Source: Trichodesmium erythraeum IMS101 (lineage in GTDB: Bacteria; Cyanobacteriota; Cyanobacteriia; Cyanobacteriales; Microcoleaceae). From it: a stretch of DNA of 32,000 bases. The notes beneath the pieces were generated by a model, which saw nothing but the letters and a program-made list of their open reading frames with translations, was not told the DNA's origin and made no database searches. The stretch covers positions 180,001-212,000 of the forward strand of contig NC_008312.1 in the NCBI RefSeq assembly GCF_000014265.1, given 5' to 3'. Shown here piece by piece: positions 1 through 32,000 of the stretch; the stretch's first letter is position 1, and each line of letters starts with the position of its first letter. The translations under genes were made by a program, and so were the position numbers.

Positions 1-458
1 AGAATTAGAGTTTTGAGAAACGAGAAAAGTTTGGGAGTTATTTTCTGTGTGTGAAGTTAAATGACAATTATTAATTAAGATCGGGTTTTTCTCTAAGGTG
101 GGAGATATTTTGTTTTTAAACTGTTGAGTCGACATACATCCAACAGTTAGGGTGAGCAAAGTTATGGTTACTGTAAAACGTTGAAGCAAATTAATTAGAA
201 TTCCATCTACTACTGTTAGTTTTATTTTCTATCTTAGAGTTTTTGGGTGTGGGAAAATTAAATAATGCTCAAAAACTTACTATATAAAATTTTCAGAATT
301 TCAGGTTCGGAAAAACGCTATCAATATTGACTTAATTTAGGTTTGAGCTATCTTTTTAGCTTAATTCCCAACAACTCTATTTTTTTTCCACATAAGTTTA
401 GGAGTGGCATGATATAAATTGATTAAATTAATTCTAGTCACCTAAATTCCTTTACAAA

Positions 459-1211
459 CTAAACTGCTAAAAATCTTTGGATCACCTCTTGAGTTAGTTC
501 CGTGGTATTTCCTGATGCAACAATTCCTCCCTTCTGCATTGCATAGTATCGGTTTGCTTTCCGTACAAAATGGAGATGTTGTTCTACCAAGAGAACAGAA
601 ATATTTCTACTTTCAATAATATTTCTGAGTGCAGTTTCTATCTCTAAAATAATAGAGGGTTGAATACCTTCAGTTGGTTCATCTAACAAAAGTAAGTTTG
701 GTTTACCCATCAATGCACGAGCGATCGCTAGTTGTTGTTGTTGACCTCCACTCAAGTTTCCTCCCATTCTAAATAACATTGTTTTCAGAGTAGGAAACAA
801 TTCAAATATTTCTTCAGGTATTTCATCCTTTCTTTTTCTACCTTTTTTTCTAGCTTCTAAACCTAACAATAAATTTTCTTTTACTGTCAATCTGGGTATA
901 ATTTCTCTACCTTGGGGTACATAACCAATACCTAAACGAGCCCGTTGGTCCGTTGTCAGTTTAGCAATACCTTTACCCCATAATTTAATTGTTCCTTTCC
1001 GTGGTTTTATTAATCCCATTAATGTTTTTAATAATGTTGTTTTACCCACTCCATTTCTACCAATTAAACATACCATTTCCCCCTGTTTTACACTTAAATC
1101 AACATGACGCAGAATATGACTTTCTCCATAAAATACATTTAAATCGGATATTTGTAGGGCGAAATAATTCAGCTGATTTTTCTCAGTTTTATTCTGGATA
1201 TCAACATTCAT
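459..1211 (-). CDS. urtE: urea ABC transporter ATP-binding protein UrtE (LivF-like)
   Basis: 250-aa ORF with Walker A GRNGVGKTT, ABC signature LSGGQQQ and Walker B LLLLDEP. It is the last gene of a cluster in canonical urtABCDE order. Confidence 0.9.
   Translation of the reverse strand: MNVDIQNKTEKNQLNYFALQISDLNVFYGESHILRHVDLSVKQGEMVCLIGRNGVGKTTLLKTLMGLIKPRKGTIKLWGKGIAKLTTDQRARLGIGYVPQGREIIPRLTVKENLLLGLEARKKGRKRKDEIPEEIFELFPTLKTMLFRMGGNLSGGQQQQLAIARALMGKPNLLLLDEPTEGIQPSIILEIETALRNIIESRNISVLLVEQHLHFVRKANRYYAMQKGGIVASGNTTELTQEVIQRFLAV
721..728. repeat. HIP1 octamer GCGATCGC
   Basis: Exact match, inside urtE. Confidence 0.95.
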
Positions 1212-1333
1212 TTTTTTTATTTTTTTAATTTCTTATTTTAGTCTATAATAAAGTGCTACAAAATTTAACCCTAACTCTTGGCCACCTAAATTATAATACC
1301 GTTTCACAGAAGTTATGTATTAAGATTTTATAA

Positions 1334-1651
1334 ACTCAAAAGGCATCAAAATATGATCGTGATTTCAGAGTAATTAGTCGTCGGGAGCCCACATCTCAAG
1401 TTGACTCAAATTGTGGCTTTAAAGGAGGAAAATTAGATTTATCAATTCATCAATGGGAATGTCCTCATTATGGTACCAAATACGACCACTGCAGAAAATA
1501 CAACAATAAATTATTAGTCACGGCCGGGCAGTCACCAGACAAAAAACGGACAAACCAGGCTAGGGTAGCCCATTCCCATCCCCTCGTTGGGAGGGTAGCA
1601 ACAGAGGTGGGTCCAGCAGCGAATGAAGCCTTAAACCCCCTAAAAGCTTAG
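1334..1651 (+). pseudogene. relic of the 3' end of an IS200/IS605-family tnpB (OrfB/IS1341-type) gene, including the zinc-finger region and the C-terminal/right-end part that normally encodes the omega RNA
   Basis: Stop-free frame without a start codon: KYDRDFRVISRREPTSQVDSNCGFKGGKLDLSIHQWECPHYGTKYDHCRKYNNKLLVTAGQSPD... It matches the TnpB C-terminal pattern (...YGR.L..IDR..PSSQ.CS.CG....L....W.C..CG..HDRD.NAA.NI...). Both CxxC pairs are damaged (C to D, C to Y) and the HDRD motif is lost. GC content is locally higher than in the flanks. Confidence 0.65.
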
Positions 1652-1653
1652 GC

Positions 1654-2427
1654 TCAGTAGGACTCTCTGTGACTAATAGCCGGAGAGGATGTCAGCCCTA
1701 AATAAACTTCTATAACCCTGGGATCATTTTGTACCTCATCCATAGTTCCCTCACAAAGTACAGAGCCTTGATGTAAAACAGTTACTTTTTCGGCTATTTG
1801 ACGCACAAATTCCATATCATGTTCAATCACAATAATTGAATGACTAGAAGCCAAATTTAACAAAATAGAACCAATATTTTCTGTTTCTTCATCAGTCAAA
1901 CCAGCAACAGGTTCATCTATTAATAATAGGTCAGGAGATTGAGCAACTAACATACCTATTTCTAAACGTTGTTTTTCACCATGAGATAAAAAAGCAGCCT
2001 TAATATTTGCTCTTCCAATTAAACCTATTGTTTCCAATAAACCAGCTACACTTCTAATTTCTGCTGCCGGAATTTTACGAAATAAAGTAGCAATTACTCC
2101 TTTATGACGATTAATAACTAAATCTAAGTTTTCTCTAACAGTTAAATTCAGATATACTCTGGGTGTTTGAAACTTACGCCCAATTCCCATACAAGCTCTT
2201 TTATATTCTGGAATTTTAATTAAATTTTTACCTCTAAATAATACTTTTCCTGTTGTTGGTTTAACTTGACCAGTAATCACATCTAAAAAAGTAGTTTTTC
2301 CGGCTCCATTCGGACCAATAATAAATCGTAATTCACCAGTATCCATGGTAAAATTTAGTTTATTCAGAGCCTTAAAATTATCAAAAATAACAGTTAAATT
2401 TTGAATTTCTAAAATTTTTTCTACCAC
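1654..2427 (-). CDS. urtD: urea ABC transporter ATP-binding protein UrtD (LivG-like)
   Basis: 257-aa ORF with Walker A GPNGAGKTT, signature LSHGEKQRLEIG and Walker B LLLIDEP. It overlaps the urtC stop by 7 nt. The unusual C-terminal tail after ...VIEVYLG is discussed in findings. Confidence 0.9.
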   Translation of the reverse strand: MVEKILEIQNLTVIFDNFKALNKLNFTMDTGELRFIIGPNGAGKTTFLDVITGQVKPTTGKVLFRGKNLIKIPEYKRACMGIGRKFQTPRVYLNLTVRENLDLVINRHKGVIATLFRKIPAAEIRSVAGLLETIGLIGRANIKAAFLSHGEKQRLEIGMLVAQSPDLLLIDEPVAGLTDEETENIGSILLNLASSHSIIVIEHDMEFVRQIAEKVTVLHQGSVLCEGTMDEVQNDPRVIEVYLGLTSSPAISHRESY

Positions 2428-3602
2428 TTCTTTTTTACCTCATCTGAACCTAATTGTTGTTTTTCTACTTCTTCCCTTTCTACCTGAACTTCTGGATTTT
2501 TATCTATATTAGGGTAGGTCATAATTGACTGAGAGTAACCAAGAAGCGATCGCAACTTTAACCAACCATATTCTTGCCACCAACCAACAATTCCATTAGG
2601 TAATATTGTCACAACTAATAAAAATAATACTCCTTGAAAAAATAACCATATTTCCGGAAATTTTTCACTTAAAAAAGTACGCCCAAAATTAACTAATAAT
2701 GTGGCAATAATTGCACCAACTAAAGTTCCTCTACCTCCCACAGCTACCCAAATAACCATTTCAATTGAAAAAGCTACTTCCATATAACTAGGGGTAACAA
2801 TACCACTTTGAACTGTATATAATGCTCCAGAAATTCCGGCAATAGCACCGGAAATAGCAAATACTAAAACTTTAAATTGGGTGGGATTATATCCAGAAAA
2901 TCTTACCCTAGTTTCATCATCTCTAATAGCAATTAATAGGCGACCAAACCTACCACTGGTTAGCCAACGACAAATCAAATAAATAATAATAACACTAATA
3001 ATTGTCACTTCATAAAATATTAATTGTGCTTGTTCTGATCCTGCTAAAATACCGAAAAATTTTTCTATATCTGTTTTTAAACCGTTTGTACCATTAATTA
3101 GTTTTTGTTGACCGTTGAAGAAGTTAAAAAATACTAGTAAAGCTGCTTGAGTAATAATAGAAAAGTAAACTCCTTTAATCCGATTTTTAAATACTAGATA
3201 ACCGAGAATTGCCGCAGTGACAGCCGGAATAATTATAATTGCTAAAATTGTTAGAGGAAATGAGTGAAAAGGCTGCCAAAATATAGGAAGTTTTTCTACA
3301 CCATAAAGAGTAAAAAATTCTGGTAATTCTCCTTCTGGTAATTGTAGTTTTAGGTGCATTGCTAAAGCATAACCTCCTAGTGCAAAAAATATGCCATGAC
3401 CTAAACTTAATAAACCAGTATAACCCCATATTAAATCTATACCTAAAGCTACAATTGTTAGAGAGAGAAAACGCCCTAATAATTTTAGTCTAAATCCTGA
3501 TAAAGCTAATGGCATTATGATAGCAAAGATTACAGCTATCACTACTATTATGCCAGTTTGAGTTAATAATTTTCTATGTTGACTTTTAAGCTTTAAAATC
3601 AT
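2421..3602 (-). CDS. urtC: urea ABC transporter permease UrtC (LivM-like)
   Basis: Multi-TM protein with the motif GIDLIWGYTGLLSLGHGIFFALGGYA. The open frame runs up to 3797, but its first 65 codons lie in a dispersed intergenic repeat. I therefore place the start at the ATG at 3602 (MILKLKSQHRK...), giving 393 aa. Confidence 0.8.
   Translation of the reverse strand: MILKLKSQHRKLLTQTGIIVVIAVIFAIIMPLALSGFRLKLLGRFLSLTIVALGIDLIWGYTGLLSLGHGIFFALGGYALAMHLKLQLPEGELPEFFTLYGVEKLPIFWQPFHSFPLTILAIIIIPAVTAAILGYLVFKNRIKGVYFSIITQAALLVFFNFFNGQQKLINGTNGLKTDIEKFFGILAGSEQAQLIFYEVTIISVIIIYLICRWLTSGRFGRLLIAIRDDETRVRFSGYNPTQFKVLVFAISGAIAGISGALYTVQSGIVTPSYMEVAFSIEMVIWVAVGGRGTLVGAIIATLLVNFGRTFLSEKFPEIWLFFQGVLFLLVVTILPNGIVGWWQEYGWLKLRSLLGYSQSIMTYPNIDKNPEVQVEREEVEKQQLGSDEVKKKW
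2546..2553. repeat. HIP1 octamer GCGATCGC
   Basis: Exact match, inside urtC. Confidence 0.95.
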
Positions 3603-3703
3603 ATTTTTGATTAACAATTTGTGGTTGTTATATTTAGCAATTATATCGGAAAAGTGAGAACTATGGGCAGCACTTATGGAGGATACAGAAGGCAAAAAAA
3701 ACA

Positions 3704-3773
3704 GGATTTGGAGCTTTTTTGTAAGAAAGCTGATGATTTTATATTTAGGATTTAGGATTGCTATATATATAGC
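3704..3773 (+). repeat. dispersed intergenic repeat family R1, copy A (GGATTTGGAGC...GTAAGAAAGCTGATGATTTT...AGGATTGCTATATATATAGC)
   Basis: By-eye alignment to the reverse complement of 5769..5836, and partially to 6122..6184, 27054..27106 and 8175..8203. Confidence 0.75.
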
Positions 3774-3891
3774 AGAAACTTGCTTATAGATTGTCACAAT
3801 TCCATAAGTAGAAATAAATTTATCAGCTCTTGCCCATTGACTATTTTCTGTTCTCTATTGTTAAAAATATGGTAATATTTTAGAGGAAAAT

Positions 3892-3909
3892 AAAATAGGA
3901 TTACTATAG
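3892..3909 (+). repeat. short R1-core copy (AAAATAGGATTACTATAG)
   Basis: Matches the R1 core AAATAGGATTGCTATA with one mismatch. Confidence 0.4.
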
Positions 3910-4246
3910 TGTTTTCTTACTTATTTAGGTTCAGTTATTTTTCTGAAGTTTTATTTTTACACAATAGGAATTATACCAAATCTGTTTTCAACAGAACCAA
4001 TATTTATCAAGGTAAGGTACTTATGAGTCAGGCAGGGGACAGAAGGGTTAGAACGGAATAAAAAAACGTGGTTTTGATAATCTGATTTGCTATTACTAAT
4101 CTGTAAAAAAATTGCATGGAATATATCTGCTCAAAAAGACGAATTTTGTACTCAAATTTAGATATAATAATTACTATGGATATAAATTTTTGTAGAAAAA
4201 CTTTCCTAGTTTAGTAGGTACTTTTAATTCAATATTTACCCAAAAA

Positions 4247-5407
4247 CTATAATTCTACTCCTCGACCTTTTTGCGGGAATAAACCTGCTGGTTTAAGTTG
4301 TAAAAAAACAATAATTAAAACAAATACTATTACTTTTGCCATAGAAGTAGTTGCAAAAAAATTAAATAAGTCAGTCAAAAATTTGAAACTGTCCGTATTT
4401 CCCAAAATTAAAGCTATAGCTCCTGAACCAATCAAATAATTAATAATACCAATTCCCATAGCAGCAATGACAGTACCAAATAAATTACCTACTCCACCAA
4501 CTACTACTACCATAAAAGCATCTACTATATAATTCTGTCCCGTATTTGGACCAACTGAACCTAATAATGTAATTGCACAACCAGCAATTCCGGCTAATCC
4601 TGAACCTAAAAAGAATGTAATACTATCAACCTGATTTGTTGGGATACCTAGACAAGCACTCATGCTTCTATTCTGAGTAACAGCTTTAATTCTTAAACCC
4701 CAATTTGATTGGTTCAAAAATAAGTAAATTCCTAGCAAACTTATAGCAGTTAAGATAATAATAAATACGCGAGAGTAAGGTAATTGAAAATCACCAATAG
4801 GTAATCCGCCTTGTAACCAAATAGGAGCAGTAACATCAATATTTCTAGAACTAAACCAAGGTTTTACTAATTTAGGATTTGTTAATAAAAATCCGCAAGT
4901 AATAGAAATTCCTAAAGACAAGAAAAAAATAATTGCTCTTGCTAAATTTTTAATTTTATCCCAATCAGACCGACGTTTTTTAAGAAAGTAAAGATTCCCA
5001 AAATATAAAATACAAAAAATTGTTATACCAATAATTAAAACTCCATTTACACTCCGTACAAATTGACGCAAAATCAGACTAACTCCCCAAGTTGCTAGTA
5101 GAGTTTCTGAAGGTCTACCATAGAGAAAACGTATTACGCTTTTTTCTAAAATTAAACCAGCGATCCCTACAACTATAAATGCAATAGGAATAGTCAAAAA
5201 AATATAAATATTAGCAATAGGTTTACCTATACTATTACAAATATTTTGAACTACAAAAGTCGTATAAGCACCTAACATTATTAATTCACCATGGGCTAAG
5301 TTAATTACTCCCATTAGTCCAAAAATAATGGCTAATCCTAGAGCGACTATTAACAAAACTGAACCAATACTAATACCGTTAAATATAGCTATTAATAATT
5401 CTTGCAT
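4247..5407 (-). CDS. urtB: urea ABC transporter permease UrtB (LivH-like)
   Basis: 386-aa multi-TM ORF. The N-terminus MQELLIAIFNGISIGSVLLIVALGLAIIFGLMGVINLAHGE is typical of LivH/UrtB permeases, and the gene sits in the expected position in the urt cluster. Confidence 0.9.
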   Translation of the reverse strand: MQELLIAIFNGISIGSVLLIVALGLAIIFGLMGVINLAHGELIMLGAYTTFVVQNICNSIGKPIANIYIFLTIPIAFIVVGIAGLILEKSVIRFLYGRPSETLLATWGVSLILRQFVRSVNGVLIIGITIFCILYFGNLYFLKKRRSDWDKIKNLARAIIFFLSLGISITCGFLLTNPKLVKPWFSSRNIDVTAPIWLQGGLPIGDFQLPYSRVFIIILTAISLLGIYLFLNQSNWGLRIKAVTQNRSMSACLGIPTNQVDSITFFLGSGLAGIAGCAITLLGSVGPNTGQNYIVDAFMVVVVGGVGNLFGTVIAAMGIGIINYLIGSGAIALILGNTDSFKFLTDLFNFFATTSMAKVIVFVLIIVFLQLKPAGLFPQKGRGVEL

Positions 5408-5424
5408 TACAATTAGGGGTGAGT

Positions 5425-5642
5425 TTTTAGGAAATAGGGAAAATGGTCACAAGGAAAGGACAACAGATACCTTATAAGACCTTCAGCAATAGGGAAAATT
5501 GGAAAACTAAATATTTATGCTCTCCTGGCTATTTTATGAATACCAAATAAGGAATTAAATTACATCAAGTATTACAGCAATTGTTAAGATAGTGAGGTTA
5601 AATTTTATCTCCATCTTTTTACCTATTTCCTATTTCCTAAAA
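5425..5642. repeat. long-range inverted repeat (arms about 5425..5446 and 5622..5642, 14 nt exact: TTTTAGGAAATAGG / CCTATTTCCTAAAA), possibly MITE-like or an RNA stem
   Basis: Arms read directly from the sequence. The proximal arm ends 18 nt upstream of the urtB ATG. Related AGGAATAGGGAA motifs recur near 22085, 27041 and 29168. Confidence 0.6.
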
Positions 5643-5644
5643 CC

Positions 5645-5658
5645 GTAAATAGTTGTAC
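5645..5658. promoter_or_regulatory. sequence matching the NtcA-box consensus GTA-N8-TAC (GTAAATAGTTGTAC)
   Basis: Exact match to the palindromic consensus, located in the urtA-urtB spacer. urt operons are NtcA-regulated in model cyanobacteria. I saw no convincing TAN3T -10 box at the canonical 22-nt distance, and matches to this motif are expected several times by chance in AT-rich DNA. Confidence 0.2.
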
Positions 5659-5768
5659 CTCATTGGATTAAAAACTGCTGTAAATCTACAGAGTCAGACC
5701 ATATTTTCAATAAACTAGGGAAAGTTATAAATAAACCTAGTCCTATTATGCTTATTGACAATTGATTT

Positions 5769-5836
5769 TATATATATAGCAATTCTAAATTCTGCATAGA
5801 AAATGATAAGCCTTCTGAAAAGAATAGCTCCAAATC
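5769..5836 (-). repeat. dispersed intergenic repeat family R1, copy B (inverted relative to copy A)
   Basis: TATATATATAGCAATTCTAAATTCTGCATAGAAAATGATAAGCCTTCTGAAAAGAATAGCTCCAAATC aligns along its whole length with the reverse complement of 3704..3773. Confidence 0.75.
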
Positions 5837-5919
5837 TTAGTTCCTGCTACCTTCAAGCCATCCATTGATTTTACTCTTCAGATAGGATTTAAATAGGTTT
5901 TAATATTTGATTTAACGCT

Positions 5920-5964
5920 GTTTAGTTTCCAAAGCTAAGTGAAAACGGGACTTGGAAACTAAAC
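5920..5964. other. perfect 13-bp stem-loop (GTTTAGTTTCCAA, 19-nt loop, TTGGAAACTAAAC)
   Basis: Arms 5920..5932 and 5952..5964 are exact reverse complements. The structure lies in the urtA-urtB spacer with no adjacent T-run on either strand. Confidence 0.7.
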
Positions 5965-6121
5965 CTCTAAAGTTTTATTATCACATTTTATTATTGATTA
6001 TTATATAGTGTTCATTAAACTCAATAAACACTTCTATTAACTCCAAATAGGTTGTGACAACTCAAGAACTAGAAATCAAATTTGAAACTATTATTAATTA
6101 CCTATTGACTCTAAACTATTA

Positions 6122-6184
6122 TCTCAAAAAGCAGTAAAATTTTACACACAAATAAAATAAAAATAGGATGGCTATATATATATA
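6122..6184 (+). repeat. dispersed intergenic repeat family R1, copy C (3' two-thirds only)
   Basis: TCTCAAAAAGCAGTAAAATTTT...AAATAGGATGGCTATATATATATA parallels GTAAGAAAGCTGATGATTTT...TTTAGGATTGCTATATATATA of copy A. Confidence 0.55.
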
Positions 6185-6489
6185 ATTAAATGCATTTAAC
6201 CTGCTGTAAATATTAATAATTACTAATTATTATGGAGTTTCCTAAGTGAAATTTATGAGAAATATTAATATCAGGATTCAGCTATCAGCTTTTAGCCTTA
6301 AACTAGATTATAATTACTAAGTATTGTATTTAAAAAAAAATTATTCTTCCTCTATTTAAGATAATTTATAAAATAAATAGAAGCAACTTAATTAATATAA
6401 TTTTTCTACAACAAATCCTTACTTAATTCATCAAAATTTTGAGAGCTAATTACTAAAAATTAAATGCTTAATTGTTAACTATTAACTGT

Positions 6490-7761
6490 TTAAGTTTTAA
6501 ATTTACCGCCTTTGTTAGGGTCACTCCAATCACAACTAAATCCCTTAGTTGCTGGCACAAATTGATTCCAGGGTACAGGTGCAATGGGTTTTTTAGTAGA
6601 CCAAACTATATTAAATAAACCATCATCACGAACTTGACCTATTCTTACAGTCTTAGAAATATGATGATTAACATTCATCGTAACCAAACCTTCAGGAGCA
6701 TCAAAAGTTTGTCCGATAGCCGCTATTCTTACTGCTTCCAAATTATCAGCTGTACCAGCCTTCTCTACTGCTTGCTTCCAAAGATAAACCATAATATAAG
6801 CAGCTTCCATCGGGTCATTTGTAACTCGGTCTGTACCATATTTTGCTTTAAAACTTTCCACCCATTTTTTATTAGTTTCTGTCTCAACAGTTTGGAAATA
6901 ATTCCAAGCAGCATAATGACCTACAAGAAAATCTTTACCAATTTGTCTAACTTCTTCCTCAGCAATACTCACCGACATAACAGGGTATTTTTCAGGAGTA
7001 ATACCAGTGCTTTTTAACTGCTTAAAAAATGCCACATTACTATCGCCATTAAGACTATTAAAAATTACTCCACCATTAGGTAAAGCTTGTTTAATTTTAG
7101 TAATAATTGGAGTAACTTCTGTATTTCCTAAAGGTAAATAATCTTCACCAATAGTCGTACCTCCTTTAGCCTTTAACTGCTCTTTAATAATTGTATTTGC
7201 AGTACGAGGAAAAACATAATCAGAACCAACTAAGAAAAATTCTTTTCCCTTATTTTCTAATAACCAATTTACAGCAGGTTCAATTTGTTGGTTAGGAGCA
7301 GCACCTGTATAAAAAATATTTTTGGAGCATTCTTGACCCTCATATTGGACGGGATACCAAAGCATATGATTCTTAGATTCAAAAACAGGCAAAACTGACT
7401 TCCGGGAAGCAGAAGTCCAACAACCAAAAACAGTAACTACCTGGTCTTGATCGATAAGTTTATTTGCCTTTTCTGCAAAAGTTGGCCAGTCAGAAGCACC
7501 ATCTTCGACAATTGCTTCTATTTGCTTACCTAATACACCACCAGCAGCATTTATTTCTTCAATTGCTAATTTTTCAGCTTCAACTACTGTAGTTTCGCTA
7601 ATTGCCATTGTGCCACTGAGAGAATGGAGAATACCTACTTTAATTTTGTCATCTTTAGTTGTGGTATTATTATTATTACTACAAGATTTGAGAAAAATAC
7701 TGGTACCTAGAGCAGCCGAACTATAAATTAAGAATTTCCTACGTTTTAATCCTTTATTCAT
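6490..7761 (-). CDS. urtA: urea ABC transporter substrate-binding lipoprotein UrtA
   Basis: 423-aa ORF. The N-terminus has RRKFL plus the lipobox LKSC. The periplasmic binding fold is LivK/amide-urea type ([26 protein letters not shown]). It is the first gene of the urt cluster. Confidence 0.9.
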
Positions 7762-8174
7762 AAAAATAGAACTCTACTATGATGAATTACAAACTTAACT
7801 GTACTATAATTAATGACAAATTAAACTTGATTATCAATAATTATGCAATACCACTATATATGGTGTGTTTTACTGATTAATTCCTATTATTTAAACTACA
7901 ATTAGTTCCTTGGCGTAAATGATGTGAATAGTATAGTTTCGTAGTTCATATATGATGGAAAATAATAATTAATTTGTCTATATTTATCTACTGTTAATAC
8001 TACTAAAATTTTCAATTAAAAAAAAGATTAAGAACTGAAAAACATTAATTTCTCCAAGTAGCTCTCAATCTTAATTTGATATATCGAAAACTGAATAATA
8101 TCCCCTTCTCCTAATTTTTAACCAAATAATGAAGTTGTTTTTTTTGTAACTTTGATTTTTTTTTCAAAGCATAA

Positions 8175-8203
8175 TATATAGCCCTTAGTCTGACTCCAAA
8201 TTT
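8175..8203 (-). repeat. truncated R1 copy E (TATATAGCCCTTAGTCTGACTCCAAATTT)
   Basis: Keeps both R1 end modules (TATATAGC... and ...CTCCAAAT) but lacks the middle section. Confidence 0.4.
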
Positions 8204-8359
8204 GTTAGCTTTATCTATTAATCTCTATTTCTAAACCTTCTCTAAAATATATTTAGAAGGCTTTCCCATTTAATTTTCAATTTTGGTAAAACTATCGACA
8301 TTTTCTAAATAATCAATTGCTCTTTTATTTAAGTCTAAACTGCAAGAAATTTGAGAATA

Positions 8360-8943
8360 TTAAAGTTGAAAATTATGGTGTTTCTCAGAAGCTAACCCAG
8401 CTTGTAGATTTTTGAGAACTTCTGCCATATCTCTAGCTAAAAGCGCTGAAACTGCTAGCCATAATCAAAGAAATATAAGGCTTTGAATTATGTTATTATC
8501 CAAAGATAAGCTCATTTTTTATCCCGTAAGTTAATATTTGCTGTACTAGCTGCTCTTTCGGCCACAAGTTCGGGTGGCCCTTCAATATATCCATCATTAC
8601 TCAAGCAGGACTGCCCTCCACACTGACTATCTATGAGTAAGACTGCATCTGCTTGGGGTTCATTGTCAAGGTCGAGTGGCACCGTAGGATTATCTTCCAA
8701 TCTTACACTAGAAGTCACTACTTTATAATTACCCAACCAAATTATTAAATTAGCATGAGTTTCGGCATGAGGTTCAAATCTTAATGGTGAGGCCATATAA
8801 ACTTTTCCTTCAATAAGTTGGGCTTTTTTAGCTGTGGCATTACATTGTAACGTCGCTCAAATTCTAAGGAGGTAAGGCTATCTCCATTTGCTAGGGGGGG
8901 GAATAGAAATTATCTTTTTTTCTCTAGGTAAAATTGTTGTCAT
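8360..8943 (-). pseudogene. Uma2-family (DUF820, PD-(D/E)xK) endonuclease pseudogene
   Basis: Family-like segments lie in different frames: MTTILPREKK.. (ATG at 8943), then ..LTSLEFERRYNVMPQLKK, then AQLIEGKVYMASPLRFEPHAETHANLI...LDNEPQADAVLLIDSQCGGQSCLSNDGYIEGPPELVAERAASTANINLRDKK (ORF 8512..8796). The C-terminal piece LWLAVSALLARDMAEVLKNLQAGLASEKHHNFQL ends at 8360. Frame changes coincide with a G8 run (8894..8901) and an A/T6 run (8824..8829). About 60 codons appear to be missing after RDKK. Confidence 0.7.
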
Positions 8944-9569
8944 TTTTGCCTCTTAGTAATTATTACTAGTATTAGTTTAACTTGGATTTAAGAGTTTTTT
9001 TAATTATGCACAAAAACTCAATAATAATTATTTTTATCAATCATTTTATTAGTATACTTATCATTTATTTTCCTATTATTTAATCTTAGAAACAATTAAT
9101 TTACAATTAATATCTTAGACATTAGACTGATTAGGTGTAAATTATTATCCTCTTAATGCGCATAAAAATTTAAGTATAAATTCTTCTAAAAATTAGGTTA
9201 TATTTTCGGGATATTCTCCTTATTTAACTTAGATTAAAGCAAGATATTTTGATAACTTTAATTTTCTTAATCTCGGAATTATTGGTTAAACCATAGTAAA
9301 AGTTTTCAGATGAGATTCACTTTGCTTATAAAGTTATTTTACGTTTTGCCATTTATCATTTAGGTGCTATTCAACTTTTTTTATATCCTTTAACTTAGTT
9401 TGAATTTTTTGCTCTAGATCTCGTTTAATTTCTGTATTATTAATATCATCATATCTGATATAGTTATATTTTTTTTAAATTCTTTATAAAAAATATAATA
9501 ATATAATAAATTCCTCTGGCGAAAGTTTTTTTGTTTGAATTGATAATGATTAACTAAGAGTTATTTACA

Positions 9570-12500
9570 TCAAATATTAGCCTCAATTATGCCTTCTGCT
9601 TCTAAAGCAATAGCCCTCAATTTATCCAAAGTTTTTTGATTAGCTAACTGCCATAAACCTCGTTGATTTGCCTCTAATAATCTTTCTGCCATATCACGCA
9701 ATGCCCAAGGATTTTTTGCCTGAATAAATGATTGTACATTTTCATCAAAAATATAAGCTTCAGCTACTCCTTGATACATAAAATCTTCTACACATTTTGC
9801 CGTCGCATCATAAGCAAATAAATAATCTATTGTAGCTGCCATTTCAAAAGCTCCTTTATAACCATGACGCATAACTCCAGCTATCCATTTAGGATTAACA
9901 ACTCGCGAACGATAAACCCTAGCAATTTCTTCTTTTAATTGCCTAACTTTAGGATTTTCTGGCAGAGAATTATCTCCAAAATAAGTATGAGGATTTTTAC
10001 CAGTTAAAGCACGAACTGCAACAGTCATTCCCCCTTGGAATTGATAATAATCATCCGAGTCTAATAAATCATGTTCCCTATTGTCTTGATTATGCAAAAC
10101 TATCTGCATTTGCTGGAGACGTTGGGAAAATACTTCGGGAGAATTTATAACTCTTTTTTCGGGATTATAACTATTATTAATTCCCGTATAAGCATAGCTG
10201 CTCCAATTAATATAAGCTCTAGCTAAATCTTGGTCATCTTGCCAATTTTGAGATTCAATTAAACCTTGTAAACCAGCACCATAAGCTCCTGGTTTAGAGC
10301 CGAATATTCTATATTGAGAACGTGCTTTTGCCTGAACTTCAGTTAACCCTAAATCTTGCCAATATTTAACTTCTTTTTTGACTTGACTAGCTAAAGGATT
10401 TTCGGTTTCAGGTTCATCTAAATTAGCTACAGCAATAACAGCTTGGTCGAATAAATCGATAATATTAGGAAAAGCATCTCTAAAGAAACCAGAAATTCTT
10501 AAAGTTACATCTACACGGGGTCTTCCTAATATTGAAATTGGCAAAATTTCAAAGTCAATAACTCTGCGAGAAGGTCTATCCCAGACTGGTTTTACTCCTA
10601 ATAAAGAAAGTGCTTCAGCAATATCATCTCCACCAGTTCGCATCGTCGAAGTTCCCCATATTGATAACCCTAAACTTTGAGGATATTCCCCATTTTCTTG
10701 AGTGTATCTTTCAACTAAATTTTCTGCTGCTAATTGCCCTATTCTCCAAGCAGTTTCTGTAGGAATAGCACGAATATCTACAGAGTAGAAATTCCGACCT
10801 GTCGGCAAAACATCTGGTCTACCTCTTGTGGGAGCGCCGGAGGAACCACTAGGGATATATTTACCATCTAATCCTATTAATAAGTTGACTATTTCTTGAT
10901 TAGTTTTTTGCAGAGAAGGTAGGAGTTTTTGGCGAATCCATTCTAATTCTTTATTTGTCTGTTGTAAGGGAGAATTAATCAGATTTTTTTCAATTAAATT
11001 TCCCACTAAATTAGCTGCTTTTTCTTCCAATAACTCAACAGCATCACCCACAGTACGACAAGATTTTTCATCTATAACTAAGCTCTGATTAATAATTGTA
11101 GCAAAATCGTCAGTGAGAGGGTCAAAGTCTAAATTTAAATCTTCAGCTAAAGCACGAGTTAAACCTAAACGTGTGGTACTAGGATGACGAGCAATGGCTA
11201 TGATTAAATCTCGCAGTTGTTGACCTTGAGGAGATTGACCAAATATATGTAAACCATCACGAATTTGTGCTTCTTTTAATTCACAAAGATAACCATCTAT
11301 ATTAGTCAGTAATTTTGCAAATATAGCATTTTCATCATTTCCAAATTTATCTCCTATTTTTAGAGATAATGAAGATGTCAATAAATCTTCTTTTGAACTA
11401 GATAAGTCGGAAATTACACTTTCTTTTCCTCTAACAAATTTATCCTTATTTTGCTCGAAAGGAGGAATAGAATTATAATTTACGTTTTCTACTTCTGTGG
11501 AAAATTTATCCCTATTTGCCTGAGAATTTGAAAGGAAGTCTGAGTCTTTTTGTAAAAAGGATAAATCTTTATCTAAACCTTCTTTTTCTATGAGATTAAT
11601 TATCCTTTCTCCAATCACAGATAACCGAGATGGGTCTAAATTTTGCGCCTCATAATATTCATCAATTAAAGTTTCTAACTGTTGTAAAGATCCATAAATT
11701 TCAGCACGAGTCATAGGTGGAGTTAGATGGTCAATAATTACAGCTTGAGACCTACGTTTAGCTTGAGAACCTTCTCCAGGGTCATTAACAATAAATGGAT
11801 AAAAATGTGGCAAAGCACCGAGTGCTATTTCTGGAAAACATTCTTGAGATAAACCGACACTTTTACCTGGCAACCATTCTAAATTTCCATGTTTTCCCAC
11901 ATGAATAATTGCATCTATTTTAAATTTTTCTCTTAACCAATAATAAAAAGCTAAATAATTAGGAGTTGGTTCTAAATCTGGAGCATGATAATTTAAACTA
12001 GGGTCAATATCATAACCACGGGAAGGTTGAATACCGACAAAAATATTTCCTAGTTGAAGTCCTGGAATGGGAAAATTATTTATTTCTTTTACTTCCCTAT
12101 CTTTCTGAAATTCTGAAAAACAACTAGATATAGATTTGATAAAAGATAGAGGAATAACTCTAGAATTAATCTGTACATCTGTGCTCAAGTTCGTGTCATT
12201 CTTATTTCCCCATCTATGAATAATTTTTTCTCGTATCACTTCCGGCAAACTAGCAAAATATGTTTCAAATTCTGCCAACGATAAAGACTGGAAAACCGGA
12301 CGTAAATCACGACTTTCCCAATCATTTGTTACTCCAGAAGTCAGACGTTTAATTAACTCATCCCCTGTTGTCGGAATACTTTCCAAATAATAACCAGTTT
12401 CTTGTAAAGCTTGAAGAATTTCTACACAACTGGCAGGAGTATCTAACCCCACTCCATTAGCAAGACGACCATCACGGTTAGGATAATTTGCTAATATTAA

Positions 12501-13661
12501 TGCGATGCGACGTTGAGACGCTGGAGTTTGTCGTAACTTAATCCAATTAGCAGCTAATTCTGACACAAACTCAATCCTATCTTCAAGCGGAAAATAACTA
12601 ATTACATCTGTTTCTAAAGCGGAATTCCAAGTTTGAATTGCTTTAAAAGAAACTGCACGACTAATAATATTTCCATCTACTTCTGGTAGTGCAATATTCA
12701 TTGCCACATCCCGTGGTGAAAGACCTTGAAATTGACTATCCCACTGCTCAAAGTTACCACCACTAAAAATTACTTGTAAAACTGGTATATCTAAATTTTT
12801 TCCCTGCCTTAATAAATGATGATTAGTATATATTTCTCTCTCTAAACCTCGATCATTTACAACAGAGACAGCAAAACTGGTTGTGTTTAACAATAATTGA
12901 ATTGCTTCAGTATTTTTAGGTTGAAAATATTCCAATATTTCTCTTTGTACTTCTACATCTCTAGGAGAAGAAATAAATACCGGAACAGGATCTAAATTTT
13001 TTTCTATTAAAGCTTTACAAAGAGCATCTATAGGAGCAATATTTCCAGATAAATAATGAGCCCGATAAAATAATATTCCGACTTTTGCTTTTGTGCTTTT
13101 TTCTTCTTTTTTCCTAGGATAAATTCCGACTCGTGGTACTGATATAGGTGAGACAAAATCATAATTCTTTTCCAGACAAATATTAGCGACAAGTTTGAGA
13201 CCATTAACAAAATTATCTACCCCACCTTCTATTAAATATTGCCAGAATTGATTAACTAGAGAAATTGAAACATTAGAATGACTAATTAAATCTGGATCTT
13301 GGCGGTCATCTCCAGGAACAACTATTAGTTTTGCCCGTTCTTTTTCTATCACTTCTAGCAATACTTCTAAGCCATAAGACCAATAGGAACGCCCCCCTAA
13401 AAGTCGAACAATAATTACTTTTGCCTTGGATAAAATTTCATCAGCATAAGTATCAATAGTTAACTGTTGTTGTAAGTGAAGTAAATTAGCAACTCGCAGT
13501 TGCGGAAAATCAAAAGGTAATTTATTAACTGCTGCTGCTAATGTTTGAATATCTGTATCTGCAGCAGTTAAAAATATTATTGGTGCGGGAGTTTGTTTGA
13601 TAAAAATTACTCCTTCTGCTTGAGGGTTCCAACCACCAGGGATAGCTGCTATTCGGTGCAT
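9570..13661 (-). CDS. cobN: cobaltochelatase subunit CobN (aerobic cobalamin pathway)
   Basis: 1363-aa ORF. The N-terminus MHRIAAIPGGWNPQAEGVIFIKQTPAPIIFLTAADTDIQTL and conserved CobN/ChlH-family blocks (GKHGNLEWLPGK, IRDGLHIFG, RPRVDVTLRISGFFRD) fit CobN rather than ChlH. Confidence 0.88.
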   Translation of the reverse strand: MHRIAAIPGGWNPQAEGVIFIKQTPAPIIFLTAADTDIQTLAAAVNKLPFDFPQLRVANLLHLQQQLTIDTYADEILSKAKVIIVRLLGGRSYWSYGLEVLLEVIEKERAKLIVVPGDDRQDPDLISHSNVSISLVNQFWQYLIEGGVDNFVNGLKLVANICLEKNYDFVSPISVPRVGIYPRKKEEKSTKAKVGILFYRAHYLSGNIAPIDALCKALIEKNLDPVPVFISSPRDVEVQREILEYFQPKNTEAIQLLLNTTSFAVSVVNDRGLEREIYTNHHLLRQGKNLDIPVLQVIFSGGNFEQWDSQFQGLSPRDVAMNIALPEVDGNIISRAVSFKAIQTWNSALETDVISYFPLEDRIEFVSELAANWIKLRQTPASQRRIALILANYPNRDGRLANGVGLDTPASCVEILQALQETGYYLESIPTTGDELIKRLTSGVTNDWESRDLRPVFQSLSLAEFETYFASLPEVIREKIIHRWGNKNDTNLSTDVQINSRVIPLSFIKSISSCFSEFQKDREVKEINNFPIPGLQLGNIFVGIQPSRGYDIDPSLNYHAPDLEPTPNYLAFYYWLREKFKIDAIIHVGKHGNLEWLPGKSVGLSQECFPEIALGALPHFYPFIVNDPGEGSQAKRRSQAVIIDHLTPPMTRAEIYGSLQQLETLIDEYYEAQNLDPSRLSVIGERIINLIEKEGLDKDLSFLQKDSDFLSNSQANRDKFSTEVENVNYNSIPPFEQNKDKFVRGKESVISDLSSSKEDLLTSSLSLKIGDKFGNDENAIFAKLLTNIDGYLCELKEAQIRDGLHIFGQSPQGQQLRDLIIAIARHPSTTRLGLTRALAEDLNLDFDPLTDDFATIINQSLVIDEKSCRTVGDAVELLEEKAANLVGNLIEKNLINSPLQQTNKELEWIRQKLLPSLQKTNQEIVNLLIGLDGKYIPSGSSGAPTRGRPDVLPTGRNFYSVDIRAIPTETAWRIGQLAAENLVERYTQENGEYPQSLGLSIWGTSTMRTGGDDIAEALSLLGVKPVWDRPSRRVIDFEILPISILGRPRVDVTLRISGFFRDAFPNIIDLFDQAVIAVANLDEPETENPLASQVKKEVKYWQDLGLTEVQAKARSQYRIFGSKPGAYGAGLQGLIESQNWQDDQDLARAYINWSSYAYTGINNSYNPEKRVINSPEVFSQRLQQMQIVLHNQDNREHDLLDSDDYYQFQGGMTVAVRALTGKNPHTYFGDNSLPENPKVRQLKEEIARVYRSRVVNPKWIAGVMRHGYKGAFEMAATIDYLFAYDATAKCVEDFMYQGVAEAYIFDENVQSFIQAKNPWALRDMAERLLEANQRGLWQLANQKTLDKLRAIALEAEGIIEANI

Positions 13662-14504
13662 ATATTTATATTCTTTAAAAGACCTAATAATTCTACCATA
13701 TTCTTTTTTTTCTTATCTATTAATACTTAGGCTCAACTATAAGCTTTTGAACTCCCGGATTTTTTTACTATCCCTGTATCTTAAATATAATAGTAATTAA
13801 ATTAATTTTGAAATTAGAGATAAAAATAATATAAATAAACTTGATAATTTGGAGAATATTATTCATAGTCTTATCAATGTTTGTGGTAGTTTTCAGTGGT
13901 GTGAGTAATTATCTATTGACTAAATCTCAACTATCTCAAATTTAATCAATAATAATGGAAGTTTAGGAAAGTCGTCGTCTAATATCTTTAATAGGTAAAT
14001 TTATAGAAAAAACCTTAGAGTAAAAATTATGGGTCTTAAATAGTAGGAGATAGTAATTATTATTTCCTAGATGTGTGGGATTTATAAATATAAAAATTCT
14101 ATGCTAAAGAAAGTGTAATTCTACTTGCTTCAAAGGGAATAATTTTTGCAAGTTGTGCCAAATATACTAGAAAAAAAGTGTAACTCAAATGAGAATAGGT
14201 ACATCTTATTCTAAAGTTACTTCAGTAAAATCTTTCTGAGGTAAACATAATATAATTTCATCATTTTTTTTATGAAAGTCTAGTTATTTACCTAAGAGAT
14301 AAAAATTTACTAGCTCCAGTATTTTTCCTCACCAAAGTCTGCAAAATTTGTACCTTTTACCTTCTAGTATTTATTCAGTCTAATATTAGCCAAAAAATAC
14401 AAAAGTTAGAGTAGCTATTTCTAATTTATGGAGTGACGCTTTGTCCTAAAATTAAATAGTCTTGGTATTGACTTGAGAGGAAAAAATTTACTTTATTCCT
14501 TCTT

Positions 14505-15692
14505 TTAACCAGATATATATGGTCTATAAGTTTTATGTTTAAACATTTCCTCAAAACTTTTATTTCTGATATTTTCTGACTCCTTTCCCCATTTCCATAA
14601 ACTTTCATAGAAAAAGAATGATACTCCCGCAAAATTTCTTTTCCGCACAACTTCTACCTGTTCTTCAATTGTCTTTATCGGAGTAGAATTATCTTTTAAA
14701 CCAGTCAAAATTCCAATAGCAAAAGGGATATGATTTTTTGCTAATTTTACCTCTGTTTGTTCCAACTCATTCATAAAACGTTTAATATCTGGACGATAAA
14801 CCTGTAAAACAATTTCATCAATCCATTTTTCCCTTTCCCAAGTAAACCAATCTTGCAAATAAGCAGATAAAGCAAAGTGTAAAGGATTTGGAGATACAGA
14901 AATAATATAGTCCGGTTTTATCGCTTTTATTTCTTTAGAAACCCGCTCCATAAAATTATTAATTTTATTTGCTCTCCAACGAACCCAAAAAGTTTCTTTA
15001 TAATCATCAGAAGGCAATAAACCAGGAAATTCTTTTTCATATAATTTTACTGTAAAATCATCATAACCAAATTCAGAAGGTAAGCCAAAATGATCATCAA
15101 ATTGTATTCCATCTATATCATATTTAGTCACAATTTCTATGACTAAATCTAAAATAAATTGTTGCACTTCTGGATGAAAAGGATTAAGCCAAACTCTAGG
15201 ATATTTTCCTTCCATTTTTATAGTAGTTCCATCCCTACGTTTAGTCAGCCAATTAGGATGTAATCTTGCTAATTCTGAATCTGCAGGTGCCATAAAACCA
15301 AATTCAAACCAAGGAATAATTGTTAAACCTTTTTCGTGTCCTTCACTAATAATTTCTTGTAAAACATCTCGTCCTTGTAAACCAGTTTCAGGATCTAATG
15401 ATTTGCCAAATACTTGTTGAGCTACTTGACTAGGATAGAGAGTATAACCACCTTGCCAAATAGTGGGATAAAGTGTGTTGAAGTTGAGATTTGCTAAACG
15501 ATTAATTGCTGTTTTTGTCTCTGAACTAGAAAATAAAACCTCGCTGTCAATGTTGGTTATCCAAACACCACGAATTTCTGTTTTTTGTGCAGATTTACTA
15601 ATTTGATTAGATGCTAATACAAATGTGATTGTGGTGAAAATTGCCATTAGTGTTAAGGTAATGATTCGGTAAATTGATTTGGATTTAGACAT
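14505..15692 (-). CDS. glycoside-hydrolase-like GHL10 (DUF187/YddW-like) family secreted protein
   Basis: 395-aa ORF with an N-terminal signal/TM segment (IITLTLMAIFTTITFVLA). Family-typical blocks are IRGVWITN, NFNTLYPTIWQGGYTLYPS, IPWFEFGF and GIQFDDHFG. Confidence 0.75.
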   Translation of the reverse strand: MSKSKSIYRIITLTLMAIFTTITFVLASNQISKSAQKTEIRGVWITNIDSEVLFSSSETKTAINRLANLNFNTLYPTIWQGGYTLYPSQVAQQVFGKSLDPETGLQGRDVLQEIISEGHEKGLTIIPWFEFGFMAPADSELARLHPNWLTKRRDGTTIKMEGKYPRVWLNPFHPEVQQFILDLVIEIVTKYDIDGIQFDDHFGLPSEFGYDDFTVKLYEKEFPGLLPSDDYKETFWVRWRANKINNFMERVSKEIKAIKPDYIISVSPNPLHFALSAYLQDWFTWEREKWIDEIVLQVYRPDIKRFMNELEQTEVKLAKNHIPFAIGILTGLKDNSTPIKTIEEQVEVVRKRNFAGVSFFFYESLWKWGKESENIRNKSFEEMFKHKTYRPYISG

Positions 15693-15775
15693 GAAATTTT
15701 TAGGGGGATTAAATTTTTTATAGTTGAGCTTTTGCTCAGATTCAGGTATTGATAATTAATCTAAATATCAATAGG
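15672..15775. repeat. direct repeat copy 1 (covers the start codon and 5' flank of the GHL10-like gene)
   Basis: TTGGATTTAGACATGAAATTTTTAGGGGGATTAAATTTTTTATAGTTGAGC...TTGATAATTAATCT aligns with 15851..15945. Confidence 0.65.
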
Positions 15776-15850
15776 ATCATTTATTCAATTTCTGACATAT
15801 TCTCAAAATATTATAATAGAAATAAGTATTAGGAGGATAATTGGAGAAAT

Positions 15851-15945
15851 TAGTTGGTATTTAGGCATAAAATTTTTATAGGGATTAATTTTTTTTAGGT
15901 GAGCGATCGCTTATATTCAGACATTAATAATTAATCTCTGCATAA
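15851..15945. repeat. direct repeat copy 2 (diverged duplicate of the gene's 5' end and promoter region)
   Basis: TTGGTATTTAGGCATAAAATTTTTATAGGGATTAATTTTTTTTAGGTGAGCGATCGC...TTAATAATTAATCT. The ATG equivalent is mutated (CAT to TAT on the plus strand), and this copy carries a HIP1 site that copy 1 lacks. Confidence 0.65.
15903..15910. repeat. HIP1 octamer GCGATCGC
   Basis: Exact match, intergenic. Confidence 0.95.
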
Positions 15946-16223
15946 ATAGTACAAATTAAAGGTTAGTTTTAAGTAAATATTTAGCTATTAGCTCGATCTA
16001 TTTTCCTTAGTAATGCTGCACAAAATATGTATAAAATTAATAAATAAAGAAGTTTGGTTTATCATCTTTTTCCTTTCGTAATTTTAATTATCATTAGTGG
16101 GTAATTTTTCCTTATAGCTGATAGTTAATGGCTGACAAATTAATACTTACAGTATTAATACCATACTTCTTGATAGTAGTTGTCAGTTTTAAGTAAAAGT
16201 TATCAATCTTATTTAATCTCAGA

Positions 16224-16232
16224 TGGTATAAT
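16224..16232 (+). promoter_or_regulatory. candidate extended -10 promoter element (TGGTATAAT) for the DUF262 operon
   Basis: Exact TGnTATAAT lies 30 nt upstream of the ATG at 16262. A G-rich SD-like AGAGGGGG (16246..16253) sits 8 nt before the start codon. Confidence 0.4.
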
Positions 16233-16261
16233 CAAAGTACAAAAAAGAGGGGGTAAAATAT

Positions 16262-17389
16262 ATGGTAAATAAAGAAAATTCAGACAAATATCAAGAGGAA
16301 GAAAATGATGAAGAGGAAGAATATGAAAAGGATGACTTAATTTACGAGCCGGAGGAAATTAATATTATTACTAGAGAACCTACAATTGAACAGTTGGTGA
16401 GAAGAATAGATGAAAAAGTTCTTGATTTAGCTCCAGATTTTCAGCGTCATTCTGATATATGGAAAGATGACGTTAAAAGTAGATTAATTGAATCTATTAT
16501 TATTAGGATTCCTTTACCAGCTTTTTATATTGATGGTACTAATGAAGACAACTGGTTAGTAGTAGATGGATTGCAAAGACTTTCAGCTTTAAAGCAGTTT
16601 ATGATTAAAAGTAATAATAATTTACGGTTAACAGGTTTAGAATATCTTGGGGAAGAACTTAATAATAAAAGCTATGAAGAATTACCTCGTAAATATCAAC
16701 GTCGTATTCAAGAAACTCAAGTTACTGTCTATCTAATTGCGGCAGGTACACCACCTAAAGTTAAGTATAATATTTTTAAACGTATTAATACAGGAGGAGA
16801 ACGTTTAACTCCTCAAGAAATACGCCATGCTCTTAATCCTGGGAAAGTCCTCAAATTATTATTTTACCTTGCTAAATCTCCAGAATTTACTAATATTATT
16901 AAGCTTGGTGAATCACGACTCAAACGTATGGATGATAGAGAATTTGTATTAGGTGCTTTAGCAGTTATGCTTACATCTAATTCTTATGAAAATTATACAA
17001 AAGATGGCAGAGAAGAATTTTTAGATAATGCGATGAAAAAAATTAATGGTTTATCTGATTCGGAAATTAAAACACTTGAAAATAAATTTAGAAATACTAT
17101 GATTATTTGCCAAGAAATATTTGGCAACGAAGCTTTCCGCAAGCCAAAAAAACAAAGAAAAAATCCAGTTAATAAAGCATTATGTGAAACTTGGTCATTT
17201 CATATTAGTCAGCTTAATTCTCAACAGATTCAGAAACTTAAAAATCGGAAGCCAGAATTATTAGATAAATTTGCCAAATATATAGATGATGACAAAGAAT
17301 TTTTGATGTCGATATCTCAAGCTCAAGATAAGATAGAATATCGTTTTAAAACTATTAAAAAAATTATCGAGGAAGTTCTAAATGATTAG
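16262..17389 (+). CDS. DUF262 (ParB-like NTPase/nuclease superfamily) domain protein, first gene of a defence-like operon
   Basis: 375-aa ORF. It has the DUF262 hallmark blocks PDFQRHSDIWKDDVKSRLIESIIIRIPLPAFYI and VVDGLQRLSAL (a DGQQR-type motif) and an acidic N-terminal tail. Its stop overlaps the next ORF's start by 8 nt. Confidence 0.85.
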   Translation: MVNKENSDKYQEEENDEEEEYEKDDLIYEPEEINIITREPTIEQLVRRIDEKVLDLAPDFQRHSDIWKDDVKSRLIESIIIRIPLPAFYIDGTNEDNWLVVDGLQRLSALKQFMIKSNNNLRLTGLEYLGEELNNKSYEELPRKYQRRIQETQVTVYLIAAGTPPKVKYNIFKRINTGGERLTPQEIRHALNPGKVLKLLFYLAKSPEFTNIIKLGESRLKRMDDREFVLGALAVMLTSNSYENYTKDGREEFLDNAMKKINGLSDSEIKTLENKFRNTMIICQEIFGNEAFRKPKKQRKNPVNKALCETWSFHISQLNSQQIQKLKNRKPELLDKFAKYIDDDKEFLMSISQAQDKIEYRFKTIKKIIEEVLND

Positions 17390-18488
17390 TTTATTACGTC
17401 TAAAAAATTTTAAACCTTTTTCTAATCAATCTCTATCATTTAGACCGTTAACTTTACTTTCTGGTCTGAATAGCACTGGTAAATTTTCTACTTTACAAGC
17501 ATTACTATTAATGTGTCAATCTTATCAACAAGGTCTCTTTGAAAATCAAGGTTTATCTCTAAATGGTGAATTAATTCCTATAGGTACTGCTCAAGATGTA
17601 CTATTTGAAGGAGCAAAAGACGATTTTATTAGCTTTGAAATTGTCTGGCAAAATGGCGTTCGAGGAGTTTAGAATTTCTCTTATGACCGAGAAAAAGATG
17701 TTCTAAATCTTAACTCGCCATCTGTTGCTTTTAATATTTATAAATCCAGTCTTTTTAATAAAAAAATTCACTATCTGCAAGCTGAATGTTTAGGTCCTCA
17801 CTTATTTTTATAAATGTCATATTTCCAATTTCAACAACTAGAAAATTTAGCCACTAAAGGAGAATACACAGCCCATTTTTTATCTGTAAATGAAAGTAAA
17901 ACTATACCAAATCGTAGCTTAGGACATTCACAAGCAAAATCCCTAGTTTTAAGAGATCAAGTTGAAGCTTGGATGGGAGAAATTAGCCCTGGTACACACT
18001 TACAAATAAATGTTAAACAAGATATAGATTTAATCAGTCTTCAATATTATTATGGAGATAGTAACCCTTATCGTTCTACTAATGTTGGATTTGGAATTAG
18101 TTACACTTTACCAATTATTGTAGCTATTCTTTCATCCCCACCAGAAACTTTAATTATAATAGAAAATCCTGAGGCACATCTTCATCCGAAAGGTCAAGCA
18201 AAAATGGGAGAATTATTAGCTCTTGCTGCTAGTTGTGGAATGCAAATTGTAGTTGAAACTCACAGCGACCATGTTTTAAATGGAATTAGATTAATAGTTT
18301 ATAGAGAAAAAGTTGACCCTAAAAAAGTTCAATTACACTATTTTGACAGCCAAAAACGAGGAAGAGAATTTATCACTGAAGTTATATCCCCACAGATAGA
18401 TCGAAACGGACGGATCGATAAATGGCCAGAAGGTTTTTTTGATGAGTGGGATAATAGTTTAGAAGCTCTTTTGGAACCCAGGGAATAA
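17382..18488 (+). pseudogene. AAA/ABC-type ATPase with a DUF3696-like C-terminal domain, interrupted by two in-frame stop codons
   Basis: ORFs 17382..17672 and 17814..18488 are in the same frame (432 nt apart). The 46 codons between them are stop-free and family-like (IHYLQAECLGP). The stops are TAG at 17670..17672 and TAA at 17811..17813. Walker A reads GLNSTGKFS, with Phe where Ser/Thr is expected. Walker B and downstream read IIIENPEAHLHP...VETHSDHVLNG. Confidence 0.8.
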
Positions 18489-18505
18489 TAAATATAGATT
18501 TAGAA

Positions 18506-19444
18506 ATGGCGCTTAATGAACTTTCTCTACAGACTCCTATTGCTGATATTTCCACAGCGCAAAAATTAATGTCAGAGTTAATTCAAACTTTACGCCAAGT
18601 AAAAAGCCTAGGTATAAGACTGATACTTCGGACTCACAGTAATATTAACAATATAGAACTTGTTTGTGATTATCCTATAGCAAGTTTGCGTAACGACAAA
18701 ATAGTAGATTTAGAGGAGCGTAGATTTTTCCGTAGTCTAACTCTAAAAGCTCCTTTTTGTGAGGATGTTGTCCCAGAAATTAAAAATAAATTTGATGTGT
18801 CTGAAGTTCGGCATCAAGGAACATTAGTAGAGGGTCTTCATTTTGCTTTAATTAGTGATTATCTTGCGGTTAGTTTATTATCTGAACCCAAATGGGATAC
18901 AGATTTTTTGGATATTCAGGTAACAGAATTAGACGAAAATATAGAGTTAATTGACCAGTCCGAAAAAATTGTTCATGCTAGTCGCAGTCGCCATGTAAAA
19001 CAACATACCGAATGGATTAAAAACCACATCGAAAATAAATTATTTGCCGGGCAAGTTGATGGAGAAGTCTTATGGGAAAGAAGACAAGAATTTTTTCCGA
19101 ATTTAATCTTCTGTGAACAAGTAGAACAACAGTTACAACAACTAAAGAGTGGCGACTTAATTTTGCAACAAATAAAGAAACGGTTATTAGACTTAGAAAA
19201 ATACTGTAAACTTTGGAAAAATGGAGCTTTTAATCCCAATATTTTACCAAGCAAAACAACTCCAGAAAGTGACTCAAGAATTCAAAAGTTTAGACAAGAA
19301 CTAACTATTAAATGTCCGGATACTAAAGAAAGTCTTTTTAGTTGGCATCTACGGATGACTCCTGGTGCTTGGCGACTTTATTTTTCTGAAGAGTTAGGAC
19401 CAGGAAAAATAATCATTGGCTATATAGGTACTAAGTTACTTTAG
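18506..19444 (+). CDS. hypothetical protein, third gene of the DUF262/ATPase operon, with a RelE/Gp49(HigB)-like C-terminal motif
   Basis: Intact 312-aa ORF starting 17 nt after the ATPase gene. I recognised no family for the N-terminal 240 aa. The C-terminus WHLRMTPGAWRLYFSEELGPGKIIIGYIGTKL resembles the R..YF....I.I..IG.H/K ending of RelE/ParE/Gp49 toxins. Confidence 0.7.
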   Translation: MALNELSLQTPIADISTAQKLMSELIQTLRQVKSLGIRLILRTHSNINNIELVCDYPIASLRNDKIVDLEERRFFRSLTLKAPFCEDVVPEIKNKFDVSEVRHQGTLVEGLHFALISDYLAVSLLSEPKWDTDFLDIQVTELDENIELIDQSEKIVHASRSRHVKQHTEWIKNHIENKLFAGQVDGEVLWERRQEFFPNLIFCEQVEQQLQQLKSGDLILQQIKKRLLDLEKYCKLWKNGAFNPNILPSKTTPESDSRIQKFRQELTIKCPDTKESLFSWHLRMTPGAWRLYFSEELGPGKIIIGYIGTKLL

Positions 19445-19702
19445 CTAAAATAGTGACAATATTTTTGAGAATAAAGTGCATATTGTTTTTTTTAAATCAG
19501 ATATAAATCTATATTCAGGTTTTTTATGATTCTAAGAAAAAAGCCCTGAGCGCGAATACTTTATATCCTACTTTTGCTACTATTTAATGCTTTTCTCCTT
19601 CTTTACTATTTTAAGAGTGCCCTTAAAGCTATTCCCTTTTTAATAGCGCGAGTTTTTCACATCCCGAATAAAAACACTATATATTCATATTAACTAAAAT
19701 TA

Positions 19703-19894
19703 ATGAGCAAAAATTACAACTTTCTCATTACCCAATTTTCCTATGTTTTTGGTATTCTCAGCATTTTAACTTTATTAGTATGGATCCTAAGAGGGTGGAA
19801 AGTCCTCTCATTTTTACCAGGAGGAGTGCTTTTATTTCTAATTTTTATATCCATAGTAACTGGCGTCATTAGTCTATTACAAAGACCACGGTAA
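19703..19894 (+). CDS. possible small membrane protein with two predicted TM helices
   Basis: 63-aa ORF with two hydrophobic stretches (FSYVFGILSILTLLVWIL and LPGGVLLFLIFISIVTGVISLL). No recognised family. Confidence 0.35.
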   Translation: MSKNYNFLITQFSYVFGILSILTLLVWILRGWKVLSFLPGGVLLFLIFISIVTGVISLLQRPR

Positions 19895-19937
19895 CTACAA
19901 CTTTTTTCAAATATTTACTTATACTATTTTTTACTCT

Positions 19938-21053
19938 TTATAATTCTCGGTCTCTTGCCATTACTTCTCCTACTGTTACATTTAATTGTGATCCAATTAA
20001 CACTACAAATGAACTAATATATAACCATAACAACAAAATAATAAAAGTACCAATAGCTCCATAAATTCGGTTATAATTACCAAAATAAAAAACATATAAA
20101 CGAAACAAATTAGAAGCTGCTGCCCACATTAATGCTGCAATAATTGCACCAGGAATTATAGGTGTACCTTTCCTTCTATAACTCGGGCCAAAACGATAAA
20201 CAAAAGCAAAAGCTATTGATACTATTCCTAAAGTAATCGGCCATCTTAATTGATTCCAAGTCTCTAATAATCGCAACTTTAAAACACAATTATTAATAGG
20301 TTTTTGAAATAAACAACTAGCAACCTGATCAGAAGGGCAGTTAGGTAAAATTTCTAGTAAGCAACTTTGTCGGGAAATCATGTATACAATTAAGTCACTA
20401 ACTAATACTAATCCAGAGGCAATAATTAATAGTATTAGAGTACCAATAGTCAGTCCTAAAGAAACTAACTTTGCTTTCCAAAAAGGTCTTTTTTTATCAA
20501 GAGGAACTTGATGAATTTCATCAAGTGCTGCCATTGCAGAACTAAGTACACTAGAAAATAGCCAGATCGATAAAATAAAACTGAAAGAAAATATTTTTTT
20601 GTTGGGAGACCTCTGAATTTCATAGACAGCACTGCTAATTAAATCTTGCACTTGATTTGGCACTATATCTATTAGTAAACTTCCCATTTGAAAAAGGATT
20701 GAACTCAAAGATTCAAAGACTCCAATTGCCGCAATTATTGTTAATAATGCAGGAAATAAAGCTAGCATAGCACTATAGGCCATCTCAGCAGATAAACCTG
20801 ATAATCTCTTTTTAGCAACACAATTAAAGACTTCCTTAATAGTCGTGAAATTCAGATGGAGAATAAAATCAAAAAAGTGGGTTATTCCTCTTAGTATATA
20901 TTTAATGATAGCATTCAATATTGCCAATAAAAACCTATATTTATTTTGAGCAATTAGAGTTAATAAATATAAAAAATGTCGCCTATTTGTGCGCTTTAAA
21001 AATTCCCGCAATGTTACACAATTAAAGTTACGTAGAAAATTTATAAATCTCAT
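19938..21053 (-). CDS. YihY/BrkB-family inner membrane protein (often mis-annotated as RNase BN)
   Basis: 371-aa multi-TM ORF with the family N-terminal block KKRLSGLSAEMAYSAMLALFPALLTIIAAIG. The N-terminal 58 aa look like a duplicated or extended leader (see findings), so the true start is uncertain. Confidence 0.78.
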   Translation of the reverse strand: MRFINFLRNFNCVTLREFLKRTNRRHFLYLLTLIAQNKYRFLLAILNAIIKYILRGITHFFDFILHLNFTTIKEVFNCVAKKRLSGLSAEMAYSAMLALFPALLTIIAAIGVFESLSSILFQMGSLLIDIVPNQVQDLISSAVYEIQRSPNKKIFSFSFILSIWLFSSVLSSAMAALDEIHQVPLDKKRPFWKAKLVSLGLTIGTLILLIIASGLVLVSDLIVYMISRQSCLLEILPNCPSDQVASCLFQKPINNCVLKLRLLETWNQLRWPITLGIVSIAFAFVYRFGPSYRRKGTPIIPGAIIAALMWAAASNLFRLYVFYFGNYNRIYGAIGTFIILLLWLYISSFVVLIGSQLNVTVGEVMARDREL

Positions 21054-22232
21054 TGCTTTTACATAAAAAATATCATAAAAATTATGGGTATTTGAGAATA
21101 AATGAGTGAGTAACTACAACTTAAAAGTAAAAATTAATTATAGTAAGCATTTATATATTCGGTGCAGAATAGTTTGCAATTCAGCTTTTGAACATATTCA
21201 AGGAATTATCAAAAGTTAGCTTATCACCAATTTCATTTCCTAGTTGATACTGTAGAAACATAACTTTTAATTCTCCTTGAAGACTAATTACTTCTGCCTA
21301 GATAATGAGTAATAACTGATAACTATTTGAGTTTAGTTATCTGTAAAATAGTAAAGTAGATTCAAAATGGTGATAAATATTTGATAAATTGTTTACCAAT
21401 TATTTTTGAGATTTTTTTTTATCTTTATCTATGCTTACCTGTTTAACTGATAGCTGATAGCTGAATGCTTACAAATTATAAATTGATCAATCTCGAAATA
21501 TTGACCAAAGTAAATTATTGATTTTTTTCAGTTGAATACTTATTATTAATATAGTAGGGTACTAGCAGTAGTAGGGAATAAATTGGAATATATCTAGCCC
21601 TTTATCCTTGATTTTATTTTCATAACTACTTGAGATGAAATATTTATCCTGGGTTATTCCTCTAGGTGTAATAAATTTTGTTTTCTACCTATAGTGGTTT
21701 TCACTTTATGACTACAAAACTTCTCCCCTCTGCTTTATAGCTTCTGCCTTGAAAACAAAAAATGTGTGTATTTCTTGAATCATGAAAACTGCTATAAGTA
21801 ATGATATTAACTTGGAGCTTGACTTATGCAAAGCAAGCCCAGAAATCTAGTTTTTTTATTTTGGGTTATGAATGTTAAAAACAATGATTTTTTTGTAGAA
21901 ATAGAATATAAGCGTAGGTGAGTTCTATTTATATAGTGCTAAATATATTTAAGTAACGAAAATATAAAATAGGGAGTAAGGATGAATTATAAGTCTTTTT
22001 TATAAACTAGAATTATTATAAAATATTAAATTAATTGTAATCCAAAATTAGCCATAATAAAGGGTATCAAAAATATTACCTACTATCTATTCCCTATTCC
22101 TTCTTGTCTACTACCTAATCACAACCTCTTTGCCACTAACAAATTAATTCAAAATTAGTTTAAAATTGTAGTGGTAACCTGACTTGAAAGTATCACTCAA
22201 TTAAATGGACACCTTAGAATCTCAAATCTGAT

Positions 22233-22853
22233 ATGACTCAGGATATAACCCCATGGTTAAATGAAATTAAAGCTCTTCAAGAAAAAATAGTTGAGCTACA
22301 AACAAAAGTAAATGTAACTCAAGATACTGTTTCTAAGTGGCTTAAGCTATATAATATTGAGGCTAAACAACGAAGAAATGAAGCTCAACAGAGTCAAGAA
22401 ACTATTGATAACTTAAAAACCAAACTTCAGAAACTACAAAAAGGTTTTTCTTTTGCTAAAGACAATAGAGATGAAGTTATGACAACTATTGAAGAGCAAA
22501 TTGAAGATTTACAAACCTTGGATCAATTTAAGGCCAAAATTATTGAGGTGAGTCAAGAACGCGATCGCTATCTTGAAAAACTCCAGGAATTAACCAAATG
22601 TCTTCAGCAAGAGCAAACCAGTCATGGAAATACTCGTAGAAGTTTAACAAATGCCTTAGCAGATGCAGTAGATCTTTTGGCCAAAGCTAAAGCAGCTAAA
22701 CAGCAAAAATCAGAAACTACTCCTAATATTCAGCTAAAAACAGAAATTAATCATCAAAATCAAACATCTGTCCAATTGCAGGAACGCTTTTATCCTGATA
22801 TTTCCCAGTTATTAAACAACGAAGAACCATCCCCCCGCTTACCTGAATATTAA
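22233..22853 (+). CDS. hypothetical coiled-coil protein
   Basis: 206-aa ORF with heptad-like, Q/E/K-rich sequence. It contains a HIP1 site (22562..22569), consistent with native DNA. No recognised family. Confidence 0.5.
   Translation: MTQDITPWLNEIKALQEKIVELQTKVNVTQDTVSKWLKLYNIEAKQRRNEAQQSQETIDNLKTKLQKLQKGFSFAKDNRDEVMTTIEEQIEDLQTLDQFKAKIIEVSQERDRYLEKLQELTKCLQQEQTSHGNTRRSLTNALADAVDLLAKAKAAKQQKSETTPNIQLKTEINHQNQTSVQLQERFYPDISQLLNNEEPSPRLPEY
22562..22569. repeat. HIP1 octamer GCGATCGC
   Basis: Exact match, inside the coiled-coil ORF. Confidence 0.95.
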
Positions 22854-23258
22854 GTGATTAGCCTTGCCCTTCCTTATTTGATTATCAGCATGGTAAAATA
22901 AAAATAAATAAGTTCCACGCAAAATTAAATACCAGAACCGACTTTCTACATACAGTATTTTCCATTATTACAGGGTATAGTAGAAATACTTAGTAAACCA
23001 TTTTTTTCAAAATTAATGATTTATTAACACCAAGTTCACATAAATGGTTATATAAACCATTTGTGTTATAGTTGGAGGTAATAATTAAAGTATCTAAAAT
23101 CCAGTAATAGAGTGACTTATGAAAATCACTGACTCAGCAATTTAATAGTATCATTCTCAATAATGACGAAAATAAAAGCTTGTAGCCATTTATAATTGAG
23201 AATATAATTAGGAAAGTAATGACTAGAAATGCTTATAAGTAAAAACTTATACCATGTA

Positions 23259-24305
23259 CCGTTGAATACTTAAACTTTGGAGGCAATAAGGCAGGACGCT
23301 CTGTGACTTTCAGCAGAATGATAGAATTGGTACTTACAGTCGTTAGTTTTTTTGATCACTGATTATCCGGACATGATACTATCAACTTTTAAATAAGACT
23401 TAAATGCTTAAAGTTGAAAAAAAACTTCGTCAAAAATATTTCAATTGCAACCACCATAATTCAATGGAATAAGTCACGAGAGTATGGAGATAAACTTAGG
23501 ACTTTAGCCCTTATAAATTCAACTATATCTTCAATTAAATCTAGTTTGTGTGCAGGTAAATTATCCATAACTACAACTCCTCTAACCATAATTTAAGTAG
23601 TAAAAAATACTCAATAAATGCTTCAAATGTTAATAGTAAAATTAAATTATTTATCCTCGTTAATAGCTACTATTTTTTTATTAGTTATAGCTTAAATTAC
23701 TGCAACTTTTTTACCTATAAAAATGCTTGACTTTCATATTATTTGCAACCATTATCTGAACTTGTATGAGTTCTTTTCAAACCTAGTATAAACCTAGTAT
23801 TACTTCTATTTTATATAAAAATATCAAGTTTGATTTATTGCTTTATATCTTTTACCTTTTACCGCTACTATACTCTTAATTTCGGCAATTTTTTTTGTTG
23901 CTGCTTGTCTACTGTTCAATATTTTGTTTATTTTACGGCTTAATTCCAGTTTTTGTAAAGCTCGAAAAATAACAGTCAGACTTAGCAAATTTTCCGCTTT
24001 AAATGTAAATAACTAACATAATTCTACCTTAGTTGCATCTAGATTTTATGATGCTTTTCCTCTGATTTTTTTAAGATTACCAAATTTTGTTTTCCCATCT
24101 TTTAATAGTTATAAATTGTTATATTATTTATATTGTTTTACCATTTTTTTTCCAACCTTTAGTGACAATAAAAATTATTGCTACTTGCCGAATTAATATT
24201 TTCTAATTCAGACGTGATGCAACTATTTTGTATCAGATATTTGTTGAATATAATTTCATAACAAATCATCTTAATTATTGTTTCTAAGTTTACTATCAAA
24301 TCCGC
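23259..24305 (-). mobile_element. decayed IS630/Tc1-mariner-family insertion sequence (transposase pseudogene plus imperfect terminal inverted repeats)
   Basis: Minus-strand translation gives family-like pieces broken by stops and frameshifts. These are MKLYSTNI*YKIVASRLN.. (start near 24259), ..IFRALQKLELSRKINKILNSRQAATKKIAEIK.., the DDE_3 core RGVVVMDNLPAHKLDLIEDIVEFIRAKVLSLSPYSRDLFH*IMVVAIEIFLTKF, and the tail ..KKTNDCKYQFYHS. The ends CCGTTGAATACTTAAACTTTGGAGGCAATAAGG (about 23259..) and the reverse complement of 24272..24305 (CGGATTTGATAGTAAACTTAGAAACAATAATTA) are similar. Confidence 0.7.
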
Positions 24306-24810
24306 GGAAGCTTCTATAAATTTTTTACTAAAATTATTAATGAAAACTAAGTAATAGTTTTAAAGAACTTTAATGTTTCTCGAGTACTTAAAAACCGTAA
24401 CTATCTTCTAAGTTTTTGGTTGGTGTTGGTTGATTACCCCGTGATACCAAATCCAGTTATTAGTAGCTTAGTTAATTAAGTAAAAAATCCTGATCAGATT
24501 TGGGTTTTTAATTTGTGAATACCTCCTAATTCAATCATATTTGGTATGAAAACTCAAACAACCTAATAGCTAAGTCTATAAGTCTAGTAAAGGAAAGAAT
24601 CCCCATACCTTTAGGGCTAATACAGTTCAGATAAGACCAAAACTATTATATTATGGAACTATTAGAGTAGCTCTTCAGACTACTGAAGTGCCAAAAAAAG
24701 ACTTAACTGAAACCTATTGCCTTGAGGTCGGGGAAGACCTCAACAATTGGTAAAGATTAGAGAAAAAACTTAATTGTCAAACCCAAAATATTTTTCTTCT
24801 GGGAACTTTG

Positions 24811-25995
24811 TCATAATCCCATAATTTTAGCAACTGCCTCCGTAGTTGGCTCTATTCCCTGGGAAAAGTGATCATTATGGCTATGTTTAATTGCTACATC
24901 TGGGTCTTTAAGACCATGACCAGTAAGCACACAAACTATCTTTGCTCCTCTGGGAACTTGGTCTTTAATCTTGAGTAAACCAGCAACAGAAGCGGCACTA
25001 GCAGGCTCACAAAAAATCCCTTCATTAGAAGCCAATAAACGATAAGCTTCTAATATTTCCTCATCAGTAACAGCAGTAAAACTTCCCTGACTAGCTTTTT
25101 GAGCTTCTATTGCTTTTTTCCAACTAGCAGGGTTGCCAATCCTAATAGCACTGGCCACTGTTTCTGGATGAGCTATAGGATAGCCTTTAACAATAGGTGC
25201 TGCTCCTGCAGCCTGAAAGCCCATCATTTTTGGTAGGCGATCGCATTTTTTACTTTTATGGTATTGACAAAATCCCATCCAATATGCAGTAATATTTCCG
25301 GCATTTCCCACAGGAATACATAACCAATCTGGGGCATCGCCTAAAGTATCCACCAGCTCAAAAGCACCTGTTTTTTGACCTTCCAGACGATAGGGATTAA
25401 CTGAATTGACCAAAGTCACGGGATATTTCTTAGCCACATCCTTGACAATTTGTAGGGCTTGGTCAAAGTTTCCCTTTATTGCTAAAACTTCAGCCCCATA
25501 TAACAAAGCTTGAGCTAACTTTCCTAGAGCTACATAACCATCAGGTATTAAAACAAAAGCTCGCATCCCACCCCGTAAAGCATAAGCTGCGGCAGCAGCA
25601 GAAGTATTGCCTGTACTGGCACATATTACTGCTTTAGCTCCTGCCTCTTTAGCCTTAGATATGGCTAAAGTCATGCCTCTATCTTTGAAACTACCCGTGG
25701 GATTGAGGCCATCATATTTAACAAATACTTCCACCTGTCTGCCTATTTTATCGGCGATGGCTGGCACAGGAATCAGAGGAGTATTACCTTCTTTCAGTGA
25801 CACCACAGGAGTTTCTTCTGTGACAGGTAGATAGGATCTATAGGCCTCGATCAAGCCAGGCCAACCTTGTAATTTTGACTGATAGGGGGACAATAATTTT
25901 GACTGATATGATAATTCTAAAGTCATCTTTAAAGTTTTGAATTGTTTAATTTGACTACTCTTAATACTGAAATTAGAGGAATTATAAGCTGACAC
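24811..25995 (-). CDS. thrC: threonine synthase
   Basis: PLP enzyme with the motif [11 protein letters not shown] (lysine site) and [12 protein letters not shown] conserved start region [33 protein letters not shown] is present. The ORF maximum is 394 aa; an alternative start at the ATG at 25926 (MTLELSY...) would give 371 aa. Confidence 0.9.
25237..25244. repeat. HIP1 octamer GCGATCGC
   Basis: Exact match, inside thrC. Confidence 0.95.
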
Positions 25996-26673
25996 TTCGC
26001 AACAAGATAAATGAGCCTTAGAACTTTTCTTCTTCGCTGACCAGATTTATATTCTTTGGGGACTAGTCAAAGTAACCTTACACAATAAAACCTATTAAAA
26101 ATCCTTATAGGCATTATGTTTTGTATAAATTGGTTAGATATTAGATGAAGATTTACGGCAGATTCCAAGTATATGAAGTACTCATATTAAAAAATGCCTC
26201 GCCGGAGTGGGTGGGGTTTAAATAAAACCTTTGTATTACAGGCACCTTAACTACGACAGCTATACTTCACCCTTGATGAAATCGGCTGTATTACTTTTTC
26301 AGGATTTTCAACATATTTCACCAGTTGGGCATACTCTCGAAGCTACTATCATTTGTATTGATTAGGCAATAATCAAAACAGCTAACTTACTTGACGAGAG
26401 TTTCAGGCTTACTAGCTTGGTTGAACGTATCGTATAGTTAATAGTTTTAATCGTAGTAATTTCATTTTTTAGTCTCATTTAATTATACCACAAAAAGTTT
26501 ATATCTATTCTGGGAATTGGAATTTAACTTTACTCCTTCTAATTTCTGACTTTAGCTATATCAGTGGGTTACAACGCACAAATTCTACCTAGTATCTAGT
26601 TGCAAAAGTTAATTTATTTATAGAATACTGCGAGTAGTTATATTTTTTTGGCCATTAAGTAAGCAATTGAGGA

Positions 26674-26755
26674 GTTCACAGATTCGTAACTTGAGAATCT
26701 CAAGCTTTTTATTTAGAAAAAAACGTGAACTCAAAGATTCTCGACTCAAGAATAC
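26674..26755. repeat. composite inverted/direct repeat cluster
   Basis: GAGTTCAC (26672..26679) and GTGAACTC (26725..26732) are complementary. CTTGAG-AAT-CTCAAG (26690..26704) is a hairpin followed by CTTTTTATTT. AGATTCGTAACTTGAGAAT and AGATTCTCGACTCAAGAAT form an imperfect direct repeat (14 of 19). Confidence 0.45.
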
Positions 26756-26795
26756 TATTACTAATTTTTACAATTAGACACTAGGATGAGCAACT

Positions 26796-26827
26796 ATTGT
26801 TGGCAATTTATTGTTGGCAACTGGCAA
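26796..26827 (+). repeat. tandem ATTGTTGGCAA x2 (14-nt period) followed by CTGGCAA
   Basis: Exact 11-mers at 26796..26806 and 26810..26820, with a third TGGCAA at 26822..26827. Confidence 0.6.
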
Positions 26828-27053
26828 ATCTACCCTAAATAAGAATTTAACTTTAGTGTTAATCAAGACTTTCTCAATAACTTTTTGGTCGATAACTTAA
26901 GGGATAAAAACTTAATCAAATTTCTATAAAGTCTACTAAAATCTCACTTACTTACCCCAATACAGCAATTGGAGCAAATGGTTGTAAAAATTCAAACACT
27001 AGAAATAAACTCCGAAACTCTTGCCCCGGCAGTCCCAAATCCTATTCCCTATT

Positions 27054-27106
27054 TCTCAAGAATCAGCAAGATTTTGGACAATATCAAAATAGGATTGCTA
27101 TATTTT
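27054..27106 (+). repeat. dispersed intergenic repeat family R1, copy D
   Basis: TCTCAAGAATCAGCAAGATTTT...AAAATAGGATTGCTATATTTTA parallels copy A. It is preceded by CCCAAATCCTATTCCCTATTTC, which contains the inverted GGATTTGG module and the AGGGAATAGG motif. Confidence 0.55.
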
Positions 27107-27238
27107 ATTAATTGTTTAGTATTAGCTTAATTGAACCCAAGATCTAATTTTGGAGGTTAAATTTTGATTTAATCAAGGTTAAATAGCTTAACTTGCTGTA
27201 ATCTATTCTTAGATAAAAACAATTTTAAGTGGGTATAA

Positions 27239-27502
27239 ATGGCTAATAACTTACTGATTTCTGAGAGCTCATCTAGTTTTTCTAAAGCTGATTCTTCTTT
27301 AGATGCTGCTAGAAAAGTACATGAAGAAGGAAAATCAACTAATCAAACCCGTACCTTAAAACAGATGAAGTCCTTATATCAAACAGATCAACAAGTTAAG
27401 TTGCTTCACCTTGAGGCAGAAATAGAAACTCTCTTATTAGAATTACGAACCATTAGAGAACGCAATTTAGTCTCACTGATTGAAAAAGAAGTCAGCCTAT
27501 AA
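27239..27502 (+). CDS. possible small hypothetical protein (Ser-rich N-terminus, coiled-coil C-terminus)
   Basis: 87-aa ORF with no recognised family. A good intrinsic terminator follows about 210 nt downstream on the same strand. Confidence 0.3.
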   Translation: MANNLLISESSSSFSKADSSLDAARKVHEEGKSTNQTRTLKQMKSLYQTDQQVKLLHLEAEIETLLLELRTIRERNLVSLIEKEVSL

Positions 27503-27715
27503 AAATTCTGAAGGCTATTATAGCTAAACTTGAGCAAAAAAAAAGAAGTAGCAAAAGCAACAAAATTAATTAATCTGGTTAGTAAAAAGATTATGATATA
27601 ATTAAGAAGTATCTTGCTACATACAGCCACCATTGTTTTGAACACAATTTACTAAAAATCACTAAATACTATTAGTTCTAAGCATTAGCTGTAAAAATAT
27701 TTCTGAGCTCAAAAC

Positions 27716-27749
27716 CGCCAGCAAAGTTTTTGAGCTGGCGTGTTTTTTT
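27716..27749 (+). terminator. Rho-independent terminator (CGCCAGC, 11-nt loop, GCTGGCG, then TGTTTTTTT)
   Basis: A 7-bp GC-rich stem (27716..27722 / 27734..27740) is followed by a T7 run (27743..27749). It lies 57 nt upstream of the desaturase ATG. Confidence 0.6.
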
Positions 27750-27805
27750 GGAGTAATAAATTTACTACATAACTATCAAAAAAAAACGGGGAATTTAAAC
27801 AATTT

Positions 27806-28861
27806 ATGACTGTATCAATTAAAGAATCTGCTCAGGTCAATTCTAATGGTCAAAAGCACCAACTACAGCTAAAAGATATTGTAAAAACTTTGCCGCGAGA
27901 AGTTTTCATCAAAGATCGATGGAAAACATGGGCAATGGTGACAACCAATATATTCATGGTAATTTTAGGTTATTGGGGACTAATAATTGCACCTTGGTTT
28001 TTATTGCCCCTACTCTGGGTTTTCACTGGCACTGCATTAACAGGGTTTTTTGTTATTGGCCATGACTGCGGTCATCGCTCTTTTGCTAACCGTAGGTGGG
28101 TAAATGATTTAGTTGGTCATTTGGTGTTTTTACCCTTAATTTATCCCTTTCATGGTTGGCGAATAGGCCATAATCATCACCACAAACATACTAATAAGAT
28201 GGGTGAGGACAATGCTTGGCAACCTTGGTATCCAGAAGATTATGAGGTTGCTGGTAGTTCGATGCAGTTAGTGTATAGGGTTATGCGTGGTAGACTCTGG
28301 TGGTTAGCTTCTATTGCTCACTGGGCAGTTGTGCATTTTGATTGGAGAAAATTTGAGAAAAATAATAAGGAAGATGTAAAGTTTTCTGCATTGGTAGTTT
28401 TTGGGTTTAGTGCGATCGCATTTCCTTTGTTAATAGCTACAGTTGGTATGTGGGGTTTACTCAAGTTTTGGTTCATGCCTTGGTTAGTTTACCATTTCTG
28501 GATGAGTACATTTACTATTGTTCACCATACAGTACCAGAAATTCCCTTTACTCCTGTCCCAGAGTGGAATGAAGCAGAGGCTCAATTATTTGGTACAGTA
28601 CATTGTGATTATCCCCGTTGGGTAGAATTTCTATGTCATGATATTAATGTACATATTCCCCATCATATCTCAACAGGAATTCCTTCATATAATCTTAGGC
28701 AAGCACATCAATTTTTGAAGGATAAATGGGGAGATAAACTTTATGAAACTCATTTTTCTTGGTCTTTAATGAAAAAAATAACAGATCAGTGTCATTTGTA
28801 TAATCAGACTAAGTTCTATCTCAGTTTTAAAGAATATGATGCTCAGAAAGTTTCCCAGTAA
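27806..28861 (+). CDS. desA: membrane acyl-lipid fatty acid desaturase (Delta12 DesA-like; an omega-3 type cannot be excluded)
   Basis: 351-aa ORF with three histidine boxes (HDCGH, HNHHH, HIPHH) and TM segments typical of cyanobacterial DesA/DesB. It contains a HIP1 site. Confidence 0.8.
28412..28419. repeat. HIP1 octamer GCGATCGC
   Basis: Exact match, inside the desaturase gene. Confidence 0.95.
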
Positions 28862-28949
28862 TTTGAACTACACTCAGCTATCAGCTTCTAAAATTGTATA
28901 ACCGGGTTTGAATCTTAAATGTAGCAGTGGTATTATCTCATTATGGAGA

Positions 28950-29100
28950 AATTAATCAAACAATTATAGGGTAGTCTATACCTTAACTTACGCTTGTGAA
29001 CTGGACGAGGTCGGCCTCCAGTGGTTGAAGCAAGAAGCAAATATCTTTGACCACGCATTACCTACTTTTGCCTAGTGAGTGACGGAATTGTATAGGTATT
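28950..29100 (-). pseudogene. fragment of an IS5/IS4-superfamily transposase N-terminus (DUF4096-like)
   Basis: Minus-strand translation gives ..MRGQRYLLLASTTGGRPRPVHKRKL.. (coded by 28984..29058). This resembles the ..LLP....GGRPR...R.. motif at the start of IS5-family transposases. GC is locally elevated, and only a short piece survives. Confidence 0.35.
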
Positions 29101-29368
29101 GTACAGCAGAAAATACAAGTTTGCAGGCCTGAGAGATTATTGAGCTCGGTTATATCACAAGAAACTGTCCTATTCCCTCGAAAATAGAGAGACTCAAACG
29201 TTCTGTACAACTATTAATTCACTATCTGAAGTTTTGGGATGTGCCTATTGATAAAGATTCATCCCGTTCTTTCAGCCACACCTAAACTTTTATATAATCT
29301 GGCATTTTGACCTGATTTTTTTTTGTGGAATAATACCCAAAAATACAATCAAACAAATTTCGTATATT

Positions 29369-29380
29369 ATTGACATCAAT
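29369..29380. promoter_or_regulatory. palindrome ATTGA-CA-TCAAT overlapping a perfect TTGACA -35-like hexamer (29370..29375)
   Basis: Read directly from the sequence, 60 nt upstream of the parA-fusion ATG. Possible operator or centromere-like half of a pair. Confidence 0.35.
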
Positions 29381-29404
29381 TAACCCATTCTATCAAATTA
29401 GATG

Positions 29405-29415
29405 ATTGAATCAAT
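29405..29415. promoter_or_regulatory. palindrome ATTGA-A-TCAAT
   Basis: Second copy of the same half-sites, 36 nt downstream of the first and 25 nt upstream of the ATG at 29440. Confidence 0.35.
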
Positions 29416-29439
29416 GAAAAAATGACAAGTTAAGAAATA

Positions 29440-30882
29440 ATGAGCTTCAGTTTTAATCCAGATTTATGTCGCAATGAAAGCGAAGTAGAAAGCAAACTAA
29501 TTGTTAGTTATCTACTGCCGAAATTAGGATACAGTCTCGAACATTGGCATCAAGAAGTGACCTTAGGTAATATCCGTTTAGACTTTTTATCATTTGCTGC
29601 TCAGGAATTACCTTTCTCTTTGAATGGAGACTATCCTTTAGCTTTAGTAATGGAGGCAAAACACCCAAAAAAAAATTTAGACCGCCATCAACGACAAATT
29701 AGGCGATATTTAACAAGTTTGAATGTAAAATATGGCTTGTTAACTAATGCTAAAGAAATTAGGATTTATAAGAGAGAAAAAAATGACATTAAGTTAGTAT
29801 TTAAGTGTTGGGGAAGTGAAGTCGATTACAAAATAGAAGAAATTAAAGCATTAGTAGGTCGAGATTATTTGGGTAAAAATGTGAGTTCTGAGCAACCGGA
29901 AATTCGTCTAGAAGAAGCAGGGTTAAGTCACGCAAACACTACTCAATATAAGACAGAAAAAAATCTTATCAACACCCCTGAAAATAAGGTAAATGAAATG
30001 AATAAAAATAGTATTAATTCGATGAAAGTAATCGCTGTTTATCATAATAAAGGTGGAGTTGGAAAAACGACAACAGTAGTTAATTTAGCTGCTGCATTGA
30101 GTAAAAAAGGTTATCGAGTTTTGGTTATAGACTTAGATAGTCAGGCGAATACAACTTTTGCAACCGGTCTAATTAAATTTAGTGATGAGCAATTTGATGA
30201 TATAAAAGACTCCTATATTTATCATGTTTTGAGGTATGATGAATATTCTAGTATTTCGGAAGTATCTAGAGTTTCTAGGTTTAATGATCCAGAAATTGAT
30301 GTAGTTCCTTCTCATATAAATTTAATGGATGTTGAAGGTGAGTTGAACGGTCTAAGAAGTACTCAAACTGCACTAATAAAAAAATTAAAACTCGTAGAAG
30401 AAAAATATGATGTTGTTCTAATAGATACCCCACCTTCTTTGAATTTATATGCCTTTGTTCCTTTAGTCAGTGCTAACTATTTAATTATTCCTTCAGACTT
30501 AAAACCATTTGCTAATCAAGGTTTATTTAATGTTAAAAATTATCTTCAGCGGGATGTTAACCCCTTTCGGCAAATGATGAATAAACCAGATATAGAAATA
30601 TTAGGTGTACTGCCTTGTAAAATTAACCCTAATCATAGATTTGTACAACATACATTACCAAAACAGATTCAAGCAGTTTCTAAGCGTTACGATCTTAATA
30701 TTATGGAAACGGTTATATTTCAAAGAGAAGAACTTGCTAGGTGTGTTGATAAAACTCGTGAAGTTGGAAATTTGTTGATACCTGAACCTAGCTCTATATT
30801 TGACTATGCACTAGATTCTTCTTCTTCCCAAGAGTTTGAGTCATTAGCAAAAGAAGTATTAAACAAAATTGGACTACAATAA
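29440..30882 (+). CDS. fusion protein: N-terminal HsdR-N-like PD-(D/E)xK domain plus C-terminal ParA/Soj-family deviant Walker A ATPase
   Basis: 480-aa ORF. Residues 10 to 115 (NESEVESKLIVSYLLPKLGY...IRLDFLSF...LALVMEAKHPKKNLDRHQRQIRRYL...YGLLTNAKEIRIY) follow the type I restriction enzyme R-subunit N-terminal domain pattern, with D...ExK preserved. Residues 196 to 480 carry ParA motifs: VYHNKGGVGKTTT, LVIDLDSQAN and VVLIDTPPSL. Confidence 0.85.
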   Translation: MSFSFNPDLCRNESEVESKLIVSYLLPKLGYSLEHWHQEVTLGNIRLDFLSFAAQELPFSLNGDYPLALVMEAKHPKKNLDRHQRQIRRYLTSLNVKYGLLTNAKEIRIYKREKNDIKLVFKCWGSEVDYKIEEIKALVGRDYLGKNVSSEQPEIRLEEAGLSHANTTQYKTEKNLINTPENKVNEMNKNSINSMKVIAVYHNKGGVGKTTTVVNLAAALSKKGYRVLVIDLDSQANTTFATGLIKFSDEQFDDIKDSYIYHVLRYDEYSSISEVSRVSRFNDPEIDVVPSHINLMDVEGELNGLRSTQTALIKKLKLVEEKYDVVLIDTPPSLNLYAFVPLVSANYLIIPSDLKPFANQGLFNVKNYLQRDVNPFRQMMNKPDIEILGVLPCKINPNHRFVQHTLPKQIQAVSKRYDLNIMETVIFQREELARCVDKTREVGNLLIPEPSSIFDYALDSSSSQEFESLAKEVLNKIGLQ

Positions 30883-31856
30883 TGTTATTATCTCCAGAAT
30901 TTTTACTTGTAAAAGAAATTACTTCTAATGTATCTCGTTCCGAGTTTTCAGAGTCAGATTTAGAACAAGTTGCTCGGTTAATTTTAAAAGCTGAAGGTAC
31001 AATTAAACCTCTAGTTGTACGTACTATTGGTTGGGAATCTTACGAAGTAGTTAACGGACATTTTGAGTATTATGCTGCACTTAGAGCAAAAGAAATAAAT
31101 CCTCGTGATGGGGAAAGAATAGGAGCATTTATTATTGAAGGTCATAAAGCAGATGTGTTAGAAGAACAGGTGAAAATGCTCAGGAATATTTATCCTATAT
31201 CTGAGGACTTTATGAAAATTCCTAGAAATATTTCTCCTGTATCTGAAGCTCCTACAATTCAAGAAGAAGGTAGAATCAATTTAAGTAATTTAGATAAGCT
31301 GCTAGATCAAAAATTGCAATTAATAACAACAAAGTTAGATCGATTAAATGCATCATCTCCTATTGATTATCAATCTCAAGAAAATAAGATCATAGAGCAA
31401 AAACTGGAGAATATTGAAAGTAAAGTTAACCAGTTATTACCAAAAACAAATATCACAGAAATTGAGGAAATTCTGAATAATAAACTAGAAATTATACGTC
31501 AAAAAATTAGTAATCTATCTAAGCAGGAAGCTTTAGATATATTAGCAAAAAATAAAACAGCTTTAAATCGATATTTAGAAGCTATTGATCGTGAATCTAA
31601 TCAACTACAAAGAGTTAATTTGTTAACAGTAGAAACAGAAGAGGAAATCCAACAAGCTTTCCAGCGTAACAATATAAGAGGAGGAAATGAGGCATGGAAA
31701 GCAATTGAATATTGGCGAAAACCAGGTAAAAAGCTGACATGGGAAAATTTAGAAAAATCAGCAAAGACAGCAAGAAAAGGTCATCAAGATAAAATACAAG
31801 GATTTGCAAAAGGTACTTACAACAATTTAAAAAAGATTGGCTATATACCTGATTAA
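30882..31856 (+). CDS. ParB-N-terminal-domain-like protein with a long coiled coil and a degenerate arginine patch
   Basis: 324-aa ORF whose start overlaps the upstream stop (TAATG). The N-terminal part, LVKEITSNVSRSEFSESDLEQVARLILKAEGTIKPLVVRTIGWESYEVVNGHFEYYAALRAKEIN, follows the ParB/Srx layout, but GERRxRA is replaced by NGHFEYYAA. The central region is coiled coil and the C-terminal region is basic. Confidence 0.7.
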   Translation: MLLSPEFLLVKEITSNVSRSEFSESDLEQVARLILKAEGTIKPLVVRTIGWESYEVVNGHFEYYAALRAKEINPRDGERIGAFIIEGHKADVLEEQVKMLRNIYPISEDFMKIPRNISPVSEAPTIQEEGRINLSNLDKLLDQKLQLITTKLDRLNASSPIDYQSQENKIIEQKLENIESKVNQLLPKTNITEIEEILNNKLEIIRQKISNLSKQEALDILAKNKTALNRYLEAIDRESNQLQRVNLLTVETEEEIQQAFQRNNIRGGNEAWKAIEYWRKPGKKLTWENLEKSAKTARKGHQDKIQGFAKGTYNNLKKIGYIPD

Positions 31857-32000
31857 TTGTGAAAAAATAATTACTAATTAATAAATAATCAGCTTTTCTT
31901 TTTTTTTACTTTTGGTAAAAAAAGAATGCTTAACTTGGGTGAAACTTCAATTATTAAGTAATTAAAATATGCTTAATAGCTTTTTTGATAACTATAGCAA

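Follow-up and report, generated by a model that had tools for sequence, protein, structure and literature searches.

Menshen (nsnABC) genes of Trichodesmium erythraeum IMS101 include a pseudogenised ATPase gene and most likely constitute a disabled relic

The question raised by a compact gene cluster in Trichodesmium erythraeum IMS101 is whether it encodes a working immunity system. An original prediction, made from the sequence, described it as three same-strand genes encoding a DUF262 protein, a DUF3696-type ATPase, and a protein of no nameable family, an arrangement likened to the Menshen (NsnABC) system. The three reading frames are indeed present at these coordinates in the window, i.e. 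the whole 32,000-nucleotide stretch of DNA that was analysed. The 8-nt overlap between genes 1 and 2 (the nsnB frame starts at 17382, whereas nsnA ends at 17389) and the 17-nt spacing between genes 2 and 3 (from the nsnB stop at 18488 to the present nsnC start at 18506) were both borne out, and every one of the quoted motifs (FQR, DGLQRL, ENPEAHLHP, and THSDH) was found in the translations. As assessed by PADLOC, the top-scoring models for the three products are, by a wide margin, NsnA, NsnB, and NsnC. The suggested architecture was therefore correct and, judged by sequence, these are the genes of a Menshen defence system, a name reportedly given by Millman et al. in 2022. No mention of Tery_0134 to Tery_0137 was found in the literature searched. 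The coordinates of all features are listed in Table 1.

Table 1. Coordinates of the features of the nsn locus and its upstream region, numbered from the first nucleotide of the window
Feature	Position	Strand	Basis or remark
Conserved block ATACTTCTT ... AGTTGTCA(A/G)T ... AGTTATCAAT	16163..16209	+	Upstream alignment, n = 8
Extended -10-like element TGGTATAAT	16224..16232	+	30 nt before the nsnA start codon
nsnA-nsnB-nsnC cluster	16262-19444	+	Tery_0134-0137, T. erythraeum IMS101
nsnA (Tery_0134, 375 aa)	16262..17389	+	Intact ORF; PADLOC NsnA, Pfam GmrSD_N
nsnB pseudogene	17382..18488	+	Single frame, no indels relative to the intact 369-aa orthologues, with which it is collinear
Walker A lesion S35F (TCT>TTT), GKS to GKF	17484..17486	+	Comparison with relatives
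Nonsense W97* (TGG>TAG)	17670..17672	+	Ancestral codon by comparison with relatives
R136C (CGT>TGT), invariant LQAERLGPR block	17787..17789	+	Comparison with relatives
Nonsense E144* (GAA>TAA)	17811..17813	+	Native Met145 codon directly after
Residual 224-aa ORF (Tery_0136)	17814..18488	+	Pfam DUF3696, PADLOC NsnB
Ancestral nsnC start, ATG to ATA in IMS101	18494..18496	+	Alignment of relatives
nsnC (Tery_0137, 312 aa)	18506..19444	+	Intact ORF; PADLOC NsnC

The Menshen archetype, from Solibacillus silvestris StLB046, is the only experimentally validated system described by Li et al. (2025, PMC12065111), and its three genes occur in identical order in IMS101. NsnA matches the PADLOC NsnA model with an E-value of 2.8e-128 (its residues 11-374 cover positions 19-384 of the 385-position model), and Pfam GmrSD_N/DUF262 with an E-value of 8.2e-22 over residues 42-190, in agreement with the predicted DUF262 assignment. 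It consists of an acidic N-terminal loop (a low-complexity stretch spanning residues 1-41), a ParB-like DUF262 domain, and a C-terminal domain. As in the archetype, in which a DUF262 domain with DGxQR and FxxxN motifs is accompanied by a C-terminal ParBDB domain, both motifs are present (DGLQR and FKRIN). Type I Menshen systems have no globular domain N-terminal to DUF262 on NsnA (Li et al. 2025, PMC12065111). Because DUF262 begins only at residue 42, past the acidic loop, we assign the locus to the Type I layout. NsnA is also well preserved, with just 2 deviations over 111 conserved columns.

DUF262 domains occur in other systems as well, and the locus might in principle be one of these (GmrSD, PD-T4-2, Dazbog, or SspE) with a fortuitous arrangement of neighbours. 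NsnA does match PD-T4-2_A (3.5e-40) and a Type II REase model (2.4e-15), and the very name of its Pfam domain is GmrSD_N, but it scores 426 bits with the NsnA model versus 136 with PD-T4-2_A, the adjoining genes match the NsnB and NsnC models, and synteny is conserved in related genome loci. Furthermore, gene 1 shows no Pfam match to a DUF1524/HNH nuclease domain. GmrSD, SspE, and DndB, which are DUF262 sensors of modified DNA, resemble NsnA in having a ParB-like DUF262 NTPase module followed by a helical DNA-binding domain. However, the DUF1524 nuclease of GmrSD/SspE is fused to the sensor, whereas here the effector is encoded by a separate gene and linked via the ATPase. Chance adjacency within a different system is thus refuted by PADLOC scores and conserved synteny, and we regard it as extremely improbable. 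The two points on which the original prediction could have foundered, i.e. profile matches and synteny, both turned out in its favour, as the DUF262 and DUF3696 profiles match and the order NsnA, NsnB, NsnC recurs in those related cyanobacterial genome loci that extend far enough upstream.

The second gene belongs to the predicted family (it matches Pfam AAA_15, AAA_21, and DUF3696, the latter with an E-value of 2.3e-18 and within the 224-aa ORF), but it is not a single gene. Two in-frame stops split the nsnB frame into ORFs of 96 and 224 aa, which match positions 1-88 (4.6e-25) and 134-344 (1.6e-84) of the PADLOC NsnB model, while the frame as a whole aligns without gaps with the intact NsnB of three relatives (L089, L008, and L007). 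Position 97, the first of the two stops, is Trp in at least 95% of aligned relatives. In NsnB, the Walker A motif is GxxxxGKS and an Arg takes the place of the Q-loop Gln (PMC12065111); the former is altered by S35F, and we infer that the latter corresponds to R136, which is changed to Cys. Further conserved sites are altered by R45C and R140H. When conserved columns are defined as those with the same residue in at least 95% of relatives, IMS101 NsnB has 12 deviations over 138 columns, versus a family median of 1. The 224-aa ORF nevertheless retains a Walker B variant (IIIENPE), a GFG signature, a THSDH H-loop, and a DUF3696 tail, which are hallmarks of the ABC-type ATPase of the archetype (EN Walker B variant, GxG signature, H-loop, and DUF3696 tail). 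Measured against an intact NsnB, Walker B and H-loop are thus kept, whereas codons 97 and 144 are stops, the Walker A sequence has become GKF, and R136 and R140 are replaced. Unlike its counterpart in the archetype, nsnB of IMS101 (two stops, S35F, and R136C) is a pseudogene, and it is fixed as such in the T. erythraeum clade.

This fixation is apparent from other genomes. The same nsnB lesions are found in six independent assemblies and in the metagenome-assembled genome (MAG) of a sister T. erythraeum (L087), which rules out sequencing error as the source of the stops, and the 224-aa fragment is on record from five genomes of the T. erythraeum clade. Elsewhere, 65 of 78 related cyanobacterial genome loci encode NsnB in a single uninterrupted frame of 366-368 residues, and L088/L089 and L008 are free of stops in it too. 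NsnC is immediately preceded by NsnB in all but two of the 80 related genome loci (L035, truncated by a contig end, and L053), and NsnA lies 5' of NsnB wherever the contig extends that far, except in L025. The genes thus persist across genomes as a closely packed, co-oriented unit. Homologues of NsnC (n = 201) are nearly all cyanobacterial, and in each locus inspected the homologue follows NsnA-NsnB. The chromosomal site, between cobN-GHL10 and orf63-brkB-orf206-thrC, is constant across Trichodesmium, Okeania, and Dapis; the locus is not a variable accessory island. Decay of nsn genes is recurrent and independent in other Trichodesmium lineages: in L090 the NsnB frame is interrupted separately, at codon 90, by a stop, and in L091 nsnA, nsnB, and nsnC all contain stops. 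As for the claim that cyanobacterial versions are uncharacterised, none is known to have been tested experimentally, but such loci have already been catalogued (8.16% of genomes carrying one of 1997 systems; Li et al. 2025, PMC12065111).

Could the operon be fully functional all the same, with stops that are read through or bypassed, or with NsnB pieces that form a split ATPase? The frame has been kept without indels and public records list the pieces as individual proteins, as this scenario would have it. However, the two stops are different (TAG and TAA) and are separated by 46 codons without a start codon, the Walker A Ser to Phe change and 10 other conserved-site substitutions are common to both broken lineages, and the pattern of substitutions in the N-terminal part of NsnB is neutral-like. 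In addition, no tRNA and no Rfam family were found within the window, i.e. neither a suppressor tRNA nor a recoding RNA element. We therefore consider a fully functional operon highly improbable.

The third gene, for which no family had been named, matches two PADLOC NsnC models (2.1e-106 and 2.8e-64). Its product comprises an α/β N-terminal domain, a helical linker, and, at the C terminus, a putative RelE-like module in which H281, R283, R290, and Y306 are conserved. The start codon used by relatives (MDLEM...) is kept in the sister MAG and in all aligned relatives, but it is gone in IMS101, which sets this gene apart from the archetype; because ATG has been lost to ATA, translation must begin at Met5 (18506). 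IMS101 NsnC also harbours W61L and R276S at near-invariant sites. Searches of Pfam with NsnC (all 36 alignment members) and of PDB sequences by profile returned nothing meaningful, and the full-length model has no match in the PDB at E ≤ 1e-3. The AF2 models have pLDDT values of 86.7 and 90.1, the latter for the C-terminal 132-residue domain. When this domain was compared with the PDB using Foldseek, the top matches were RelE, YoeB, ParE, and HigB (probability ≤0.92, TM 0.5-0.62, none with E ≤ 1e-3), and there was no match among viral structures; the conserved His, Arg, and Tyr are predicted to sit on the sheet. In Menshen, NsnC is described as having an N-terminal domain with an inactive PIN-like (inPIN) fold, followed by a C-terminal nuclease/toxin module that usually adopts a BECR fold (Li et al. 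2025, PMC12065111). IMS101 NsnC would resemble the archetype in a two-domain organisation with a RelE/BECR-like C terminus, but differs in that the proposed H-R-H catalytic triad ends, according to our own mapping, mostly in Lys (GxKI) in this clade. With respect to the RelE/YoeB/ParE type II toxins, which have a BECR fold and are the best structural matches of the modelled C-terminal 132 residues, NsnC differs by its lack of a significant sequence, profile, or Foldseek (E ≤ 1e-3) match, by the fusion of the module to a helical linker and an N-terminal domain of ~180 residues, and by the absence of a cognate small antitoxin gene.

What these lesions entail can be read from the mechanism proposed for intact Menshen, a model built on structure predictions (Li et al. 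2025, PMC12065111). In this model, NsnA, with its ParB-like DUF262 and DNA-binding domains, would sense phage DNA and stimulate the NsnB ABC-type ATPase, whose DUF3696 tails, holding the N-terminal domain of NsnC, would release or activate the C-terminal nuclease, here presumably the RelE-like module. In IMS101, the ATPase cannot be made, being cut by nonsense codons at residues 97 and 144, with Phe replacing the Walker A Ser and Cys replacing an invariant Arg. The signal-transduction step is missing without it, so there is most likely no Menshen-type immunity, and the canonical sensor-ATPase-effector circuit is almost certainly dead. The best explanation, which we consider probable, is that this is a Type I Menshen operon, vertically inherited at a fixed site and inactivated in the T. 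erythraeum clade by pseudogenisation of nsnB. What had been put forward as an immunity locus is then most likely a disabled relic, neither a working nor a new defence, since the ATPase gene carries, fixed in the clade, two nonsense mutations as well as missense changes in the active site. T. erythraeum reportedly lacks cas genes and has few phage-resistance genes (PMC9950141, PMC4143802); it has also been described as devoid of CRISPR-Cas and as poorer in phage-resistance genes than T. thiebautii (PMC9950141).

The pattern of substitutions is informative about how far inactivation has gone. IMS101 and the sister MAG differ by 3 synonymous and 27 non-synonymous changes across the nsn genes, and in this pairwise comparison, which involves 30 substitutions, some of them clustered in possible recombination patches (17392-17408 and 18861-18909), ω ≤ 0.5 is rejected (p = 0.003) and ω = 1 is not. 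This rejects strong purifying selection, neutrality and positive selection not being separable; ω is 0.15-0.5 in intact lineages. Nearly all-non-synonymous change in three genes is expected of a locus drifting towards loss. Against the death of the whole operon stands the fact that nsnA and nsnC are still full-length ORFs in a genome of 30% G+C. However, nonsense changes make up ~6% of NsnB substitutions, from which the chance that both genes would remain open under neutrality is roughly estimated at ~0.07, so the intact ORFs are no strong sign of selection.

Decay has been uneven. Of the conserved columns, substitutions on the broken lineage affect 15 of 75 in NsnB 1-234 versus 0 of 63 in the last 134 residues, NsnB 235-368 (Fisher p = 5.5e-5), and only 1 of 111 in NsnA, where a single one of 23 changes falls on a conserved column (p = 0.003). 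The sparing of NsnA and of NsnB 235-368 is not expected had the whole operon gone neutral at once, and the locus may retain some residual function. In the clean region of NsnB, pN/pS is 0.22 versus 0.75-1.14 in the N-terminal parts, and pS is 0.116 versus 0.085 and 0.037. Synonymous divergence is thus no lower there, and recent recombination is ruled out as the source of the clean C-terminal third.

These contrasts in conserved columns and in pN/pS are what would be seen if the system were disarmed rather than dead, i.e. if a C-terminal NsnB fragment (the 224-aa ORF from Met145 or a shorter one) were still made and selected to dock onto the RelE-like NsnC and hold it in check, much as in toxin-antitoxin pairs, with NsnA kept for a function of its own. 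In Trichodesmium, the Menshen ATPase has repeatedly been disrupted in its N-terminal, nucleotide-binding part, with retention of the C-terminal third of NsnB (Walker B, H-loop, and DUF3696 docking tail), NsnA, and the NsnC ORF. The TAA at 17811 is followed at once by a native ATG, DUF3696 is the predicted NsnC-docking element (PMC12065111), and L090 and L013 have likewise lost the N-terminal part of NsnB while keeping the C-terminal part and nsnC. On the other hand, the stem branch spans time before the stops arose, and the changes that certainly postdate them are too few for a decision (by eye, ~11 in NsnB 1-234 and ~3 in 235-368, one of the latter at a probably conserved Gln, Q271K). For this lineage, the C-terminal dN/dS is calculated from ~4-7 non-synonymous changes and 2 synonymous ones. 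Moreover, there is no Shine-Dalgarno-like sequence ahead of Met145, the DUF3696-NsnC junction is deleted in L016 and L030, NsnB is absent from L053 with nsnC nearly whole, and NsnC itself has two altered near-invariant residues and has lost its original start. We thus find it unlikely that such a fragment is under selection, and it is just as doubtful that truncated NsnB is a safety catch or antitoxin for NsnC, with the locus being an addiction-type remnant or a rewired two- or three-part module. If true, this would provide evidence from natural variation for the predicted DUF3696-NsnC interaction, and for a division of labour between the halves of NsnB, one restraining the effector and the other triggering it.

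Restraint of an effector by an ATPase has parallels. PARIS (AriA/AriB), Septu (PtuA/PtuB), and Gabija (GajA) have ABC/OLD-type ATPases holding or controlling a nuclease effector, and the NsnB pieces match the AriA, PtuA, and GajA models, although far more weakly than NsnB. The logic proposed for Menshen, in which a toxin bound to an ATPase oligomer is held back or activated by it, is the same (PMC12065111). Unlike Menshen, these systems have no DUF262 sensor gene, and their effectors are Toprim or HNH nucleases, whereas that of Menshen would be an inPIN plus RelE-like protein.

Under the preferred explanation, an operon inactivated through nsnB, a globally important nitrogen fixer has probably lost an inherited defence by point mutation, and the independent losses in other Trichodesmium lineages add to the ecological case. 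HMM-based defence finders will score all three components and may call a complete Menshen system, since both NsnB fragments carry the annotation of normal proteins; where genomes are rich in pseudogenes, the genes should be checked for intactness before defence systems are counted. The uneven decay of nsnB, for its part, offers a readily testable pointer to the portion of NsnB that holds NsnC in check.

Lastly, an extended -10 had been proposed ahead of the operon. The element is present and kept as TG(G/A)TATAAT in seven of eight aligned orthologous upstream regions, the exception being L089 with TAGTATAAT, but the motif occurs at chance level: TGNTATAAT is found 4 times in the window versus 3.7 expected, and is therefore no evidence by itself. 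A scan for consensus promoters and terminators yielded counts at chance level, and the element was missing from its listing because it has no -35 partner. The block that precedes it contains a 10-nt direct repeat with 20 nt spacing and many invariant columns across the eight regions, and is possibly a regulatory site. Since both the element and this block are conserved in orthologous Okeania and Dapis loci, a real promoter upstream of nsnA is plausible.

The three-gene operon of T. erythraeum IMS101 is a degenerate member of a known anti-phage system, Menshen (NsnABC); the main outcome of our analysis is this correct identification together with proof of breakage, and one testable lead, the C-terminal fragment of NsnB. 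The three genes lie on the same strand, with the short overlap and short gap described in the original prediction (see the table). A Pfam search found GmrSD_N (DUF262) in gene 1 and AAA_15, AAA_21, and DUF3696 across two pieces of gene 2, bearing out the DUF262 protein and the DUF3696-type AAA ATPase recognized earlier, and returned no match for gene 3. With the PADLOC defence-system models, gene 1 matches NsnA (2.8e-128), the pieces of gene 2 match NsnB (4.6e-25 for model positions 1-88 and 1.6e-84 for positions 134-344), and gene 3, for which no family had been named, matches NsnC (2.1e-106). Because all other PADLOC systems score far below these for the same genes, the earlier suggestion that this is the Menshen architecture was correct. 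Since NsnA has just an acidic loop ahead of DUF262, the system is a Type I Menshen as defined by Li et al. 2025 (PMC12065111). Exact-sequence look-up gave the product accessions ABG49629, ABG49631, and Tery_0137/ABG49632.

Features of the Menshen locus, of the rest of the window, and of related loci
Feature	Position	Strand	Details
Three reading frames	16224-19444 region	+	ORF listing
Direct-repeat region upstream of nsnA	16163-16209		
Extended -10-like element TGGTATAAT	16224-16232		read from sequence
Gene 1, nsnA (Tery_0134)	16262-17389	+	375 aa; overlaps next frame by 8 nt
Gene 2, nsnB frame	17382-18488	+	two in-frame stops, TAG and TAA
Nonsense W97 (TGG>TAG)	17670-17672	+	orthologue alignment
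Nonsense E144 (GAA>TAA)	17811-17813	+	orthologue alignment
Gene 3, nsnC (Tery_0137)	18506-19444	+	312 aa; starts 17 nt past end of gene 2 frame
Hydrophobic ORF just 3' of nsnC	19703-19894	+	63 aa
Uma2-like ORF	8512-8796	-	94 aa
Overlapping gene pair	29440-31856		480 aa and 324 aa
Stretches with no ORF of at least 90 aa	21054-22232, 22854-24810, 25996-27805		
nsnC-end tandem copies, Okeania and Dapis loci	L007:6972-7881; L009:6972-7286; L010:5526-7077		

The extended -10 reported ahead of the genes is present and is retained in seven of eight aligned orthologous upstream regions, along with a well-conserved block 5' of the motif. Its frequency is nevertheless at chance level, TGNTATAAT occurring 4 times in the window versus 3.7 expected, so that the motif by itself proves nothing. 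Ahead of the -10 element is a region with many invariant columns in eight aligned Trichodesmium, Okeania, and Dapis loci. Within this region is a direct repeat, AGTTGTCA(A/G)T ... AGTTATCAAT, with 20 nt spacing, and the region may be an operator for some regulator.

Gene 2 had been taken as one whole gene, and its two in-frame stops had gone unreported; they are the reason why a mechanical ORF listing splits it into pieces of 96 and 224 aa. The frame aligns gap-free to intact 369-aa orthologues. The Walker A motif is changed (S35F, GKS>GKF), and R45C, R136C, and R140H fall inside invariant NsnB blocks. At 138 columns that are ≥95% conserved among 71 relatives, there are 12 deviations, against a family median of 1. 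Polarised stem-branch changes are G/C>A/T in 20 of 30 cases, an excess that is as expected of mutational decay in an AT-rich genome. Sequencing error was ruled out, since six independent assemblies and the sister T. erythraeum MAG L087 carry the lesions; public records from five T. erythraeum-clade genomes also contain the 224-aa fragment. On this sequence evidence, the nsnB ATPase gene of IMS101 is a pseudogene. Comparison with relatives, as originally proposed, found the ATPase intact in a third marine Trichodesmium lineage (L088/L089, 369 aa), Trichodesmium sp. jk18x7bins.61, Okeania, and Dapis, and of 78 related genome loci, 65 have it as a single stop-free frame of 366-368 residues.

NsnB lies directly 5' of NsnC in all but two of 80 related genome loci (L035, in which a contig end cuts the locus, and L053), and NsnA is found 5' of NsnB wherever the contig extends far enough, save in L025. 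This conserved A-B-C order rules out that the adjacency is fortuitous, the point for which a synteny check had been suggested. The idea of an accessory locus fared less well. In IMS101 the operon is bordered by ordinary genes of the chromosome, with urtABCDE, cobN, and a GHL10 hydrolase to one side and brkB/yihY and thrC to the other, and it sits between cobN-GHL10 and orf63-brkB-orf206-thrC in Trichodesmium, Okeania, Dapis, and related Microcoleaceae, with flanking proteins about as diverged as the Menshen proteins across these loci. The operon is an old, vertically inherited resident and not a recently acquired island. The 63-aa ORF next to nsnC is kept at the same position, with 65-86% identity, in Okeania, Dapis, and other Trichodesmium loci, which marks it as a genuine gene for a small membrane protein; it matches no family, and outside this clade it was not seen beside Menshen.

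Decay is recurrent: in about a dozen of the 80 loci, one gene carries stops, deletions, or a fusion. Contig L090, also from Trichodesmium, has just one stop, a different one, at codon 90 of NsnB (L090:1643-2752), with an intact Walker A and an otherwise pristine active site, and contig L091 (L091:247-2802) has stops in all three genes (NsnA E185*; NsnB E144*, S146*, and Y162*; two in NsnC). E144* (GAA>TAA) is common to L091 and IMS101, although the remaining L091 NsnB resembles the intact L089 allele; this sharing could be recombination or recurrence. In orthologous Okeania and Dapis loci, the last ~330-365 nt of nsnC are repeated one to three times in tandem just 3' of the full gene. The repeated unit, which starts near the conserved FCEQVEQQLQ box, comprises the linker helix and the RelE-like module; TRF on L010 gives a period of 365, 2.3 copies, and a 95% match, and copies beyond these are more diverged. 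Internal stops occur in some of the copies. The copies resemble orphan effector-module cassettes or a tandem duplication, and the T. erythraeum window lacks them.

The lesions are common to IMS101 and L087, so the divergence between the two arose after the break. It is 0-0.17% in housekeeping flanks and about 0.43% in intergenic DNA, and reaches 0.44% in nsnA, 0.99% in nsnB, and 1.47% in nsnC. Of the differences in the three genes, 3 are synonymous and 27 non-synonymous; with these small counts omega ≤ 0.5 is rejected (p = 0.003) and neutrality is not, and omega in intact lineages is 0.15-0.5. IMS101 nsnC has also lost its ancestral start (ATG>ATA at 18494), and its product carries W61L and R276S, both at near-invariant sites. 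The divergence pattern, the lost start, and these two substitutions fit a locus drifting towards loss. Differences are clustered, with 4 in 17 nt (17392-17408) and 8 in 49 nt (18861-18909), and recombinant alleles exist (P0137), so some may be imported patches. At 0.94%, substitutions in the Menshen genes are about twice as dense as in intergenic DNA (P = 9e-5); alleles may have exchanged patches by recombination, or constrained "non-coding" Trichodesmium DNA may be lowering the apparent neutral rate.

Decay within NsnB is uneven. Amino acid changes were counted on the broken lineage (the T. erythraeum clade) after it separated from the L089 lineage, which is intact. NsnB 1-234 has 30 changes affecting 15 of 75 conserved columns, versus 7 changes and 0 of 63 in NsnB 235-368 (Fisher p = 5.5e-5). 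NsnA has 23 changes, with 1 of 111 conserved columns affected (binomial p = 0.003), and NsnC, with 32 changes and 4 of 47, is intermediate. The pN/pS ratio is 0.22 in the C-terminal third of NsnB and 0.75-1.14 in the N-terminal parts. Recent recombination was ruled out as the cause of the clean C-terminal third, since its synonymous divergence is normal (pS 0.116). These counts suggest constraint on NsnA, and on the NsnB end that bears DUF3696, during much of the decay of the ATPase head. Considering that DUF3696 is the predicted docking site of NsnC (Li et al. 2025, PMC12065111), one possible reading of the uneven losses is that the C-terminal fragment still restrains the RelE-like NsnC. We consider this unlikely: the branch covers time preceding the stops as well, the changes surely later than the stops (about 11 in NsnB 1-234 and about 3 in 235-368) are not numerous enough to settle the matter, Met145 has no ribosome-binding site ahead of it, and in other decayed loci the DUF3696-NsnC junction is deleted or NsnB is wholly absent.

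NsnC has 201 homologues at E ≤ 1e-5, and the named ones are nearly all cyanobacterial. Near its C terminus, H281, R283, W289, R290, Y306, and G308 are invariant or near-invariant in the alignment. AlphaFold2 models the full-length protein with confidence (pLDDT 86.7); a search of this model against the PDB gave no strong match, RelE toxins being the sole coherent hits, and did not confirm a PIN-like fold of the N-terminal domain. When modelled separately (pLDDT 90.1), the last 132 residues consistently match RelE, YoeB, ParE, and HigB toxins, with a top probability of 0.92 and TM up to 0.62, no match reaching E ≤ 1e-3. A RelE-like/BECR-type fold of the C terminus is supported by these models, but not proven; it fits the BECR-type RNase modules described in most NsnC by Li et al. 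2025.

The sole available model of intact Menshen comes from structure predictions, not experiments (Li et al. 2025, PMC12065111). Phage DNA would be sensed by NsnA, which would stimulate the NsnB ATPase, a GajA-like tetramer; the DUF3696 tails of NsnB would hold the N-terminal domain of NsnC, whose nuclease would be released or activated on ATP binding or hydrolysis. From the homology, gene order, and lesions found here, we infer that without a nucleotide-binding NsnB sensing cannot couple to the effector, and the IMS101 operon therefore probably provides no Menshen immunity. Cyanobacteria account for 8.16% of Menshen-bearing genomes in a survey of 1997 systems (Li et al. 2025, PMC12065111), and we found no discussion of the Tery_0134-0137 locus in the literature searched. 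A broken locus agrees with what is known of T. erythraeum, whose genome is only 60% coding and carries a relic repeat array with no cas genes next to it (PMC4143802), and in which phage-resistance genes are reported to be scarce relative to T. thiebautii (PMC9950141).

Elsewhere in the window, the first protein of the overlapping gene pair has an N-terminal HSDR_N_2/PD-(D/E)XK-like region fused to a ParA/AAA_31 ATPase, with weak PADLOC matches to PDC-M28B and mad2, and the second has a ParB_N domain. We read the pair as an unusual ParA/ParB-like module bearing a nuclease-like head or, alternatively, as a chromosomal partition-like or candidate defence pair. The 94-aa ORF aligns with only part (positions 26-114) of the 172-position Pfam model of Uma2, a putative restriction endonuclease, below the gathering score, and is probably the remnant of a truncated gene. 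Searches for tRNA and Rfam families across the whole window found none. The long ORF-free stretches are in keeping with a T. erythraeum genome known to be ~60% coding.

Follow-up and report, generated by a model that had tools for sequence, protein, structure and literature searches.

A conserved chromosomal operon of cyanobacteria joins a restriction-type nuclease-fold domain and a ParA ATPase to a ParB-like partner

Results

The window analyzed here is a 32,000-nucleotide stretch of Trichodesmium erythraeum IMS101 (NC_008312.1, positions 180,001 to 212,000), and all coordinates refer to it. Near its right end, two adjacent genes encode a fusion protein and a ParB-like partner (Table 1). Both open reading frames had been reported in a preliminary description of this DNA and lie where it placed them, and every motif it quoted is present in the translations (NESEVESKLI, RLDFLSF, VMEAKHP, QIRRYL, LLTNAKEIRIY, KGGVGKTTT, DLDSQAN, LIDTPPS and NGHFEYYAA). 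The junction of the two genes reads CAATAATGTTA, in which the TAA stop and the ATG start have one base in common.

Table 1. Coordinates of the features of the operon in the window
Feature	Position	Strand	Evidence or remark
Conserved upstream block, likely promoter	29330..29439	+	Alignment, repeat and promoter scans; TTGACA at 29370-29375
Fusion gene, 480 aa	29440..30882	+	PD-(D/E)xK (HSDR_N_2) domain, linker, ParA ATPase
N-terminal nuclease-fold domain, aa 1-144	29440..29871	+	Pfam HSDR_N_2, invariant columns, AlphaFold2, Foldseek
Catalytic-type residues D48, E72, K74	29581-29583, 29653-29655, 29659-29661	+	In nuclease-fold domain
Low-complexity linker, aa 145-194, length variable	29872..30021	+	Homologue alignment
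ParA/Soj-type ATPase domain, aa 195-480	30022..30879	+	AAA_31, PDB relatives, cassette analysis; left part of exchangeable cassette
Deviant Walker A KGGVGKT, signature K204	30049-30069	+	In ATPase domain
Partner gene, 324 aa	30882..31856	+	Start overlaps fusion-gene stop (TAATG)
Partner ParB/Srx-fold domain, aa 1-103	30882..31190	+	ParB_N, Foldseek, hhalign, alignments; right part of exchangeable cassette
GHFEYYAA in place of GERRxRA, partner	31056-31079	+	
Partner variable region, aa 104-244	31191..31613	+	Partly disordered, partly long helices; AlphaFold2 pLDDT 29-74
Small C-terminal helical domain, partner aa 245-324	31614..31853	+	AIEYWRKPGKKLTWENL...GFAKGTY; pLDDT 85-96

In the fusion protein, Pfam HSDR_N_2 matches residues 19-116 with 27.2 bits (cut-off 25, E 4.3e-6), and the Pfam models HSDR_N and PDDEXK_3 give sub-threshold matches only. 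We consider the HSDR_N_2 match to be above chance because precomputed matches to PF13588 or PF04313 occur in most of the 120 best fusion homologues and because the triad D48, E72 and K74 is invariant in two homologue alignments. Conservation of the N-domain extends well past the catalytic residues, with a near-invariant run of about 25 residues and a near-invariant helix, CRNESEVESKLIVxYLLPxLGY. AlphaFold2 models residues 1-144 (pLDDT 82.9) with an alpha-beta-beta-beta-alpha-beta core, as this nuclease fold requires, and the best PDB neighbours of the model in Foldseek are restriction-type nuclease domains, with the type I, IIG and IIL enzymes nearest (9y1l, 3s1s, 3h1t, 7lvv_C), although these matches are weak (E of at least 6e-3, TM 0.45-0.58). 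The claim that an HsdR-N-like domain is fused to a ParA ATPase is borne out by the Pfam matches of both parts and by the modeled core. An SF2 helicase or translocase motor was not found with Pfam, where the ResIII match was at the level of the P-loop only (E 0.077), and neither the window nor the related loci examined contain a methyltransferase or specificity gene (hsdM/hsdS). PADLOC-DB 2.0 returned partial domain matches to PDC-M28B (over 49 residues), mad2 (over residues 35-120) and Cas4, mad2 being a methyltransferase of the MADS system (bioRxiv 10.1101/2023.03.30.534895), and no full-length or system-level match to its catalogued anti-phage defence systems. The match in PHROGs, to an endonuclease, was likewise at the domain level.

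The linker that follows varies from 33 to about 120 residues among aligned homologues and is unconserved. Beyond it, AAA_31 matches residues 195-370 with 178.9 bits (E 1.2e-52) and CbiA matches with 72.4 bits, and the PDB relatives of this domain are Soj/ParA structures (E 2e-21 to 1e-15). KGGVGKT with K204 and K209, DLDSQAN and LIDTPP are all present, which is the deviant Walker A pattern of the ParA/MinD family. No NCBIfam partition model reaches its cut-off for the pair. Judged by its sequence, the ParA-type ATPase of the fusion protein is complete, and the PD-(D/E)xK domain flexibly tethered to it looks catalytically intact.

The ParB-N/Srx-like fold proposed for the partner was corroborated by a ParB_N match on residues 18-69 (27.9 bits, cut-off 26.3) and by a confident AlphaFold2 model of residues 1-103, whose Foldseek neighbours over about 100 residues are Noc, ParB, KorB and PadC (E 1.7e-5 to 1e-3). 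The loss of the arginine patch was also evident: hhalign places GHFEYYAA opposite GERRFRAA of Bacillus subtilis Spo0J, and the family consensus at this position, G[HD]FEYYAA, has no conserved arginine. A centromere-binding HTH domain was absent from the partner and its family members in Pfam, and the AlphaFold2 model shows disorder and long helices after residue 103. We therefore describe the partner as a predicted ParB/Srx-fold domain that lacks the CTP-binding arginines and the HTH. Its middle region varies in length among relatives. The coiled coil and basic tail suggested earlier held up in part, since residues 134-242 are modeled as helical with low confidence; residues 245-324, by contrast, are more than a basic tail and fold confidently in the model into a small helical domain. 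At the position of this domain, orthologues of the partner end in a small non-sequence-specific nucleic-acid-binding module of the HhH, Rho_N or SAP type; Pfam detected Rho_N in five, HHH_6 in four, SAP in two and HHH_3 in one of 20 family members. The C-terminal domain of the partner itself gave no significant hhalign match to the HhH type.

Upstream of the fusion gene, an alignment of 10 loci from Trichodesmium, Okeania and Dapis delimits the conserved block at about 29330-29439, and the promoter scan additionally indicates a promoter-like TTGACC..AATAAT at 29307. Most relatives carry the imperfect inverted repeat TTGTCAAGATTGACA in this block; its left arm is degenerate in the Trichodesmium window. 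A repeat scan of 28860-32000 detected no iterated parS-like repeats and only short two-copy repeats at chance level. The IS5-like fragment noted earlier shrinks to, at most, a putative relic of about 20 codons (GRGRPPVVEARSKYL, around 28990-29040). The palindrome HIP1 (GCGATCGC) occurs six times in the window against 0.03 copies expected. It is found in every clade-1 locus longer than 8 kb and is absent from the single clade-2 locus, whose N-domain sequence differs.

The N-domain signature has 490 occurrences in contigs that represent each species by one genome, and almost every carrier with a name is a cyanobacterium. Among the best 80 loci, all taxon-named records are cyanobacterial and a few are labeled only 'uncultured bacterium'; carrier chromosomes measure 5.7-7.5 Mb. 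No plasmid in PLSDB covers at least 80% of the fusion, and the N-domain was found neither on cyanobacterial plasmids nor in IMG/VR viral contigs. The two genes occur together, with the partner directly downstream, in 75 of the best 80 loci, and 55 of these 75 pairs have a stop-to-start gap of -4 or -1, in line with the translational coupling read from the TAATG overlap. Pseudocalidococcus, which represents a deeply divergent second clade, has the pair as well. Synteny with genes for a PALP protein, an 87-aa protein and a fatty-acid desaturase is kept in 54-59 of the best 80 loci, and GT2 and GT4 glycosyltransferases and a large membrane protein are recurrent neighbours across orders; in Trichodesmium, the genes past position 32000 are likewise those of a membrane protein and of glycosyltransferases. 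Near the locus we found no replication, integrase or transfer genes, and carboxysome genes were absent from all neighbourhoods examined. The suspected island or mobile context was not confirmed, as the surroundings are a housekeeping, syntenic chromosomal neighbourhood in many cyanobacterial genera. We conclude that the pair is best explained as a vertically inherited chromosomal operon that is largely restricted to cyanobacteria. In some lineages Uma2, XisH/XisI and a Cas4-like nuclease with a KAP/AAA_16 NTPase are frequent neighbours, and in a Thioploca MAG the fusion gene adjoins a defence-like AAA_15/DUF4276 pair.

Isolates of a single genus agree at 88-97% identity in the flanks and the nuclease domain, but at only 55-61% in the ATPase domain and 37-45% in the ParB-like domain of the partner. 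Sharp DNA breakpoints bound this ATPase/partner cassette; one lies at the junction of linker and ATPase domain, and the right breakpoint in Dapis lies about 20 codons beyond the end of the ParB-like domain, near residue 125 of the partner. Loci from different orders share the same cassette classes. Averaged over pairs of loci, the N-domain is 76% identical and the adjacent desaturase 80%, compared with 69% for the ATPase domain and 60% for the N-domain of the partner. The identities of the last two are strongly correlated (Spearman 0.92, and 0.88 when N-domain identity is controlled for), and none of the loci analyzed pairs the ATPase of one class with the partner of another. The ATPase domain and the ParB-like domain of the partner diverge and are replaced jointly as one cassette, while the nuclease domain and the flanks are conserved. 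This joint replacement could partly reflect the adjacency of the two segments on the DNA rather than a protein interface.

Discussion

The operon shares with Soj/ParABS systems the deviant Walker A ATPase with its signature lysine, the translationally coupled ParB/Srx-fold gene immediately downstream and the co-variation of ATPase and partner N-domain that is expected of a cognate pair. However, the ATPase here bears a PD-(D/E)xK domain, the partner lacks both an HTH and the GERRxRA arginines needed for CTP binding, no parS array was seen and the pair was not found on plasmids. Type Ia ParA proteins such as P1 ParA and F SopA also carry an extra DNA-related domain at the N-terminus, namely a DNA-binding winged HTH extension, whereas the N-domain described here has a restriction-endonuclease fold with intact catalytic residues and a long disordered linker. 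With the nuclease domains of HsdR and type IIG/IIL enzymes (EcoR124I HsdR, V. vulnificus HsdR 3h1t, BpuSI 3s1s, DrdV 7lvv) it has in common the HSDR_N_2 match, the core topology with D...ExK and the tethering of a nuclease to a DNA-binding motor or reader, but it is fused to a ParA ATPase, lacks an SF2 translocase, methyltransferase or specificity subunit and reaches only the modest TM scores given above. The partner resembles PadC, the ParB-like adaptor of ParA in Myxococcus, as well as Noc and KorB, in having a ParB/Srx fold outside classical centromere clamping (Foldseek 6ryk, 7ol9, 8qa8), and, like PadC, it may serve a ParA-type protein as adaptor or regulator. PadC, Noc and KorB retain CTP binding, whereas the arginine patch reads G[HD]FEYYAA here, and the C-terminal modules differ. 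In evolutionary pattern only, the locus is reminiscent of polymorphic toxin/immunity cassettes and of domain shuffling in type I hsdS, where replacement between close relatives takes in the 3' portion of a gene along with the 5' portion of the gene after it and ancient classes occur across taxa; unlike in toxin/immunity cassettes, the exchanged parts are an ATPase domain and a regulator domain.

We tentatively favour a host-genome maintenance machine in which an exchangeable switch of the ParA/ParB-like type drives a conserved nuclease-fold effector. Matched to each other, the ATPase domain and the ParB-like domain of the partner would make up a nucleotide switch that is complete in itself. 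ParA would dimerize with ATP and bind DNA, and the partner, anchored to DNA through its C-terminal module, would touch the ATPase and govern hydrolysis and release. ATP-driven dimerization would pair two tethered nuclease-fold domains on DNA, and the conserved N-domain would act as the effector that binds or cuts a substrate common to all carriers. Given the core-like, syntenic character of the locus and its absence from mobile elements, the most likely role would be the upkeep, organization or processing of the multi-copy host chromosome, and plasmid partition or mobile anti-phage activity appears less likely. Cyanobacteria have been said to lack a classical ParABS system (2020 review, PMC7766704). 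Several observations argue against the maintenance reading: the D...ExK triad appears intact in a domain whose family is known chiefly from restriction enzymes, mosaic allelic classes that cross species boundaries fit conflict or incompatibility systems better than housekeeping genes, the modeled nuclease fold has weak Foldseek support (E of at least 6e-3) and the neighbours in the Thioploca MAG are defence-like.

An unlikely but serious competitor is innate defence or exclusion by a system that has become fixed on the chromosome. Dimers of ATP-bound ParA would assemble either on DNA without a host mark or on incoming plasmid or phage DNA and would dimerize the tethered HsdR-type nuclease domains, just as type IIG/IIS enzymes need their cleavage domains paired, and the ParB-like partner would protect self DNA or license cleavage. 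An arms race with inhibitors from phages or plasmids that act on the interface between ParA and partner would account for the diversity of the cassettes. The invariant triad, the nearest folds among type I, IIG and IIL restriction enzymes, the domain-level PADLOC and PHROG matches (mad2, Cas4, endonuclease), allelic cassette replacement with classes common to several orders and the nuclease/NTPase neighbours in some lineages (Uma2, XisH/XisI, Cas4-like with KAP/AAA_16, and AAA_15 with DUF4276 in Thioploca) are all compatible with defence. Yet PADLOC gave no system-level match, plasmids and viral contigs were devoid of the family, genes for a methyltransferase or specificity subunit are not linked to it, the locus is core-like, with syntenic housekeeping flanks instead of a patchy distribution, and its nuclease domain has evolved at the slow pace of the adjacent metabolic enzyme. 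Vertical conservation of the pair argues against a typical defence system; the seemingly intact triad and the cassette mosaic keep a conflict role alive. That the locus is the ordinary partition locus of an integrated plasmid, ICE or prophage is extremely improbable. The order of a ParA gene and a ParB_N gene and the possible IS relic upstream would fit, but distribution and synteny effectively refute it: no plasmid or viral homologues were found, nor iterated repeats or replication, integrase or transfer genes near the locus, the chromosomal neighbourhood is kept across genera and glycosyltransferase genes follow downstream. The earlier rejection of a plain partition locus of plasmid type is upheld.

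It also seems improbable that the ATPase itself reads the 'centromere', with the restriction-fold domain as a site-, modification- or structure-specific DNA anchor, possibly even for the HIP1 palindrome or its methylation, and with the partner as ATPase regulator only. Conservation of the N-domain far beyond its catalytic residues, the lack of a sequence-specific HTH in the partner and both the abundance and the clade distribution of HIP1 would suit such a reader. On the other hand, retention of catalytic residues is unusual for a pure binding module, and the co-occurrence with HIP1 is nearly uninformative as HIP1 is present in most cyanobacteria. Quite improbable, too, is the bolder proposal that the pair is the missing segregation or genome-maintenance device of polyploid cyanobacteria, in which a ParA-borne restriction-fold reader would recognize a genome-wide mark (HIP1 or its methylation) or a DNA structure; since the ParB-like protein would be reduced to an interchangeable regulator, the ATPase/regulator cassette could be swapped between distant lineages while the reader stayed fixed. 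Positioning of a non-DNA cargo is very improbable. ParA-family systems position many kinds of cargo; in cyanobacteria the ParA-type ATPase McdA and McdB, its small partner with a coiled coil, position carboxysomes (PMC7182216). The partner described here could be a cargo adaptor, given its long, helical, coiled-coil-like middle region and the recurrent glycosyltransferase and membrane-protein genes nearby. However, McdA has no nuclease domain and McdB no ParB_N; the partner here lacks McdB-like features and has ParB_N and, in orthologues, terminal modules of the nucleic-acid-binding types HhH, Rho_N and SAP, and the effector domain is a nuclease fold.

We found no paper on this fusion family, and NCBIfam, PADLOC and PHROGs give domain-level matches only, so that, as anticipated, no function has been assigned to it. 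The pair is a conserved chromosomal, DNA-directed ParA/ParB-like operon that is apparently unstudied. Its partner appears to be a clear example of a ParB/Srx domain without the CTP switch that is still coupled to ParA, and the cassette mosaic is a natural experiment from which the specificity of the interface between ParA and partner could be mapped. An active nuclease would make the fusion a ParA-gated nuclease, a combination without precedent in the literature searched. Should the defence reading be true, Trichodesmium, an ecologically dominant nitrogen fixer, and its relatives would possess an unusually ancient, chromosomally fixed immune module. For studies of how cyanobacteria organize their many chromosome copies and pass them on, this operon offers a concrete gene pair.

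Results

Architecture of the two proteins

The preliminary description had proposed two adjoining genes, here called the fusion and the partner. Both reading frames are present with the junction TAATG, and Pfam places HSDR_N_2 and AAA_31/CbiA in the fusion and ParB_N in the partner, as it had anticipated. They lie in a window of ~31% G+C among ordinary chromosomal genes, namely those for a urea/branched-chain-type ABC transporter, CobN/Mg-chelatase, a GHL10 hydrolase, a BrkB-family protein, a PALP enzyme and a fatty-acid desaturase. A protein named from Trichodesmium erythraeum 21-75 matches the partner at 100% identity. Coordinates of these and further features are compiled in the following table.

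Coordinates of the pair, its domains and neighbouring features (loci designated L are related loci carrying the N-terminal domain of the fusion)
Feature	Location	Remarks
Fusion (protein 1)	window 29440-30882 (+)	480 aa
Partner (protein 2)	window 30882-31856 (+)	324 aa
HSDR_N_2	protein 1, aa 19-116	Pfam, 27.2 bits (cut-off 25)
AAA_31/CbiA	protein 1, from aa 195	Pfam, 178.9 bits
ParB_N	protein 2, aa 18-69	Pfam, 27.9 bits (cut-off 26.3)
Possible defence cluster	window 16262-19444	~10 kb upstream of the pair, housekeeping genes in between
GmrSD_N/DUF262 protein	window 16262-17389	part of the possible defence cluster
AAA_21/AAA_15 ATPase, C-terminal part, with DUF3696	window 17814-18488	N-terminal part missing, may be frameshifted
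312-aa protein	window 18506-19444	no Pfam match; part of the possible defence cluster
206-aa coiled-coil protein	window 22233-22853	no clear Pfam family; syntenic with the pair in 39/80 loci
87-aa protein	window 27239-27502	no clear Pfam family; syntenic with the pair in 57/80 loci
Short reading frame GRGRPPVVEARSKYL	window ~28990-29040	may be the IS5-like relic of the preliminary description; single copy in the window
HIP1, cyanobacterial palindrome GCGATCGC	window 721, 2546, 15903, 22561, 25237, 28412	
Stand-alone ParA gene	L052:6573-7478	divergent from the fusion; also in L046, L050, L060, L076, L083
Second ParB_N, coiled-coil, Rho_N gene (~364 aa)	L027:10830-11924	just 3' of the pair; partner paralogue, also in 32 other Microcoleus/Tychonema loci; Uma2 nuclease and XisI/XisH-like genes often come next
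Opposite-strand trio adjoining the pair in several unrelated genera	L012:10623-14891	Cas4-like PD-(D/E)xK protein with C-terminal cysteine cluster, ~665-aa KAP/AAA_16 P-loop NTPase, ~275-aa winged-helix-like protein; also in L008, L016, L017, L021-L024, L026, L050, L051
Insertion between promoter block and fusion start	L015, L016, near 8007	cassette-class-B loci; ~170-190 nt containing short repeats TAACTGATAAC, GCAGTTACGACC; resembles a miniature mobile element
Fusion context in a Thioploca MAG	L090:6190-7974	fusion gene truncated by the contig end, sole non-cyanobacterial context seen; preceded by genes for an AAA_15/AAA_21 ATPase and a DUF4276 protein, which as a pair are typical of defence loci

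We aligned 16 full-length fusion homologues from Trichodesmium, Okeania, Dapis, Nostoc, Chlorogloeopsis, Symploca, Microcoleus, Aphanothece, Coleofasciculus, Funiculus and Oscillatoria. The best conserved part is the first 142 residues, in which the run CRNESEVESKLIVxYLLPxLGY is nearly invariant. D48, E72 and K74 are invariant, still so after addition of Thioploca-, Crocosphaera- and Trichothermofontia-type sequences, and most sequences of a more distant second fusion clade also keep this triad. The AlphaFold2 model of residues 1-144 (pLDDT 82.9) comprises a helix (13-28), three strands bearing D48 and E72-x-K74, a helix (80-93) and further strands, a predicted topology that corresponds to the core expected for a PD-(D/E)xK nuclease fold. 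Top Foldseek matches in the PDB include 9y1l (a putative restriction-endonuclease-domain protein), BpuSI (3s1s), a Vibrio HsdR fragment (3h1t), EcoR124I HsdR and DrdV (7lvv_C, TM 0.58). As all of these have E values of at least 6e-3, the fold assignment rests jointly on Pfam, motif and topology; a profile search of PDB sequences gave chance matches only (E >= 0.6). Taken together, these data uphold the suggested nuclease-like domain with intact D and ExK. The ATPase domain carries a deviant Walker A motif, with lysines K204 and K209 and thus the signature lysine, and its closest solved relatives are ParA/Soj proteins, which, with the Pfam match, bears out its reading as a ParA/Soj ATPase.

Residues 1 to ~103 of the partner were modelled confidently and superpose on the N-domains of Noc, ParB, KorB and PadC (E 1.7e-5 to 1e-3). 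In canonical ParB, arginines of a GERRxRA-type motif hold CTP. Profile alignment placed GHFEYYAA of the partner opposite GERRFRAA of B. subtilis Spo0J. The partner family has G[HD]FEYYAA here, its glutamate invariant; the CTP-holding arginines are therefore absent, as had been proposed for this ParB-like fold. No helix-turn-helix was detectable in the partner. The N-domain is followed by a variable region, in part disordered and in part helical. A Pfam scan of 20 members found orthologues ending in Rho_N (5/20) or SAP (2/20); others end in an HhH module (HHH_6, HHH_3 or DUF655). The window partner ends in its own domain, AIEYW..LTWENL..GFAKGTY. We had considered this a degenerate ComEA-like HhH and dropped that identity because hhalign against HhH-type orthologues gave 1.7% probability (E 0.029).

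No NCBIfam model attained its cut-off on the two proteins, and PADLOC and PHROGs returned domain-level matches only; membership in a known defence system was rejected on the PADLOC result. MADS was likewise rejected: its mad2 is a methyltransferase with a nuclease-type N-domain (bioRxiv 10.1101/2023.03.30.534895), and the likeness reflects this domain in common. Databases name the fusion 'AAA family ATPase', 'ParA', 'chromosome partitioning protein ParA' or even 'BcsQ'; the partner is listed as a 'hypothetical protein'. We found no description of either in literature searches or in papers on the PD-(D/E)xK census, McdAB evolution, cyanobacterial morphogenesis, NTP-dependent conflict systems and MADS.

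Distribution

The best 120 database matches to the fusion are full-length homologues, the named ones all cyanobacterial, and several are encoded on contigs of 6-7.5 Mb. Carriers include Nostoc punctiforme NIES-2108 and Chlorogloeopsis fritschii PCC 6912 (L052). Scanning one genome per species for the N-domain pattern yielded 490 stretches that encode it; among the best 80, those with a taxon name all belong to Oscillatoriales, Nostocales or other cyanobacterial groups, and a few are labelled merely 'uncultured bacterium'. An exhaustive profile search of 1.84 billion representative proteins returned only 35 clusters at E <= 1e-30, in which every full-length protein has the ParA domain. A second fusion group matches the N-domain more weakly (42-62 bits) and its named members, Myxacorys and Pseudocalidococcus, are again cyanobacterial; in the latter, an overlapping ParB_N/HhH gene again comes after the fusion, amid metabolic genes. 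Two records are apparent exceptions, one a partial protein from a Thioploca MAG, the other a fragment bearing the label Sericytochromatia. One more fusion-like protein, P0354, is distant and looks non-cyanobacterial; it was left out of the family count because its triad is degenerate and it has no ParB partner.

In PLSDB, tblastn found no plasmid covering at least 80% of the fusion, plain ParA matches having 27-33% identity. The sole N-domain matches there came from plasmids of Borreliella and haloarchaea, where the genes are annotated as HsdR-N, type I restriction or N-6 methylase. A plasmid origin of the pair was rejected on these searches, and a phage or prophage origin on the IMG/VR scan, in which no contig encoded the N-domain.

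Genomic neighbourhood

Reading frames were called and clustered in the best 80 of the 490 loci. The fusion was found in 76 and the partner in 75 of them, with a gap of -1 or -4 between fusion stop and partner start in 55/75. PALP, the ~87-aa protein and the fatty-acid desaturase precede the pair in the order of the window in 54-59/80 loci. A divergent stand-alone ParA-family gene (300 aa) lies upstream of the fusion instead in Nostocales, Aphanothece, Kastovskya and Oscillatoria PCC 10802, and is absent from the Trichodesmium, Okeania and Dapis loci. About 110 nt 5' of the fusion start are conserved in the latter three genera and look promoter-like; most relatives have one imperfect inverted repeat there.

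Downstream, the loci of Chlorogloeopsis, Nostoc, Scytonema, Kastovskya and Aphanothece share genes for a GT2 and a GT4 glycosyltransferase and for a large membrane protein. The same genes follow on Trichodesmium contigs that run past the window, so that, contrary to the earlier suggestion, no island-like DNA follows beyond 32000. In some lineages nuclease or NTPase genes lie next to the pair, none of them universal: Microcoleus has a Uma2 nuclease, XisH/XisI-like genes and a further ParB_N-coiled-coil-Rho_N gene, and Okeania and Dapis have a winged-helix protein together with a Cas4-like nuclease and a KAP/AAA_16 NTPase.

Exchange of the ATPase and ParB-like domains

Isolates of one genus have N-domains that are 88.7-96% identical and differ strongly in the ATPase domain and the ParB-like domain of the partner, together termed the cassette.

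Protein identities (%) between isolates of one genus (ParB-like domain of the partner taken as its first 100 aa)
Isolates	Flanks	N-domain	ATPase	Partner, first 100 aa	Partner, rest
Dapis M229 vs M172	82-95	91	61	37.5	72
Okeania SIO2B3 vs SIO3I5	73-92	88.7	60.8	39.6	58.7
Chlorogloeopsis PCC 6912 vs ULAP02		96	56	42	
Two Nostoc species		90	55	45.5	

At the DNA level (sliding window), identity between the Dapis isolates is 90-98% until ~700 nt into the fusion gene, then 55-60% up to about codon 125 of the partner and thereafter again 85-91%. In Chlorogloeopsis it is 95-99% as far as the junction of linker and ATPase domain and 55-65% through the remainder of the partner. Steps this sharp cannot arise by divergence in place and indicate that the cassette was replaced by recombination. 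The allelic classes of the cassette are old and common to different lineages: ULAP02 has a cassette that groups with the ones in Nostoc spongiaeforme and Okeania SIO1I7, and that of PCC 6912 groups with Nostoc WHI, Kastovskya and others. The reverse case also occurs: the window and a Trichodesmium MAG are 97.6% identical in the ATPase domain and 82% in the N-domain.

Across 72 loci, identities of the ATPase domain and the partner N-domain are closely correlated (Spearman 0.92; 0.89 on a non-redundant subset; 0.88 when controlling for fusion N-domain identity). ATPase identity of at least 80% always comes with at least 71% in the partner N-domain, and at 50-60% ATPase identity the partner N-domain never exceeds 60%, even with fusion N-domains 96% identical. 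No hybrid ATPase/partner pairs occur among these loci. DNA adjacency could contribute to the joint replacement; the left breakpoint at the domain junction and the absence of hybrids fit a matched interface between ATPase and regulator. Mean pairwise identity of the N-domain (76%) is near that of the neighbouring desaturase (80%).

Discussion

The pair belongs to the ParA/ParB type, has an effector without precedent and a ParB that has decayed, and is not a categorically new system. From the sequence comparisons, the conserved part is the nuclease-fold tip, and the exchangeable part the ParA domain with the ParB-like domain, plus the DNA-binding end of the partner. On our reading, a conserved nuclease-fold effector would act on a substrate that all carriers have in common, and its driver would be a self-contained ParA/ParB-like nucleotide switch needing only to match itself and to bind DNA generally. 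ATP-dependent ParA dimerisation would join two tethered nuclease-fold domains, a step that we infer by analogy with established ParA proteins and with restriction enzymes that have tethered cleavage domains.

The repeat scan and the upstream alignment found no parS-like or repeat arrays at the locus, and an ordinary plasmid or ICE partition locus is effectively excluded. A fixed nuclease against foreign DNA is the main rival, with support from the intact triad, a fold of restriction type and an allelic pattern like that of conflict systems; we consider it less likely than a role on the host's own chromosome. A speculative variant is that the N-domain serves as a specific DNA anchor, possibly for HIP1. 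This palindrome occurs six times in the 32-kb window against 0.03 expected from shuffles (200-fold enriched) and is present in every locus of the main clade longer than 8 kb, and it is absent from the single locus of the second clade (13 kb, Pseudocalidococcus); however, these are per-locus counts and too weak as evidence. Our tentative preference is that the pair may act on the host's own multi-copy chromosome, because the locus is core-like, keeps its synteny and was not found on mobile elements, and because cyanobacteria are described as being without classical ParABS (review, PMC7766704).
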